Shown here: positions 1 to 64,000 of the stretch, one piece after another
How the letters are laid out: each line of letters opens with the position of its first letter
Numbering within the stretch: the stretch's first letter is position 1
NCBI GenBank assembly: GCA_963777605.1
Contig: CAVZRV010000015.1
Location: 96,001 to 160,000 of the forward strand
Reading direction: 5' to 3'
Length of the DNA stretch: 64,000 bases
Source of the DNA: an uncultured Acidobacteriota bacterium
Lineage (GTDB): Bacteria; Acidobacteriota; UBA6911; RPQK01; JAPXNP01
The notes under the pieces: generated by a model
What the model was told of the DNA's origin: nothing
The model's input: the letters and a program-made list of their open reading frames with translations, nothing else
Databases searched by the model: none
Translations under genes and position numbers: made by a program

Positions 1-1
1 C

Positions 2-331
2 ACCGGTCCTCTGGGATCAACGGCGGCCGAAAGGCTCGGCACCCGTCCCGACTGGTGTGATCCCCAGCGAGCGTCCCGACGCATGGACGTCCGATCCATG
101 ATCGAACGAGGTGAGAAACCAGTTGGGCCGGTCCTCTCGGTCCTTCGCGGACTCCCCCCGGGTGGCATGTGCGAAGTCACCGCCCCGTTCTTCCCGGCCC
201 CCCTGGTCGACCTGGCGCGCGGGAAGGGTTTCCAGGCGTGGTGGGACCCGGCTCCGCATGATCCAGTCGTAGTCTACTTTCTGCGCGAAACCGATGGCGA
301 TCCCGACGCACTGCTCAGCCTGGAATCCTGA
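2..331 (+). CDS. C-terminal part of a DUF1858/DUF2249-type protein (5' end outside the window)
   Basis: The frame is open from the window start. The sequence RPDWCDP...MDVRSMIERGEKPVGPVL...APFFPAPLVD resembles the DUF2249-like C-terminal domain of these proteins. Confidence 0.6.
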   Translation, partial: TGPLGSTAAERLGTRPDWCDPQRASRRMDVRSMIERGEKPVGPVLSVLRGLPPGGMCEVTAPFFPAPLVDLARGKGFQAWWDPAPHDPVVVYFLRETDGDPDALLSLES

Positions 332-391
332 AATTCGGTTGCGGGCGACGAACCTGCCTGCGGTTTCTGAGAGAGACGATCGGGAACCGGC

Positions 392-1735
392 TCACTGCTT
401 GATCACGGTGCCGTCCGGCTTTCGGATGACGCCCCAACCGCCGTTGAGTCGCTCTCTTTCTCCCCGCTCACCATTGCCGAAGGGGTACTTTCGGGCGAGG
501 TTCTCGTCAACCTCGATCCCCCACCCCGGTTCTTCGCGGGGAAAGAGATAGCCGTTTTTCAACTCCGGGCACCCCTGAAACACCTCCTGGGCGAGATCCG
601 AGAACCGGTGGCTCTCCTGAATTCCGAAGTTGTAACAGGCCAGGTCGAGAGCCAGGTTGGCCGCATGACCGATGGGCGAAACGTCACCAGGACCGTGCCA
701 GGCCGTGCGCACTCCCATCAACTCTCCCATGGCTGCCATCTTGCGGCAAGGCGTAATACCGCCGGCCTCGGACAGGTGAACCCGAATGAAGTCGATCAGC
801 CGTTCGGCGATGAGCGGCGTCCACTCGTGAGGGCTGTTGAAGAGTTCCCCCATGGCAATGGGAGTCGAACTCTGTTGCCGGATGATCCGAAACCAGCCGA
901 TGTCTTCAGGAGAGAGAGGATCCTCGAGGAAGAAGAGCCGAAACTGCTCCACATCGCGGACGAACTGGAGGGCCATCGTCGGCGGAATCCGTTCGTGGAC
1001 ATCATGCAGCAGTTCGACTTCGTCTCCCAACTCCTTCCGGCAACGTTCGAGCAAGTCGAGCGCTCGTCGAACGTACGGTTGGGGCGCAAACACGGGGTCG
1101 TCATGAAGCTTTTCTATCGAGGCTTCCCCCCGACCGGCGCCGTATCCGGCCATCCCCGGGACGCCCACCTGAACGCGGACGTGCCGGAATCCCTCGGCCA
1201 TGAGGGCCCGCGCGTTCTCGATCACCTCGTCAATCTCGGCACCGCTGGCGTGGGCGTAGCAGTCTGCCGCCTCACGGCACTTCCCGCCCAGGAGTTGGTA
1301 GACAGGCATTCCCGCCCGCCGGCCGGCGATGTCCCATAATGCCATGTCAACACCGCTCAAAGCGTTATTCAAAACCGGCCCGTTTCGCCAATACGAACCA
1401 TTGTAGCAAAGCTGCCAGGTGTCCTCGATCCGGTCGGCGGGCCGGCCCAGCAGAAGAGGTTTCAGGTATCGCTCGACTGCCGGCCGGATCAGGTCGGCCC
1501 GCTGGGTGAACGTCGCACAGCCGTAGCCGTACAACCCGGGCTGATCAGTGGTGATCTTGACGACCGCCAGTCTCAGTCCCTCCGGAGCGGTCTCGATGAC
1601 CGAGATGTCCCGGATCTTCGGGGAGGGGGTTCCGGCCTGGACAGCCGCCTGGATGGATGCGGATCGGGTTGCAGAACCGGCAAGAGTTGCCAGTCCGCCC
1701 AACCCAAGAGTCTGTAGCACTGTTCTCCGTTTCAT
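392..1735 (-). CDS. Enolase-superfamily sugar-acid dehydratase (RspA/mannonate dehydratase-like) with a Tat-like signal
   Basis: Motifs YWRNGPV, GVDMALWDI, LLHDVHER, FFLEDP, MGELF and AWHGP. The N-terminus MKRRTVLQ is followed by a hydrophobic stretch. Start taken at ATG 1735. Confidence 0.88.
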   Translation of the reverse strand: MKRRTVLQTLGLGGLATLAGSATRSASIQAAVQAGTPSPKIRDISVIETAPEGLRLAVVKITTDQPGLYGYGCATFTQRADLIRPAVERYLKPLLLGRPADRIEDTWQLCYNGSYWRNGPVLNNALSGVDMALWDIAGRRAGMPVYQLLGGKCREAADCYAHASGAEIDEVIENARALMAEGFRHVRVQVGVPGMAGYGAGRGEASIEKLHDDPVFAPQPYVRRALDLLERCRKELGDEVELLHDVHERIPPTMALQFVRDVEQFRLFFLEDPLSPEDIGWFRIIRQQSSTPIAMGELFNSPHEWTPLIAERLIDFIRVHLSEAGGITPCRKMAAMGELMGVRTAWHGPGDVSPIGHAANLALDLACYNFGIQESHRFSDLAQEVFQGCPELKNGYLFPREEPGWGIEVDENLARKYPFGNGERGERERLNGGWGVIRKPDGTVIKQ

Positions 1736-1882
1736 GGGCCTCCTCAGCCCTATTCTCATCCCCGGCCGCAGGAATTGAAAGCCCCGACCGAACTAAAGAA
1801 ATCGCACTCCACCGTCGATAGATAGGCAGTTACAGGTGATAGACGCCCAGAGTTGGGCATCGGAAAGGGCACGATTCAGACC

Positions 1883-3253
1883 ATGGGATCTGTCAATATC
1901 GATCGCCTCATCGAGGTAGTCAATCTCGGAGGCACGGTTCGAACCGGGGCGGATATCTACAACTGCAAAGGGGTCCTCCTTCTGGAGAAAGATGTCCGGG
2001 TGGACAACCTCAGCCCACTGCTGGTGATCAAGAGGTACGGTGTTGGAACGGTTTCAATCGATGCCTCCCAAGGCGGTGGCATCTGGGACCACGAAGGGAG
2101 AGAGATCTCGGCAGCTACCCCCGAAAACGGGACCAACGGATCCGGAGCGGGCGGGAGACAACTGAACAGCCTGGAACAGAAGGTCGAAGAGATCTCCGAG
2201 ATGAAGCATGAAGCCGCCCAGCGCTACGAGGCGGCGAAGAACAATGTCAAGTCCGTCGTCGAACAGATCGCGAAGGACGACGGTCGCTTCGACTACGAAG
2301 TCGTCGATCAGACGGTTGGGGACCTGGTTTCATTCCTCGGCAGGAAGACCAACGCCTTCTCCTACCTCACTCACGAGATCTTTTCCTACGACCAATACCT
2401 GTTCAACCACTCAATCAACGTCTGCGTCATCGCCACGGCCGTGCTGCGCCGCTTCAACGATCACTTCGGAGACGCGATCAACCGGTTCCTGTCCTCACCG
2501 GCGGGCGCCGACTCGTCCAAAATATTCTCGTCCGATAAAGTCAACTTCATTTACTACCTCCCGGACGAAATCCACAGTATCGCGGTCGGCTACCTCCTGC
2601 ACGACGTCGGAAAGGTGATGGTCCCCGACGAAGTGCTGAATAAGAAAGGCCCCCTGACGGAAGAGGAGTACGAACTCGTCAAGCGCCACTCCTGGGAGTT
2701 TGGGGCTGAGGTCCTGCAGAAGAACGGGATCAACAATCCCTACATCGAGAACTCCGTCAAGTACCATCACGCACAGATCTATACGGGTGAATGTCGCTGC
2801 TATCCCGACGATCGACTCCCGATCGAAATCGCCCCTTACGTCAAAATCGGGAAACTGGCCGACATTTACGACGCGATGACCTCAAAGCGTTGTTACCACG
2901 AAGCCGTGAACCCGACCGAAGTCGTGACGGAGGTGTTTCGGGCGTACGCCAACAAGAACCGCTTGTTGCAGTTCCTGCTCTACTCATTTGTCAAAGTGAT
3001 CGGGATCTATCCTCCCGGCAGTGTGCTCTACCTCCGGAATGGTCAGATGGCCTACGTGCTCGACAGCGAAGGACCCCTGGTTCTTCCGATCAGCGACCAG
3101 GACGGGGGTCCCCTCAACGTCCCAGCCGACCCTGTCGACCTGATTGACTCGAAATCCCTCCCCGAAGATCTTGAGATTGATCGCCGGCGGTCTCTCAGAG
3201 ATCCCAAGGAGGTGTGGGATCTCCTGCCCGACTTCCTGCGCAAGATCGCCTGA
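1883..3253 (+). CDS. HD-GYP-type cyclic dinucleotide phosphodiesterase domain protein
   Basis: Motifs HSINV, LLHDVGK, KKGPLTEEEY, YHH...CYP and ADIYDAMTSKRCY. Confidence 0.85.
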   Translation: MGSVNIDRLIEVVNLGGTVRTGADIYNCKGVLLLEKDVRVDNLSPLLVIKRYGVGTVSIDASQGGGIWDHEGREISAATPENGTNGSGAGGRQLNSLEQKVEEISEMKHEAAQRYEAAKNNVKSVVEQIAKDDGRFDYEVVDQTVGDLVSFLGRKTNAFSYLTHEIFSYDQYLFNHSINVCVIATAVLRRFNDHFGDAINRFLSSPAGADSSKIFSSDKVNFIYYLPDEIHSIAVGYLLHDVGKVMVPDEVLNKKGPLTEEEYELVKRHSWEFGAEVLQKNGINNPYIENSVKYHHAQIYTGECRCYPDDRLPIEIAPYVKIGKLADIYDAMTSKRCYHEAVNPTEVVTEVFRAYANKNRLLQFLLYSFVKVIGIYPPGSVLYLRNGQMAYVLDSEGPLVLPISDQDGGPLNVPADPVDLIDSKSLPEDLEIDRRRSLRDPKEVWDLLPDFLRKIA

Positions 3254-3286
3254 GAAAGTGCCGTATCTCCCTCCTCTGGCACCGGA

Positions 3287-6200
3287 TCATTGACGGCAGG
3301 CCACCAATTCGAATTTACCGAAAAGGCCATAGGGTTTCAGGTCATAGCCCTCCCCGGGCGGTTGGACCTCGGGCGCTGTCTTGAAGCTCCAGGGGGTGAC
3401 GATGCCGTTTCCTTCGACGTTGTGGTGGGGACCCAGCTGGTTCGCCAGGCTTCCGAAGATGTCTACCTCCACCCGGTTTCGCCCCGGTCGGATCGCGTTG
3501 CTGACGTCCAGTTCGAACGGTGGCCAGCCAATTACACCAACAGACTCCCCATTGACCCTGACCGCAGCGACCGTGCCCTGCCACTCCGGGAGCCTGATGA
3601 AATAGCCGGTGTCGAACGTGTCGTGGATGTCAAAGTGACGAACATAGGACACTCCACCGGCATAGAAGGGCAGCCCCTGCCTGGCCCAGTCCCCGGTGTG
3701 CAGACGTCTGCTTCGACCCAGTTCCCAGCCTTGTTCCTTCGATGTGAGGCTGAAGTCTCCGATCAGGTAAACCGGAGCCAGTTCACAGTGAATGTTCATC
3801 GAATCGATCGAGAGTTCCAGGCGGTTGTCTCCCGGTTCAACGTATCCTCCAATGCGATAGACGCCAAACGAGCGGTCCAGCCACCAGTCTCCTTCCACCG
3901 GTTCCACCGGTTCACCATTGATCGAAACGGTCCAAAGTTCGGGACGCTCGACCACAGCTCTGAGATCGCCGGTGTCGACAGAACCGCCGATCGAGAAGTG
4001 GTAGGTCACCTTGAAGCCGGACCCTGTCGGGAATCGATTCCGATCGAGGATGTTGGTCCGGTACTGCGAGGAGGAGACCCAGGGATTCCCGTCAAAACCA
4101 AAATGGCGAAACAGGTTGTCTGAAGCCTTGTAGTAGTAGATGCCCCTTTCCGTCTGCCCGTCCAGTTCAAGATCGCAATAGTCAATCGTCAGCACGTTCT
4201 CTGAAAGCCTCTCGACTGAAGTTGGTCCACTCCATCCGGGAAGCGGGATCGGGGTTCGGCTGCGCCGGGACTCGAGTCCTTCAACCGGAGATTCGAGACA
4301 CAACAAGAGGAGACTTCCGGACGGCTGGAGTTCGAACCGCGTGGACACCGCTCGCCCATCCTGACTGGTCGCCCTCTCAAGGACCGTTCCGTTGAAGGAG
4401 TCCAGTTCGACTAACTGGGAACCCGGCAACGTAACCCGTCCCATCGCAACCTGGTTCGAACTCGAATTCACGACGAGAAGCACCTGTCCATCAGACAGCA
4501 GGCGTCTCTGATGGAAGACGAGTTCGGCCGGACCTTCGTCTATCTCGAGTCGGAATACCGGGTCGCTCAGACACTCGCGAACCGGCTCGTCCGCAACCGA
4601 TTGAACCAGAACCCACCGCTCGAGGTAACGGCCGGACAAATCCACCATTCGGTTGGAAAAAACACCATCAACGAAGGAAGGCGGATCGCCCAGAGCGACC
4701 ACTTTCCCGCCCGCCCGCACAAACTCCTCAATCAGGAGTGCTGTCGAGGTTTCGAGATTCTCGAGCCCGGAGGGCAGAACAACGACTTGGTATTCCCGCT
4801 TCCCGACCTGGAGCCGTCCGTCACTGGCCGATCCGAACTCCCGCATTATGCGCTCGCTTCCCAGGTCGTACTCGATGTGCAGGCGCTCCAATTCTCCCAA
4901 CACGGATCGGAAGGAACGGTCAATCTCCTCGAACCGCGTACTCGCCACGCCGGGGGCGGCATAAAGCCAGGCCGTCGTTGTGGGTTCGAGAACGAGGATC
5001 CGGTTCACCTGTTTGCCGGAGGACAGAACCAGTGAAAGCCGGGCATAGTAATCCGCAAGCGTCCGGTAAAAGGGCCACCAGGGCTCGTGATAGGAGAAGG
5101 ACTGAGGGAAATCGTGCTTGCGGTCGCCTTTCAGTGTCATGTACGAGAGGTGCTGGTTCATCAGGTTCACCCCGAGGGCGTACTCCCAGTCTCCGAGACG
5201 CTTCATGTCCTGAAATCGCAGTTCCCATCCCGCCGCACCATAGGTCTCACTCAGCGTCCGGGACCGTCCCAGTTGATTGGCGACGCTGGCCAGTTCTCGA
5301 ACCGCGCGGATGTTCCCAAATTGAGGACCCGCCAGGTCGAAGGTATTGAAGAGCATGTCGATCCCGGGCACCTGTTGCCATGCCGACATCGCCATGCTGT
5401 CGGGACCCTGGTAAGGCTTTGGCCACTCGTGTTCCCAGTAGTGCCCGGTCCAGGAAATTCCATGCGTTTCGCAGTAGGAATACCAGGGCTTGGCCCAACG
5501 TTCGATGAAAAGATCGAGAAGGGTTTCGTAATAATCGTGACGAGCACGCCGAAAATCACCAACTTCCTCGAAGAGGAGCGGAAGCAACGGTCTCAGATCG
5601 TACCCCTGCCTTTTCTCAAATTCGGCAAAAAGATCGGGTGTCCAGCGAATCGCCCGTTTCCGATCAGGTGGCTCGATGTGTGGCTCGTCGGTGAAAATTC
5701 CTGGGACCAGCCTTCCAAAGTCGTTCCCGATGCTTTCCTCGTAGCCGGTCATGGTCAGTTCAATGAACTTCTCGGTAACCCCCGGCAGGAGCAGGTCCAC
5801 GTATGAAAAACCGCCGTACCATTTTGACGGTTCATAGTGGATCTTCCGAAAGACCCTGACCTCAGCCCCGGACTGGGATTCGGCCGGGTTGACGATCCGG
5901 TAACCATTGGCCGTCGTCACCAGGACCAGTGCGACGTCACTCATATCCGTGGACTCGAGTTCGCCAACCGTTTCCATGACCAACCCCTGGCCCTGGTTGA
6001 CCGACTCCGGCATTTCCGCCGGCACGTGCCCGCCTGCAAAGCCGCTCGGGAAGGAATTCTCGTCGTAAAGCCAAATCTTCAACCCGAGTTCTCTCGCCCG
6101 GACAACCGAATACTTCACCAGTTCGAACCAGCGCGGAGAAAGGTACTCGGTGATCAACCCGTACCGCGGGTGGATGAAGACCGCCCCGAAACCCTTTTCT

Positions 6201-6412
6201 TTGAAATCAAGCAACTGCCGCTCTATTTCTTCCCTGGAAACGTCGTCGTTCCACACCCAGAAGGGGACAGTCCGAAAATCGGCAGGTGGATTTCGAAACT
6301 GCTCCATCAGATCCCGACAGGACATCGGAACAGGAGTCTCCGTACTCGCTCCGCCCACCGTCGTCAGCAAGGCGACGAACAGACTCAATGCGGCCAAGCG
6401 GTTTCTCGTCAT
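3287..6412 (-). CDS. Secreted glycoside hydrolase, GH106 (alpha-L-rhamnosidase)-like, with a C-terminal beta-sandwich
   Basis: Motifs PFWVWND, WLYDENSFPSGFAGG, IFTDEP and SETYG. GGAGG lies 7 nt before ATG 6412, followed by a signal peptide. Confidence 0.8.
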   Translation of the reverse strand: MTRNRLAALSLFVALLTTVGGASTETPVPMSCRDLMEQFRNPPADFRTVPFWVWNDDVSREEIERQLLDFKEKGFGAVFIHPRYGLITEYLSPRWFELVKYSVVRARELGLKIWLYDENSFPSGFAGGHVPAEMPESVNQGQGLVMETVGELESTDMSDVALVLVTTANGYRIVNPAESQSGAEVRVFRKIHYEPSKWYGGFSYVDLLLPGVTEKFIELTMTGYEESIGNDFGRLVPGIFTDEPHIEPPDRKRAIRWTPDLFAEFEKRQGYDLRPLLPLLFEEVGDFRRARHDYYETLLDLFIERWAKPWYSYCETHGISWTGHYWEHEWPKPYQGPDSMAMSAWQQVPGIDMLFNTFDLAGPQFGNIRAVRELASVANQLGRSRTLSETYGAAGWELRFQDMKRLGDWEYALGVNLMNQHLSYMTLKGDRKHDFPQSFSYHEPWWPFYRTLADYYARLSLVLSSGKQVNRILVLEPTTTAWLYAAPGVASTRFEEIDRSFRSVLGELERLHIEYDLGSERIMREFGSASDGRLQVGKREYQVVVLPSGLENLETSTALLIEEFVRAGGKVVALGDPPSFVDGVFSNRMVDLSGRYLERWVLVQSVADEPVRECLSDPVFRLEIDEGPAELVFHQRRLLSDGQVLLVVNSSSNQVAMGRVTLPGSQLVELDSFNGTVLERATSQDGRAVSTRFELQPSGSLLLLCLESPVEGLESRRSRTPIPLPGWSGPTSVERLSENVLTIDYCDLELDGQTERGIYYYKASDNLFRHFGFDGNPWVSSSQYRTNILDRNRFPTGSGFKVTYHFSIGGSVDTGDLRAVVERPELWTVSINGEPVEPVEGDWWLDRSFGVYRIGGYVEPGDNRLELSIDSMNIHCELAPVYLIGDFSLTSKEQGWELGRSRRLHTGDWARQGLPFYAGGVSYVRHFDIHDTFDTGYFIRLPEWQGTVAAVRVNGESVGVIGWPPFELDVSNAIRPGRNRVEVDIFGSLANQLGPHHNVEGNGIVTPWSFKTAPEVQPPGEGYDLKPYGLFGKFELVACRQ

Positions 6413-6600
6413 CTTAGACCCTCCAGGTCCCCAATGAGACATCTTCATAACTCCCGGACTATTGTCGTTCAACAAGCCTCCTGAAAAAACTTCGGGCGGA
6501 GACAGGAGAATCGCATTCCACTGTTGGTGGCTGAATTGTGTTACCGTTCCTGGTAATTACCCGAATCTCACCCATGTGATTCCATGAGGAGGCGTTGGAG

Positions 6601-7236
6601 ATGTCAAGACGAACTGGTGTTCTGGGTTTCGTGTCGTTGTGTCTATTGACGGTGGCGACGTCCACCCTGCCCGCCCAGCAGGCGGCCCCCCGGGAGGCCG
6701 TTTCGGCTCAGGTCGGCGGAGCCAAAGTTTCGGTCGAATACGGGCGCCCGTCCTTGAAAGGACGGAGCGTATCGGACCTATTGGGCGGTTTGCCCGAAGA
6801 TCGGATGTGGCGTGCCGGATCGGAACAGATCACGACCCTCACGACCGAGGCGCCGATCATGATCGGGAGTGCCTCGGTTCCTGCGGGCAAGTACTCGGTC
6901 TACGTGCATTGCCCCCAGTCGGGCCCCTACTCCCTGGTTCTCAACAAGGTCCTGGGCCAGCCGCTGAAGAACATCTTCGCGGCGGCTCCGCCGCAACTGG
7001 CCAACGAGCCCTGGCCTCACTTCAAGTACACCTCAGAAATCGGAAAGCAGGAAGTGGCCCGGGTAGCAATGGCAAGCTCAAAGTCCTCTGCCCCGGTGGA
7101 TCTCTTCACCATCGCGCTGAAGCCGGCATCGAGTGGGGCAAACCTGGTCATGAGCTGGGGCACCGAGGTCTGGACCGTTCCCCTAAAACCAGGCGGCAAA
7201 TCGATGCCCATGTCGGAAGGCTCGGATCGCCGCTGA
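6601..7236 (+). CDS. DUF2911 domain-containing secreted protein
   Basis: Signal peptide, VEYGRPSLKGR, WRAG and VPAGKYS motifs; GAGGAGG ribosome-binding site. Confidence 0.8.
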   Translation: MSRRTGVLGFVSLCLLTVATSTLPAQQAAPREAVSAQVGGAKVSVEYGRPSLKGRSVSDLLGGLPEDRMWRAGSEQITTLTTEAPIMIGSASVPAGKYSVYVHCPQSGPYSLVLNKVLGQPLKNIFAAAPPQLANEPWPHFKYTSEIGKQEVARVAMASSKSSAPVDLFTIALKPASSGANLVMSWGTEVWTVPLKPGGKSMPMSEGSDRR

Positions 7237-7269
7237 CCCTTTGGATGAACTTGAGGGACTGGCGGGGAT

Positions 7270-7385
7270 GGTAGGCACTATACTCCAGGCAGCCCTGCCC
7301 GGCGCTAGCCCGGAACCGAGAGCAACGGCCTCCCGGGGCTGGAAGCCCGGGGGGACCTCCCAGGCTGGGAAGCCTGGACTACTTT
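7270..7385. repeat. REP-like GC-rich palindromic cluster
   Basis: Short hairpins such as CCCGGGGCTGGAAGCCCGGG and CCAGGCTGGGAAGCCTGG in intergenic DNA. Confidence 0.45.
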
Positions 7386-7515
7386 GGGCGCCAATAAAGC
7401 CGGAAAACCGCGAGCAAATCAGGATGAGAGTGTTCTCCAGGGGTCAGATCGTTTAGAATCCGCCGGAGTCCCAAGGTAACCCAGTGACCGGTCTGACCGG
7501 AGAAAGGCACCGAGG

Positions 7516-8904
7516 ATGGCGGCGGAAAGCGGCAAGAGCGTCCAACTCAAGCGGGTCCTTCGATTGCGGGACCTGGTGATCTACGGGATCATCCTGATCC
7601 AACCGGTGGCCGCGCTTCCACTGTTCGGGCACGCCAACGAGATTTCCCGGGGCCACGCGGTCACGACAATAGCCCTGTCCATGCTGGCCATGTTGTTCAC
7701 CGCTGTCAGCTATGGGCGCATGGCGGCGCGCTATCCGGCCGCGGGTTCGGCTTACACCTACGTGGGGAAGGAGCTGAGTCCGCACCTCGGCTTCGTGGCC
7801 GGTTGGTGCATGTTCATGGACTACCTGCTGGTCCCGATCCTCTGTGTGATCTTCACCTCGATTGCCGCTCACCACCTGATGCCCCTTGTTCCCTACTCGA
7901 TCTGGGTACTGGGTTTCGCCGCGGGGTTCACAATTCTAAACCTGCGAGGAATCAGGGTAACCGCCCGTGCCAACTGGATCCTGATGATCTTCATGAGCGC
8001 AGTCGTGTTTTACTTCATGGGTGCCGCTGCCCGGTTTGTGCTCGTCGAGCGGGGCGTCTCGGGCCTCTTCACCACCCAACCCTTCTACGACGCGGCGACC
8101 TTCGAGTGGAGTGCGGTCTGGTCCGGGACCGCGCTGGCCGCACTGACTTACATTGGGTTCGATGGCTTGACGACCCTTTCGGAGGAGGTGGAAAATCCAC
8201 GCCGCAACGTCATGATCGCCGCCGTGCTGACCTGCCTGATCACCGGGATCTGGAGCGGCGCCCAAGTCTACCTGGCGCAGGTGGCCTGGCCCGACTGGCA
8301 GTCGATGACGGCCGGGATCACCGACGAGGCCGCGCGGATCAACGCTCTCGACACCGCCATCATTGTCGTGGCAAAGCGTATCGGGGGAGAACTCCTCGAT
8401 CACGTCCTTGCGTTCACATTGATTTTGGGAAGTGTCGGCTCGGGCGTGACCGCACAGGTCGGGGCCGCGCGACTGCTCTACGGGATGGGACGAGACCAGG
8501 TTCTTCCCGGACGATTCTTCGGGCACCTGGACCCCAGGACCGCGAACCCCTCTTACAACCTTTGGCTGATCGGCATCCTTGCCCTCGGGGGCGCTCTCGC
8601 ACTCAACTACGAGGAATGTGCACGGCTGATCAACTTTGGGGCTTTCCTGGCCTTCATGGGAGTGAACCTGGCTTCTCTCCGGGCCGGCTTCTTCGGTGCA
8701 ACTCAGAAAAACGCCCGGGGTTTCTTTCTCCACTTTCTGCCTCCCGCCATCGGGTTGGTTTTCTCTCTGGTGATCTGGCTCAGCCTGCCCCTGAAGACCT
8801 TCGTGGTCGGGGGAATCTGGATGGCGGCCGGAGTCGCTTACCTGGCCGTCCGAACCCGGGGCTTCCGCCGCCAGATCGAAATGACCGCCTTCTTCGAAGG
8901 CTAG
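7516..8904 (+). CDS. APC family amino acid/polyamine permease (PuuP/PlaP-like)
   Basis: About 12 hydrophobic segments; motifs SYGRMA.RYP.AGSAYTY, YIGFDG.TTLSEE and ARLLYGMGRD. Confidence 0.9.
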   Translation: MAAESGKSVQLKRVLRLRDLVIYGIILIQPVAALPLFGHANEISRGHAVTTIALSMLAMLFTAVSYGRMAARYPAAGSAYTYVGKELSPHLGFVAGWCMFMDYLLVPILCVIFTSIAAHHLMPLVPYSIWVLGFAAGFTILNLRGIRVTARANWILMIFMSAVVFYFMGAAARFVLVERGVSGLFTTQPFYDAATFEWSAVWSGTALAALTYIGFDGLTTLSEEVENPRRNVMIAAVLTCLITGIWSGAQVYLAQVAWPDWQSMTAGITDEAARINALDTAIIVVAKRIGGELLDHVLAFTLILGSVGSGVTAQVGAARLLYGMGRDQVLPGRFFGHLDPRTANPSYNLWLIGILALGGALALNYEECARLINFGAFLAFMGVNLASLRAGFFGATQKNARGFFLHFLPPAIGLVFSLVIWLSLPLKTFVVGGIWMAAGVAYLAVRTRGFRRQIEMTAFFEG

Positions 8905-8989
8905 CGGTCCGTATTTTGGGAACGGACCACTGGTGTCTTGAGCCAGGCGCACTTGCTTATTGGGCCGAATCTGAGAAAGATAGTGTCCC

Positions 8990-11278
8990 ATGAAATGCCA
9001 GCAGTCTTTCGTCCGGCGTGGATTGCAGTTCGTCGTGGCCTGGTGCGTAGGCGCAACCGCTGCGGGTGCAACGCTGATTGACCCTGCGGTCGAGAAGAAG
9101 ATCGACGGACTCCTCAATAAGATGACGCTCGAAGAGAAGATCGGGCAACTGAATCAGTACAGCAGCACCTTCGATGTCACGGGTCCGGCTCCCGAATCGG
9201 GAGCTGACCTGGAACGCTACAGCCAGATCCGCCAGGGATTGGTCGGCTCCCTGCTCAACGTGGTCGGAGCCGAGGCAACCAGAAAGGCACAGTCGCTCGC
9301 GGTTGAAAACAGTCGCCTGGGCATCCCGCTCATCTTTGGCCTCGACGTCATTCACGGCTATCGTACGATGTTCCCGATCCCACTCGGCGAAACGGCCAGT
9401 TGGGACCTGGAAGCGATCGAAAAGTCCGCCCGCATCGCGGCGACCGAAGCAGCCGCAGCCGGCATTCAATGGACCTTTGCCCCGATGGTCGATATCTGCC
9501 GCGATGGCCGCTGGGGCCGGATTATGGAGGGAGCCGGAGAGGATCCCTATTTGGGCTCACAGGTTGCAACCGCCCGGGTGCGAGGATTACAGGGTGACGA
9601 TCTTTCCGCAGTCGACACGATCGCTTCCTGCGTCAAACATTACGCCGCCTACGGATTCGCTGAGGCCGGGCGCGATTACAACACGGTGGAGATCTCGGAA
9701 AACACGCTCAGAAACATCGTCTTGCCGCCGTTCAAGGCGGCGGTCAACACCGGGGCCGTTACCGTGATGAATTCATTCAACGACCTCAACGGCACTCCGG
9801 CTACGGCCAGTTCCCAACTCCAGCGAGATATTCTCAAGGGCGACTGGGGATTCGAGGGTTTCGTGGTGTCCGACTGGGGTTCAATCGGTGAACTCATTCC
9901 CCAGGGTGTCGCCCCAAATCTCAAGGAAGCGGCCTTCCTGGCGATGACCGCGGGAAGCGACATGGACATGGAGTCCGACGCCTACCTGCAATACCTCGCC
10001 GAACTGGTTCGGGCCGGGAGGGTTGACGAATGCCTCATCGACGAAGCGGTGCGCAGGGTCCTGCGGGTGAAATTCGCCCTCGGTCTATTCGATGATCCCT
10101 ACCGCTACTGCAATCCCGACCGCGAGCGCAGCTCTATTTTGAACGACGGGCACCTGGCCGTATCCAGGGACGTGGCACGCAAGTCGATCGTGCTCCTCAA
10201 GAACGAAAAAGGGCTTCTCCCGATCTCGAAGGAGGTCCGGACTATCGCCGTCATCGGCCCGTTGGCGGACAGCAAGGACATCCCTCTGGGAAGTTGGCGG
10301 GCGCAGGCTATCGACAACTCGGCCGTCTCCCTTCTCGAAGGAATCCAGGCTGCCGTCTCTCCGGGCACCCGTGTCCTCCACGAAGTAGGGGCACCGCTGA
10401 CGGTCGGCGAGCGAAGTTTTCTGATGCCGCTGACGTTCAACACTTCCGACCGGAGTGGTTTCCCTGCCGCGATCGAGGCCGCCCGGAAAGCCGATGTGGT
10501 AGTGATGGCGGTGGGAGAAGACGCTTTTCAGACGGGAGAGGGCCGCAGCCAGGCGGATATCGGTCTGAAGGGCCTGCAAAACGAGTTGGTGCAGGCCGTG
10601 TACAAGGCAAACCCCAACGTGGTGATCGCCCTGATGAACGGCCGACCCCTGACGATCAACTGGATCGCCGAAAACGCGCCGGCTGTCGTGGAGGCCTGGC
10701 ACCTGGGGTCTCAGGCAGGTCACGCCATCGCGGACGTTCTCTTCGGTGACTACAATCCTTCGGGCAAGTTACCGGTTTCGTTTCCCCGTGCGGTGGGACA
10801 ATTGCCTCTCTACTACAATCACATGAACACCGGGCGCCCCGGTCCCCAGCCGAACGTGTTCTGGTCCCACTACACCGACGTCCCGAATACTCCCCAGTAC
10901 CCGTTCGGTTACGGATTGAGCTACACCACTTTCGGTTACTCTGAAATCCGGTTGAGCTCCACGGTCGTCCACCTGGACGGAGACCTGCAAGTCTCCGTTA
11001 CGGTGTCAAACACCGGCTCGCACCCCGGCACCGAGGTCGTCCAACTCTACGTTCAGGACCTGGTGGGGACGGTTACCCGCCCGGTGAAAGAACTCAAGGG
11101 TTTCCAGAGGGTCACCCTGAAGGCCGGAGAATCGAAAGAGATCGCGTTCCGGTTGACCCCGGACGATCTGTCGTTTTTCAACGGGGAAGGAACCTGGGCG
11201 GCCGAACCCGGCCATTTCAAGGTTTTCGTGGGAACCAACTCACGCGATGTCAAGGAAGCCGCCTTCACTTTGAGATAG
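8990..11278 (+). CDS. bglX: Periplasmic GH3 beta-glucosidase
   Basis: Motifs MTLEEKIGQL, DVIHG, RWGRIMEG.GEDP, KHYAAYG, VVSDW and NPSGKLP, plus a C-terminal Fn3-like domain with ELKGF. Confidence 0.93.
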   Translation: MKCQQSFVRRGLQFVVAWCVGATAAGATLIDPAVEKKIDGLLNKMTLEEKIGQLNQYSSTFDVTGPAPESGADLERYSQIRQGLVGSLLNVVGAEATRKAQSLAVENSRLGIPLIFGLDVIHGYRTMFPIPLGETASWDLEAIEKSARIAATEAAAAGIQWTFAPMVDICRDGRWGRIMEGAGEDPYLGSQVATARVRGLQGDDLSAVDTIASCVKHYAAYGFAEAGRDYNTVEISENTLRNIVLPPFKAAVNTGAVTVMNSFNDLNGTPATASSQLQRDILKGDWGFEGFVVSDWGSIGELIPQGVAPNLKEAAFLAMTAGSDMDMESDAYLQYLAELVRAGRVDECLIDEAVRRVLRVKFALGLFDDPYRYCNPDRERSSILNDGHLAVSRDVARKSIVLLKNEKGLLPISKEVRTIAVIGPLADSKDIPLGSWRAQAIDNSAVSLLEGIQAAVSPGTRVLHEVGAPLTVGERSFLMPLTFNTSDRSGFPAAIEAARKADVVVMAVGEDAFQTGEGRSQADIGLKGLQNELVQAVYKANPNVVIALMNGRPLTINWIAENAPAVVEAWHLGSQAGHAIADVLFGDYNPSGKLPVSFPRAVGQLPLYYNHMNTGRPGPQPNVFWSHYTDVPNTPQYPFGYGLSYTTFGYSEIRLSSTVVHLDGDLQVSVTVSNTGSHPGTEVVQLYVQDLVGTVTRPVKELKGFQRVTLKAGESKEIAFRLTPDDLSFFNGEGTWAAEPGHFKVFVGTNSRDVKEAAFTLR

Positions 11279-11288
11279 GTAGGAACGA

Positions 11289-12647
11289 ATGCTCGAGCGA
11301 CTTGCCGACTGGCACACTACGTTAAACGGATGGGTTTGGGGGCCGTACACAATGTTCCTGCTCCTCGGCACGGGAGTCTACCTCACCATTTTGACGCGCG
11401 GGATTCAGTTCCGGCGTCTCGGCCAGGCCCTCAAAGAGGTGTTCGGCCGCGGTGGGAAGCGATCGGACGAGGCTGGGACGGTTTCGTCGTTTCAGGCAGT
11501 CGCGACCGCCCTGGCATCGACGGTCGGTGTCGGCAACATCGCCGGGGTCGCCACAGCGATCACCCTGGGCGGCCCGGGAGCCCTTTTCTGGCTCATCGTC
11601 TCGGGCCTGGTCGGGATGGCGACAAAGTTCTCTGAAATCGTTCTCGCAATCGAGTATCGAGAAACTGACGACTCCGGCACGTTCCGGGGAGGCCCGATGT
11701 ACGTCTTGCGCCGCCTGGGACTCCCCTGGCTCGGCACGATTTTCGCGCTGCTTACCGCCCTGGCCGCCTTGGGAATCGGGAACATGGTCCAGGCCAACAG
11801 CGTGGCCGAGTCGCTTCGAGTCACTTTCAATCTCGACAGCCGCATCGCTGGGGTCATCATCGTCGTCCTCGTCGGAGCCGTCATCCTCGGCGGGATCCGG
11901 AGGATCGTCGAGGTCACCCAGTTGCTCGTTCCGTTCATGTGTATCAGCTACCTGGTGGGCGCCTTCGTGATTCTGGTTCGCTTTGCCGACCGGATCCCTG
12001 AGACGGTCTGGCTCGTCCTCAACTCGGCCTTCACCGGGCACGCAGCCGTGGGAGGCTTCGCGGGAGCCGCCGTCATGCAGGCAGTCCGCTTCGGGATCGC
12101 GCGGGGACTGTTCAGCAACGAAGCCGGACTCGGGAGTGCTCCGATCGTGCACGCAACGGCGAAGACCGACCATTCGGTCCGCCAGGGCTTTTACGGCCTC
12201 TTCGAAGTCTTTGTCGACACGGTGCTGGTGTGTACCACGACCGGGCTGGTTGTCCTCGTCACGGGCGAATGGCTCAACGGGGAAACCGGCGCCGCCCTGT
12301 CAGCCAGGGCTTTCGAAACGGGCCTGCCCGGGTTCTGGGGCGACGCTATCGTAACAACAGGGATCACGCTGTTCGCCTATTCCACCATCCTGGGCTGGTC
12401 GTTCTACGGCGAAACCGCCGCCAGTTATCTCTTCGGGACCCGGGTCATCTTGCCGTACCGATTGCTCTGGCTGGTTTTCGTCTACCTGGGGGCCACCGGG
12501 TCCCTTCACGTGATCTGGAGCGTTTCAGACACCATGAACGGGCTCATGGCGATTCCGAACCTGATCGCCCTCCTCCTCTCCGGCGCCGTCATTCGGGGCG
12601 CAATCAAGAGTTTCGAGGTCAAAGAAGGTGCCCGTTCAGTCGAATGA
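11289..12647 (+). CDS. Alanine/glycine:cation symporter (AGCS family)
   Basis: Motifs TVGVGNIAGVA, GGPGALFW, GGPMY, RGLFSNEAGLGSAP and NGLMAIPN. Confidence 0.93.
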   Translation: MLERLADWHTTLNGWVWGPYTMFLLLGTGVYLTILTRGIQFRRLGQALKEVFGRGGKRSDEAGTVSSFQAVATALASTVGVGNIAGVATAITLGGPGALFWLIVSGLVGMATKFSEIVLAIEYRETDDSGTFRGGPMYVLRRLGLPWLGTIFALLTALAALGIGNMVQANSVAESLRVTFNLDSRIAGVIIVVLVGAVILGGIRRIVEVTQLLVPFMCISYLVGAFVILVRFADRIPETVWLVLNSAFTGHAAVGGFAGAAVMQAVRFGIARGLFSNEAGLGSAPIVHATAKTDHSVRQGFYGLFEVFVDTVLVCTTTGLVVLVTGEWLNGETGAALSARAFETGLPGFWGDAIVTTGITLFAYSTILGWSFYGETAASYLFGTRVILPYRLLWLVFVYLGATGSLHVIWSVSDTMNGLMAIPNLIALLLSGAVIRGAIKSFEVKEGARSVE

Positions 12648-12724
12648 GTTCAGAATGGTGATCCGTCGAGCCGAACCGATTCCCTGGGCCGGCTCGGATC
12701 GGGTTTCCAGGGAGGTATTCCAGA

Positions 12725-14428
12725 ATGAAACTACGGGCAGCATTCGTTTCGTTTGCCATCACTCTCCTCGCGCTGTCAGCGTCCTGGACGGGATGTTCCT
12801 TTCAGCCCAAATACGACGTCATCCTTCGGGGAGGGACCCTTTACGACGGAACCGGACAGGATCCCGTGACCACGGACATTGCTTTCAACGGCGATAAGAT
12901 CGCCGCCATTGGCGACCTCTCGGGAGCTCGCGCCAATCAGGAAATCAATGCCACAGGACTGGCTGTCGCCCCGGGATTCATCAACATGATGTGCTGGGCC
13001 AACGAGTCTTTGATCGCGGACGGACGCTCCCAGAGTGACATTCGCCAGGGAGTCACCCTGGAAGTCATGGGTGAAGGCGATTCGATGGGGCCTCTCAACG
13101 AGCGGATGCGGGAACAGATGGTTCAGGATCAGGGCGACATCAAGTACGACGTCACCTGGACCACGCTGGACGAATACCTGAAACATCTCGAAAAGCGCGG
13201 AGTCTCCCCCAACGTGGCCTCCTTTGTCGGGGCGGCCACGCCCAGGATCTACGTTATCGGCTACGACGACAGGCCGGCAACGCCGGAAGAACTCGAACGG
13301 ATGCAGGACCTGGTGCGACAGGCCATAAAGGAAGGGGCCCTCGGGGTCGCCTCCTCGCTCGTCTACCCGCCTGGTTTCTTCGCATCTACGGAGGAACTGA
13401 TCGCCCTCGCAAAGGTGTCGGCCGAGTCAGACGGCATTTACATTTCTCACCTGCGCAGCGAGGGGGACGAACTCATCGAGGCGGCACAGGAGTTTCTCCA
13501 AATTGCCCGGGAGTCGGGAGCTCGCTCCGAGATCTATCACCTGAAGGCAGCGGGGCGGTCCAACTGGCCAAAACTGGATCAAGTGATCCAGTTGGTCGAA
13601 GCGGCCCAGGCAGAAGGCCTGAAGATCACGGCAGACGTCTACACCTATCCGGCCAGTTCTACCGGTCTTTTGTCTTCCCTGCCCCCCTGGGTCCAGGACG
13701 GCGGGTTTGAGGCTGCCGTCACCCGGCTCAAGGATCCGGCGACGAGAGCGCGGATTGCCCGCGAGATGCTGGAATCGACCACCGGATGGGAGAACATGTA
13801 CCTGCAGGCCGGCTCTCCGGAAAAAATTCTCCTGGTTGGCTTCAAGAACCCTGATCTGAAGCCTTTGACCGGGAAGACGCTCGCCGAAGTGGCAGAACTT
13901 CGCGGCAAGTCACCCGAAGAGACTGCCATGGACCTGATCGTTGAGGACGACAGCCGCATCGACACAGTCTACTTCTCCCAGTCGGAAGAGAACCTGCGCA
14001 AGAAGATCGCCCTGCCCTGGGTCGGGTTCTGTTCCGACGCTGCCTCGCTGGCCCCCGAAGGCGTTTTTCTGCAGTCGAGCACCCACCCCCGAGCCTACGG
14101 AAGCTTCGCCCGGGTTCTCGGCAAGTTCACCCGGGATGAGAAGATTTTGACGCTCGAGGATGCCGTCCGGAAACTGGCCGGCCTGCCTGCCGTGACCCTG
14201 AAATTGGATCGGAGAGGATTTCTGAGAGAGGGCTACTACGCCGACGTGGTGGTGTTCGACCCGGCGACGATCCAGGATCACGCGACCTTTGAACAACCGC
14301 ATCAGTACGCGACGGGGATGATTCATGTTTTTGTGAACGGTGTCCAGGTCCTCAATGACGGGGAGCACACCGGGGCAAAGCCGGGACGGGTCGTTCGGGG
14401 CCCCGGCTGGGCCCAACCTGCGCAGTAG
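12725..14428 (+). CDS. N-acyl-D-amino acid deacylase (amidohydrolase), probably exported or a lipoprotein
   Basis: Motifs DGTG, APGFI, QGVT, SHLRSE, IYHLK, SDA, HPRAYGSF and ADVVVFDP; signal peptide ending WTGC. Confidence 0.85.
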   Translation: MKLRAAFVSFAITLLALSASWTGCSFQPKYDVILRGGTLYDGTGQDPVTTDIAFNGDKIAAIGDLSGARANQEINATGLAVAPGFINMMCWANESLIADGRSQSDIRQGVTLEVMGEGDSMGPLNERMREQMVQDQGDIKYDVTWTTLDEYLKHLEKRGVSPNVASFVGAATPRIYVIGYDDRPATPEELERMQDLVRQAIKEGALGVASSLVYPPGFFASTEELIALAKVSAESDGIYISHLRSEGDELIEAAQEFLQIARESGARSEIYHLKAAGRSNWPKLDQVIQLVEAAQAEGLKITADVYTYPASSTGLLSSLPPWVQDGGFEAAVTRLKDPATRARIAREMLESTTGWENMYLQAGSPEKILLVGFKNPDLKPLTGKTLAEVAELRGKSPEETAMDLIVEDDSRIDTVYFSQSEENLRKKIALPWVGFCSDAASLAPEGVFLQSSTHPRAYGSFARVLGKFTRDEKILTLEDAVRKLAGLPAVTLKLDRRGFLREGYYADVVVFDPATIQDHATFEQPHQYATGMIHVFVNGVQVLNDGEHTGAKPGRVVRGPGWAQPAQ

Positions 14429-14463
14429 ACGTATTCGACACGGAAGTGGAATGAGGAGGAACG

Positions 14464-16572
14464 ATGTGGCTCAGAATTTTCATCACCTGCATGCTGGGAG
14501 TCTGCGGCTTGAGCTTTGCTGAACAGAGAACAAACCCCCTTCTCAACGAATTCGATACGCCCTTTGGAACGCCACCGTTTGATCGGATCCAAACCGGCGA
14601 TTACCTGCCCGCGTTCGATGCCGGAATCCGGGAGCAGAAGCAGGAAGTGGAATCGATCGTCAACAACGCCGGCGCAGCAACGTTTGAAAACACGATCGAA
14701 GCGCTGGAGTCGAGTGGAGCCATTCTTCGCCGGGTCAGCCAGGTTTTCTACCCGATCAACTCCGCGAACACGAGCGCGGAGATCCAGAAAGTTGCCAAAG
14801 AGGTCGCCCCCAGGCTCTCCGCTCATCAAGACAGCATCCTGCTCAACGCCAGACTTTTTCACCGAATCGAACTGCTCCACCAGAATCGCGGTGCCCTGGA
14901 CCTGGATCCCGAGCAGGCAAGACTGCTGGAAGAAACCTACAAGGACTTCGTCAGGGGTGGAGCACGGCTCGAGGAAGCGAGCAAGGAGCAGTTGCGGACG
15001 ATCAACCAGGAACTGTCCGTACTGTCGGTCCAGTTCGGGCAGAACGTCCTGAAGGAAACCAACGACTTTTCCCTGGTCCTGGATAAGGAGTCCGACCTGG
15101 CCGGATTGCCGGCCGCGGTCATTGAAGGCGCGGCGGAAGCAGCCAGGGAGAAAGGCAGGGCCGGGAAATGGGCTTTCACTCTCGACAAGCCCAGCCTGAT
15201 TCCGTTCCTCCAGTACTCCCAAAAGCGCGACCTGCGGGAGCGTCTCTTTCGGGCCTATATCAACCGGGGCGACAACCGCAACGACAGTGACAACAACAGC
15301 GTCGTCTCCAGGATTGCATCGTTGAGGGTCCAACGGGCCAATCTTCTCGGCTACCCGGATCACGCATCCTATGTTCTCGAGAACAACATGGCGAAGACGC
15401 CTGCGGCGGTCTACGAACTGCTCGACCGCCTCTGGACTCCTTCCGTTGCCAGGGCCAGGGGAGAGGCCGAAGCGATGCAGGAATTGATCCGGGAGGAGGG
15501 CAATTCGTTCGAACTGCAGCCTTGGGACTGGTGGTACTACGCTGAGAAGATCCGCAAGGAGAAGTACGACCTCGATGACGAGGAACTTCGCCCATACTTC
15601 AAACTGGAGAATGTCCGCCAGGGCGCCTTCGACGTCGCCCATCGCCTTTACGGCATTTCGTTCGAAGAGCGGACCGATCTCCCGCGTTATCACCCCGAAG
15701 TTCGGACGTTCGACGTAAAGGATGCCGATGGCTCTCAACTGGGAATCCTCTACGTCGATTACTTTCCCCGACCCAGCAAGCGGGCCGGCGCCTGGATGAA
15801 TTCATTTCGCAAGGAGTCCCGCGCGGGCGATCGGCGGATTGCTCCGATCGTCAGCAACGTCTGCAACTTTTCCAAGCCGAGCGCGGGCCGGCCGGCCCTG
15901 CTCACGCTGGAGGAGGTGTCAACCCTGTTCCACGAATTCGGGCACGCCCTCCACGGCCTCCTGTCCCAGTGCCGCTATGACAGTCTCTCCGGGACGGCCG
16001 TTCCAAGAGACTTCGTCGAACTCCCGTCACAGATCATGGAGAATTGGGCGACCCATCCAGACGTCATGAAACTCTACGCCCGGCACTTCGAGACCGGAGA
16101 CGTGATCCCCGATTCCCTGGTCGAGAAGATCCGGGCATCCCGGCAATTCAACCAGGGATTCGCGACCGTCGAATATCTGGCGGCCGCCTATCTCGACATG
16201 GACTGGCATACGCTTTCCGACCGGAAGGAACAGGATGCGCGGACGTTCGAGAAGAGGTCCCTGGAAAGGATTGGGCTGATCCCCGAGATCGTAGTCCGGT
16301 ATCGCAGCCCCTACTTCAGCCACATTTTTTCCGGGGGCTACGCAGCCGGCTACTACAGCTACATCTGGTCGGAGGTGCTGGATGCCGATGCCTTCCGGGC
16401 CTTCGAAGACACTGGCCTTTTCGACCAGGCCACGGCCCGGTCGTTCCGGGAGAACATCCTGGCCCGGGGCGGCAGCGAGGAACCTGCGGTCTTTTACCGC
16501 CGATTCCGCGGTTCCGACCCGACCATCACTCCCCTCCTCGAACGCAAGGGACTGATCGAGTCATCCCGCTGA
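14464..16572 (+). CDS. dcp: M3 family metallopeptidase (peptidyl-dipeptidase Dcp-like)
   Basis: HEFGHALH zinc motif, DFVELPSQ, KRAGAWM and GYAAGYYSY; signal peptide. Confidence 0.9.
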   Translation: MWLRIFITCMLGVCGLSFAEQRTNPLLNEFDTPFGTPPFDRIQTGDYLPAFDAGIREQKQEVESIVNNAGAATFENTIEALESSGAILRRVSQVFYPINSANTSAEIQKVAKEVAPRLSAHQDSILLNARLFHRIELLHQNRGALDLDPEQARLLEETYKDFVRGGARLEEASKEQLRTINQELSVLSVQFGQNVLKETNDFSLVLDKESDLAGLPAAVIEGAAEAAREKGRAGKWAFTLDKPSLIPFLQYSQKRDLRERLFRAYINRGDNRNDSDNNSVVSRIASLRVQRANLLGYPDHASYVLENNMAKTPAAVYELLDRLWTPSVARARGEAEAMQELIREEGNSFELQPWDWWYYAEKIRKEKYDLDDEELRPYFKLENVRQGAFDVAHRLYGISFEERTDLPRYHPEVRTFDVKDADGSQLGILYVDYFPRPSKRAGAWMNSFRKESRAGDRRIAPIVSNVCNFSKPSAGRPALLTLEEVSTLFHEFGHALHGLLSQCRYDSLSGTAVPRDFVELPSQIMENWATHPDVMKLYARHFETGDVIPDSLVEKIRASRQFNQGFATVEYLAAAYLDMDWHTLSDRKEQDARTFEKRSLERIGLIPEIVVRYRSPYFSHIFSGGYAAGYYSYIWSEVLDADAFRAFEDTGLFDQATARSFRENILARGGSEEPAVFYRRFRGSDPTITPLLERKGLIESSR

Positions 16573-16740
16573 CCTGAAACTTCATTTTGGATAAGTTGAA
16601 GAACCTGGACGAATTGGATGCGTCTGGACGGGGATTGAGGCGATCGGTGGAGAGCCAGGGACGCGATTATCGGCTGGATCCTGGTTCCTGGTCAGGAGCC
16701 AGACGTGGATGAGTGAGGATCACGGGATCGGCGCCGGGCG

Positions 16741-16940
16741 GGCCCCTGAAGGGGGCCTGTTTCCAGCCCAGGTATTTGCCTGGGTTCACGGCCCACCCAT
16801 CAAGAATCCAGCCCTGAAAGGGCGGCATACCTCGTCGGACGAGATGAATCCGGGGCGCGACCTTACAGGCTGCAGTCGAAGTGCAGGACCACAGACCAGG
16901 CAAGCCCTGGGCTGAAACCAAGGCGCCAGCGCCAGGCCCA
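16741..16940. repeat. Degenerate REP/MITE-like palindromic element
   Basis: Modules GGCCCCTGAAGGGGGCC, CCCAGG..CCTGGG, GCCCTGAAAGGGC and CCAGGCAAGCCCTGGG between convergent genes. Confidence 0.55.
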
Positions 16941-16991
16941 GTTTCACTCGTTGAATGATCCGCGTAGACCGCGGGAGTGGGTTGACCGGGA

Positions 16992-18305
16992 TCATTCCCG
17001 AGGACGGCCGAACCGTTCGTGGACCTCCCGAATGACTCGCCAGAGAAACGGCGCCGCCAGAAGGAGGAGCAGTGGCTCGACCGGAAGCCGGTACCGGGAT
17101 GCTCCCGCAAAACTGGTCACCGCCGCCAGGTACAGAATGAGCGTCACGATGAATACCTTCTCCGGCGAATAGTCCCGGACCACGAAGAGCGCATGAGCCA
17201 CCCCCGCAAGCACGACGAGGTTGAGGGCCAGAACGATCGCGAGGGCGACCAGGACTCCGATCGGAAAACGGCTCAGCCGGCGAACGATCGACTCGTCATC
17301 CCTGAACAGGATCCTCCTCATGCTTTGGGGATGAGGCAGGTTGAGGAACTCCCACCAGTCAAACCTCCCCGGATCGAGAAAGAACGCAGACACCCCGATT
17401 CCGTACCTTCGCGCCAGTCCAGGCAGCCGCCCGGGAACCTCCGAGAGAAAGTTGATGACGGTCGCCGCACTCCGCTTGCTGAGGTCCTGCGCCGGCCCAG
17501 GCTCGTTCTGGAGCCGGTCACGCGTAAGCAGGCGCAAATAGGCTGTCCCCATCGAAGAGAAGTGGTAGGAGCCGGTCAAATCGTAGTTCCGGTAACTCCA
17601 GGCTGAGATGATCAAGAATGGAATCAGAGCTGCGACCAGGAGGTGTTTTACCCGCTGCTTCCGGAACAGCCAAATGCAGAACAGAAGGTTGGGTATCCAG
17701 AAGAACATCATAACCGGCTTGCAAAGGGCAGATGCACCGATCAGGACATTCCACAGATACAAGTCCGGAATCGTCCGATGCCGCAGATACCGGACGAGGA
17801 AGAAGACTCCTGCGACGAGCAGGAACTGAAAGAGGATCTCCGACATCACAACCTGGCTGTAGATCACCTGGGCCGGAAAGTACAGATAGAGAGCGACGAC
17901 CAGAATGCCCTCTCCCCTGACCAGGCCAAGGTAGCGTGAGATCCGCCAGGTGAGCCAGGCACCGACGGCTGTCATCAGCATCTGGATCAGGACTGCGGCG
18001 ATGATACCGCCCCCGATCACTTCACTGAATGCCAGCAGGAGCGGATAGAGCGGAGGTCGGCGACTGTACAGGGCTGGGTCGATCGGTTCGGCGTCCCCCA
18101 GGTTTCCGCTGTAGAGAACGCCGTCCGACAACAAGTTCTTGGCGGCGCGCTGGTACTCCAGGCTGTCACCCATCTCACGGACCTCGGGCTTTTCCAAGGT
18201 GTACGTGAACGCAGCCAGGTACAGGATGGCGGCCGATATAAGGAGCCACCAAGGCTTGCGGAGTCTCCCATCCTCCTGATTCGCCATCAGCCTGTTCGAA
18301 TTCAC
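16992..18305 (-). CDS. GT-C fold membrane glycosyltransferase (ArnT/PMT-like)
   Basis: Multi-TM protein with GDSLEY, RPPLYPLLL, MSEILF, LCKP, WSYRNY and RYRLPVEP. Confidence 0.75.
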   Translation of the reverse strand: MNSNRLMANQEDGRLRKPWWLLISAAILYLAAFTYTLEKPEVREMGDSLEYQRAAKNLLSDGVLYSGNLGDAEPIDPALYSRRPPLYPLLLAFSEVIGGGIIAAVLIQMLMTAVGAWLTWRISRYLGLVRGEGILVVALYLYFPAQVIYSQVVMSEILFQFLLVAGVFFLVRYLRHRTIPDLYLWNVLIGASALCKPVMMFFWIPNLLFCIWLFRKQRVKHLLVAALIPFLIISAWSYRNYDLTGSYHFSSMGTAYLRLLTRDRLQNEPGPAQDLSKRSAATVINFLSEVPGRLPGLARRYGIGVSAFFLDPGRFDWWEFLNLPHPQSMRRILFRDDESIVRRLSRFPIGVLVALAIVLALNLVVLAGVAHALFVVRDYSPEKVFIVTLILYLAAVTSFAGASRYRLPVEPLLLLLAAPFLWRVIREVHERFGRPRE

Positions 18306-18343
18306 TGCGCGCCGCTCTGACTACTTCCGTAACCGGCGCCAGG

Positions 18344-19291
18344 TCATTCGGCCGGAGTCAACACAACATTCCGATAGGAAACCGGGCCATGATCGCCCTG
18401 CAACATGATGGGGCCGGGCGCGGACTCGTTGGCATCCAGAGCGCCGCCAGTGATCCCGGGCAGCAGTTTTCCATCCACCGATTTCTTGCCGTTTACGACG
18501 AGGGTGACCCGATAGCCGACCAGGGTCACATCGACCGTGTTCCATTCTCCAGCAGGGATGGCCGGGTTGACCGTGGGAGTGATCTGCCCGTAGATTCCGC
18601 CGACACAACGCGGGAAGGGCTCTTTACCGTAATCGTCCGCCACCTGGGTTTCATAACGTCCACGGAGATAGATTCCGCTGTTGCTTCCCTTCGGGATCTT
18701 CCACTCAACGTGCAGCTTGAAATCCCGAAACGTCTTGACCGTGCGGATGTTGGCTCCGGAACCCAGGTTCTCGAGAATCCCGTTGACCGCCTTCCACTGG
18801 CTCTCGCGGTTGCCAATTGTCTCCCAGCCGTTGAGGTCTTTGCCGTCGAACAGCTTGATCGGTTCTCCCCATTTCACGTTCCGGTTTGACCCTTCCATCC
18901 GGTCCGGTGCCCGATCGCCGGTCCAGGTAAACTCATTGCCCCGGAAATCCGTTCCGGTCCCCGTCAATTTCCCGTTCTCGAGCTTGCCGGTCAGGGTTGG
19001 AAACTTGGTGTCCGGCCGGGTTGGCGTGTCCGATTCGGGGAGCATCTGGACCTTGAGAGAGTTACCGTCAATCTCTACCTGTGCAGGCATGGGGTGCCCG
19101 CCGCGGTGAAGGTAGAAGCCGGTCCAGCCTGACCCCTTCGGCTCGATCTTGAGCCAGGACGCGTACGAGCGCGACCCGGCGACCTCGGTCAGGTTCCAGG
19201 TTCCCTCCAACTTGGACTGCCAGGAAAAGACCGTCAGAGAGAGACAACCAACAAGGAAAAGGGCAAGAGCGGACGTTCTCAGTAATCGCAT
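18344..19291 (-). CDS. DUF1080 (3-keto-glycoside hydrolase-like) secreted protein
   Basis: Motifs LFDGKDLNGW, DFKLHVEW, NSGIYLRG, GEWN and LQGDHGPV.YRN; GGAGG before ATG 19291. Confidence 0.88.
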   Translation of the reverse strand: MRLLRTSALALFLVGCLSLTVFSWQSKLEGTWNLTEVAGSRSYASWLKIEPKGSGWTGFYLHRGGHPMPAQVEIDGNSLKVQMLPESDTPTRPDTKFPTLTGKLENGKLTGTGTDFRGNEFTWTGDRAPDRMEGSNRNVKWGEPIKLFDGKDLNGWETIGNRESQWKAVNGILENLGSGANIRTVKTFRDFKLHVEWKIPKGSNSGIYLRGRYETQVADDYGKEPFPRCVGGIYGQITPTVNPAIPAGEWNTVDVTLVGYRVTLVVNGKKSVDGKLLPGITGGALDANESAPGPIMLQGDHGPVSYRNVVLTPAE

Positions 19292-19502
19292 CGCAAAGAC
19301 CTCCAAAATTGAATTCAATCGCTACCTTCTGCAGAGCGAGAACTTAACGATAGGCCTCCGCAAGACGAACATCAAGGTTTGAGACATGCGCCAGGACCGG
19401 TTCTCACAATCACGCAAGTACCCAACCGCTCAGAGTCGTGTACTATTCAAATTCGTGGGTTTCCTCAATGGTTCGGTTCAGCAGTCTTCCAGAGGACGGG
19501 TA

Positions 19503-19754
19503 ATGGGACGGCGCTGGCTCTGGAGCCTGGCTGCCGCCTGGATTTTCGCGGCGCTGCTTGCTGCTTTCATGACCGGCTGGAACTGGTTGGATAATCCTTC
19601 CGAAATCTTTCACGGCCCCTCCGGCACCCATTGGACGTTCCTTTACGACACGTTCGAAAGCTGGTTTGTTCCAGTCTTCTTCTACTCGACACTCGTCCTT
19701 CTTGGGGCCAGGGCGGTCTGCTGGCTCCGGTCCCGGTTTCAACCGGGCCCGTAG
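19503..19754 (+). CDS. Small hypothetical membrane protein (two TM segments)
   Basis: Two hydrophobic segments flank NPSEIFH...THW.FLYDTFESWF; purine-rich RBS before ATG 19503. Confidence 0.5.
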   Translation: MGRRWLWSLAAAWIFAALLAAFMTGWNWLDNPSEIFHGPSGTHWTFLYDTFESWFVPVFFYSTLVLLGARAVCWLRSRFQPGP

Positions 19755-19862
19755 TTTCGGGAGTCATTCTGCGCACGAGGCTCGTCGTCCAGCATCAACA
19801 GTGTCATCGGATGCGTGACACGACACTGCGCATTTCGGCACTAATCCGCGTTCACTTCAGGG

Positions 19863-21788
19863 CTATTCCAGTTTGAAGGGGACTTCGATGTATCCTCCGC
19901 GGGTAGACAGGAGCTTCGCCTTGCCTTCTACCGGGTCGGTGCCATTTACGCGCACCTTGAACCGGACCGATTGCGATTGCCCCGGTTCGGTGTAGCCGGA
20001 ACGAATGGTCTTGTCGTAGGTAGACGGCTCTAGGATGGTCACAGTCGGGTTCGGCTTTTCCATTAGTGGCTTGTCGAACTCGAGCTCAACCCGATCTTCC
20101 TGAACGGCCTTGACCAGCTGCGCCTGCTTCAGCGCTACCGGCAGCTCGCCGGTATTCGTCCAGCGGATGCTGATTTCGTAGTCCCTTGAGCTCTCGGTCT
20201 TCTCCAGAGCACTCACGTCACAACCATCCAGGATTAACTGCGGGAGTTCCTTCGCCATGGCCAGGTTGAACAGGGCTTCACGGCGAATCCAGCTTTCGAG
20301 CTGCTCAGGAGGCCCATTCTGGGAGAAGAACTTGGGATGGAACCCACCGATCTCTACCTTGCCGAGCTCCGGATGTTCGAATGGCTCCCACTCCCGAAAT
20401 CCCCGACCACCGTTTTCCTGGTCGTCCCAGGCCAGGGAATCAACGTCGTCGTAGAGGCCGTCACCGTTGTAGTCACGGTGCCTTCCGCCGTTCCACAACT
20501 CATCTCCATACCAGATCGCGCCCAGGTAGAAGTAGCCAAAATCGGGTCCATGCCCGAAAAGTGGCGAAGGCCGGGCAGGGTCCCCCGTCACCGGGTTCTC
20601 CGGGAACCGGGTCATGTAGACATCGTACACGTCGCCGGCCCAGGGAAAGCCGGTGATCTCCTGTCCCATCCGGTCAAAATGCTTGTAGTAGGCAAGATCC
20701 TCCGGGAACATGCTTTCAGAACTCTTCGACGTCGAGGGGGGCCGCAGGTGCATCGGGACGCTCGTGTCCATCGAATTCACCACCGAAATGTTGGGATGGC
20801 TCAACATCCACAGCACTACCGTCCGGGTCTCCGGCTCACTCAACGGGAACTCGCCGGCCCCTGACTGGGTGTACCCCCGCTTCGTCAGGTCACCGCCCCG
20901 GTCGGGACGCCAATTCTCGGGGTAGTTGCGGTGCAGATCGAGGCCCCCGATCCCGTCTTCGTTGTAATCTCCGTCCCCGTCGTTGTCGATTCCCTCGGAG
21001 ATGACCATCCAGTCTCCCTCGCCTTCCGGCACCCGTTTCATAAGCCTTCGGCTCGGATCCCGGGGGTCGATAATGTATCTTCCCTTGTCCTTGCCGGGAC
21101 GCGCCTTCCATCGCAGCGAGTAGATGATCCCGTCGCCATCCAGGTCCTCCGGCGGATCCTCATCGAGCAGTCCGTCCCTATCGTTGTCGTGAGGGCGAAC
21201 CGTGCTCCGGTTCCGCTGAGCGGTGTGCAGGTAAAGGTTGGAACCGTCCGGGTTGTTGACCGGCCGGATGTAGATCGCCTTGGTGTCGATCAACCGGGTA
21301 ATCTCCTCGTCGGATCCATAGTTCTCGAGAAGGTAGTGCAGCAACCAGAGGGCCGACTCCGTCCCGGTCACCTCCCCGCTGTGGCGTCCTCCCTCAAAGT
21401 AGGCCGCGGGTTTGTCGGTGTCCTCCCCCCTGTCCCGGTTGGTCAAGGTAACCTGCACAATTGGACGCCCCTCAAAGCTCTTGCCCACCTCGTAAACCTG
21501 GAGAAGGTTTGGATACTTCTCGGCCCACCGGTTCAGCCAGGTGTAGATCACGTCAACGGTGTGATAGCGGTCGAAAGTCAGGCGGTCGCCCGCTTCGTAT
21601 TCCACTTCGGGAAACTTCTCCGAGCGGAAGAAGCTGACTCCGTGCCGTTCCCCGCCAACGGTGTACCACTCCGGCTTCTGCTCCTCACTTTGCGCACCCT
21701 CTTCATCCTGCAGCTTTCCGGCCACCGCAAACTGGGCCGCACTGCACAGAACTGCCAACAACATTCCCAACTTCATCCAGTTCATCAT
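19863..21788 (-). CDS. Secreted M14 family zinc carboxypeptidase
   Basis: Motifs GKSFEGR, HSGE, NPDG, DLHRNYP and PLSEPET; DxDxDG Ca-binding-like repeats. Confidence 0.85.
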   Translation of the reverse strand: MMNWMKLGMLLAVLCSAAQFAVAGKLQDEEGAQSEEQKPEWYTVGGERHGVSFFRSEKFPEVEYEAGDRLTFDRYHTVDVIYTWLNRWAEKYPNLLQVYEVGKSFEGRPIVQVTLTNRDRGEDTDKPAAYFEGGRHSGEVTGTESALWLLHYLLENYGSDEEITRLIDTKAIYIRPVNNPDGSNLYLHTAQRNRSTVRPHDNDRDGLLDEDPPEDLDGDGIIYSLRWKARPGKDKGRYIIDPRDPSRRLMKRVPEGEGDWMVISEGIDNDGDGDYNEDGIGGLDLHRNYPENWRPDRGGDLTKRGYTQSGAGEFPLSEPETRTVVLWMLSHPNISVVNSMDTSVPMHLRPPSTSKSSESMFPEDLAYYKHFDRMGQEITGFPWAGDVYDVYMTRFPENPVTGDPARPSPLFGHGPDFGYFYLGAIWYGDELWNGGRHRDYNGDGLYDDVDSLAWDDQENGGRGFREWEPFEHPELGKVEIGGFHPKFFSQNGPPEQLESWIRREALFNLAMAKELPQLILDGCDVSALEKTESSRDYEISIRWTNTGELPVALKQAQLVKAVQEDRVELEFDKPLMEKPNPTVTILEPSTYDKTIRSGYTEPGQSQSVRFKVRVNGTDPVEGKAKLLSTRGGYIEVPFKLE

Positions 21789-22050
21789 TCACTCGCCCCA
21801 TTTCAGGAACAACACGTGAAACAACCAACTTCCGATTCAACGTTCGGCGCCAACAGCTTAGCCCCTTTCCCTGCCAGGCACAAAACCACACGGCGCGCAA
21901 ACATGCCGCGCGGGGTTAATTTGTACCAGACTTAAGAGAAAAACCTTATTTGGAAGGTACTTACCTGAGGGATTGGTGCGTGTCACCGAATTTCCAACTC
22001 GGGCAGCAGCCTGTATGATGGCTGCGAACAGCGGAAGGAGAGCAGTCACG

Positions 22051-23469
22051 TTGAGCAGTATCTACTTCTGGACGGTCCTGGTTTACCTGCTGGTTCTCGT
22101 CTTTATCGGAGTTCGAACCAGCCGGGGAGTCTCCACCCAGGAGGATTTCTCGGTCGCCGGCCGCCGTCTCAACACCTTCGTACTATTCGGCACGATGCTG
22201 GCGACCTGGATCGGAACCGGCAGCATCTTCGGCAATGCCGAGAAAACTTACCAGGTCGGAATTTCCGCCTTTATCGTTCCCCTGGGTGCAATCGCCGGAA
22301 TCGGCATCCTTTATGCGCTGGCCGGGCGCGCCCGGGGACTGTGCGAGATCACGATCCAGGATCTGCTGGAGCGGAGATACAACTCGGCGGCGCGGGTATT
22401 CGGGGTCGTTGCGCTCGTGCTCGCCTACACCACCATCGTCTCCTACCAATTCCGGGCGGCAGGTGCCGTATTGAACCTGACCCTTCCCCAGGTCCCCTAC
22501 GAGGAGTCCGTACTCATTGTGGCCGCCTTCATTATCATCTACACGGCCCTGGCGGGAATGGTGTCGATCGCATACATCGGAGTCGTACAGGGAGTCACCA
22601 TGATCGCCGGAGTTATCCTGACCCTGCCCGTCTTCTTCTACAACGCCGGTGGCCTGGAAGGAATGCATCAAGTCCTCGACCCATCGAAATTTGAGATGTT
22701 CGGGCCGATCGGGTTCGTCGAGGGAGTCGGCCTGGTCCTTCCCGCCTTCCTGCTGGTACTCGGTGATGCCAACATGTACCAGCGGTTCTTTTCGGCCAAG
22801 AGCGAAGGGATCGCCCAGCGAGCGGTCCTCTGGACCCTGGGCGGGGTGACTTTCATGGAACTCTCCATCATCGTTACGGCCTGGGTTGCCAGTTCCCTGG
22901 AACCCGGGCTCGAGGTTCCAGGACGGGTGATCGCGTTCGCGGCCCGGGACCACCTCCCCGTGGCGCTCGGAGCCCTGATGCTGACGACGATTATGGCGAT
23001 CGTCCTTTCCACTGCGGGCAGCTACCTGCTGGCTCCGGCGACGGCTCTCGTCCGCGACATCTTCCAGCGCTTCATCAAGCCGGACGCGTCGCAGCGCAGC
23101 CTGGTGATCGCTCTCCGGGTGCTGGTGATCGTATTGGGAGTAGCCGCCTACTTTCTCTCGACTCTCTCCAACGAGTTCCTCTCCGTGGCACTCCTGGCCT
23201 ATACGATCTACGGGGCATCCATCACGCCGGCCCTGATCGCCAGTTTCTTGTGGAGAAGGGCAACCGGCAAGGGCGCCGTTGCCTCGATTATTCTCGGCAC
23301 CGTAACAACCCTGGCCTGGAAGGCCTGGGGAAGCCCGGTAATGGACCCGGTGATTCCCGCGATTGCGGCCTCGGTACTTGGCCTCATCCTGGTGTCGCTC
23401 GCGACCCGGCCCACTCCGGCAAGCCAGGTGGATCCCTTTTTCAGCTCCCCTGCGAAACCGGGGAGGTGA
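22051..23469 (+). CDS. Sodium:solute symporter family protein
   Basis: Motifs EDFSVAGR, ATWIGTGS, YTALAGM and YQRFFSAKS; GGAAGGAG RBS before TTG 22051. Confidence 0.9.
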   Translation: MSSIYFWTVLVYLLVLVFIGVRTSRGVSTQEDFSVAGRRLNTFVLFGTMLATWIGTGSIFGNAEKTYQVGISAFIVPLGAIAGIGILYALAGRARGLCEITIQDLLERRYNSAARVFGVVALVLAYTTIVSYQFRAAGAVLNLTLPQVPYEESVLIVAAFIIIYTALAGMVSIAYIGVVQGVTMIAGVILTLPVFFYNAGGLEGMHQVLDPSKFEMFGPIGFVEGVGLVLPAFLLVLGDANMYQRFFSAKSEGIAQRAVLWTLGGVTFMELSIIVTAWVASSLEPGLEVPGRVIAFAARDHLPVALGALMLTTIMAIVLSTAGSYLLAPATALVRDIFQRFIKPDASQRSLVIALRVLVIVLGVAAYFLSTLSNEFLSVALLAYTIYGASITPALIASFLWRRATGKGAVASIILGTVTTLAWKAWGSPVMDPVIPAIAASVLGLILVSLATRPTPASQVDPFFSSPAKPGR

Positions 23470-24433
23470 TCCCGGTCAACCGGTCGCCGACCGGCTGCCC
23501 CAAGCGCCGAGTCAACTCGGCATTCTCTTTGATCTCGTCGCGGAAGCGAGGGTACATGCCGACGATCACGCCGTCGGTCGGCTTGATGCGCTCGAACGCG
23601 TACTGAAACGCTGCTTCCACTCCCTTCGAAGAGAAGCCCGCCCGGCCCGCGGCCAGGATCTTGAACGCCAGGCAGGGACGGTCCACCTGGTTGATCACTT
23701 CAGTCATCCGTTCGGGATCAGCCTTGTAGAACGCTTTACCGATGGTGGTAACACCCGGGATCAGCTCGGGATGGTCGTTCAGCTTGGTCAGGTAGTGGAA
23801 ACAGGTCATGAAAAAGTCGTTTTCCCACCCCTCGTCGGCCATCCGCCGGATGTTGTCCGGGTTGTGGGCTGAAACCCCGGCGAGGAATCCACGGTCGTGG
23901 GCTTCCTTGACGTAGTCGTGCACGAGTTCCGGCTTCCCCTCGCGAAAGAGACGATCCGTTACCCCGCCATGATGAGAGAACGCGATGGGAGTGCAGGATC
24001 CACTGACCTCCTGGATCGTTCCGGCCTTGGATCCGACCGAGTGGAGGCAGATGAACTGCATTGGCGTGCCCGCCTCGCCGACCCGCCGAAGGACGTTATA
24101 CATCTTATCGGTGGGATCGAACTGGTGAGTGTTGATCCCTTCCGCCGAACAGCGATTGAGAAACTCCACCGTCCGGTCCTCGGTGAAGTACTCCTTCATG
24201 TGCTGGTCCATGTTCGGGCCAAGGTAGGAATAGCCGCCGATGGGATTCCAGCCTGCGATGAGCCGTGTCACGCGATGGGGACCCAGGTTGATCGTCGGCA
24301 GGGCCGGCTGCCCGCTCGGGACAATCGGGGCGGAACCCTCCCCGCGAGCCAACTCCGACGCCGCGACCGAAACCGCAACGCTACCGATAAATTGACGACG
24401 GCTGGGAAGATATGCTTTCGAATCCTTGGACAT
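23441..24433 (-). CDS. Conserved hypothetical TIM-barrel (aldo/keto reductase-like) protein with a Tat signal
   Basis: SRRQFIG twin-arginine motif; LPTINLG..VTRLIAG.NP, GVSAHNP and AFKILAAGR. Confidence 0.65.
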   Translation of the reverse strand: MSKDSKAYLPSRRQFIGSVAVSVAASELARGEGSAPIVPSGQPALPTINLGPHRVTRLIAGWNPIGGYSYLGPNMDQHMKEYFTEDRTVEFLNRCSAEGINTHQFDPTDKMYNVLRRVGEAGTPMQFICLHSVGSKAGTIQEVSGSCTPIAFSHHGGVTDRLFREGKPELVHDYVKEAHDRGFLAGVSAHNPDNIRRMADEGWENDFFMTCFHYLTKLNDHPELIPGVTTIGKAFYKADPERMTEVINQVDRPCLAFKILAAGRAGFSSKGVEAAFQYAFERIKPTDGVIVGMYPRFRDEIKENAELTRRLGQPVGDRLTGITSPVSQGS

Positions 24434-24627
24434 GGCCGAATCCTTCCACTGGGGTTGTTAACGGCTTCAGGTTAGCAGAACCGGGGGGAAGAGAGAAGAC
24501 AGTTGTCAAAGTGCGAAAAGTGAAGCGGAAGTGCGAAGTGTAGATCGTCAATGCCAAATGTTTTTTCTTCTCGGGTTTTTCGGTAAGCTCAGTGCTGGAC
24601 CCTTCAATCCCATCCAGGAGGCTTAAA

Positions 24628-25986
24628 ATGGCGTTCAAACCCCTTAATCGTCGTCAGTTCGTACTCGGCGCCGCGGCCGTTGGCGGCACCGCCCGGACTT
24701 TTGGAGGTGCGGCAAATTCAATCCGGAGCACCGGTCGAAGCGTGGCCGGGAAGCCGGCGATACTCGGAGGAAATCCCGTCCGCACGACTCCGTTTCCATC
24801 GTGGCCGGTGATCGACAAGACCGACGAGGAGTACTTTCTCGACGCGCTTCGCGCCCGCAAGTGGTGTCGCCTCGACGGGACGACGACCAGCCAGTTCGAG
24901 GAGAAGTGGGCAAAACTGTTGGGCGCTGGCCACTCGATTGGGGTGGTCAACGGAACGAACGCACTCTACGCTGCCTTGAACGCGCTCGATGTGGGGCCGG
25001 GAGACGAAGTCCTGGTTCCCGCCTACACATTCGTGGCCACCGTCAACGCGATCGTTCAGCAGTATGCCCTGCCGGTCTTCGTGGATACCGACGTCAGCAC
25101 CCAGGAGATGGACCCGGAGGACCTGGAGCACCGGGTCACCGAATCGACCAAGTGCATCATGCCGGTTCACCTGGGTGGCAACATGGCCGACATGGACCGG
25201 ATTCGAGCCGTGGCCAGGCGTCATGGCATTCCGGTCGTCGAAGATGCCTGCCAGGCCCACTTCGCTGAGTGGAAGGGCAATCGTGCAGGCTCACTGGGAG
25301 ACGTGGGCTGCTTCAGTTTTCAGGCCTCAAAGATTTTGCCTTGTGGTGAAGGGGGCGCGGTCGTGACCAGCCGGGAGGACCTCTATGACCGGCTCCACGC
25401 GTTTCAGAACAACGGCCGCGACCGGGTCAACGGGACCCGCAATGGTTACCAGCACCAGGGAACCAACCTGCGCATGACCGAGTACCAGGCGGCGCTTCTC
25501 CTCGCTCAACTGACCCGGTTTGAGGACCAGTGCAAGCTTCGCGATGAAAACGCCGGCTACCTGACGTCACTGCTCGCTGAAATCCCGGGCATCGAACCGG
25601 CTCGTCGCTATGACGGCTGCAGCCGGAACAGCTACTACATCTTCATGGCCCGATACCTCCCGGAAGGTTTTTCGGGACTTTCGCGGGAGAAATTCATGCA
25701 GGCTCTACGCAAGGAGGGCATTTCGTGCGGATCGGGCTACAAGCCCCTCAACAAGGAGCCTTTTCTGGCGAAGACGATTAACTCACGGTTTTATCGGCGT
25801 CTCTTCTCCGAAGAACGCCTGGCGGAATACTGGAAGAAGAACGAGTGTCCCGCCAACGACCAACTGAGTCGCGAAGGACTCTTCTTTTCCCAGACGTACC
25901 TCCTCGGAAGCCGCGGCGACATCGAGCAGATTGCCGAGGCAATCTCCAGAATTCAGGCCCATTCGAGTGAAATTGCCAGGCTTTGA
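24628..25986 (+). CDS. DegT/DnrJ/EryC1/StrS PLP-dependent sugar aminotransferase with a Tat-like signal
   Basis: Motifs NGTNAL, GDEVLVP.YTF.AT, PVHLGG, EDACQAH, FSFQASK and GEGG; N-terminal NRRQFVLG. Confidence 0.9.
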   Translation: MAFKPLNRRQFVLGAAAVGGTARTFGGAANSIRSTGRSVAGKPAILGGNPVRTTPFPSWPVIDKTDEEYFLDALRARKWCRLDGTTTSQFEEKWAKLLGAGHSIGVVNGTNALYAALNALDVGPGDEVLVPAYTFVATVNAIVQQYALPVFVDTDVSTQEMDPEDLEHRVTESTKCIMPVHLGGNMADMDRIRAVARRHGIPVVEDACQAHFAEWKGNRAGSLGDVGCFSFQASKILPCGEGGAVVTSREDLYDRLHAFQNNGRDRVNGTRNGYQHQGTNLRMTEYQAALLLAQLTRFEDQCKLRDENAGYLTSLLAEIPGIEPARRYDGCSRNSYYIFMARYLPEGFSGLSREKFMQALRKEGISCGSGYKPLNKEPFLAKTINSRFYRRLFSEERLAEYWKKNECPANDQLSREGLFFSQTYLLGSRGDIEQIAEAISRIQAHSSEIARL

Positions 25987-26108
25987 GAGGCGACGTGTCA
26001 CCTCGGGAGGGTACTGTTCGCCACCATGATCATGGAAGGTCTTCAGGCTGGATGCTGATTCGTTTGGGAGGCCGGCCCGGGAGGAACCGGTAAGGTGATC
26101 GTCGATCA

Positions 26109-27380
26109 ATGCGATGGATGACCAGGTTCAGACAAGACGTTGCCGGACGAATCCTCCTGGCCCTTTACCCGGGACTTTACTGGTCTGCCTGGCTCTGGCG
26201 ATCGCTCCTGAGCCGCACAACCTGCTTCATCGCCGTTACGGGAAGCTTCGGTAAGACGACCGTCAAAGAGTGCCTTTCCGGGATCCTTTCGACCCGCCAT
26301 CGGACTTTCAAATCCCATCGCACCCAGAACGCCACCACTCTGCTTGCACTCAACATTCTTCGAGTCCGCCCCTGGCACCGATTCGCGGTAATCGAGGCTG
26401 CAACGTCTCGACCCGGACAGATGAGCCCGGCGGCCCGACTGGTTCGCCCGGACATCGCGTTGATCACCGGCATTGGAGACGCCCACGCCACGAGTTATCG
26501 ATCCCTGGAGGACGTAGCCACTGAGAAAATGGAGCTGCTACGCTGGATTCGGCCGGGTGGTACAGCGATCGTCAACGGAGATGAGCCCTTGCTGGCGACT
26601 GCGTCCGATCGGGGCCAATTCCGGATTTTGCGTTTCGGGAAATGCCCGGAGTTCGACCAGAGCTGCTCCGGGATCCAGGCCGAGTGGCCCGGCAGGCTGG
26701 AACTGGTCGTGAACGAACCGGGAAGGTCATCCCTTCTGAAAACCCGACTCGTCGGGACGCACTGGGTCCCGAGCGTCCTTGCCACCATCCTTGCGGCAAG
26801 AACCTGCGGAATCAGCCTTGACGACTGTGTCCGGACGCTTGAGTCCGTCAAGCCATTTCCGGCACGCATGCAACCGGTACGCCTGCCCGGCGGTGCAATC
26901 GTTATCCGTGACGAGTACAACTCGGCAGGAGACTCCTACCGCCAGAGCTTCGCCTTCTTCGAGGAGGCGCGTGCCGTCCGAAAGATTGCCGTGATCAGCG
27001 ACTTCGACTCCCGGAGGAAGAGGAGGAGCCGGCTCCGCCAACTGGGAAGACAATCCACTGCGGTCGCCGACCTGCTGGTTTTCGTCGGAGAATCGTCCGA
27101 GCATTCCCGAAACGCCGCGGTTGCCATCGGGTTCGACCCATCCGCGGCATTCTGTTTCACGACCCCGCGAGACGCTGCAGCCTGGCTGGGAGCAAAGCTT
27201 GGCCCCGGCGACCTGGTCCTCCTCAAGGGCCGCTCCTGTGACCACCTCTCCCGACTGATCTTCGCCCAGGTCGGGGAGGTCAAATGCTGGAAGCCGACCT
27301 GTTCCAGACGTTATCTTTGCGACATTTGCTGGGAGCTCGGAATGTCGGACCGTGAAATGGGCCAAATCGAGTCACTGTGA
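26109..27380 (+). CDS. MurF-like Mur ligase family protein lacking the N-terminal domain, with a C-terminal Cys4 motif
   Basis: P-loop VTGSFGKTT near the N-terminus; RPDIALIT.IG.AH, NGDEP, DEYNS and DLVLLKG; tail CWKPTCSRRYLCDIC. Confidence 0.75.
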   Translation: MRWMTRFRQDVAGRILLALYPGLYWSAWLWRSLLSRTTCFIAVTGSFGKTTVKECLSGILSTRHRTFKSHRTQNATTLLALNILRVRPWHRFAVIEAATSRPGQMSPAARLVRPDIALITGIGDAHATSYRSLEDVATEKMELLRWIRPGGTAIVNGDEPLLATASDRGQFRILRFGKCPEFDQSCSGIQAEWPGRLELVVNEPGRSSLLKTRLVGTHWVPSVLATILAARTCGISLDDCVRTLESVKPFPARMQPVRLPGGAIVIRDEYNSAGDSYRQSFAFFEEARAVRKIAVISDFDSRRKRRSRLRQLGRQSTAVADLLVFVGESSEHSRNAAVAIGFDPSAAFCFTTPRDAAAWLGAKLGPGDLVLLKGRSCDHLSRLIFAQVGEVKCWKPTCSRRYLCDICWELGMSDREMGQIESL

Positions 27381-29270
27381 ACGATGAACTGGCGGAGCCA
27401 CAGTTCCAGGGAGAGGCATCGCCAGAGCGCGTCCAGCGTCCCCGACCTGACCGGTAAGAAGTCCGATCCGAGGCGCTTGAGCAGGCTACGAAGAGCGTTG
27501 CGGCGAACGATTCCCGAAGTCACGGCCTCGCCCGTCAACAGCAACCGACTGATTTCTCCCAGCGATTCGGGAGCGGTCAGGAAAGCGGCGAACGGAGTCG
27601 GCATTCCCTTCTTGTCCCGCCGCTCGATTACCGCGGGTGGAAGGTCCTGACTCATCGCCTGGCGAAGGATTCGCTTTGACCATCCCTCGGAAATCTTCCG
27701 ATCAAAATCGAGAGAGAAACAGAACTCGACCAGCCGATGGTCGAGCAGGGGCGGCCGGCATTCCAGGGAAAAGGCCATCCCCAGGGCATCCTGCTGGTGA
27801 AGCAGTTCGGGCAGTCCGGAGTGTCGGAAATCGATCCAGAGGGCATTGTTCAGGTGGCTTTCGAAGGGGCGCTCCACGTCCCGCCGAAGCCAGGTGTGCT
27901 GAAACTTGTGCGCTTCGACGTCGCGTTGACCCGCCGCGAAGTGCGGATCGACCAGGCCGCTTCGCCCGTGCCGGGGGTGGAGTCGAACGCGACGCACGAT
28001 TGGATCGGTGAGGCCCAGGAGCGTCTGAGGAAGCGATTGGCCGATTCCGAGGAGCTTTCGCACATCTCTGATTTCCTCCGGATTAGCCCAGTTCAACCAG
28101 CCTCTCTGTTTCCAGCGATCGACGAGCCAGGGCAGAACGAATCGGCTGTAGCCGCCCAGGAGTTCGTCGCCACCCTCCCCGGTCAACACCACCTTAACCC
28201 ATTGCCGGGCTTCCGCCATCAACGCCCAAAACGCGGTCCGTCCCCGAATCGGGACCGGGGCGTCATGGTGCCAGACAATTCGTCCGAGATCGCCCAGGAA
28301 ATCCTCCCGGCGGGGAGTCACCCAGTGAACCCGATAGTGCTCCGGATCATCGGCGACCAGGCGAACAAAGGCACTCTCATCGATCTTCGGAAAGTCGTCG
28401 TATCGCAGTGAAAAACAGTGCAGCGGTCCGCTCCCGCGCCGGACTGCGATGCGGGTAACCGAACTGGAATCGAGACCACCACTCAGGCAGACGCCAACCG
28501 GCACGTCACTTCGCATTCGAAGGCGGACGGAATCCTCCAACAGGAACCGCAACTGATCTGCCGCCTCGTTGCCGTCAACTCCCCGACCCGGATCGATTCT
28601 CCAGTACGGGACCGGCTCGGCCATTCCGGAAGCGGTAACGACCATGAACGTTGCCGGCGGCAGGCTGCGAATGTTCCTGAAGAAGGTTTTGCCATCGCCG
28701 TCGGGATTTCCTCCGGCCAGGTGGCTGAACACCTCTGATTCGCACATCACCGCTTCTTCCGGGAAATTCACGAGAATCGCCTTCACCTCGGAAGCGAAGG
28801 TGAAGCGGGCTACCCGCGAAAGAGTAAAAGAGGGGCTTGATTCCGAACCGGTCGCGGCTGAGAACGAGTTCGCGGAGGAAATCGTCCCAAATGGCTACCG
28901 CCCACATGCCGTTGAATCGAGCAAAACAAGATGTTCCCCACCGCCGATACGCCGTGAGGAGGACCTCGGAATCCGACTCCGTCGCGAAGGTTTCCCCGAG
29001 CTGCTTCAGCTCACTCCTCAGTTCCAGGTAGTTGTGGATCTCTCCGTTGAAAAGGAGCCGGTACCTGCCGTCCGGACTCGGCATGGGCTGGGACGCCCGG
29101 GGGCTCAGATCAACAATCGCAAGTCTCCGGTGTGCGAACCCGATGCAACTGTCCAGCCAGATCGACTCCCCGTCCGGCCCGCGATGAGCGAGGATTTCGT
29201 TGGCCCGCTGAAGCTGCCTTCGCTGGACCGGGCGGCCGTCGAGGAACCAGATCCCGGAAATTCCACACAT
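27311..29270 (-). pseudogene. asnB: Asparagine synthetase B-like glutamine amidotransferase interrupted by a +1 frameshift (possible sequencing error)
   Basis: One frame holds MCGISG, HRGPD, HRRLAIVDL, NGEIHN and RDRFGIKPL. A second holds SDVPVGVCLSGGLDSS, LTGEGGDE and KKGMPTP. Removing one G from GGG 28807-28809 joins them as SRFTFASEVKAIL. Confidence 0.85.
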
Positions 29271-29337
29271 TTGGAATGGAGTCTCCTTTGCGACGGATTC
29301 TAGAGGCTGGGATGAGGCTCGGTCAACCCAACCCAAT

Positions 29338-31011
29338 TCAATCGGCCGGCGTGTGAATCGTCAGGCCTTCAAGGTGCCGATCACGCACCGCCGCACTAGC
29401 CCACTCCCCGGGAACAAGGAGACTCGTCCCGTAACCGGCGAACACGCAAGTCAAGAGGCTCACCGGGGCGTAAACGAATCCGGTGGCCGGATGGATCAGA
29501 TAGATCACCAGGGCGGCGGCGAACCCCGACAATGCGCCGACCAGGGCGCCTGCCGCAGTCGTACGAACGGTAAAGATTCCCAGCACGAACAGTCCGGCAA
29601 TTGCTCCACCGAACAGCCCCAGGACATTAATGAACGTCTCCCAGAGGGACTCGATATTGAACAGGGTCAACGAGAGGGCGACGGCGGTGCCGACCAGGCC
29701 GACCAGCACGATCACCGCCTGGCCGATCCTCATCTCCCTTTGGTCAGTGGCTGAGGGCCGGAACAGTCGATGGAAGTCCACCACATAGCACGCGGCGATG
29801 CTGTTCAGTGAACTGGACAGTGTCGATTGTGCCGCCCCAAAGACGCCGGCGACCACGAGCCCGGCCACTCCCGACGGCATCTCGTGAAAGACAAAGAAAG
29901 GTAGGATGGCGTCGTTGGGAACCCCCGGATCGAGTTTCTCCGGGTGGACCGAGTAGAACACCCAGAGAGCGGTCCCGATCAGGAAGAATAGTCCGCTGGC
30001 GAGTGGTGAGAGAATGGCGTTGCCCCAGATGGCCCGGGCGGCGGATCGCTCGTCCCGGGTGGTCACATATCGCTGGACGACATCCTGGCTGGCGGTGTAG
30101 GGGAAGAGATTCGCGGCGATGCCGCCAAAGACGATGACCCAACCCGTGGTCGCAGCGACGTCCCAACTCCAGTCCCAACGAACGTCGCCGAAGAAACGAC
30201 CTGAACTGCTCGCCGTTCGAAAGATCTCGCTCCAGCCCCCATCGAGGCTGGAGACAATCAGGCCCAGGGCAAAAAGTCCGCTGCCAAGCAGGACGACGGC
30301 CTGGCAGACATCGGTCCAGATCACCGCCTGGATTCCGCCCAGAACTGTGTACACGATGCAGAGGATTCCCATCAACACGATACAGACGCGGATGTCGAAG
30401 CGGCTGACGGTAGACAGGGCCAGGGCGGGAAGGAAAAGCACAACGGCGATCCTGCCCGCCTGGAAAAGCATGAACAGGAGGCTGGCGAAAAGCCGGGTGG
30501 CACGACTGAAACGTCTCTCCAGGTACTCATAGGCGCTGGTCACGTCCAACTGCCGGTAGAAGGGAAGATAGATCCAGACAACGATTGGAGTAACCAGGAA
30601 GAAGGCGTTCTGGAGGAAGAATCCCCATCCGTTGGCGTAGGACTGGGCCGGAATCCCCATGAAAGTGATCGAACTCAACATGGTGGCGAAGATGCTCAGC
30701 CCGGCAGCCCACCAGGGAACCCGCTGTCCGCCACGAAAGAAATCGTCGGTTGAGCGGTTCTGAAACGACCAGTAGACCCCGATCCCCACCATCAGGGTCA
30801 GATAGACCCCCAGGGTCGTGAAGTTCACCCAGCCGAATCCCACCCGGGAGCCCGATTCGTACGGGCTCAGCCCCGCAACCTGAGGCGGTGGTGAAACAAC
30901 GCTGGAGAAAGCTGCGTTCGGATAAGTGAAAACCTCTGCCAGGACGGAATGCCCGTTTGACGCCAGGACCGGGGGTGAGGCCACCAGACAAACGATTGCG
31001 AGCGGCAACAT
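29338..31011 (-). CDS. Sodium:solute symporter, probable sialic acid transporter (SiaT-like)
   Basis: Motifs DDFFRGG, SIFATMLSSITFMGIP, SAYEYLERRF, SQDVVQRY and AQSTLSSSLNS; divergent from nanA. Confidence 0.85.
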   Translation of the reverse strand: MLPLAIVCLVASPPVLASNGHSVLAEVFTYPNAAFSSVVSPPPQVAGLSPYESGSRVGFGWVNFTTLGVYLTLMVGIGVYWSFQNRSTDDFFRGGQRVPWWAAGLSIFATMLSSITFMGIPAQSYANGWGFFLQNAFFLVTPIVVWIYLPFYRQLDVTSAYEYLERRFSRATRLFASLLFMLFQAGRIAVVLFLPALALSTVSRFDIRVCIVLMGILCIVYTVLGGIQAVIWTDVCQAVVLLGSGLFALGLIVSSLDGGWSEIFRTASSSGRFFGDVRWDWSWDVAATTGWVIVFGGIAANLFPYTASQDVVQRYVTTRDERSAARAIWGNAILSPLASGLFFLIGTALWVFYSVHPEKLDPGVPNDAILPFFVFHEMPSGVAGLVVAGVFGAAQSTLSSSLNSIAACYVVDFHRLFRPSATDQREMRIGQAVIVLVGLVGTAVALSLTLFNIESLWETFINVLGLFGGAIAGLFVLGIFTVRTTAAGALVGALSGFAAALVIYLIHPATGFVYAPVSLLTCVFAGYGTSLLVPGEWASAAVRDRHLEGLTIHTPAD

Positions 31012-31071
31012 TTTGATCGGCCGGGAGAATCTCTTCACTGGGTAAACCAATGCGGCCCCGAAAGGCCGGAA

Positions 31072-31099
31072 TTGACGTTGGAAAGCGACATGATATAAC
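31072..31099 (+). promoter_or_regulatory. Putative sigma70 promoter of nanA-AGE
   Basis: TTGACG (31072-31077), 16-nt spacer, then TATAAC (31094-31099) preceded by an extended -10 TG. Confidence 0.55.
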
Positions 31100-31116
31100 A
31101 CCTGTTGCACATCGAC

Positions 31117-32046
31117 ATGGAACACTACAGAGGCATCATCCCGGCAGCTTACACTCCCTTCAGTCCGAATGGGGACCTCAACCTTGACCCAATCCCGGCA
31201 ATGGCGGATCTCTTTCGCTCACAGCAGTTGCCGGCCGTGTTCATCTGTGGCTCAACGGGTGAGTCGGTTTCCCTGACCTTCACCGAGCGGAAACTGCTCG
31301 CGGAGTCCTGGAGCAGGGAAAGGAGGGGGCTGGACGTGATCGTTCACGTCGGGTGCAACAGCCAGCTCGAGGCCGTCGCACTGGCCGAACACGCCGGGGT
31401 AGAAGGTGCCGACGCTATCGCATGTTTTGCGCCGAGCTACTACGTCCCGGAAACCATCGAGGACCTCGTGACCTGGCTGGAACCGGTCGCTTCGGCGGCT
31501 TCCGAACTCCCGTTCTATTTCTACGACATCCCCGAAATGACCGGTGTTCGCTTCCCGATGGACGAGTTCATGCAACGGGCAGCCGAACGGATCCCGAGCT
31601 TCGCCGGCCTCAAGTTCACCAGCACCGACCTGATGCGGCTGCAGAACTGCCTCGACTTTGACAACGGCCGCTACAACGTCCTGTTCGGGACCGACGAGGT
31701 GCTTCTCGCGGCCCTGGCCCTGGGAGTGACGGGAGGCGTGGGAAGTACATACAACTACGCGGCCCCACTCTATCTACGGCTGCTCGAAGCCTTTGAGCGC
31801 GGAGACCTCAAGGCGGCCCGTCGCGAGCAGCGCAAGAGCGTTGAACTGGTGAAAGCTATCGTGGACCGTGGCGTTTTGCGTGCCGGGAAGGCCATCATGA
31901 CGTTGCTCGGCATCGACTGCGGTCCTGTTCGCCCGCCGGTTCAGACGGTTGACGCCGAGGAACTGACAGAGATCTACCGGGCAGTCTCGCACCTGGACGT
32001 CTTTCCCCGTCCCCTTCGTCTCCCCGGCGGCGCAGATCAGTTATGA
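31117..32046 (+). CDS. nanA: N-acetylneuraminate lyase (DHDPS/NanA family)
   Basis: Motifs GSTGES, VHVG, FYFYDIP, GLKFT and GVGSTYNY; adjacent to an AGE epimerase and an SSS transporter. Confidence 0.85.
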   Translation: MEHYRGIIPAAYTPFSPNGDLNLDPIPAMADLFRSQQLPAVFICGSTGESVSLTFTERKLLAESWSRERRGLDVIVHVGCNSQLEAVALAEHAGVEGADAIACFAPSYYVPETIEDLVTWLEPVASAASELPFYFYDIPEMTGVRFPMDEFMQRAAERIPSFAGLKFTSTDLMRLQNCLDFDNGRYNVLFGTDEVLLAALALGVTGGVGSTYNYAAPLYLRLLEAFERGDLKAARREQRKSVELVKAIVDRGVLRAGKAIMTLLGIDCGPVRPPVQTVDAEELTEIYRAVSHLDVFPRPLRLPGGADQL

Positions 32047-33245
32047 ACGGGCAGAAGCGTCTCCAGTTCGCAACCGCCTACCGGGACGAGTTGATTCAGG
32101 ACAATGTCCCGTTCTGGGAGCGCCACTCGATTGACGAAACGTGGGGCGGGTTTCTGCACTGCCTGGATCGCAACGGCGGCCGGGTCGATTCCGACAAGAG
32201 CATCTGGATCCAGGGTCGGGCGGCCTGGATGTTCGCCACCCTCTACACGCGAGTAGACCCGCTTCCCCAGTGGCTTTCCCATGCCCAAAGTGGGGTCCGC
32301 TTCCTCCGCAACCACGGTTTTGACCAGGATGGGCGGATGTTTTTCTGGGTGACGAGAGACGGGAAACCGCTGCGCAAGAGACGCTACTACTTCAGCGAGT
32401 GTTTCGCCGTCATCGCCTTTGCGGCACTGGCCCAGGCTTCGGGAGACCAGGAACTGGCCACCGAGGCCCGGCTCCTGTTTCGAAAGATCCTGGACTATCG
32501 GTCCCGTCCGGAACTCGCCGGCCCTCCGAAGTGGAACCCCGAGAACCGGGCGATGAAAGGAATCGGGGCACCGATGATCACGATCAACGTTGCCCAGGAA
32601 CTGAGGGACACGATCGGGGACGAACTAGCCGATTCAGTGATCGATGAATGCATCAGCGAAATCAAGAGCGATTTCGTCAAGCCGGACCTGGAATGCGTCA
32701 TGGAGTCCGTCGCCCCGGATGGGAGCCTGATCGACCACTTCGACGGCCGTCTCCTCAATCCGGGGCACGCTCTCGAGGCCGCCTGGTTCATCCTGCGGGA
32801 ATCACTTCACCGGGGAGGTGATCCCGAATTGACCCGCCTCGGATGCCGGATCGTGGACTGGATGTGGGCCCGCGGCTGGGACCGCGAGTATGGCGGGCTC
32901 TTCTATTTTCGTGACCTTCTCGATCAGCCCGTCCAGGAGTACTGGCACGAGATGAAATTCTGGTGGCCCCACAACGAGGCCGTGCTCGCCACCCTGATGG
33001 CCCACGAACTGACCGGTGAAACCCGGTACGAGCGCATGCACGACCAACTGTACGAATGGAGCCAGGCCCACTTTCGCGATCCCCAGGAGGGGGAGTGGTT
33101 CGGCTACCTGAGACGGGACGGCAGCCTGGCTTCGACGCTCAAGGGGAACCTCTGGAAGGGTCCGTTCCACGTTCCGCGGATGCTGCTCACGGCCTGGAAG
33201 CTTCTGGAGGCGCCCCCGTTCATTCGCCCATCCCATGAAGGATGA
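32043..33245 (+). CDS. N-acylglucosamine 2-epimerase (AGE family)
   Basis: Motifs VPFW, WIQGR, NPGHALE, KFWWPHNE, EWFGYL and WKGPFHVPR; ATGA overlap with nanA. Confidence 0.9.
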   Translation: MNGQKRLQFATAYRDELIQDNVPFWERHSIDETWGGFLHCLDRNGGRVDSDKSIWIQGRAAWMFATLYTRVDPLPQWLSHAQSGVRFLRNHGFDQDGRMFFWVTRDGKPLRKRRYYFSECFAVIAFAALAQASGDQELATEARLLFRKILDYRSRPELAGPPKWNPENRAMKGIGAPMITINVAQELRDTIGDELADSVIDECISEIKSDFVKPDLECVMESVAPDGSLIDHFDGRLLNPGHALEAAWFILRESLHRGGDPELTRLGCRIVDWMWARGWDREYGGLFYFRDLLDQPVQEYWHEMKFWWPHNEAVLATLMAHELTGETRYERMHDQLYEWSQAHFRDPQEGEWFGYLRRDGSLASTLKGNLWKGPFHVPRMLLTAWKLLEAPPFIRPSHEG

Positions 33246-33256
33246 CATTAGTCATC
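33241..33256. promoter_or_regulatory. Palindromic operator, possibly CRP/FNR-family type
   Basis: GATGAC-ATTA-GTCATC lies about 42 nt upstream of the 4Fe-4S protein start, with a TACTCT -10-like hexamer at 33274-33279. Confidence 0.4.
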
Positions 33257-33290
33257 GTCGTGAGAAATCCCAATACTCTAGATTTGCTTC

Positions 33291-34397
33291 ATGAGCCGTT
33301 CCGATCTGCCCATTCTGGAACCTGAAATCTCGTCCTCGCACTTGGCGGCTTCGATTCCCACGGACTTCCCGGAAAAGAAATCGCGCAAGCCCTTATTGAA
33401 CAGGCGCCGAGACGACCGCTCCCAGAGCATTCGTTCGGGCCTGCAAATCGGCTTTCTACTGTTGAATGTCTGGATCGGGTTCCAGTTTTACCTCTGGGTG
33501 CGCTACTACGAGACGGGCGGACATGGCTGGCACGTTCCCCGTCCTCCCGGAGTTGAGGGCTGGCTGCCGATTGCCTCGCTCATGAACCTCAAGGCATGGG
33601 TGATGACGGGCGCCGTTCCGCCGATTCATGCGGCGGGAATGTTCCTCCTGGTGGCCTTCCTGGTCATCTCGCTGATCTTTCGCAAGGCCTTTTGCGGCTG
33701 GCTTTGCCCCGTCGGAACCGTATCAGAAACCCTCTGGCAGTTTGGCAGAAAGCTCATGGGGAGAAACTTTCGGCTCCCGGCCGTGCTGGATTATCCCTTG
33801 CGAGCGCTGAAGTATCTTCTGCTGGCGCTGTTCCTGTACGCAGTGGGAAGCATGTCCGCGCCTGCCATCCGAAACTTCCTGGATGGCCCTTACGGAGTCG
33901 TCGCAGACGTCAAGATGCTCGGATTCTTCCGGAACCTCTCCCTGTTTGTGCTTGCTGTCGTGGGATTGCTTGTTGTTGCCTCCCTGTTCGTAAGGAACTC
34001 CTGGTGCCGTTACCTCTGCCCTTACGGCGCACTGATGGGCCTGTTCTCGCTGCTGAGTCCTCTCAAGATTCGGCGTGACGAGGATCTGTGTATCGACTGT
34101 GCCCGGTGTGCCCGGGCCTGCCCTTCCGGTCTGCCGGTGGACCGGAAAGATTCCGTTCAGTCCCCAGAGTGCGTCGGCTGCTACCAATGCGTTGCGGCGT
34201 GCCCCGCAGCCGGGGCGTTGGAAATGAAAGCTCCCGGCGGGCGGATCGTCCGCCCGGCCTGGATAGCCGCAGGAATTCTGGCCGTGTTCCTGGGCTCGGT
34301 CCTGGTCGCCCGACTGGGAGGTCACTGGAAGACTCAGTTGCCCGAAAGCACCTACTTCGAACTGGTGCCGAATGCCGACCAGTTCTCCCACCCCTGA
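33291..34397 (+). CDS. Membrane 4Fe-4S binding protein (NapH/YccM-like)
   Basis: Motifs FCGWLCPVG, WCRYLCPYG, CIDCARCARACP and CVGCYQCVAACP; several TM helices. Confidence 0.88.
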   Translation: MSRSDLPILEPEISSSHLAASIPTDFPEKKSRKPLLNRRRDDRSQSIRSGLQIGFLLLNVWIGFQFYLWVRYYETGGHGWHVPRPPGVEGWLPIASLMNLKAWVMTGAVPPIHAAGMFLLVAFLVISLIFRKAFCGWLCPVGTVSETLWQFGRKLMGRNFRLPAVLDYPLRALKYLLLALFLYAVGSMSAPAIRNFLDGPYGVVADVKMLGFFRNLSLFVLAVVGLLVVASLFVRNSWCRYLCPYGALMGLFSLLSPLKIRRDEDLCIDCARCARACPSGLPVDRKDSVQSPECVGCYQCVAACPAAGALEMKAPGGRIVRPAWIAAGILAVFLGSVLVARLGGHWKTQLPESTYFELVPNADQFSHP

Positions 34398-34494
34398 GAT
34401 TGATTCCAAAACCGGAGGCGGCTACGATCGTGGGGAGAAGCGCCTGTCGCCCCACCATCGCGGGGGCGCGGCCGGCAGTGCGGAGCAATGTGGC

Positions 34495-35169
34495 ATGGGA
34501 ACGGTGATTCTTGGGGGGGACGACCTCCGAATGCGGGTTGACGTGGAGTCGGTGGAGAAATCCCTCCGGATCCGCCCCGACCAGCCGGATGCGGCCCGGT
34601 TTCGGGAGATGATCGAGGAAGCCGCCCGAATCGCACGTCCCAAGGTGATCTTCCGCCGCACCGAAGTTGAGAGCATTGACGAACAGGGAATCGTTATCGG
34701 CGGGATCCGGTTAAACGGCCCTCTTCTGCACCGCAACCTCCGGGACACCGGCCAGGTGATCCCCTTCGTGGCAACCTGCGGACGGGAAGTAAATAAGTGG
34801 GCCACCCAGTTCAGCGATCTTCTCGAATCGTACTGGGCCGACGAGATCAAGAACCAGGCCCTGCTTGCGGCCCTCGGCTCCTTTCACGAGGTGCTCGAGT
34901 CACTCGAAGAGATTCACCACGCGACCATGAACCCGGGCTCCCTTCCCTCCTGGCCGATTGAGCAACAGGGGTCGCTCTTTCGAGTGCTGGGCGATGTCGA
35001 AGGAGCGATCGGGGTCAGCCTGACCGAAAGTTTCCTGATGATCCCGAACAAGTCAGTGTCCGGCATCGCCTTCCCATCGCAGGTCGGATGGCAGAGTTGT
35101 CTGCTCTGCGGCCGGCCCAACTGCCCCAACCGAAGAGCCGAGTATTGCCCTGACCGATTTGCGGAATAA
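34495..35169 (+). CDS. Stand-alone B12-dependent methionine synthase activation domain-like protein
   Basis: Motifs PFVATCG, MNPGSL..WPIEQQ and IGVSLTESFLMIPNKSVSGI; terminal CLLCGRPNCPNRR. Confidence 0.75.
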   Translation: MGTVILGGDDLRMRVDVESVEKSLRIRPDQPDAARFREMIEEAARIARPKVIFRRTEVESIDEQGIVIGGIRLNGPLLHRNLRDTGQVIPFVATCGREVNKWATQFSDLLESYWADEIKNQALLAALGSFHEVLESLEEIHHATMNPGSLPSWPIEQQGSLFRVLGDVEGAIGVSLTESFLMIPNKSVSGIAFPSQVGWQSCLLCGRPNCPNRRAEYCPDRFAE

Positions 35170-35308
35170 GTCAACAAAATCACTCCATATTCCCTTAAGT
35201 ATATATCCTGAAATCGTTTACGGGTCGGACGATCGCGGCCTCGTCTGGTATGATTGGAAGATCTTACCGTCAATAATATTGCGCCAGATAGGCGAAAGGA
35301 GGTCCAGA

Positions 35309-35866
35309 TTGAGTGGGAGGACGAGTTCAAGATGTGTGATCGGAGCGGTGCTGATGATGTTCGGGTGCACCATGATCCTGGCACAGGGCTCCGGTAAGTA
35401 CTCGTACGAGGGCGTTGCCGTCTGCGGGATGTGTCACAAATCAGCGAAACAGGGTGATCAGCTCAAGGTCTGGCAGGGGAGTGCCCACGCCAAGGCATTC
35501 CAGGCCTTGCAGAGCCCGGAAGCTGCGAAAATTGCCAAAGATAAAGGACTGAGTACAACCGCGGACAAAGCTGAAGCATGCCTGAAGTGTCATGCCAGCG
35601 GCTACAACGTTGATGCTGCTCGTTTGGGCAAGAGATTCAAGGTCGAAGACGGCGTGCAGTGTGAGACGTGCCACGGACCCGGATCGGCCTACAAGTCGAT
35701 GAAGATCATGAAGGACGCCAAGCTGGCCGAAGAGAACGGTCTGATCCTCCACAAAGACGTGGAGAAGTACTGCAAGTCGTGCCACAACGAAGAGAGCCCG
35801 ACTTACAAGCCCTTCAACTTCGCCGAGTCCTGGGCCAAGATCAAGCACCCCGTACCCGGCAAGTAA
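35309..35866 (+). CDS. Periplasmic tetraheme cytochrome c (c554 family)
   Basis: Four CXXCH motifs (CGMCH, CLKCH, CETCH, CKSCH); AAGGAGG RBS before TTG 35309; signal peptide. Confidence 0.88.
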   Translation: MSGRTSSRCVIGAVLMMFGCTMILAQGSGKYSYEGVAVCGMCHKSAKQGDQLKVWQGSAHAKAFQALQSPEAAKIAKDKGLSTTADKAEACLKCHASGYNVDAARLGKRFKVEDGVQCETCHGPGSAYKSMKIMKDAKLAEENGLILHKDVEKYCKSCHNEESPTYKPFNFAESWAKIKHPVPGK

Positions 35867-35895
35867 TCCTGTTGTTACGACAGTCAATTTGAATG

Positions 35896-35937
35896 ATTAA
35901 AACAGCCATGGACCCGCGGGTCCATGGCTGTTTTAAT
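35896..35937. terminator. Perfect 42-bp palindrome, probable bidirectional intrinsic terminator
   Basis: ATTAAAACAGCCATGGACCCG is followed directly by its exact reverse complement, 30 nt after the cytochrome stop. Confidence 0.7.
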
Positions 35938-35981
35938 ATGGGGAGCCGATCCGGCGGGAAGGACGGCGGAGAGGGGGCAGT

Positions 35982-37691
35982 GTGAATCGCAGACGGTTTC
36001 TCAGGAATGCGGCCGGGGGCCTGTCCGTTCTCGGGCTGTCGCGGCCGGGGTTCCCTTCGGCAGGCCTTTACGTGGGAAATGGAGAGCCGAGAGTCTCCTG
36101 CGACGTCGCCATCATCGGTGGCGGCGTGGGAGGGGTAGCGGCCGCCCTCGCCTGTCTTCGATCCGGGCTTCGGGTTGTTTTGAGTGAAGAGACCGACTGG
36201 GTCGGCGGACAGCTCACGCAGCAGGGTGTTCCGCCCGATGAAAACCCTTGGATCGAGCAGTTCGGTTCGACTGCTTCGTACCGGAAATTCCGCCAGGACG
36301 TCCGAGACTACTACCGACGCTGGTACCCGCTCAGCCCGCGCGCGGCCTCCGACCCAGACCTGAATCCCGGCAACTGTGGGGTCTCTCGACTCTGTCACGA
36401 GCCACGCGTCGCCCTGGCGGTTCTCGAGTCTTACCTGGCCGCGGCCAGAAGTTCCGGACAGCTGCAAGTCCTCCTGAACCACCGCCCGGTCCAGGCCGAT
36501 GCCACGGGAGATCGAGTTGATTCGGTTCTGCTCGAAAACCAACTGGAAGGCTCTCGGGTTCTCATCAAAGCACACTACTTTGTTGATGCAACCGAGACCG
36601 GCGACCTGCTGCCCCTGACCGGAACCGAGTATGTCGTCGGGGCGGAGGCCCGTTCGGAAACGGGAGAGCCTCACGCGGCGGCGTCTTACCAGCCGGGGAA
36701 CGTCCAGTCCATCACCTGGTGCTTCGCCCTCAGTTACACTCCCGGAGCCGACTTCACCATCGACAAGCCCCGCGAGTACGACTTCTGGAGGAACTACCGG
36801 CCGGACCTGAAACCGCCCTGGCCCGGTCCGCTGCTCAGCTGGACCTATACCCATCCGATCACCCTGGGACCCTTCACGCGGGGGTTCGACCCTACTCCGG
36901 ACGCTCGCGAACCCGGCTTCTGGGTCTACCGAAGGCTTTGCGACCCGCGCAACTTCACCGATGATCGTCCCGGGATCACCGTGGTCAACTGGCCCCAGAA
37001 CGATTACCTGCTCGGGAGCATCATCGATCAACCACCGGATGAGACCGAACGTCACCTGGGGCAATCGCGACAGCTGAGCTTTTCCCTGGTCTACTGGCTG
37101 CAGACCGAAGCACCGCGCCCCGATGGCGGTGCGGGATGGCCGGGGCTGCGCCTGCGCGGCGACCTCATGGGGACCTCACACGGACTGGCAAAACGCCCCT
37201 ACATCCGCGAATCAAGGAGGATTCGATCCGAGTTCACCGTTCTCGAGCAGCACGTGGGAACACGAGCCCGGATGGAAGCCACCGGTTTGGACGAAGACTC
37301 GGTAACGGCGGAACGGTTTCCCGACAGCGTCGGAATCGGGAGCTACCGGATCGATCTCCACCCTTCGACGGGCGGAGACAACTACATCGACATCAGTTCA
37401 CTCCCGTTTCAGATTCCGCTGGGAGCCCTGCTCCCCCGTAGAGTCAGGAATCTCATCCCGGCCTGCAAGAACATCGGAACAACCCACATCACCAACGGCT
37501 GCTATCGGCTCCACCCGGTTGAGTGGAACATCGGCGAGTCCGCCGGCTTCCTGGCGAGTTACTGCCTCGAGCAACGAAAGGAACCTCAGCAGGTCCGGAG
37601 AACCAACGACCTGCTCAAGGAGTTCCAGGAATTGATTCAAAGACAGGGGGTCGAAATCGCCTGGCCCGATCCGCTCAGAAGTCCCCGGTAA
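35982..37691 (+). CDS. Tat-exported FAD-dependent oxidoreductase
   Basis: MNRRRFLRN signal; IIGGGVGG, WVGGQLT, DATETGDL, PYIRESRR and RLHPVEWNIGE. Confidence 0.85.
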   Translation: MNRRRFLRNAAGGLSVLGLSRPGFPSAGLYVGNGEPRVSCDVAIIGGGVGGVAAALACLRSGLRVVLSEETDWVGGQLTQQGVPPDENPWIEQFGSTASYRKFRQDVRDYYRRWYPLSPRAASDPDLNPGNCGVSRLCHEPRVALAVLESYLAAARSSGQLQVLLNHRPVQADATGDRVDSVLLENQLEGSRVLIKAHYFVDATETGDLLPLTGTEYVVGAEARSETGEPHAAASYQPGNVQSITWCFALSYTPGADFTIDKPREYDFWRNYRPDLKPPWPGPLLSWTYTHPITLGPFTRGFDPTPDAREPGFWVYRRLCDPRNFTDDRPGITVVNWPQNDYLLGSIIDQPPDETERHLGQSRQLSFSLVYWLQTEAPRPDGGAGWPGLRLRGDLMGTSHGLAKRPYIRESRRIRSEFTVLEQHVGTRARMEATGLDEDSVTAERFPDSVGIGSYRIDLHPSTGGDNYIDISSLPFQIPLGALLPRRVRNLIPACKNIGTTHITNGCYRLHPVEWNIGESAGFLASYCLEQRKEPQQVRRTNDLLKEFQELIQRQGVEIAWPDPLRSPR

Positions 37692-37694
37692 GGT

Positions 37695-37766
<72 letters not shown>

Positions 37767-38196
37767 TAAGGATCATATCCGTTCCTGTTACCGCGGATGC
37801 AGGATTCACGGTTTCAAGTTCAACCTTCCACGCGTCTGAGGGTTGGGCCAAGATTCGATTTCTGCGCGCCGTGCCATCTTGTCCGGCAGTTCAAAGCTCC
37901 TCCGCCACGTTTCACCCTTCGAATGATTCCCGCCGCCGAACGACGGGGCGGGGATCATCCGGCGGCGGCGGGCGCACGAGTCCCCCGGGCAAAGCCTCCG
38001 GCGGGGGCCAAACCCCAAACCCCACTTATTAAGAACGAACGTGTCGGCAAAAATGCGAAAAAATACTCGATAAAAGACAAGTTTCCGCAGATTCCCAACC
38101 GGCCACATCTCTCACTGGCCTGAAAGCCACTCGCCGAGTCGGTATGATCAGAGTAAGGTCTTTAAAATTCAAAACGTACAATTCGGGAGCTGAATA

Positions 38197-38799
38197 ATGA
38201 CGAACGTACTGATTCTTTACTACAGCATGTACGGGCACATTGAAACCATGGCGAAGGCAGTCGCCGAAGGGGTACGCAGCGTCGAAGGGGTCGAGGCTAC
38301 AATCAAGCGGGTAGAAGAACTCATGCCGAAGGAAACGGCGCAGAAGGCAGGAGCCAAGCTCGACCAGAGCGCTCCGATCGCCACCGTGGAGGAACTGCCG
38401 GAATACGACGCGATCATCTTCGGCACGCCGACGCGATTCGGCAACATGTGCGCCCAGATGCGCAACTTCCTGGATCAGACCGGGAAACTATGGGTCAGCG
38501 GCAAACTGGTTGGCAAGGTGGGAAGCGTCTTCACCTCGACGGCGACCCAGCACGGAGGCCAGGAAACCACGATCACCTCGTTCCACAGCACCCTCCTCCA
38601 CCAGGGCATGATCGTGGTGGGAGTGCCCTATGCGTGCCAGCGACTGCTCAACATGGAGGAAATCACCGGTGGGTCCCCCTATGGTGCGAGTACCCTTGCA
38701 GGGAGCGACAACAGTCGTCAGCCGTCACAGAATGAACTGGAGATTGCCCGGTACCAGGGCGCCCATGTCGCGGGGATCGCGAAGAAACTCGCCACCTGA
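38197..38799 (+). CDS. wrbA: NAD(P)H:quinone oxidoreductase WrbA
   Basis: Motifs [25 protein letters not shown] and GGSPYGA. Confidence 0.95.
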
Positions 38800-38908
38800 G
38801 ATTGCGAAGATGGCCTCCAATTGAATTGAGGAAGAGCCGCAGAGTTATCTCGGGTCACGTTCTCTTTAGCCTGGATTTTCGCGCCGGCCCCTCCCCACTG
38901 ACTCTCCG

Positions 38909-40388
38909 CTATCGTGCCCAGGATTCTTCGATTTCTTCCAGCGTTCGCCCTTTGGTCTCGGGGACGTAGCGCCAGAAGAACCAGGTCCCGCAGAAGCAAA
39001 TCAGAGCGAAAGTCAGAAAATCCCACGTGCATCCCGTACCGGGCAACGTACCAGGGAAACAGGAGAGCACTGACCGAGTTGGTGCCCCAGTTGACCAGTG
39101 TCGCTACGGACATGGCCCGCCCGCGGACCCGGTTCGGGAAAATCTCGGGCGTCAGCACCCAGATCACCGCGCAGATCGAGAGCGCCACGCAGGCCATGTA
39201 GACACACAGGACGAGGGCGATCCACGGGCCCAGCTGCGGACGGCTCAGAACCAGCGCTTGGGTCCCGGAAATGTCAACGAAGTGGGGGTTCCCAAGGAAA
39301 AAGAGGATTCCGGTAACGGCCAGCGAAACCGCGACGAGACTCATTCCCCCAATCAGCAGCGGCCGTCGCCCCAGCCGGTCGATGACGCTGAGCGCCACCA
39401 GCGTGAAGACCAGGTTGACGAGTCCAAACCCTACCTGAAACTGGAAGGCCCCGATCCTCTCGAATCCCGCGTACTGGAGAACAGTCGGCCCGTAGTAAAC
39501 GACGATGTTGACGCCCGTCAACTGCCCGAAGAAGGACAGCGCAACTCCAACCAGGAGCGCCATCCGCAACCCGGGCCGCACCAGTTCGCGAAGTGTCCCG
39601 GCTTCATGGGCAAGCGCCGTCCGGATTTCCTCAATCAATTTGCGCGCTTCGGCGCGACCTCCGACTCGGGCCAGGATAACCTCGGCGGCTCCAAACCGCC
39701 CCTCTTTGGCCAGCCAGCGAGGACTTTCCGGGACCCAGAAGAGGAGGATCAGGAAGAGGCCCGCCGGGATCATTTCCGCCCCGAACATCCCCCGCCAGAC
39801 TTCGGACACCAGCAGCCAGTTGAGGATTCCGCCCCCGAATGCCGCCGGGCTGTTTTGGGCGTGACTCAACAGAAGCCAGTTTGAGGAGTAAGCAGCCAGG
39901 ATCCCGACGACGATCGAGAGTTGATAGAGCCCACCGAGGCGGCCTCTTGACCGGGCGGGAACGAACTCCGAGATGAACATGGGTGCGAGGACCGAAGCCA
40001 TCCCGACTCCCCAGCCTCCAATAATGCGGGCACAGATCAGAATGGTGAAATCAGGTGGTATAGCGGAGAACAGCGCCGACACAAAGAAGAAGAGCGCCGA
40101 AAGCTTAAGAATCGGCCGGCGACCGAACCGGTCACCCAGGTACCCGGCCACGGCTGCGCCGAAGACACAGCCAACCAGGGCAGAACTGCCGAACCACCCG
40201 ACCTGGAGTTTGCTCAGGCCAAACTGCTTCTCGACGAACCCGAATGTCCCCGAGATCACCGCCGTATCGAACCCGAAGAGAAGTCCTCCGAGGGAGGCCA
40301 CAATGCAAATCAGCGCCAGGTAGACGGAACTGCCCATTCCGGTACTCGCCTGATCTTTCTGTCTCCCCGCGCGCGCATTCTCACCCAA
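38909..40388 (-). CDS. Sugar porter family MFS transporter with a +1 frameshift near the 3' end
   Basis: Motifs GGLLFGFDTAVISG, DRFGRR, PESPRWL, GVNIVVYY and EIFPNRVRG. Removing one A from AAAA 39017-39020 restores the last TM helix and PETKGRTLEEI, with a stop at 38909. Confidence 0.85.
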
Positions 40389-40427
40389 TTCGGATTTCTT
40401 TCCCAGCCCGCCCGAAATCTACTCCCG

Positions 40428-42014
40428 TCACTTCGGCTGCCGCTCGTTGGCCCCGATATCGGGTTTACCCTCTTCCGGCACCGGGTTTCCCCAGAAATCC
40501 CGCCCTCCGTTTCCATCAATCTGGATACCGGCGTCAATGCAGGGAGAAGCGGCCTGCAATTGGTAGCCGTTGAGTGAGTCGAAACCCGTACCGCCGGAAC
40601 CCGGGTCAACCAGGAGAGGATCTTTCCGATAGGCTCGAGCATCGGGAGGCAAAGCCTCCTGTTTCCCGAAATAGACATTGTTCTCGAACCGGTTGTTCAG
40701 GCTGAGGCCGAATCCATCCTCAGTTTTGAAGAGTCCGTCTTCAATCCGGGCAGTTGCATGTCGATAGCGGGCTGTCCCTTCCGAGTAAACGATATTGTTC
40801 TCGAAGGAGACTCCTTGAGACCAACCGTCCCAGTCGGAGAAGAGAAGCACGTCCACCATCTGATCCTTGCTCACGTAAAAGACGTTGTTGTAAATTTGCG
40901 CGTCTTCTATCGTTCCGGCAATGTGAAAGGTCCGGACCTGGTCGCCCTGGCTGATGTTGTAGCGAACGATGGTTCCGGTATTCGGAACCATCCGTGGCAG
41001 CTTCCAGTTTCCGCTCGAACAAATCAGCATGAATCCACCTTCGTTGTCGTGACTGTAGTTGTACTGGAAGATCGTGTTCATGCAGTTCCCGTCGGAATCA
41101 AACGCCTGGCCGTCCTTGGTGCCTTTCACGCCGCTGACCTCGTTGAACTGGATCAACGTGTTGTCACTGCTCCAGGGCCAGATCCCCGCCGCATAGTCGT
41201 CACAGCGAGTACGCCCTCCCTCGAGCCGATTGTGTTCGACGACAGCACCGTCGCAGCCCCAGACCTTGATCCCGTCGCCCCCAATGTCCTGCAGGAGGTT
41301 CTCCCGGATAACGACGTTGAGGCTGGGGAACCAGGACTCGCGGTCGGAGTTCTCACTGTAGCCGCTGATGCCGTTGCGATCGGTTCGGAGCAGGTGACAT
41401 TTCTCAATCCGCAGACCATCAAACCGGCTGGGAATCCTCTTGCCGCCGTTCTCCCAGAGGATTCCGTGTCCCTCACCCCGGTCCTCCTTGATCAGAGATC
41501 CGTTGACATCGTGCACGAACAGGTCCTTCAGGTAGATGTGGTGCACGATCCCAAAGTCCCAGGCTGCGACTCTGACACCGTATCGAAAGGGAACCCGTTC
41601 CCTGCCCTCGTTCGTCAACTCCAGGCCGCTGACTTCCCAGTATTCCTGGTTATTCAGAAGCAACGCTTCCCCATAGCGCCCTTCAGCATCGATGCGTGGA
41701 CGCGGGCCGTCGCCGTAGACACCCACGACAACCGGCGCAGACTCGCTACCCGAACCCTTTGGCGCAAGCCGGCCGGAATATCGGCTTCCTGCCTTGAAAA
41801 GGATCTTGTCACCCGACGCGAATGCGGTCTCATTGACCGGATCAAGAGTCTTCCATGCCAGATCGGAGGACCGGCCCGAGTTGCCGTCGTCGCCCGAGAG
41901 CGAGTCCACGTAGTAGAGCGTATTTCCCGGAGATTGCGAGACCGAACCCGGTCCCAGGCAGGCCGCCGCCAGGGCCACGACCACTATCAACACGCCTCGA
42001 AGGATCACTTTCAT
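40428..42014 (-). CDS. Right-handed parallel beta-helix lipoprotein (glycoside hydrolase/lyase-like)
   Basis: Lipobox-like LAAAC; YYVDS..GDD.NSG, GDKILFK, DGQAFDSD and QYNYSHDN.GG repeats; AAGGAG RBS. Confidence 0.75.
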   Translation of the reverse strand: MKVILRGVLIVVVALAAACLGPGSVSQSPGNTLYYVDSLSGDDGNSGRSSDLAWKTLDPVNETAFASGDKILFKAGSRYSGRLAPKGSGSESAPVVVGVYGDGPRPRIDAEGRYGEALLLNNQEYWEVSGLELTNEGRERVPFRYGVRVAAWDFGIVHHIYLKDLFVHDVNGSLIKEDRGEGHGILWENGGKRIPSRFDGLRIEKCHLLRTDRNGISGYSENSDRESWFPSLNVVIRENLLQDIGGDGIKVWGCDGAVVEHNRLEGGRTRCDDYAAGIWPWSSDNTLIQFNEVSGVKGTKDGQAFDSDGNCMNTIFQYNYSHDNEGGFMLICSSGNWKLPRMVPNTGTIVRYNISQGDQVRTFHIAGTIEDAQIYNNVFYVSKDQMVDVLLFSDWDGWSQGVSFENNIVYSEGTARYRHATARIEDGLFKTEDGFGLSLNNRFENNVYFGKQEALPPDARAYRKDPLLVDPGSGGTGFDSLNGYQLQAASPCIDAGIQIDGNGGRDFWGNPVPEEGKPDIGANERQPK

Positions 42015-42345
42015 GGTTAACTCCTTCCCCATCTGAACCGTGCACACTGAAATCCGGGCGGTCCGACATCGTCGCATGCACATCGCCCCGCCATCCCGGA
42101 ATCGCCTCTCAGGAACCTCGTGACATTCTGATGCCAAGGCCGGGGCGGGTCAATCCTGCCTCGGCAAGAACCGACAAAACTGCCACACCGAGGCGTTCCT
42201 CAAGTCAGCTTCCAAGGCCCAAAAGTACGTGTTCAGTGGGTTTCAGCGCTCAGGAAACTCTGGAACGCCTCGTGCTTTCCTGACTATTGAAAATAACGGG
42301 AGGACCTGCAGCAGGCTACCTCCCATGCATCTTAGGAGAAAAACA

Positions 42346-42753
42346 ATGCGACTTAAGACATTTCTGGCAGTTTTGGTATTCATGGCGTTTTCGATCGTTC
42401 CGGCATTTGCGAGTTCCACCACGGTCATCAACGTCAAGGTGCCTTTTGCGTTCGAGGTCGACAACACCGTGTTGCCCGCCGCAAATTACCAACTCAGGCG
42501 GGTTCATATGGAAACCGATAACATCTGGATGATCAGGAGCAAGGACGGGCGCTACTCGGCCGAATTCGTGACCAACCCGGAAGATACTCCGAATCCGGTG
42601 GACCGGTCCACGCTGGAGTTCGAGAAAGTCGGAGACAGCTACTACCTCTCGAACATCTGGGTCAAGGGCAACGAGATGAATTGGTGGGTTCCACAGAGCC
42701 CGAACCGCGGTCCCTCCGTCGGCAAAGTGTCCGTGGGTGCTGACAATTCCTGA
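42346..42753 (+). CDS. Small secreted beta-rich hypothetical protein
   Basis: AGGAG RBS, signal peptide ending PAFA, and a VPFAFEV..TVLPA.NY...LEFEKVGDSYYLS.IW pattern I associate with Acidobacteria. Confidence 0.7.
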   Translation: MRLKTFLAVLVFMAFSIVPAFASSTTVINVKVPFAFEVDNTVLPAANYQLRRVHMETDNIWMIRSKDGRYSAEFVTNPEDTPNPVDRSTLEFEKVGDSYYLSNIWVKGNEMNWWVPQSPNRGPSVGKVSVGADNS

Positions 42754-42834
42754 GCGGCAACAGGCTCACCCCGGGGACGCTTGAGGGACTCGAGTCTTAG
42801 CGAAGCCTGCGCCCCGAAATCTCCGAGAGGTCAG

Positions 42835-44169
42835 TCACGGCTCCATCCCGAGTGTGGAGGGCGGCACCACCGAATCAGCCATCGAGAGTTCCCTGAAGTT
42901 CCGGAATCGGTGGAAGGTCAGGAAGTTCGCGTCGTGCTGGTTGTGAGCGCCACCCTCCCCGTCGTCGAAGGCTGTCCGGCTCAGCGCGATCAGGTCATTT
43001 CCTTCGAACAGCCAGTCCAGGTACTGAAACCCATGATGCTCACGGTCGGGATAGTAGAGGGGGATGCTGCGAACTTCCCAGTTGCGAAGATCTGGAGAGG
43101 AAACCAATGCGACGGTATTTCGCGTCCGTTCCGGGTTGTCGTTGACCTCGGAAGGCGGGACGAAGTTGGTGAGAGACCAGTAAAGGCCGCTATCAGAGTC
43201 GAAACGGATAGTGAACTTCTTGCACCCTCCCGGGAACGCAATGAATCCCGAGTCGGGATCGAACGAGGCCGTCGTCCCGTCCGCGCTGATCTGGATCAGG
43301 GCCGCTTTTCCACCTTCCGGACGATAATCGACTCGAAGGAAATCGACGACCCCGCCACCGGGAGCCACCACGGCATTCCCCTCCAGCCATCCACCAAAAC
43401 GCCCGGACAACCATTCGGGATTCCTGCCGATGCGATTGCTCAAGGTCCAGTTCTCCGCCCGCAGGAGGTCCGCGTCTTCGGGAATCGACATCATGAACGC
43501 GCGGAAGTGACTGCCCCAGCCATCCGGCCCCATGGCATCCTCCATGGCACGCCAGAGGCGGCCCTCGTGAAATACCACGGGAACCGGAGCACAGTGATAG
43601 GACCCGTCCGACCGCAGCAATCCCGACTGCTCGTCAACCGGTTTAGTCCAGGTTTGGCCGTTGTCACTCGAGCGGAGAATCACCGCATACCCGTTTTGCC
43701 GTGTGGTCCCCATCAGGTAGACATCTCCCCGGTGGACGAACACGCTGGCCCAGAAGAGCCCCTTCACGTCCGCCTCCCGGGCCCAGTTCCGGCCCTTATC
43801 CCGGGAGCGAAACATCCGGGTCACCGCCGACTCGTCCTGCGTCGAACCCGGGCCGAACTCGTCACACTTGGCCAGGTAGTCACCGTTGGGAAGAATCGCA
43901 ATTCCCGGGGAACCCAGGTAGATGCCCGTCGAGGCGGGGCTGTGTTCCACGACTACGCCTGAGACCTCGACCGGTGTCTCGGTCGCCAGTGGACCCGTCC
44001 CGGACTCCGTTCCGGTCTCGCCACAGGAAATCGTCAGCGCCAACAGAGACAGCCCCAGAAAACAGCGCACCAGGCGGAGAAAAAAGCCCACACGGTACTT
44101 CCGGTCCGTGTGGGCCGAGACCGGGAAAGGAGTAAACGCGGAAACGATCGAGAGTAAGTTCCAATCCAT
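42835..44169 (-). CDS. BNR/Asp-box beta-propeller exo-sialidase-like protein, possibly a lipoprotein (start may be GTG 44091)
   Basis: Asp boxes SRDKGRNW, SSDNGQTW and SPDLRNW; YLGSPGI; LLALTISC lipobox-like. Confidence 0.75.
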   Translation of the reverse strand: MDWNLLSIVSAFTPFPVSAHTDRKYRVGFFLRLVRCFLGLSLLALTISCGETGTESGTGPLATETPVEVSGVVVEHSPASTGIYLGSPGIAILPNGDYLAKCDEFGPGSTQDESAVTRMFRSRDKGRNWAREADVKGLFWASVFVHRGDVYLMGTTRQNGYAVILRSSDNGQTWTKPVDEQSGLLRSDGSYHCAPVPVVFHEGRLWRAMEDAMGPDGWGSHFRAFMMSIPEDADLLRAENWTLSNRIGRNPEWLSGRFGGWLEGNAVVAPGGGVVDFLRVDYRPEGGKAALIQISADGTTASFDPDSGFIAFPGGCKKFTIRFDSDSGLYWSLTNFVPPSEVNDNPERTRNTVALVSSPDLRNWEVRSIPLYYPDREHHGFQYLDWLFEGNDLIALSRTAFDDGEGGAHNQHDANFLTFHRFRNFRELSMADSVVPPSTLGMEP

Positions 44170-44337
44170 CAGGGATGCACTCTAATCCAAAGGTGTCGCG
44201 GTTTCCAGCAGTAACTCCGGGCCGCCAGAACCCTCACTCCGTGCGGAAGTTCATCTCTTCGAACCAGTTCATCACGACCTTGATCCTGGAAGGAAAGAAG
44301 CGCCGGAAGGAGCATGACCGGGAGCCGTGCCTCGGAT

Positions 44338-45573
44338 TCAAGCCCGGGCAGAGCCGTCTTCCTCCCGCAGGAAGCGAAGCACCTGTTCGAGGGATTCTGC
44401 CTGTCCAAATCCGCCGGCTTTGGTCACGACCGGCAAAGAGGGGCAGAGTCCTCCCCTCAATTCCCCACAAGGGATTCCGGGAAGGACTTCACCCAGGACC
44501 CGGATTGCCACGACCCCGAGTGCCCCGCAGACCGCCCGGGCCGTGTCGCCACCCGTCATTACCAGCCCTCCCAGGGGAATTCCCGGAACGATGCGACGGA
44601 CCAACTCCCCCAGGAAGAGGACTACGTCGGGACAGTTGGGAGCCTCGTCACCCCCCCCTCCGGCCGAAAAAACCACATCGTTCCCCTCAAGCAGGAGTTT
44701 GCGCGCCCGTTCCTCAAGGTCTCGCATGCCCAGGGTCATCTCATCGGGCCCGGGCACCTGAAAAACGACACTCCCGCCCTCGCCCAGGCGCTGAACCTGG
44801 GCCCGGGTCTGAGGATGACGGCTCCCAGCAACAACGAGCACCGGGCCGCTTCGATGCTCCGGCCTCGTCGGGCTCCCGGACTGCCGGCTCTGAACGCCCA
44901 CATCGACGAGCGCCGCCATGAGTCCCGCGGACCCACAGAAGAGTCGAAGACCGGCGGAAAGGCCCCACACGGCCAGGCGTCGAAGATCGGCATCGGTTTC
45001 GGCATCCGCAATCACGAGAACGGAAGACGGCCCCGCGAGAGCCCCCTCCAGTCCAGCCTCGAGGGAGCGCACCCGGCCAAGGTCAACGGTCAACACCGCT
45101 TCAGAGATGTGCCCGCAGAGCCGCCTGAGATCACATTCTCCAGCGTCCTTTGCAAACCCGGTCCGATCCAGACGGACCCCGTAAACGTACTGGCAGCCAC
45201 CAACGGTCGTTCGTCCCTGCGCCGGAAAAGCGGGTGCGATCAGAGCGCTGTCCAGTCCCGACGATTCCATAAGAGCCGACAACTCCGATCCCGGATGGCC
45301 TCTCAACGTCGAGTCTATCTTCTTGTACACAATCCGGGAACCGGGGAGGATCCCGGAATTCTGCAAACCGGACACAAGCTCGCGGACCCGTCCGGTTGCG
45401 GAGTCTCGGTCCAGATCGCGGCTGTCGGTCGTCAGAACCAGGCAGTCCACGGCTTCAGAGGAGAGCCACTCGAACGGAATCAGCACTCGCAAGCCCTTCG
45501 CAGCCACAGCGGCCGCCGCGTCCGCGGCACCGGTCAGGTCATCGGCAATGATCAGGATCTCGGGACTTTTCAT
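44338..45573 (-). CDS. Four-carbon acid sugar kinase (DUF1537/YgbK, DtnK/DenK-like)
   Basis: Motifs IADDLTGAAD, YKKIDSTLRG, PAFPAQGR, GSAGL, TGGDTA and TKAGGFG; ATGA overlap with the larA-like stop. Confidence 0.88.
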   Translation of the reverse strand: MKSPEILIIADDLTGAADAAAAVAAKGLRVLIPFEWLSSEAVDCLVLTTDSRDLDRDSATGRVRELVSGLQNSGILPGSRIVYKKIDSTLRGHPGSELSALMESSGLDSALIAPAFPAQGRTTVGGCQYVYGVRLDRTGFAKDAGECDLRRLCGHISEAVLTVDLGRVRSLEAGLEGALAGPSSVLVIADAETDADLRRLAVWGLSAGLRLFCGSAGLMAALVDVGVQSRQSGSPTRPEHRSGPVLVVAGSRHPQTRAQVQRLGEGGSVVFQVPGPDEMTLGMRDLEERARKLLLEGNDVVFSAGGGGDEAPNCPDVVLFLGELVRRIVPGIPLGGLVMTGGDTARAVCGALGVVAIRVLGEVLPGIPCGELRGGLCPSLPVVTKAGGFGQAESLEQVLRFLREEDGSARA

Positions 45574-46856
45574 GTTCCGACGATCGGCAGTGTGTCCGGG
45601 GCATGGGTCAAAGCCAGCACCGTCGCCCCCAATCCCTGCCTCCTTGATGCTTCTCCGAGCGCATCCTGCAGGCAACTGAAGGGACGGAACCCAAGAGCCC
45701 TTGCATCCTCTTTGCTGATCCCGGGGCTCACCAGAGAGACTGCGGCGTGCTCGCGAACCCGGGCCCACGCCAGCGCCAGGGCGCCGGAAACTCGGTCCGC
45801 GATTTTACCCCGTTCAACCAGGTCGAGGATCTCGGCGGATGGTTTCGAGGTGTAGTTCAACATCTCGCAATGGGTCTGGCTTACCCCCTCCGGACAGGGA
45901 GTCACCAAAATGATTGTCCCACCGGCGCGAACCGTCATGTCGGCGGGGTAAAGAGACTTGTGAGCCTGCCAGAATTCAATGTCACAGGGGCAGGATCCCG
46001 CGACGACTATGTCGGCGCGGCGCGGGACCCGGGCTCCGTAGATCCGGCGGGCGAACGCAGCACCCTCCCGGAATGCCTGTCGGGGGTCTCCGTAGAACGC
46101 TCTTACCAGTTCCCCGGAAGCGTTCAGCACGCAGTTCAGAACCGCCGAAAGCCCGACCCGCTCGGCGATCTCCTCCATTTCCGCCCGAACCGGGTTCTCC
46201 AACTGCCCAAGGTAGGAGGATTCAGCACGGGTACTCAGGAGGTGAGTTGCCCCGGTGGTTTCGGCCCCGGTGATTCCCGGCTGAATGATCTTGCCTCCAC
46301 CGGAAAAGCCCGGAATGTGGTGAGGAACAATGCTGCCGATTCCGATTACCACGTCCGCCTCAAGGGCGCGGCCGCAAACGCTGACCGGGGTACCGTTCGA
46401 GGAGTCGCCCAGGCCGACCAGTTCCCCCTCCTCCTGCCACGGATGGTTGTAGACCGGCACGCGGCGGAGGACTTCAGCGCCAAACCTGGTTTCAATCTCG
46501 CTCGAAGTCATGCGACGGTGAGTTCCCAGGGCAATCAGGACTTCGACCTGGTTGTCGCCGACGCCGGCCCGGTTGAGTTCTTCCAACAATTCCAGGCAAA
46601 TCCGATCGACCGGGGTGAGCCGGGTCATGTCGTCGGCGACGAGCAGGACGTTCCGGCGATTCCGAACCAGGTCATGCAGGTGAGACTGGGCAATCGGCTG
46701 ATCGAGGGCCCGCCTCAACTCGGCCCCAACGTCGGAGCAGGGACCCGTCGGTTGCGGAGAAAATTGACCGATCAGGTGACGCTCCTCGACAGATGCCCGG
46801 ATGGTTCCGTCGCCGAAGGGAAGAACGAGTTCAGTCATCTCCGAACGGGGAGCCAT
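45570..46856 (-). CDS. LarA-family nickel-pincer (NPN)-dependent 2-hydroxyacid racemase/epimerase
   Basis: Motifs DMTRLTP, ALGTHR, GTPV, PHHIPGFSGGGK and FWQAHKS correspond to conserved LarA motifs. Confidence 0.88.
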   Translation of the reverse strand: MAPRSEMTELVLPFGDGTIRASVEERHLIGQFSPQPTGPCSDVGAELRRALDQPIAQSHLHDLVRNRRNVLLVADDMTRLTPVDRICLELLEELNRAGVGDNQVEVLIALGTHRRMTSSEIETRFGAEVLRRVPVYNHPWQEEGELVGLGDSSNGTPVSVCGRALEADVVIGIGSIVPHHIPGFSGGGKIIQPGITGAETTGATHLLSTRAESSYLGQLENPVRAEMEEIAERVGLSAVLNCVLNASGELVRAFYGDPRQAFREGAAFARRIYGARVPRRADIVVAGSCPCDIEFWQAHKSLYPADMTVRAGGTIILVTPCPEGVSQTHCEMLNYTSKPSAEILDLVERGKIADRVSGALALAWARVREHAAVSLVSPGISKEDARALGFRPFSCLQDALGEASRRQGLGATVLALTHAPDTLPIVGT

Positions 46857-47846
46857 CTAGTCATTCCGGGTGAAGCGAACCGCCAATTGAATCGCCTGGA
46901 CCAGGCTGTCCGGTCTCGCCTTCCCGGTACCTGCGATGTCGAAGGCGGTGCCGTGGTCAACCGAAGTTCGGACGATCGGAATCCCCAGGGTCACGTTGAC
47001 CGACTCGTCCATCGCCACCAGCTTCATCGGTCCGTGCCCCTGGTCGTGATACATGGCGATGACCATCTCGAAGTCCCCGCCTCTCATCCGGTTGAAAATG
47101 GTATCTGCCGGATAAGGTCCCGAACATTGCAGGCCCTCCTGCAGAGCCGACTCGATCGCCGGAACAATCTCGTCGATTTCCTCGTTTCCAAAAGCACCCC
47201 CCTCGCCGGCATGCGGGTTCAGGCCGCAGACAGCGATCCGGCCCTTCTCAATCCCCAACCGCTCCAGCGCCTGGGCCGCAATCTGAAGGGTGGTCAGAAT
47301 CCGCTCCATGTGGGCCAACTGAATCGCCTCCCGAAGGGAACAATGAGTCGAGTTGTGAACGACCCTCATGTTGTGCGAGAAGAGGCCCATCCGGTAGTTC
47401 CGAGTGCCGGTGGTCTCGGCAAGCAACTCGGTGTGGCCGGCATACCCGTAACCCGCCCGGTGGATGGCCTCCTTGTTGAGCGGCCCCGTCACAATCGCGT
47501 CCACCGAACTCTCGACCGCCAGCCGTGCCGCCGTGCGGACCCACTCCACGGCACAGCGTCCGGCTTCCGGATCGAGCACCCCCGGACGACGAACCGGCGC
47601 CTTCCAGCCACCGTCGAGGACCGGGACTTGATTTTCATCCACCCGCAAAGCGTCCTCGATGCTGCCAACGGGACAGGGATCGGGAGTCCCCTCAGCAAAC
47701 CGGCGACAGCTGCTGTAGGCGTCGAGGTCGCCGAAAACGACCATCCGGGTAGACCGACGCAGGTCTTTCATCGCCAGTACCTTGGCGAAAATCTCCGGCC
47801 CGACGCCGTTGACGTCACCCATGGTGAGTGCAATCAGTGGTTTCAC
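46857..47846 (-). CDS. pdxA2: PdxA2-type 4-phosphotetronate dehydrogenase (PdxA family)
   Basis: Motifs GD.NGVGPE, GHTELLA, NPHAGE, MYHDQG and RTSVDHGTAFDIAG; AAGGAG before GTG 47846; next to a DUF1537 kinase. Confidence 0.88.
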   Translation of the reverse strand: MKPLIALTMGDVNGVGPEIFAKVLAMKDLRRSTRMVVFGDLDAYSSCRRFAEGTPDPCPVGSIEDALRVDENQVPVLDGGWKAPVRRPGVLDPEAGRCAVEWVRTAARLAVESSVDAIVTGPLNKEAIHRAGYGYAGHTELLAETTGTRNYRMGLFSHNMRVVHNSTHCSLREAIQLAHMERILTTLQIAAQALERLGIEKGRIAVCGLNPHAGEGGAFGNEEIDEIVPAIESALQEGLQCSGPYPADTIFNRMRGGDFEMVIAMYHDQGHGPMKLVAMDESVNVTLGIPIVRTSVDHGTAFDIAGTGKARPDSLVQAIQLAVRFTRND

Positions 47847-47906
47847 GCTACATCGCTCCTTGTACCCGCTGGCCTCCCGCGAGGCGGTCCCTGAGAAAGA
47901 GTCCAC

Positions 47907-47929
47907 TGTCCTGACAGGACACTAGTATA
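47907..47929 (-). promoter_or_regulatory. Putative -10 box (TATACT) and palindromic operator upstream of pdxA2
   Basis: Palindrome TGTCCTG-A-CAGGACA at 47907-47921, just downstream of a minus-strand TATACT (47924-47929). Confidence 0.45.
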
Positions 47930-48112
47930 GCGGGAACCGCCGCGAAAGCGCCGGCTTGAGTCCCAACACCGGAGGGCGGCAGGACGACCTTCCCAGGTTG
48001 TCCTGTGGGCATGGCTCCTTCGCGCACTGCAGTGCAAATTGGCACTGCCTCGGGAACAGGTCGGAATTGGCCAAAGCAGGCGGCTTCGATCACGAGACAC
48101 CCTCGGGGACGC

Positions 48113-49075
48113 TTATCCTACGCTGGGGCGCCTTCGGCGGCGTGCGATGAGAGAGGTGAGCAGTGGGGTCAGCAGCGCGGTAGTCACCGTAGAGGCGGCG
48201 ACCTGGGGAGTCGCGGCGGCAGCAAGCGATCGCAGTGAAGGGTCTACCAGGGCCACCGCTTCGGGCGTGGCAACCGCGTTACCCGCTGTACTCGAGGCAG
48301 CCGCCCCGGCGACTCCACTACCGCCGGAAGCCCGGTCGGCCAGGATGTTAAAGATCCCGCCGATCACGGTCGTCATGAATCCGAGCAGAACACCCGGGAA
48401 CCCGGCTTCGAGGAGGTTCATGAAGTCAATCCCGGCCCCCAGGGCAAAAGCAAAGAAGGGAATCAACACCGGGCCACCTTTCTGCAGCATTTCCCGCATT
48501 CGCGGATCCAGGTTCCCGAGCACCATCCCGATCACAATGGGAGCGATCACCGCTACAAGACCCATCAACGGAATTTTCGCCATTCCTGCCGCGCCCAGCG
48601 CAACCATGGTCAGAAAGGGGCCATCGTTAATTGAGATCACGGCAATGGCCCCAACCTCGGATTCGTCCCCGAACTCGCCGGCCAGGGCGGCATAGAGACC
48701 ACCGTTGGTATTGGTCATGGCGGCGATTACGGCGAGCGAAGACAACCCCCAAAGCCCCTTGTCCCCAAACAGGAATGCGACCGCAAGTCCGAGCCCGACT
48801 CCGACCAGGAACTTCGTTGCCGTAACAACCAACCCCGTCTTCAGGGCGCGGGGGGCGGTGCGGAAAGTAATACCCGCTCCCATGCAGAGCAGGAACGCCC
48901 CGATAAGGGCGGGGGCGCCCCGGGCCAGCGCGGTCGTAAAACCCCCGATGGCCAGCAACTGGGGAACGAACGTGTTGATCGCAGCCCCTGCGAGCAGGGG
49001 AACCACCATCATCCCTCCGGGAACAGCCTCGATGGAGTCCTTGATTCTAATAGCCTTAACCACCCATTTCTTCAA
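48113..49075 (-). CDS. kdgT: KdgT family 2-keto-3-deoxygluconate/sugar-acid permease
   Basis: Motifs [37 protein letters not shown] and [10 protein letters not shown]. Confidence 0.9.
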
Positions 49076-49234
49076 AAAGTTGCAGCGAAGAGATTAGCAT
49101 GGCGGACTGCCAGGCAGGCCCAGTCGGCGGATCATCTCCTCCGCGCACCTGAGTTTGACTAGTCGGACCTGTCAGACCTGTCAGACAAACTCATCCGGTC
49201 CCTTTGCCAAGTGGGGCTGAAAGGCTTTAAGGTT

Positions 49235-50572
49235 GTGTGGTTGCTGATTTTGCTGGTAGTTGCCGTCCTCGCGATCATCCTCCTGACGGCAACTCTGAGA
49301 GTTCATCCCTTCCTGGCTCTTCTCGGTGCCGCTTTCGGCTACGGCATCCTGAGCGGCAGGCTCAGTCTGGTCGAGGTAGTCGACGCCGTGAACCAGGGGT
49401 TCGGTTCCACGGTTGCCGGGATCGGAATTGTCATTCTTGCGGGCGGGATCATCGGCACGTTCCTGGAGAAATCCGGAGGCGCCCACCGACTGGCGGAGAA
49501 AGTGTTGAACCTGACCGGTGCCCGTCACGTCCCCCTGGCCATGGGAATTATCGGGAGCATCGTCAGCATTCCGGTATTCTGTGATTCCGGGTTTGTCATA
49601 CTGGCACCCCTGAACCGGTCGCTATCGCGCCGAGCCGGCGTACCGCTGGCGGCTTCGGCGATTGCCCTCAGCCTCGGGCTCCTGGCCACCCATTCCATGG
49701 TCCCGCCAACACCCGGTCCGCTAGCCGCTGCCGCCGCCCTGGACGCCGACCTGGGGCTGGTGATTCTGTTCGGTCTCCTGGCAAGCGCAGTCGGACTGTT
49801 TGCGGGCTGGCTCTTCGCTGTAACCGTCGCTGCCCGGGTCAGGACGCCCGGAGTGGACAACCCTCAGTCGGACGATCGCCCGGACAAAGCCAATGCGCCT
49901 TCCGCCGGGCGTTCGCTGGTCCCGATCCTGTTGCCGCTGATTCTGATTCTTCTTCGATCGATCGCACAAGTGACTTCCCTGCCCGGCGGAAGCACGGTCA
50001 ACAGTGCGGTCACCTTTTTCGGACAACCGGTAGTGGCGCTGCTGATCGGCGTGCTGATCGCTTTCACGCTGCCGGCGAAGCTCGAACGCTTCATGCTTTC
50101 GACCGGGGGTTGGGTGGGAGAAGCCGTGACTTCGGTAACCGGCATCATCGTGATCACGGCTGCGGGCGGGGCCTTTGGACGAGTCCTCCAGGAATCGGGC
50201 ATTGCCGCCGTGGTTGGTCACCAGCTTTCCGGAGCCCACCTCGGCATTCTGCTTCCGATCATCATTGCCGCCGCTCTCAAGTCGGCCCAAGGTTCCGGAA
50301 CGGTCGCGATTATCACAACCGCTGGAATCATGGCTCCCTTGATGACTTCATTTGGTCTCGACGCTCCGGCCGCCCGGGCGCTCGTAGTAACCGCGATCGG
50401 AGCCGGAGCCATGGTGGTGAGCCACGCCAACGACAGCTATTTCTGGGTGGTCACCCAACTCTCGGGCCTGTCGGTCAAACAGGGCTATCACCTCCAGACC
50501 CTGGGGACTCTGGTTCAAGGCTGCGTAGCAGCCGGAGCAGTTTGGATCCTCAGCCTTTTGGTGATCACCTGA
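49235..50572 (+). CDS. GntP family sugar-acid permease
   Basis: Motifs HPFLALL, LEKSGGA, SIPVFCDSGFVIL, PPTPGP, AQGSGTVA and SHANDSYFWVV. Confidence 0.9.
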   Translation: MWLLILLVVAVLAIILLTATLRVHPFLALLGAAFGYGILSGRLSLVEVVDAVNQGFGSTVAGIGIVILAGGIIGTFLEKSGGAHRLAEKVLNLTGARHVPLAMGIIGSIVSIPVFCDSGFVILAPLNRSLSRRAGVPLAASAIALSLGLLATHSMVPPTPGPLAAAAALDADLGLVILFGLLASAVGLFAGWLFAVTVAARVRTPGVDNPQSDDRPDKANAPSAGRSLVPILLPLILILLRSIAQVTSLPGGSTVNSAVTFFGQPVVALLIGVLIAFTLPAKLERFMLSTGGWVGEAVTSVTGIIVITAAGGAFGRVLQESGIAAVVGHQLSGAHLGILLPIIIAAALKSAQGSGTVAIITTAGIMAPLMTSFGLDAPAARALVVTAIGAGAMVVSHANDSYFWVVTQLSGLSVKQGYHLQTLGTLVQGCVAAGAVWILSLLVIT

Positions 50573-50686
50573 AGCTTCAATCAAGATCGCTGCATGGAAA
50601 CGCCGGAACGCCAGGGCGAGCAAGCCCGGGAAAGCCGGATGCACCCGGGCTCAAGTCAACTGCCAGTGCGTCTCCTGAAGGTCCGG

Positions 50687-51121
50687 CTAGTCCTCGACGG
50701 AGATCTCGACCTTCTCCATCACGTCTTCCTGCTGGATGCTCTCAACCACATCCAGGCCCTCGATGACCCGGCCGAATACCGAGTGTTTGCCATCGAGCCA
50801 GGGGGTCTGCACGTGAGTGATGAAGAACTGGGAACCGTTGGTGTTCGGACCGGCATTGGCCATCGACAGGATGCCGGGGCCGTCATGCTTGAGATCGGGA
50901 TGGAACTCGTCGGGGAAGGTATATCCGGGGCCTCCCGTTCCCGTGCCCCGGGGGCAGCCCGCCTGGATCATGAAGTCCTTGATCACGCGGTGAAAGGTAA
51001 GGCCATCGTAAAAGCCATCGCCGGCCAGTTTCTCAAAATTGGCACACGTGTCAGGTGCCTTGTCTTCGAACAGTTCGAGCTTGATCGGCCCGCGCTTCGT
51101 GGTAATGGTTGCAACTTTCAT
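50687..51121 (-). CDS. Cyclophilin-type peptidyl-prolyl cis-trans isomerase
   Basis: Motifs [35 protein letters not shown] and [10 protein letters not shown]. Confidence 0.95.
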
Positions 51122-51184
51122 CCAGTGAATTTAACAAAAAAGCCGTCTTGATCGCATTAGCATAGACACGCGGGAACGTTCACA

Positions 51185-53182
51185 ATGGAGAACATGTCAC
51201 GATGGTCCATCATTCTCGTCGCCGGAATGGCTGTGTCCAGTGTCCTGGGCACCGAACGTCCTTTCTTTGATCGGTTCCACCACTCGGCGGTCTTCGGAGA
51301 AGAACGGAACTACCGGATTTTCCTCCCCGCCGATTACGGCACGTCGAATCGCAACTATCCCGTGATCTACTACTTCCACGGTCACAGCGACCGCTATACC
51401 CTGGAGCGCTACGACAACGGGCGCGACACCGTGCCCCGGATCGCTGCGTTCGTCGCCGAGAACCCCGTTATCGTCGTCTCTGTAGACGGCTACGTGGCCC
51501 GCGACTACACCGGCTTCTACGGAGGGTCCCCCTGGGACGTCCGCAAGGAGGGAGGCCAGTTTGACTTTGGCGAGTACTTCCTGGAGCTGGTGAACCACAT
51601 TGACGGGAACTACCGGACGCTGACCGATCGCCGCCACCGGGCCACCTGCGGGCTCAGCATGGGCGGGTTCATGAGCCTCTATCTCAGTGCGAGGTATCCC
51701 GACCTGGTCGGGAGCGCCTCTGCCTTCAACCCGGGGCCGGAATTCTACGTGGGAGAGCCGGGTCGGCGGATCCTCTGGCGTCCCAAGGATCACGTCTCGA
51801 GCCACCGGCAGTCCCGGGTCCGCCTCGTTCGGGCAAGCGGGGACTTCATCAGCCAATACCACGAAGAGACCCGTGACGCCTACTCGAGGGACCACGCCGT
51901 TGACTTCGAGTACCGGCGGGACGAGTTTCACCGCCACGCCGCAACCTCTATCGAAGAGACATTCCGGTTTCACATGACGGCCTTCTCCGAGTCCTGGCTC
52001 GACAACGTTCCGGAACTCTGGAGCTACTGCAGCGCCTATCGCAGCTTCCAGGCCTGGGGCTTGTCCGCGGAGGTCGCCGCCGCCGGACCTGCCTTCACCT
52101 ATCTCGAGAATGTCCGGCAGAGCGGCATGAGAATTCGGACCCGGCGCTGGGCGCCGGACGGTCCTCCTGCCGACGTCTCCATCAGCGTAACCACAGCACC
52201 TCTCTATCGGCCCGACCAGGACTACACCCTTACCGACCTTGCCCTGTCCGACAACCACGTCACGAGCCTGCAGGTACGGTCGGATCACCAGGGCCGGATT
52301 CACTTCCAGGTTGACGGGAGCGGCCATCAGGTCAGCCTCTCGGGGCCGGGAACCGGCGCCGAACCCCCGGTGGTTCTCCCCGGGAAAGAGCCCCTGGTTC
52401 GAGCCCAGGCCGGGACGGCCGTCACACTCGCTCTTCCGGTCTACAACCCGAGAACCACCGTCATGGACCGCGTCGAAGGGGAACTGACGAGCGAATACCC
52501 CACCGTGGAGATCCTCACGCCCCGGTTTGCCGTTGATTCGCTCGGCGCGGCGACGACCATCCGCCCGGAACTGCGTGCCCGGTTCACAGCGGGGGAAGGT
52601 TATCTCGAGCGGGCCCGCCTTCATCTGAAACTCATTTATGACGGTTGGTACGAAACGGCGATCGACTATGACGTCATGGTTGTGCCCGAGGACGTTCCCG
52701 CCCCTCTTAAGTTCGAGATTCTGGACGGGCGGTCAATCACGTTCAACGTCTTCCACCAGAAAGGGAACCAGGGAGGCGGCAGTGCGATCGAGAGGCCGGT
52801 GACAGAGGGGCGCGGAAACGGGAATGGAAGGCTGGAGCCGGGCGAACAGGCCACGGTATGGGTCCAGATCCAACAGGGGCTGGATCCCTTTGACAAGAAC
52901 AACTGGTACCGCTGCAAGGCGTTGAGCGATTCGCCCTGGATCACGGTAGCGGCGGACATCGAGGAGCAAAAGCAGTTGGAGTGGACGGGCGCCCAGGAAC
53001 GAACCAGCCTCATCGAGATGTCCGCAGATGCCCCGTCAGGGACAAGAATCAGGCTCCTGCTGGACAACGAGTCGTGGACCTTCTATTACACTCCGGATGT
53101 CCGCTACGGTTCGGAGCCCCTCTACCAGGCCTTCCAATTCCACAAACGCCATCTGCATCGACTGGAACTGACGGTCCCCTGA
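51185..53182 (+). CDS. Secreted modular alpha/beta-hydrolase esterase (CE1-like) with a long C-terminal region
   Basis: Signal peptide, YRIFLP..Y, YPVIYYFHG and the GLSMGG nucleophile elbow; about 400 aa of extra beta-rich C-terminus. Confidence 0.75.
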   Translation: MENMSRWSIILVAGMAVSSVLGTERPFFDRFHHSAVFGEERNYRIFLPADYGTSNRNYPVIYYFHGHSDRYTLERYDNGRDTVPRIAAFVAENPVIVVSVDGYVARDYTGFYGGSPWDVRKEGGQFDFGEYFLELVNHIDGNYRTLTDRRHRATCGLSMGGFMSLYLSARYPDLVGSASAFNPGPEFYVGEPGRRILWRPKDHVSSHRQSRVRLVRASGDFISQYHEETRDAYSRDHAVDFEYRRDEFHRHAATSIEETFRFHMTAFSESWLDNVPELWSYCSAYRSFQAWGLSAEVAAAGPAFTYLENVRQSGMRIRTRRWAPDGPPADVSISVTTAPLYRPDQDYTLTDLALSDNHVTSLQVRSDHQGRIHFQVDGSGHQVSLSGPGTGAEPPVVLPGKEPLVRAQAGTAVTLALPVYNPRTTVMDRVEGELTSEYPTVEILTPRFAVDSLGAATTIRPELRARFTAGEGYLERARLHLKLIYDGWYETAIDYDVMVVPEDVPAPLKFEILDGRSITFNVFHQKGNQGGGSAIERPVTEGRGNGNGRLEPGEQATVWVQIQQGLDPFDKNNWYRCKALSDSPWITVAADIEEQKQLEWTGAQERTSLIEMSADAPSGTRIRLLLDNESWTFYYTPDVRYGSEPLYQAFQFHKRHLHRLELTVP

Positions 53183-53876
53183 TCCAGGGCAAAAGAAAAG
53201 GTCCCAAATGATATCCGCAAGTTGTCAGACCGAAAGCCTCTCACTCAAGTAAGGACAGTGGTTAATCAATCCTCACCGAGTGTCCGGCAACTGACTCAAC
53301 CTGTTGCCTCAACCTTGCGGCTGAAGTGCCCAGGCCGAATCCCTCGCCGACCAGCAAACCATCGCTCACCGGGGAAGAAACCCGAAGACCTCCTCTCCGG
53401 AAGACCCGGTCTGCCCGAGACTTCGTTCGAAGCCGTTCACCCGCCAGTCTCTCGATTGACAGGCTCACTTTACCCGTTGGGTGCAGACCCGACATTGCAG
53501 ACCCAGGATTGCTCCTGTCTCCGTATGCCGGCCTTGGCGTCCCGGTTCTCCGAAGAAAACCGATCGGCTTCGGACTTCCCAGATCGACCTTTCGATCGAC
53601 CGGTTCCGGCCCTTCCCATGCGGGCAAAACAACCTCACCGAATCAACCTTGAAATTCAGGGCTGACGCGTGGCCTACCGGGAAAGCTGCTTCTTTCGAAG
53701 CGACTCGCCTGATCCGCCTGACCTCCGGCAGAAAAGCGACGGTGAAGATGCTTCGCTACCGAACGTCCCGAGGTCGCTGCCTCTTTTGGTATCCGCCAAC
53801 TGCGTTTACCTTTTGGGACCGAGGTGCATGTTATCTCCACCAGGCGCGCCGGCAAAGGCTTTTTTGAACCCCGGAG

Positions 53877-53999
53877 GGTTGCACAAGGATTGTGCAAAAG
53901 TCCCTGTTTTCAGGAGGTTCCGACCGGTGCTGAATTTCGTCAATTTCGTCACACTACTTACACAACTTTCACACAGGCTTTTCCACCGATTGTGGAAAA
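53877..53999. promoter_or_regulatory. Cluster of DnaA-box-like 9-mers
   Basis: Exact TTWTNCACA matches on the minus strand at 53891-53899 and 53991-53999. One-mismatch boxes at 53967-53975 and 53979-53987; two-mismatch boxes at 53877-53885 and 53956-53964. Confidence 0.55.
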
Positions 54000-54068
54000 T
54001 CCAAATTTCTCAACCAGATTTCGACCTCCCAGGAATCTGACGAATGCACGATATAGGCGTATCTCAGG

Positions 54069-55373
54069 TCAAAAATAGACCACGAACTGGGTGGGGCCGC
54101 CGGGAGGGCGATCGAGGAAGAACTCGAATCCGTGGCGAACCAGGATCTCCCGGATCAGTGTGAGCCCAATTCCCTGCCCGTTCTTCTTGGTGCTGAAAAA
54201 CGGGGTGAAGAGGTTCTTTTGCACTTCAGGGTCCAGGTCCTCGCCCGAATCCTCGATCGCCACAAAGTAACGATCCTCTCTGCACCCGATGCGGACGCCG
54301 ATCGTCCCTTCTTCCCCGATCGCCTCGAGGGCGTTCTTGAAGACATTCAGAAAGACCTGCTCGATCTGGTTCTTGTCCATCGGGATCGGCGGAACCAGCT
54401 CCTCGACCATCCATATCCACTGAACCTTCGCTTCCCGGCTCCACGGCTCGAGAAGGGTCTCGAGATCCTTCAGCAGTTCATGCAGATCGCAAGGTCTCTT
54501 CTCAGGTCCCGGAAGGCGAACGACCTGGGCGAAGCGGTTCATGAACTCAGACAGGTTCTCCACTCTTGAAATTGCTACGGCCATTGCGTTGGAGAAGTCT
54601 CCCCGGTCCTCGGGCGACAGCTGGTCCTCGTAGTTCATGCTGGAAATCAGGAGAGAGCGCACCGCTCCGACCGAGTTGTTCACCTCGTGAGACATCATTC
54701 GGATCAGTTTTTCGTAGGCTGCTTTCTCACTCAGCCTCAGTTCTTCGGTGAGTTCCTCCATGGTAACGAACTCCCGTGCAAAGCCCTGGTCGAGGAAGTT
54801 CGCCTTGAGGCACCGGATCCGGCGGCTTCCGTGCAGCGGCAGGACCTGGGACTCCCCGAGCGACAACTCGGCAAGCGCATCGGCGAACGGGCTGCCCAGG
54901 GACTGCAGGGTCTTTCCGTGGAGCGTTTCCGCGGGCAACTGCAGGAGCTTCTCGGCACTGGGATTAGCCAGGGCAACCCGACCGTCAAAGTCGAAGGTGA
55001 GCACGCCCGCAGGACTGACCGCAAGGATTTTGTCCATGAAATAGTGCTGTTCCCTCAGCCGGGTCCGCTCCTCCCTCAGTTGCTCGATCATCCGGTTGTA
55101 GACATCAATCAGCCGGTCCATCTCGGGTTGGCCGGTTTCGAGGAACTTGGAAGTGAAGTCCTTTTCACCAATCAACTCGGCGCCGGTCTGAATCAGGTCG
55201 AGAGGTACGAACAGGCGGTGGATGAGTCGGAATCCCACCGCAGTCGAGACCGCCAGGCCCAGTTCGACGATCAGCAGCCAGGGTCGCCGGTCCGCAAAAA
55301 CGTACATTGCAGCCGCCGCGAGGAAGAGATGAAGCACGATCACGTAAATGACAAGCTTGCGCTGAAGGCTCAC
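54069..55373 (-). CDS. Sensor histidine kinase (TM-HAMP-PAS-HisKA-HATPase)
   Basis: H-box RMMSHEVNNS, N-box QVFLNVFKNA and FTPFFSTKKNGQGIGL; GTGA overlap with the response regulator stop. Confidence 0.9.
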   Translation of the reverse strand: MSLQRKLVIYVIVLHLFLAAAAMYVFADRRPWLLIVELGLAVSTAVGFRLIHRLFVPLDLIQTGAELIGEKDFTSKFLETGQPEMDRLIDVYNRMIEQLREERTRLREQHYFMDKILAVSPAGVLTFDFDGRVALANPSAEKLLQLPAETLHGKTLQSLGSPFADALAELSLGESQVLPLHGSRRIRCLKANFLDQGFAREFVTMEELTEELRLSEKAAYEKLIRMMSHEVNNSVGAVRSLLISSMNYEDQLSPEDRGDFSNAMAVAISRVENLSEFMNRFAQVVRLPGPEKRPCDLHELLKDLETLLEPWSREAKVQWIWMVEELVPPIPMDKNQIEQVFLNVFKNALEAIGEEGTIGVRIGCREDRYFVAIEDSGEDLDPEVQKNLFTPFFSTKKNGQGIGLTLIREILVRHGFEFFLDRPPGGPTQFVVYF

Positions 55374-56746
55374 GGGCTGAGTCCGTACTTTTCGAAGCGG
55401 CGATAAAGAGCGGCGCGGCTCAATCCCAATGCTTCGGCGACCTTCGAGACATTGCCTGCATAGGCATCGAGGCACTTTACGATCATCGCCCGCTCGATTT
55501 CCTCCATCGTCATACTGCCCGCCGTCGGCAGAAAATCTTTCGATCGGCCCGACATCTCCACCTGGGAGGTAATCGAGAAATCTTCCACCGAGAACACATC
55601 CTTCTCCGTGACCAGCATGGTCCGCTCAATCAACTGCCGCAGCTGGCGAATGTTTCCCGGCCAACTCTGACAGCGGAGCCATCCCATCGCCGACTCCTCG
55701 ACCCGGACCGGTCCCCGACGGTGAACCTGACTGAGGTTATCGAGAAAGTGCCGGACCAGAAGCGGGATGTCCCCGGGTCGCTCGCGCAGTGGCGGGAGAT
55801 TGACCGAGATCAGGTTCAATCGGTAAAGGAGATCTTCCCGGAACTCGCCCCGCTCCACCATTTCAGCCAAGTTTCGGTTGGTGGCCGAAACGACTCTCAC
55901 GTCGAGGCTGAGGGGAGCGCTCGTCCCGAGCACTTCGTAGGTCCGGTCCTGGAGAACGCGGAGCAGTTTGACCTGGGCATTGAGGTCGAGGTCTCCGATT
56001 TCGTCCAGGAAGATGGTCCCGGAATTCGCCAGGGCGAAACGCCCTTTTCGGTCGTGGTAGGCGTCAGTGTACGCCCCTCGAACGTGTCCAAACATCTCAC
56101 TTTCGAACAGCGTCGAGGAGATCCCTCCGAGGTTGACCTTCACGAACGGCCCTTCCCTGCGGAGGCTGTTCAAATGAATCGCTTCGGCGATCATTTCTTT
56201 GCCGGTCCCGCTTTCGCCGGTAATCAGGATCGATGCATCGGTTGCGCTGACGCGTCCGATCACTTCCAGGATCTTGAGGAAGCGGGGGTCACGGCCGATT
56301 ATCCTGCCAAAATCGTACCGTTCATCCAGTTCCGACCGGCTCCTTCCGGGCTGGCGTTTTCCCGCGGTGTCAGACGTCCGGGCAAGGCCAAGGGTCGTCG
56401 AAACGGTCTGCCGCAATTGCTGGTTGGACCAGGGCTTGGTCATGAAATCGCTGGCGCCTTTCTTGATGCCCTGGACGGCCAGATTGATCGAACCCCATGC
56501 CGTGAGCAGGACAACGGGCAGGTCGGGACGAATCTTCTTGATCTCCTCGAGCAGTGCAAGCCCTTCCGCACCGCTGGTATCCCGGGAGAAGTTCATATCC
56601 TGGATCACCAGTTCAACCCTTGATCCTTTGATCACCCGCAGTGCCTCGCCAGGATCGGAAGCCGCCCTGGCAACCAGGCCTTCCTGTTTGAGCAGGAGAC
56701 AAACCGAGGTCGTCACCGAATTGTCGTCATCAACAACAAGAATCAT
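55370..56746 (-). CDS. NtrC-family sigma54-dependent response regulator
   Basis: Receiver domain (LVVDDD, DMNF, KPW), GESGTGKE, ESEMFGH.RGAYTDA, FREDLLYRL, WPGNIRQL and a C-terminal HTH. Confidence 0.93.
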   Translation of the reverse strand: MILVVDDDNSVTTSVCLLLKQEGLVARAASDPGEALRVIKGSRVELVIQDMNFSRDTSGAEGLALLEEIKKIRPDLPVVLLTAWGSINLAVQGIKKGASDFMTKPWSNQQLRQTVSTTLGLARTSDTAGKRQPGRSRSELDERYDFGRIIGRDPRFLKILEVIGRVSATDASILITGESGTGKEMIAEAIHLNSLRREGPFVKVNLGGISSTLFESEMFGHVRGAYTDAYHDRKGRFALANSGTIFLDEIGDLDLNAQVKLLRVLQDRTYEVLGTSAPLSLDVRVVSATNRNLAEMVERGEFREDLLYRLNLISVNLPPLRERPGDIPLLVRHFLDNLSQVHRRGPVRVEESAMGWLRCQSWPGNIRQLRQLIERTMLVTEKDVFSVEDFSITSQVEMSGRSKDFLPTAGSMTMEEIERAMIVKCLDAYAGNVSKVAEALGLSRAALYRRFEKYGLSP

Positions 56747-56765
56747 CGCGGTCTGTTCCTTGAAA

Positions 56766-57947
56766 CTACTCCCAGTGCAGAGCCTCTGCAGGCATGATCC
56801 TGGTCGCGAGACGGCTTGGGTAAACGCAGCACGCGATGGTCAAGCCATAGACCAGTACCACCGACAGGACCAGTCCATAGAGATAGACCCTGGGACTGAC
56901 GAACGGCAAGAGGTCGAGGAGAGGAAGTTGGGCGACGAAGAGTACTCCAATCGCCAAGCCCAACGAGGTGATCACCAGCAATTCTCCGGAGATTTGCCAG
57001 TAGATCCAGCCTGCTGACGCCCCGAGCGCCCGACGCAATCCCAATTCGGAAGTTCGCTGGGATACATTCTGCCAAACCACCCCGATCAACCCCAACGCAA
57101 CCATGAGAAGCAGGAAAGCCTCGACGATGCCTGCCGCAATCAGAGGAACCAGTCTGAACCGGTTGTTTGATTCTCTCATTTGGTCGAGCGGCTCAATGTC
57201 AAAACCCCAGTCCGGCCTGACTGCGTACAACCGATCGGCCAGCGTTTCCTCGAATGACACCGGAGTCCCGGGCTTCAGCTTTACGAGCAGTTCGTATCGG
57301 TTGCCGTCGTCGTGAGTCAGCCGCTTGAACACGTAATCGCGGTCTCCGGAAAACTCCCCGTCCTTCCGGAAGTCGTTGATCACCCCCACCACCCGGTACT
57401 CCGGCTGATCGTCAGGGGCCGAAATCACCTTTCCAATGGGATCTTCCCCATTGAAGAGCTTTCGCTGGAGAGACTCATTGATGACGGCGGGCTTCCAGTC
57501 CATTCCGTCGTCTTCTTTGCTGAACCAGCGGCCTTCAACGACCTGCAGGCCGAGAACGTCCTTGAGATTGTCGGAGCCCAGGTTTTGAGGCACTTCGAAG
57601 CGCTTCCCTCGATACTCCACTTCTGAAGTCCAGTTACTCATAGTCCACGGCGAGAAGCTGATCAGGCTCACTGTCTCCACCCGCTCCAGGTCTTCGAGCG
57701 CGTTCGTGAGCTGAGATGAAAACCCGGCCAGTTCCGCTTCATCACCGCTGGCCTGTGTCGCCAGGGAAACTGCCACCGACCAGACGTTCCGGTAGTCGAA
57801 CCCGAGGGGCCGGCGATAATTGTCGAAATAATACATTCCCAAGGTCGTGACCCCAAAGAGCACGAGGAAACAGACGAGCACTTCGATGACGATGAGCAGG
57901 TGACTTCTTTTCCGATTCCAGGACAACTTCAAAAGTTGCTTGATCAT
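56766..57947 (-). CDS. MacB/FtsX-like ABC transporter permease
   Basis: N-terminal TM helix, periplasmic domain with EGRWF and VINE, and RTSELGLRRALGA. Confidence 0.88.
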   Translation of the reverse strand: MIKQLLKLSWNRKRSHLLIVIEVLVCFLVLFGVTTLGMYYFDNYRRPLGFDYRNVWSVAVSLATQASGDEAELAGFSSQLTNALEDLERVETVSLISFSPWTMSNWTSEVEYRGKRFEVPQNLGSDNLKDVLGLQVVEGRWFSKEDDGMDWKPAVINESLQRKLFNGEDPIGKVISAPDDQPEYRVVGVINDFRKDGEFSGDRDYVFKRLTHDDGNRYELLVKLKPGTPVSFEETLADRLYAVRPDWGFDIEPLDQMRESNNRFRLVPLIAAGIVEAFLLLMVALGLIGVVWQNVSQRTSELGLRRALGASAGWIYWQISGELLVITSLGLAIGVLFVAQLPLLDLLPFVSPRVYLYGLVLSVVLVYGLTIACCVYPSRLATRIMPAEALHWE

Positions 57948-59167
57948 GCTGCCTTTCCTCCTCTCAAGGCGTCGACAGGATTGAGGCGAGACATCCTCCA
58001 GGCCGGGTAGACGCCCGACAAGAGGCCGAAGAAGACGGCTATGGCGAGGCCCGAGAAGAAGATCCGGTAATTCATCTCGAAGTGCGAGTAGGGAATGAGT
58101 CCGCTTTCCGAAAGCCAATCGAGGAAGAGTATCGACCCAACCCATCCGATGGCTCCTCCCGCCAGCGTTAGAACCAGGTTCTCCACCAGAAACTGGGTGA
58201 CGAGGTTGAAGGATGATGCGCCAAACGCCCTCCGGATCCCAATCTCGGACATTCGCTCCCGAATGCGGCTGACGTTGATGTTGACCAGATTGACCGTCGG
58301 GAGGAGCATGAACAGAACCATCACGGTCATCAATCCGGCGAATAGCTGGCCCCCGAAGAACGCCCGTGACACAGCTTCGAAAAGGCTCTCAGGGTGAGCC
58401 TCCAGCTTGTTGACGAAGCGGGGGTCGGAAAAATCCACGTGGGCAAGCATGCCCTGAAATTCGCTCTTCACTTCGGCAAGGGCCTCCGGCGACGATGCGA
58501 GAATTGTCGCCCAGCACATCCCGCCCACGAGATCCTGCCTGTATGCGTCCGACGCCAACGTGCTGAACGGAAGCCATATGTCCGAAAAGGTCGTGAACCG
58601 GAGCATGGGAACGTCCTGAACCACTCCGACCACTCGAAACTCCCGGTTCTCGATCCTGACACTCTTACCGACAGCCGCTGCGTCTCCAAAAAACTTTCGA
58701 CGGGTGGACTCGTTGATCACCGCGACAAAATCGGCATTTCGTTCATTCTCGGCCGTGTAAGGGCCGCCCTCCAGGAAGTTGAATCTGAACACCTCCCAGA
58801 ACTGACCGTCTGTTCGCTTGGTGTACGACCGGATTTCCTTTCCCTTGAAATAGGAGGTCGCCGGTACAAAGGGGCTGTGCAGCGTCACGACAGATGCGCT
58901 CTTGAGTCTCCGGGTGTAGCGATCGTGCAGCAGGAATCCGCCGGGGCCGGAAAAGCGGCGATTCGGTCCTTGCGCCAAGACGACATAAATGCCCGCGGTT
59001 CGATTCTGGTAGACCTCCGGCGCATGGGCGCCGAAGGTGTGGTCGTAAAGAGAGACCGCTACGACCAGGACCATCAGGGTCAGGCTGATTCCGAACAGGC
59101 TGATGAAGGTGAAGAACTTGCGTCGAAGGAAGACCTTCCAGGCAACCTTCAGGTAATTTCGAATCAT
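57944..59167 (-). CDS. MacB/FtsX-like ABC transporter permease
   Basis: Motifs MIRNYLKVAW, ERMSEIGIRRAFGA and SGVYPAWRMSRLNPVDAL. Confidence 0.9.
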   Translation of the reverse strand: MIRNYLKVAWKVFLRRKFFTFISLFGISLTLMVLVVAVSLYDHTFGAHAPEVYQNRTAGIYVVLAQGPNRRFSGPGGFLLHDRYTRRLKSASVVTLHSPFVPATSYFKGKEIRSYTKRTDGQFWEVFRFNFLEGGPYTAENERNADFVAVINESTRRKFFGDAAAVGKSVRIENREFRVVGVVQDVPMLRFTTFSDIWLPFSTLASDAYRQDLVGGMCWATILASSPEALAEVKSEFQGMLAHVDFSDPRFVNKLEAHPESLFEAVSRAFFGGQLFAGLMTVMVLFMLLPTVNLVNINVSRIRERMSEIGIRRAFGASSFNLVTQFLVENLVLTLAGGAIGWVGSILFLDWLSESGLIPYSHFEMNYRIFFSGLAIAVFFGLLSGVYPAWRMSRLNPVDALRGGKAA

Positions 59168-59179
59168 GAACGCATCCTC

Positions 59180-59881
59180 CTAGTTCACCTGCCGCCCGTC
59201 GAACAGGCGGACAATCCGCTCTGTGGTCGCCGCCAGCCGGTTGTCGTGGGTCACCATCACAACGGTCGTTCCCTTCCGGTTGAGTTCCCGGAGAATGGCC
59301 ATGATTTCGTCTCCCATCTCGCTGTCCAGGTTCCCGGTCGGCTCGTCGGCAAGTACGATCCGGGGTTTCCCGACGACGGCTCGGGCGATCGCGACGCGCT
59401 GCTGCTGCCCTCCGGAAAGCTGAGTGGGAAAGTGAAAGGCCCGCGAGGTCAGCCCGACCCGGTCCAAAGCATCCATTGCCGCCCGTCGCCTCTCTTTACC
59501 CGAAACACGCCGGTAGATCAGTGGGATCTCAACGTTGTCCACCACGCTGAGGTCACCCACCAGGTGAAACGTCTGAAAAACAAAACCGATGGTTTCGTTC
59601 CGAAGCCTTGCCAACTTTCGATCGCTGAAGGAACGGATCCATTCGCCATTGATTGAAAGCCGTCCCCGGGTCGGTTCATCGAGCAACCCCATCACGTTCA
59701 GCAACGTACTTTTTCCCGAACCGGACGGCCCCATGATCGAAACGAACTCCCCGTCGCCGACTTCCAGATTGACATTCTGAAGGGCAACCGTTTCGATCTT
59801 GTCGGTTCGATAAACTCTTTCTATCTGGTCCATTTGGATCATCGGAACTCCATTTCTTCTTCTCGTGCTGAAGAGGCTCAT
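59180..59881 (-). CDS. ABC transporter ATP-binding protein (MacB/LolD-like)
   Basis: Motifs GPSGSGKS, LSGGQQQRVAIAR, LADEPTGNLD and VTHD. Confidence 0.95.
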   Translation of the reverse strand: MSLFSTRRRNGVPMIQMDQIERVYRTDKIETVALQNVNLEVGDGEFVSIMGPSGSGKSTLLNVMGLLDEPTRGRLSINGEWIRSFSDRKLARLRNETIGFVFQTFHLVGDLSVVDNVEIPLIYRRVSGKERRRAAMDALDRVGLTSRAFHFPTQLSGGQQQRVAIARAVVGKPRIVLADEPTGNLDSEMGDEIMAILRELNRKGTTVVMVTHDNRLAATTERIVRLFDGRQVN

Positions 59882-61140
59882 TACTGAATTCGAATCCTGG
59901 AGAGATGTTCGAAGTCGCTCATGTCAGACATGATGACTTCGTCGCCCTCCGCCAGTCCGGCTTTCACTTCGTACTCGTCGAAGCTCGCCATTCCGATCTC
60001 AACCGGAGTCTTGACCGCGGATGACCCGTGAATCACGAAGAGTTCGTTGGGCCCCTCGCCATTGATTGCAGGCCCTCGCGGCAACTTCAATGCACTTTCC
60101 GTCCAGCCTGTAACGATGAACACATCGCAGCGCAAATTTGCGCGGAGCTGCGGATTGGAACGGTCATCCAGAGCTGCGCGGAGAGTCATTACTCCATCCT
60201 TGATCGTAGGCAGCACACCGGACACCCGGCCCGGCAAAACGGACTGGTCGTTCAGCTTGACTCGAACCGGCAACCCAGGAATCAGCCGTCCCGCATGGAC
60301 GTCGGATAAGGTCGCTTCGACCCGAAACGAACTGAGGTCCGCGATGCGGGCGATCACGTCGCCTTTCTGAACGGTCGTCCCTTCTTCGGTTACGACCCAG
60401 GTGAGTACCCCGTCCCGATCCGCGTTCGTTGTGGCTCGTTCGAGCAAACGCTGGGCGTCCTCCCTCTCCTTACGCAGAATGTTCATTTCGAGTTCCAGTC
60501 CCTTGAGCTGGGTGCGGGTGGACTCGCGTGCCTTCTCGATTCCGGCTTTCAACTGGGCGAGTTCAATGGCCGCCTTGTCCCGATCGACGGAGGCACGGTG
60601 CAACTCTTCCTCGGAAATCAATCCTTCCCGGCGAAGCCGGCTGCGCAGATTGGCCTCCAGCTGAAAGGACTGGAGATCCAGTTGCTTGGTCTGGAGCTGT
60701 CCCTGGAGTGTGATCAGCGTATTCTCCAAATCGAGCTCGAGCTTTTCCTGCTGGTTCCGCTTGATCGAAATCTGCTGATCCAGTTTTTCCATTGCCAGGA
60801 TTGACTCCGACATGTCGAGCCGAACAATGGGCTCTCCGCGTCTGACCCGGTCTCCGGGCCGCCGCAAGATCTTCACCACCCGGGCGCTGATCGGACTCGA
60901 TAGCACCTGTTCGAACTCGGGCTGGACCAACCCCGAGGCGGAAATCGTTGTTTCAATTGGGCCGGAGTCGACGATGGCGGTCCGGATTCCGGAACGGGAG
61001 ATCGACGGCCGCAGCAAATCGGCTCCCCAAACGAACAGGCACACCAACCCGGCGACAATCGCGAGGACGGTCAGAACTCGGCGGGCGGTGCGCTTCCTCA
61101 CGACATCGGTAGCGACCGGGCGATCCATTCCTTGACTCAT
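59881..61140 (-). CDS. Efflux periplasmic adaptor (MacA/HlyD family); start may be ATG 61128
   Basis: N-terminal TM helix, lipoyl-like PGDRVRRGEPIV, long coiled coil and GLAEGDEVI. Confidence 0.88.
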   Translation of the reverse strand: MSQGMDRPVATDVVRKRTARRVLTVLAIVAGLVCLFVWGADLLRPSISRSGIRTAIVDSGPIETTISASGLVQPEFEQVLSSPISARVVKILRRPGDRVRRGEPIVRLDMSESILAMEKLDQQISIKRNQQEKLELDLENTLITLQGQLQTKQLDLQSFQLEANLRSRLRREGLISEEELHRASVDRDKAAIELAQLKAGIEKARESTRTQLKGLELEMNILRKEREDAQRLLERATTNADRDGVLTWVVTEEGTTVQKGDVIARIADLSSFRVEATLSDVHAGRLIPGLPVRVKLNDQSVLPGRVSGVLPTIKDGVMTLRAALDDRSNPQLRANLRCDVFIVTGWTESALKLPRGPAINGEGPNELFVIHGSSAVKTPVEIGMASFDEYEVKAGLAEGDEVIMSDMSDFEHLSRIRIQ

Positions 61141-61153
61141 CGGAAGGGTCTCC

Positions 61154-61259
61154 AGCAATTGCGGTGCCAAATTTTACAGTCATTGATTTTCAACGACTTA
61201 CGGGAAAAAGAGGGAAACGGGCCGTGCGTCAACGGACAGTCGATGTCCGTTTCCGAACA
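61154..61259 (-). promoter_or_regulatory. sigma54 promoter with an IHF-like site and tandem upstream activator sites
   Basis: TGGCAC-CGCAA-TTGCT on the minus strand (61169-61154); IHF-like TTTCAACGACTTA (61188-61200); CGTGCG-N4-CGGACA (61223-61238) and TGTCCG-N4-CGAACA (61244-61259). Confidence 0.75.
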
Positions 61260-61412
61260 GTCCTTCCAGGGAAGTTCAACCTCGGCCTCATGAACCGGCC
61301 CGGGAGCCCGGCTCTTGCCGGACACCCCAATTCAACCCGGCCCTGCGAGCAGCACCGCGAGTGGCTGAGGGGAACACGATCAGGTTCGGGCGTGTTCCGG
61401 TAAACTGATGCC

Positions 61413-62579
61413 ATGGAAACCCTTAAACCTGATGAGTTGCTGGCGCTGGTCGAAAGGGTATTCCAGCCGTCTCCCGGCGATCGTGCCCTTTCAATTCTGG
61501 TCGATCTTCCCGATCATGCCGTCCCCGATAGCGACGAGTGGCAGGTTCGAAGGCAGATGGCCATCGAATGGGCACGACAAGTGGGTCCCCGCCTTGCTCC
61601 TCTGAGTATTGGAGTGCGTCTTGTGCTCTACCGGAACGCCAAGGCACACAACGCCGACCTCCCGCCCCTGGCGTGGAACTGGCCTGTCGAGAAGAACCTG
61701 CCGGCGTCGGCCGACGACCTGAGCGCCGCGTCTGCGGTCCCCTTCGAAGAGGTATTTGAGGACTCCCGCATGATGATGGCTCCAACCGAGTTCTCGGCGA
61801 CGGCGCCATTGAAGGTCGCCGCCCGCAATTTCGGCTTTCGGGCGGCCACGATGGGCGGGTTCTCGGCAGCCATGATTCCGGCCCTGCGAATCGACTACCG
61901 GGATGTCAATCATCGAGTAAATCTCCTGAAGGGATTGCTGGATCGCGCCTATTCGGCGGAACTGGACTTTGAGTTGCTCGAAGACGGCAGCCTTGTTCAC
62001 CTGGTTCTCGACCTTCGCCACCGATCCGCGCATGCGTCCGGAGGTCTGTTTCTCGAGCCGGGAACAGTGGGAAACCTGCCCTCGGGAGAGGCCTACATCG
62101 TCCCCTACGAAGGAGAACGGTACGACGATCCGAGTCAGTCCGAGGGCGTTCTTCCCGTCCAGTTCGGAGACGAAATCGTGATCTACGAGATCCGTCAGAA
62201 CCGTGCGATTTCAGCCCGGAGAGGTGGCCCGGCCGCAGCCCGCGAGTCTGAACTGCTCGCGGCCGAACCGGCCTATGCGAACATCGCCGAACTGGGACTC
62301 GGGGTCATCCGGGATTTCGGGGTCCGTCCCTGCGGGAGCATTCTTCTGGACGAGAAACTCGGCCTTCACATCGCTTTCGGGCGGAGTGACCATTTCGGCG
62401 GAAAGGTCGGTCCAGCCGACTTCAGTTCGCCGTCGGCGGTCGTCCATATCGACCGGGTCTACATCCCGGAAGTGCAACCGGGAGTCTTTGCAAAGTCGAT
62501 GAACCTGGTGCTGCCGGACGGGGAAAAAGTGCCGATCATCCTGAATGGGTCCTACGCCCTCCAGTTCGGCCAAGGTTAG
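61413..62579 (+). CDS. Aminopeptidase T/M29-like metallopeptidase homolog
   Basis: Motifs GNLPSGEAY, NIAELGLG, ILLDEKLG.HIAFG and VHID resemble the M29 catalytic domain. Confidence 0.6.
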   Translation: METLKPDELLALVERVFQPSPGDRALSILVDLPDHAVPDSDEWQVRRQMAIEWARQVGPRLAPLSIGVRLVLYRNAKAHNADLPPLAWNWPVEKNLPASADDLSAASAVPFEEVFEDSRMMMAPTEFSATAPLKVAARNFGFRAATMGGFSAAMIPALRIDYRDVNHRVNLLKGLLDRAYSAELDFELLEDGSLVHLVLDLRHRSAHASGGLFLEPGTVGNLPSGEAYIVPYEGERYDDPSQSEGVLPVQFGDEIVIYEIRQNRAISARRGGPAAARESELLAAEPAYANIAELGLGVIRDFGVRPCGSILLDEKLGLHIAFGRSDHFGGKVGPADFSSPSAVVHIDRVYIPEVQPGVFAKSMNLVLPDGEKVPIILNGSYALQFGQG

Positions 62580-62642
62580 GTAGACACCGGTGCCTCGACA
62601 GCCAGGCGGAAACGGGATAGGGTAGAGTTCAGGAGGTCAACG

Positions 62643-63185
62643 ATGTACTGTGCGCTGGCAGTTGTCGCGTTGTCCCTTGCACTGAGTTTAGGACTCCCCC
62701 CAAAGATCGCTTCCCAATCCCAGGAAACCGCCGAGAATCGTGCCGAGATTCTGGACGCGGCCCGCGATCTGATGCGGGCCTCTCACTACTGTGCCCTCAT
62801 CACGCTCGGGGATGATGGTCGGCCGCTGGCTCGTACCATGGACCCGTTCGAGCCAACCCCTGACTTTCACGTCTGGCTCGGGACCAACAAGCGGACCCAC
62901 AAGATCGCCCAGATCCGGAAGGATCCGCGGGTCACCCTGTACTACTTCTCACCCGATTCTCCGGGCTACGTCACCATCCTCGGATCGGCCCGAATCGTGG
63001 ATGACGCCGCAGCCAGGAAGCAGTACTGGAAGAAGGAGTGGGCTGATTTCTACGAGGACGGGAACGAGGGCCCCGACTACATCCTGATCGAAGTCGTTCC
63101 GCAGACGATCCAGGTCGTCAGCTACAGCCACGGCATCGCCAGCGATCCACAAACCTGGGGCCCGGCGACCGTGAATTTTCCTTAG
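62643..63185 (+). CDS. Pyridoxamine 5'-phosphate oxidase-like FMN-binding protein (general stress protein 26-like), with a signal peptide
   Basis: Motifs ALITL.DDGRP.ARTM, K..QI.KDPRVTLYY and YILIEV.P; AGGAGG RBS. Confidence 0.8.
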   Translation: MYCALAVVALSLALSLGLPPKIASQSQETAENRAEILDAARDLMRASHYCALITLGDDGRPLARTMDPFEPTPDFHVWLGTNKRTHKIAQIRKDPRVTLYYFSPDSPGYVTILGSARIVDDAAARKQYWKKEWADFYEDGNEGPDYILIEVVPQTIQVVSYSHGIASDPQTWGPATVNFP

Positions 63186-63461
63186 TACTCACGATCATAG
63201 ATCCGGTCACGTTTATTGGGAGTGCGACGGTTCCCTGCTCGCGGCGCGACGGCGAGGCTATGATCGGGAGTACTTAGTCGGGAGGTCAGCGTTCGAAAAC
63301 GAGGTCCTGCCCCTCGGCAAGGGAAAAGGACCTCCGCTGCCCGTCGATTGCGATGCTGTACTTTCCTGGTGCATTGAACCTTGAATTTGCCGAAAAGTTA
63401 ATCAACACTTTTGCCAGTACATTTCCTTCCCGAAAACAGCAATTTACGTCTGGAGAACAGT

Positions 63462-63845
63462 ATGAAACCAGTACTCGGCAAAGTTGAACCTCAGATATAC
63501 GCACTGATGCGGATCGTTGTCGGCCTGCTTTTCTTCTGCCATGGAGCCCAGAAGATCCTCGGCCTGTTCGGAGGGATGCAGGGTCACACAGTTCCGCTCT
63601 TCTCGAAATTCGGGGCCGCCGGGCTGATCGAGATTACCGCGGGAATCATGCTGATGCTCGGAATCTATGCCGGCTATGCCGCTTTCATCGCCTGCGGCCA
63701 GATGGCCGTGGCCTACTTCACGGTGCACTTTCCACGCGGCTTCTGGCCGATCCAGAATGGCGGAGAGCTGGCCGTACTCTACTGCTGGGTATTCCTCTAC
63801 ATTGCAGCCAAGGGCTCCGGGACCTGGAGCGTCACCCGGCGCTGA
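63462..63845 (+). CDS. DoxX family membrane protein
   Basis: Motifs RIVVGLLFFCHGAQKI, MAVAYFTVH and NGGELAVLY; GGAG RBS. Confidence 0.92.
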   Translation: MKPVLGKVEPQIYALMRIVVGLLFFCHGAQKILGLFGGMQGHTVPLFSKFGAAGLIEITAGIMLMLGIYAGYAAFIACGQMAVAYFTVHFPRGFWPIQNGGELAVLYCWVFLYIAAKGSGTWSVTRR

Positions 63846-64000
63846 TCGAAAGTTCAATCGGGCGGATTTGAAAACCTGGAGAATTTGGACCGTCTGGAGG
63901 GAGATCGCAGCTTCGAAATCGGACCCGCAGTCAACTGCCTTTAGGCATCCCGCGCCAAAGGCGCTGAATCATTCTAAGTCCATCGGTCGTACGATTCCTG

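Follow-up and report, generated by a model that had tools for sequence, protein, structure and literature searches.

A LarA-type nickel-pincer enzyme encoded within a tetronate-type operon of an uncultured Acidobacteriota bacterium: a candidate C2 epimerase of four-carbon sugar acids

We propose, with moderate confidence, that a LarA homologue (LarAH) of an uncultured Acidobacteriota bacterium is an accessory nickel-pincer enzyme that epimerises a four-carbon sugar acid at C2, the probable pair being D-erythronate/D-threonate. Its gene lies between those of a PdxA2-type dehydrogenase and a DUF1537 kinase in the window, by which we mean the whole 64,000-nucleotide stretch of DNA that was analysed. 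If true, one kinase/dehydrogenase pair would handle both C2 epimers, and a second form of sugar acid would enter the same pathway. The sequence-only reading of this locus, a LarA-family enzyme embedded in tetronate catabolism, is supported: three computational grounds for rejecting it (a synteny unique to this genome, a lack of larB, larC and larE, or a plain lactate racemase) were examined and none applied, while the substrate is predicted. Our literature search found no paper describing a module of LarAH with PdxA2 and a DUF1537 kinase, and the main text of the LarA papers examined mentions no PdxA2 or DUF1537 partners; an NPN epimerase step within a tetronate operon is suggested to be previously undescribed.

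Organisation of the locus

The minus strand carries, in this order, kdgT, pdxA2, larAH and the DUF1537 kinase gene:

44338-45573, minus strand: DUF1537 kinase, 411 aa (Pfam SBD_N 5e-43, NBD_C 1e-21)
45570-46856, minus strand: LarA homologue (LarAH), 428 aa (Pfam Lar_N 4.5e-52, LarA_C 2.6e-07)
46857-47906, minus strand: PdxA family protein (pdxA2), longest open reading frame (Pfam PdxA 4.8e-99)
46857-47846, minus strand: pdxA2, likely extent, 329 aa (GTG start at 47846 with a ribosome-binding site)
48113-49075, minus strand: KdgT-family permease (Pfam KdgT 2e-115)
49211-50572, plus strand: GntP-family permease, divergent from kdgT (Pfam GntP_permease 3e-98)
47908-47925, minus strand: candidate cis element CTAGT-GTCCTGTCAGGAC, about 65 nt 5' of the pdxA2 start
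49159-49186, plus strand: second candidate copy, CTAGTCGGACCTGTCAGACCTGTCAGAC, in the kdgT/gntP divergent region

The genes pdxA2, larAH and the kinase gene are translationally coupled: in the DNA, the TAG stop of pdxA2 (46859-46857) abuts the larAH ATG at 46856, and a shared ATGA (45573-45570) contains both the stop of larAH and the start of the kinase gene. The tight coupling claimed earlier is thus confirmed, as are the co-oriented kdgT upstream and the divergent GntP permease, both by their Pfam matches. Because AAGGAG lies 9 nt 5' of GTG 47846 and the PdxA family models match the long reading frame from residues 24-25 onward, the pdxA2 start is likely this GTG, leaving a 266-nt gap behind kdgT.

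The catabolism of D-threonate and D-erythronate to DHAP by a DUF1537 kinase (DtnK/DenK) and PdxA2 was reportedly described by Zhang et al. in PNAS in 2016. The window resembles that system in its adjacent DtnK-like kinase, PdxA2-type dehydrogenase and acid-sugar permease, and differs from it in the putative NPN epimerase inserted between both genes. The route to DHAP is also summarised in the accessible parts of PMC7954711 and PMC12994016; the known C4 routes set out in those of the latter (four-step, three-step via 2-oxo-tetronate, and Ltn3D) include no epimerase. Both flanking enzymes appear to be of the tetronate type, at scores under the curated D-threonate equivalog cut-offs. The best NCBIfam model for the kinase, present as a single copy in the genome, is D-threonate kinase (227 bits vs a cut-off of 450), and the 3-oxo-tetronate kinase model gives no more than 93 bits; no curated model for D-erythronate kinase matched it. 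Among PDB entries, PdxA2 scores best with the D-threonate 4-phosphate dehydrogenase (6e85, 270 bits) and with PdxA2 (2hi1, 266 bits), whereas PdxA1 entries reach 182-187 bits; it scores 302 vs 583 bits with NF002891 and passes the general pdxA model TIGR00557 (355 vs 290).

Of the two candidate cis elements, the one upstream of pdxA2 includes the palindrome GTCCTG-T-CAGGAC, and the other holds CCTGTCAGAC in tandem repeat, about 25-50 nt 5' of the called gntP start. The pattern CTAGT-N(1-5)-CCTGTCAG, which was derived from these two copies, has only two matches across the genome (6.7 Mb), each of them at the LarAH locus.

The LarAH protein and its cofactor genes

LarAH exceeds the cut-offs of both Pfam domain models (PF09861, 177 bits; PF21113, 31 bits) and, judged by alignment, retains every catalytic and cofactor residue of LarA. 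Its motifs are DDMTR79, GTH113, PH179-HIPGFSGGGK189, H205 and WQ297AHK300. H113 and H179 align with the catalytic His108 and His174 of L. plantarum LarA, K189 with the NPN-tethering Lys184, H205 with the Ni-ligand His200 and R79 with Arg75, and Q297/K300 in FWQAHK correspond to the Gln295/Lys298 carboxylate clamp of the C-terminal domain (for the roles of the carboxylate-binding, catalytic and NPN/Ni-binding residues see PMC11770544, section 6; PMC11851776, sections 6 and 9). All seven are invariant in the 80 family sequences, and W296 and H299 are further invariant residues. The catalytic and cofactor motifs reported earlier (DxTR, GTH, PH..GFSGG.K, Q..K) are therefore all present. Of the contrast drawn between PHHIPG here and PHFFAG in lactate racemase, the first half holds, whereas L. 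plantarum LarA reads SHFFAG.

The genome also encodes what is needed for the likeness to the LarA superfamily to extend beyond the two domains, the catalytic and cofactor-binding residues and the Arg/Gln/Lys clamp. A search for larB, larC and larE, as the sequence-only reading had advised, found all three above curated cut-offs: larB on contig C7 (287 bits; cut-off 175), larC on C29 (465 bits) and larE on C10 (310 bits; cut-off 150).

Four residues line the pocket for the C-alpha substituent, namely H180, I181, A359 and L360, at the positions of F/F/W/T in L. plantarum LarA. The described signatures are F,F,W,E/Q for LAR, E,V,A,H for GntE, Y,F,H/Q,T for HGR and x,x,H/Q,K for MAR (PMC11770544, section 6). 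The H/I/A/L pocket fits none of these groups and points to a distinct specificity group; the change from Trp to Ala is predicted to enlarge the pocket and that from Phe to His to make it polar. LarAH likewise differs from the LarA of I. pallida, in which the Tyr that hydrogen-bonds the 2-OH is replaced here by Trp (YQAVK vs WQAHK).

None of the NCBIfam equivalog cut-offs for LarA types is reached. Lactate racemase sensu stricto was rejected (NF033504, 238 bits vs a cut-off of 460; pocket H/I/A/L vs F/F/W/T), and so was malate racemase (LarAH6, 315 vs 500 bits; LarAH5, 261 vs 462 bits), LarAH having A-L where Mar2 has H-K. D-gluconate 2-epimerase GntE was rejected as well, since the likeness to its E,V,A,H pocket is confined to the aliphatic residue and the Ala; with the model for a putative hexonate epimerase the score is 78 bits (cut-off 500). 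The nearest characterised members are Mar2 (LarAH6), which is also the closest solved structure (PDB 6d6z, 206 bits), and, by kind of substrate, GntE.

Recurrence of the gene neighbourhood

We compared 79 loci of LarAH homologues from at least eight phyla, most of the records being metagenome-assembled. PdxA2 and/or the kinase is encoded within 6 kb in 47 of the 79, always on the LarAH strand (both in 34, PdxA2 only in 8, kinase only in 5), and chance linkage was rejected on this count. With K for kinase, P for PdxA2 and L for LarAH, the gene orders are KPL (23 loci), LKP (7), PLK (2 and the window) and LPK (2). The phyla are Chloroflexota, Thermomicrobiota, Bacillota, Spirochaetota, Acidobacteriota, Thermodesulfobacteriota, Pseudomonadota and Njordarchaeota, and linked loci are spread over the clades of the tree, including the deepest branch. 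Cultivable carriers include Sporomusa, Pelosinus and Anaerospora. The synteny thus recurs, in at least four orders and at least eight phyla. The kinase itself occurs in 73 of the 79 LarAH-family genomes and was not found in the other six, all of which have unlinked loci; among control genomes it occurs in 3 of 14, and among relatives in 12 of 26. Neither PdxA2 nor kinase lies within 6 kb at 32 of the 79 loci, and loci of this kind showed no alternative recurrent gene context. In 27/79 loci LarAH directly adjoins a gene on its own strand for a TRAP, GntP or MFS transporter, which fits action on an imported free acid.

Close relatives allow loci with and without LarAH to be set side by side. Three genomes of a sister genus (G042, G050 and G054) have an orthologous operon in the same order (identities of 80-83% for kdgT, 71-73% for pdxA2 and 45-47% for the kinase) in which LarAH is absent and a GntP gene was likewise not found within 18 kb. 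In three genomes of another genus (G047, G052 and G055), gntP and larAH form a separate pair, with GntP orthologues of 67-68% identity directly adjoining the LarAH orthologue, and the kinase-pdxA2 pair is located away from it. Among these three, kdgT adjoins kinase-pdxA2 in G055 only, where it follows the pair (69% identity). Because the sister genomes have kdgT-pdxA2-kinase without LarAH, the latter looks like an accessory that widens the intake of the pathway. KdgT was found at 0 of the 79 loci of LarAH homologues, yet relatives of this genome keep it next to pdxA2 and the kinase gene.

Across the relatives it is GntP, rather than KdgT, whose presence varies together with that of LarAH, a point that the sequence-only reading had missed.

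Proposed reaction and alternative explanations

GntE epimerises a sugar acid at C2 ahead of a kinase step, and the role that we propose for LarAH is alike. Substrate, direction and the choice of free acid over phosphate are predictions from sequence and gene context, and the most likely reaction would be D-erythronate <-> D-threonate on the free acid, directly after import. His113 or His179 would take the proton of the 2-OH, the C2 hydride would pass to the NPN cofactor, tethered to Lys189 and with its nickel held by His205, and the 2-oxo intermediate would be re-reduced from the opposite face. The DUF1537 kinase would then add a phosphate at O4 of the epimer so produced, and PdxA2 would oxidise and decarboxylate the product to DHAP and CO2. 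LarAH and GntP would have been added onto an older kdgT-pdxA2-kinase module.

It is highly improbable that LarAH is a plain racemase of lactate or malate whose gene lies here by chance. The best NCBIfam match is indeed the malate racemase LarAH6 and the best PDB match Mar2, but the malate and lactate scores fall far under their cut-offs, the H/Q-K pair of MAR is A-L and the F,F,W of LAR is H,I,A in LarAH, and the synteny recurs across phyla. A very unlikely explanation is that the operon serves vitamin B6 synthesis: the kinase would convert 4-hydroxythreonine to 4-phosphohydroxy-L-threonine, PdxA2 would act as PdxA and LarAH would supply or recycle a precursor. Salvage of 4-hydroxy-L-threonine into vitamin B6 by a DUF1537 kinase and PdxA2, and the ability of members of this kinase family to phosphorylate 4-hydroxythreonine, are covered in the accessible part of PMC7954711 (citing Thiaville et al., 2016), where the scheme has no LarA-type enzyme. 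The kinase-paired pdxA2 is the sole PdxA homologue in the genome assembly (about 3% unassembled) and PdxJ is present, so that the operon is not readable as purely catabolic; this point, too, is new relative to the sequence-only reading. PdxS was not found in the genome, the only full-length PdxA homologue likewise adjoins the kinase, with PdxJ present, in G042, G050, G054, G059 and G060, and a search of 16 genomes of the family for PF11890, a marker of PdxB, gave 0 matches. Yet PdxJ occurs in only 12 of the 79 LarAH-family genomes (none was seen in 67), so no link to the B6 route holds across the LarAH family; G042, G050 and G054 manage without LarAH, and LarA chemistry inverts 2-hydroxy centres with no net oxidation or amination.

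Closer to the epimerase that we favour is a rather unlikely variant in which LarAH interconverts 4-phospho-D-erythronate and 4-phospho-D-threonate between kinase and PdxA2, in which case disposal of endogenous 4-phosphoerythronate would also be possible. The position of larAH in the window, coupled to both neighbours, agrees with it, as do the eight loci with PdxA2-LarAH and no kinase detected within 6 kb, and the invariant polar H180 and H299 could contact phosphate. A phosphorylated substrate is conceivable, but the four known pocket positions offer no family-specific, nor any obvious extra, Arg/Lys, the gntP-larAH pair of relatives stands apart from kinase and PdxA2, the transporter genes abutting LarAH argue for a free acid, and the characterised LarA enzymes in PMC11770544 and PMC7583248 all use unphosphorylated acids. 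It is also unlikely, though slightly less so, that LarAH acts on a different 2-hydroxyacid and has only regulation or transport in common with the module, the candidates being glycerate, 2,4-dihydroxybutyrate, 2,3-dihydroxyisovalerate or pantoate-like acids, and C5/C6 aldonates. The dominant partners, which are also the phylogenetically widest, are PdxA2 and the DtnK-like kinase, both families are known for C4 acids (accessible parts of PMC7954711 and PMC12994016), and neither IlvD nor PanB is encoded nearby in the window, all of which speaks against this reading. In its favour, the second and third pocket residues (aliphatic, Ala) are nearest to those of gluconate 2-epimerases (PMC11770544, section 6), and IlvD and PanB paralogues above equivalog cut-offs occur in 9/79 and 8/79 loci. 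LarAH10-type racemase genes adjoin a family member in three loci (L052, L053 and L083), and one further locus (L061) combines LarAH with IlvD, a DmpG-like aldolase and DmpF, without PdxA2 or kinase. In anaerobes, the IlvD/PanB paralogues and LarAH10-type genes beside the module may be a sign that the substrate is some other 2,3-dihydroxy or branched hydroxyacid.

Operon layout and predicted active site of LarAH

The window's LarA homologue (hereafter LarAH) is encoded between a dehydrogenase gene and a kinase gene, with two permease genes further upstream.

Genes of the LarAH operon and its flanks (window coordinates)
38718-40388: MFS sugar porter
40428-42137: beta-helix protein with a weak lacto-N-biosidase-like match
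42835-44169: sialidase-like BNR protein, 168 nt downstream of the kinase
44338-45573, minus strand: DUF1537 kinase
45570-46856, minus strand: LarAH (protein P0001, 428 aa)
46857-47846, minus strand: PdxA-family dehydrogenase (pdxA2; longest ORF up to 47906)
48113-49075, minus strand: KdgT-family permease
49211-50572, plus strand: GntP-family permease, divergent from kdgT
51185-53182: esterase

The tight coupling described in the sequence-only reading holds at the nucleotide level: the pdxA2 stop codon TAG directly precedes the larAH ATG, and the ATGA at the next junction contains both the stop of larAH and the start of the kinase gene. The start of pdxA2 is probably the GTG at 47846, with AAGGAG 9 nt upstream and a gap of 266 nt after kdgT, and GC content is even throughout the operon (0.62-0.63). 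Carbohydrate-related genes lie on both sides (38718-44169 and 51185-53182).

LarAH residues R79, H113, H179, K189, H205, Q297 and K300 align with functional residues of solved LarA enzymes, in which these positions bind the substrate carboxylate, act in catalysis, tether the nickel-pincer nucleotide cofactor (NPN) or bind nickel (PMC11770544; PMC11851776). The cofactor genes larB, larC and larE, noted earlier as missing from the window, are all encoded elsewhere in the genome, above curated cut-offs, on contigs C7, C29 and C10. Two further, more distant LarA paralogues are found at C10:578373-578963 (32% identity to LarAH) and C29:98086-98610.

In L. plantarum LarA the pocket for the C-alpha substituent consists of F175, F176, W358 and T359 (PMC11770544; PMC11851776); by alignment, LarAH has H180, I181, A359 and L360. 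The published signatures are F,F,W,E/Q for LAR, E,V,A,H for GntE, Y,F,H/Q,T for HGR and x,x,H/Q,K for MAR (PMC11770544), and judged by these residues LarAH is outside all described LarA specificity groups. PHHIPGF and W296-Q-x-H299-K are invariant in 80/80 sequences (79 homologue loci and the window), among which A359 and L360 are nearly invariant. The Trp-to-Ala exchange is predicted to enlarge the pocket, and the Phe-to-His exchange, along with H299, to raise its polarity; such a pocket would suit a side chain that bears a hydroxyl and is longer than methyl.

Linkage with PdxA2 and the kinase across genomes

Of 8000 database candidates that were scored, 1526 proteins matched the LarAH family at E <= 1e-30, and our search for homologue loci returned 79 distinct ones with 46-62% identity. 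Neighbours were counted by tblastn with the window's proteins (E <= 1e-5, at least 150 aligned residues) in flanks of up to 6 kb, which contig ends shortened at some loci. Called ORFs were not used for these counts because greedy ORF calling in high-GC DNA picks antisense ORFs, as it did in two neighbour clusters and in the window itself. Whether the synteny recurs was a check proposed from the sequence alone, and it does: PdxA2 and the kinase both lie near LarAH in 34 of the 79 loci, PdxA2 only in 8 and the kinase only in 5, always on the same strand as LarAH, with neither partner in the remaining 32. Writing K, P and L for kinase, PdxA2 and LarAH, the gene order is KPL in 23 loci, PL in 8, LKP in 7, KL in 4, PLK and LPK in 2 each and LK in 1. 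One Chloroflexia MAG (L027), counted as 'PdxA2 only', has an apparently split kinase beside PdxA2-LarAH (G014:C11:165911-166310), explained by a frameshift or else by faulty assembly.

The 32 unlinked loci (neither partner) share no common alternative context and no rival partner was found there; around them lie unrelated housekeeping genes, for example those for NUDIX, glutamate dehydrogenase, MutS/MutL and PRPP synthetase. At genome level, the DUF1537 kinase domain is present in 35/40 and 38/39, that is 73/79, of the locus-carrying genomes, and the same model matches 3/14 control genomes and 12/26 relatives of the window's genome. It was not found in 6 of the 79 (L017, L020, L026, L033, L047 and L055), most records being metagenome-assembled, so that these genomes may still encode it; all six belong to the unlinked class.

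A quick maximum-likelihood tree was built from 80 rows, namely the window, 77 loci and, as outgroup, the two paralogues from the window's own genome; L075 and L079 were left out for their odd ORF length. Linked loci occur in all major clades, the Njordarchaeota branch included, and the well-supported branches require at least 10 changes of linked state. LarAH of the window pairs with L014 (SH-aLRT 98) within a mainly Chloroflexota clade, a position that hints at lateral transfer, but over long branches. Two loci from Njordarchaeota MAGs (Asgard archaea; L088 and L091) make up the family's deepest branch. These are also the only two with the order LarAH-PdxA2-kinase.

Relatives of the window's genome, proposed role and alternatives

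A with/without comparison is offered by the window's own bacterial family (an unpublished genome, G058, is counted among the 26 relatives, and no conclusion depends on it). In G042, G050 and G054, which belong to a sister genus, kdgT (80-83% identity), pdxA2 (71-73%) and the kinase (45-47%) follow the window's gene order; LarAH is missing from between them, and GntP was not found in the 18 kb examined. In another genus, three genomes (G047, the source of L014, as well as G052 and G055) encode a LarAH orthologue (59-61% identity) directly adjoined by a GntP orthologue (67-68%); their kinase-pdxA2 pair lies at a separate site, followed in G055 by a kdgT orthologue. Of the 26 genomes, 5 have a GntP orthologue with 63% identity or more, and four of these are the four genomes with a LarAH orthologue. 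In the fifth (G046), GntP adjoins kinase-pdxA2 at a contig start, so that LarAH could lie off the contig. From this pattern, LarAH and GntP appear to have been added onto an older kdgT-pdxA2-kinase module, which favours LarAH acting on the imported free acid.

The genes, the active-site residues, the cofactor genes, the linkage and the add-on pattern are observed; from them we infer the substrate, the direction of the reaction and the choice of free acid over phosphate as follows. A four-carbon sugar acid, probably D-erythronate or D-threonate, would be imported by GntP and/or KdgT, and LarAH would invert its C2 via proton-coupled hydride transfer to NPN. The DUF1537 kinase would then phosphorylate O4, and PdxA2 would oxidise C3, with decarboxylation yielding DHAP. 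As the PdxA2 step destroys the C2 centre, only entry specificity would matter.

Several alternatives have to be weighed against a tetronate epimerase. LarAH could epimerise at the level of the 4-phosphate, between kinase and dehydrogenase; in the window its gene lies between theirs, but in relatives it pairs with GntP away from both, and we consider this step distinctly unlikely. That the substrate is another hydroxyacid is unlikely too: this reading could draw on the IlvD and PanB paralogues at some loci, and the recurrent PdxA2 and kinase genes speak for a tetronate. For a plain lactate or malate racemase one might cite the top NCBIfam model for LarAH, malate racemase LarAH6. LarAH scores 315 bits with that model vs a cut-off of 500, and 238 bits vs 460 with the lactate racemase model. 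Each of the 77 aligned members of the family hits one common set of six NCBIfam models, and the best LarAH6 E-value in the family (2.6e-108) corresponds to an estimated 363 bits or so as scaled from P0001, still below 500; we regard a plain racemase as the least probable reading of all.

A role of LarAH on a precursor of vitamin B6 touches a complication of this genome. The window's pdxA2 (46857-47846, minus strand) is its only PdxA homologue and the kinase its only DUF1537 gene; the genome also has PdxJ (C35:210280-211002), and no PdxS was found at a genome completeness of 96.7%. A single kinase-adjacent PdxA with PdxJ likewise occurs in G042, G050, G054 and a further relative, G060, and in G059 once a 58-residue fragment is ignored, and the PdxB marker PF11890 is found in 0/16 genomes of the bacterial family. 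Since PdxA2 is the sole PdxA alongside PdxJ both here and in relatives, it probably also serves PLP synthesis. A second role of the window's pdxA2 in B6 synthesis is possible for this genome, and the PdxA2/DUF1537 pair may be the housekeeping B6 route in this acidobacterial lineage. 4-Phosphohydroxy-L-threonine and 4-phospho-D-threonate share their C2/C3 configuration. If PdxA2 accepts both phosphates, the kinase and PdxA2 would therefore belong to the D-threonate type, with D-erythronate entering through LarAH. 4-Hydroxythreonine can itself be phosphorylated by DUF1537 members (PMC7954711, citing Thiaville 2016). As the role of the whole LarAH family, the B6 route was discarded, PdxJ being present in only 1/40 and 11/39 (12/79) of the genomes, and a B6-precursor role of LarAH appears highly improbable. 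The sole-PdxA pattern in several PdxJ-bearing Acidobacteriota bears on long-standing gaps of the DXP-dependent B6 pathway.

Four-carbon sugar acids arise from ascorbate and sugar oxidation. If LarAH is a tetronate epimerase, the use of both C2 epimers of such an acid by a single kinase/dehydrogenase pair would be explained, the LarA superfamily would gain a new, physiologically anchored substrate class, and the family could be named better than by its present label in public records, 'nickel-dependent lactate racemase'. Among the papers searched, none was found that joins LarA to DUF1537, PdxA2 or tetronates, although Table S1 of PMC7583248 (COG contexts of 25 LarAH groups) may list PdxA or DUF1537 for one group. 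The main text consulted of the LarA papers (PMC11770544, PMC7583248 and PMC11851776) mentions neither PdxA nor DUF1537, and with regard to tetronates only a low, promiscuous epimerisation of 4-deoxy-threonate/erythronate (PMC11770544). Most LarA homologues still await a native substrate, several of them as stated in PMC11770544; what is new here is a predicted substrate and pathway role for a member of the superfamily. Unlike the known C4 sugar-acid routes listed in passages of PMC12994016, none of which has an epimerase, the LarAH locus adds a predicted one. Direct tests are feasible, as the homologue loci include cultivable carriers (Sporomusa, Pelosinus, Anaerospora and Dethiosulfatarculus).

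Further neighbours and a putative operator

Around LarAH, TRAP DctP and DctM genes are found at 18 and 17 loci, GntP at 7 (window included), MFS at 5 and KdgT at 0/79 homologue loci; a same-strand transporter gene abuts LarAH in 27/79. Other recurrent neighbours are a sigma-54 activator with a PrpR_N domain (10 loci), IlvD/Edd (9), PanB (8), RpiR (5) and a GlcD-like FAD oxidase (4).

IlvD or PanB genes above equivalog cut-offs lie in or beside the LarAH/PdxA2/kinase clusters of anaerobes (L023, L084, L042, L052, L053, L016, L046, L056, L061, L069, L071, L083 and L089). They are extra paralogues, since 2-5 PanB and 2-8 IlvD matches occur in the five genomes checked for each, frequently with IlvD and PanB side by side as a pair. 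An undescribed branch is possible, in which the IlvD paralogue would dehydrate a tetronate to 4-hydroxy-2-oxobutanoate and the PanB paralogue would transfer the C4 hydroxymethyl to tetrahydrofolate, giving pyruvate and methylene-THF. A still broader reading would see in the family a so far undescribed tetronate 2-epimerase, widespread in organisms that range from Asgard archaea to Acidobacteriota, that renders the two-enzyme DUF1537/PdxA2 route stereo-convergent, feeds this second branch in anaerobes and, in the window's genome, shares its pdxA2 with vitamin B6 synthesis as the housekeeping PdxA; we doubt that all of its parts hold together.

Beside or near the family member, a second LarA gene is found at L052:7294-8583, L053:6538-7827 and L083:1614-2933. 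These genes pass the LarAH10-family cut-off (603-641 bits vs 540), and these clusters therefore encode two NPN racemases each. The GlcD-like FAD-linked oxidase flanks the module at L021:3053-4438, L071:248-1621, L072:9650-11029 and L089:419-1834; the FAD-dependent 4-phosphoerythronate dehydrogenase of Sinorhizobium (Tazoe 2006, cited in PMC7954711) is reportedly of this GlcD-like kind. In L021, a formate-THF ligase gene follows LarAH.

Finally, across the 6.7-Mb genome the element CTAGT-N(1-5)-CCTGTCAG has only two occurrences, one a short way upstream of pdxA2 and the other of gntP. Taken alone and with 2 mismatches allowed, the 13-nt palindrome is no rarer than expected by chance. No gene for a regulator was identified near the copies. 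Relatives lack the element at their orthologous loci, and for this reason a conserved operator was dropped as cross-genome support. Within this genome, the two copies are possibly a shared operator.

Copies of the putative operator element (window coordinates)
47908-47925, minus strand: copy 1, palindrome GTCCTG-T-CAGGAC
49159-49186, plus strand: copy 2, tandem CCTGTCAGAC inside the inverted repeat TGAGTTTG/CAAACTCA
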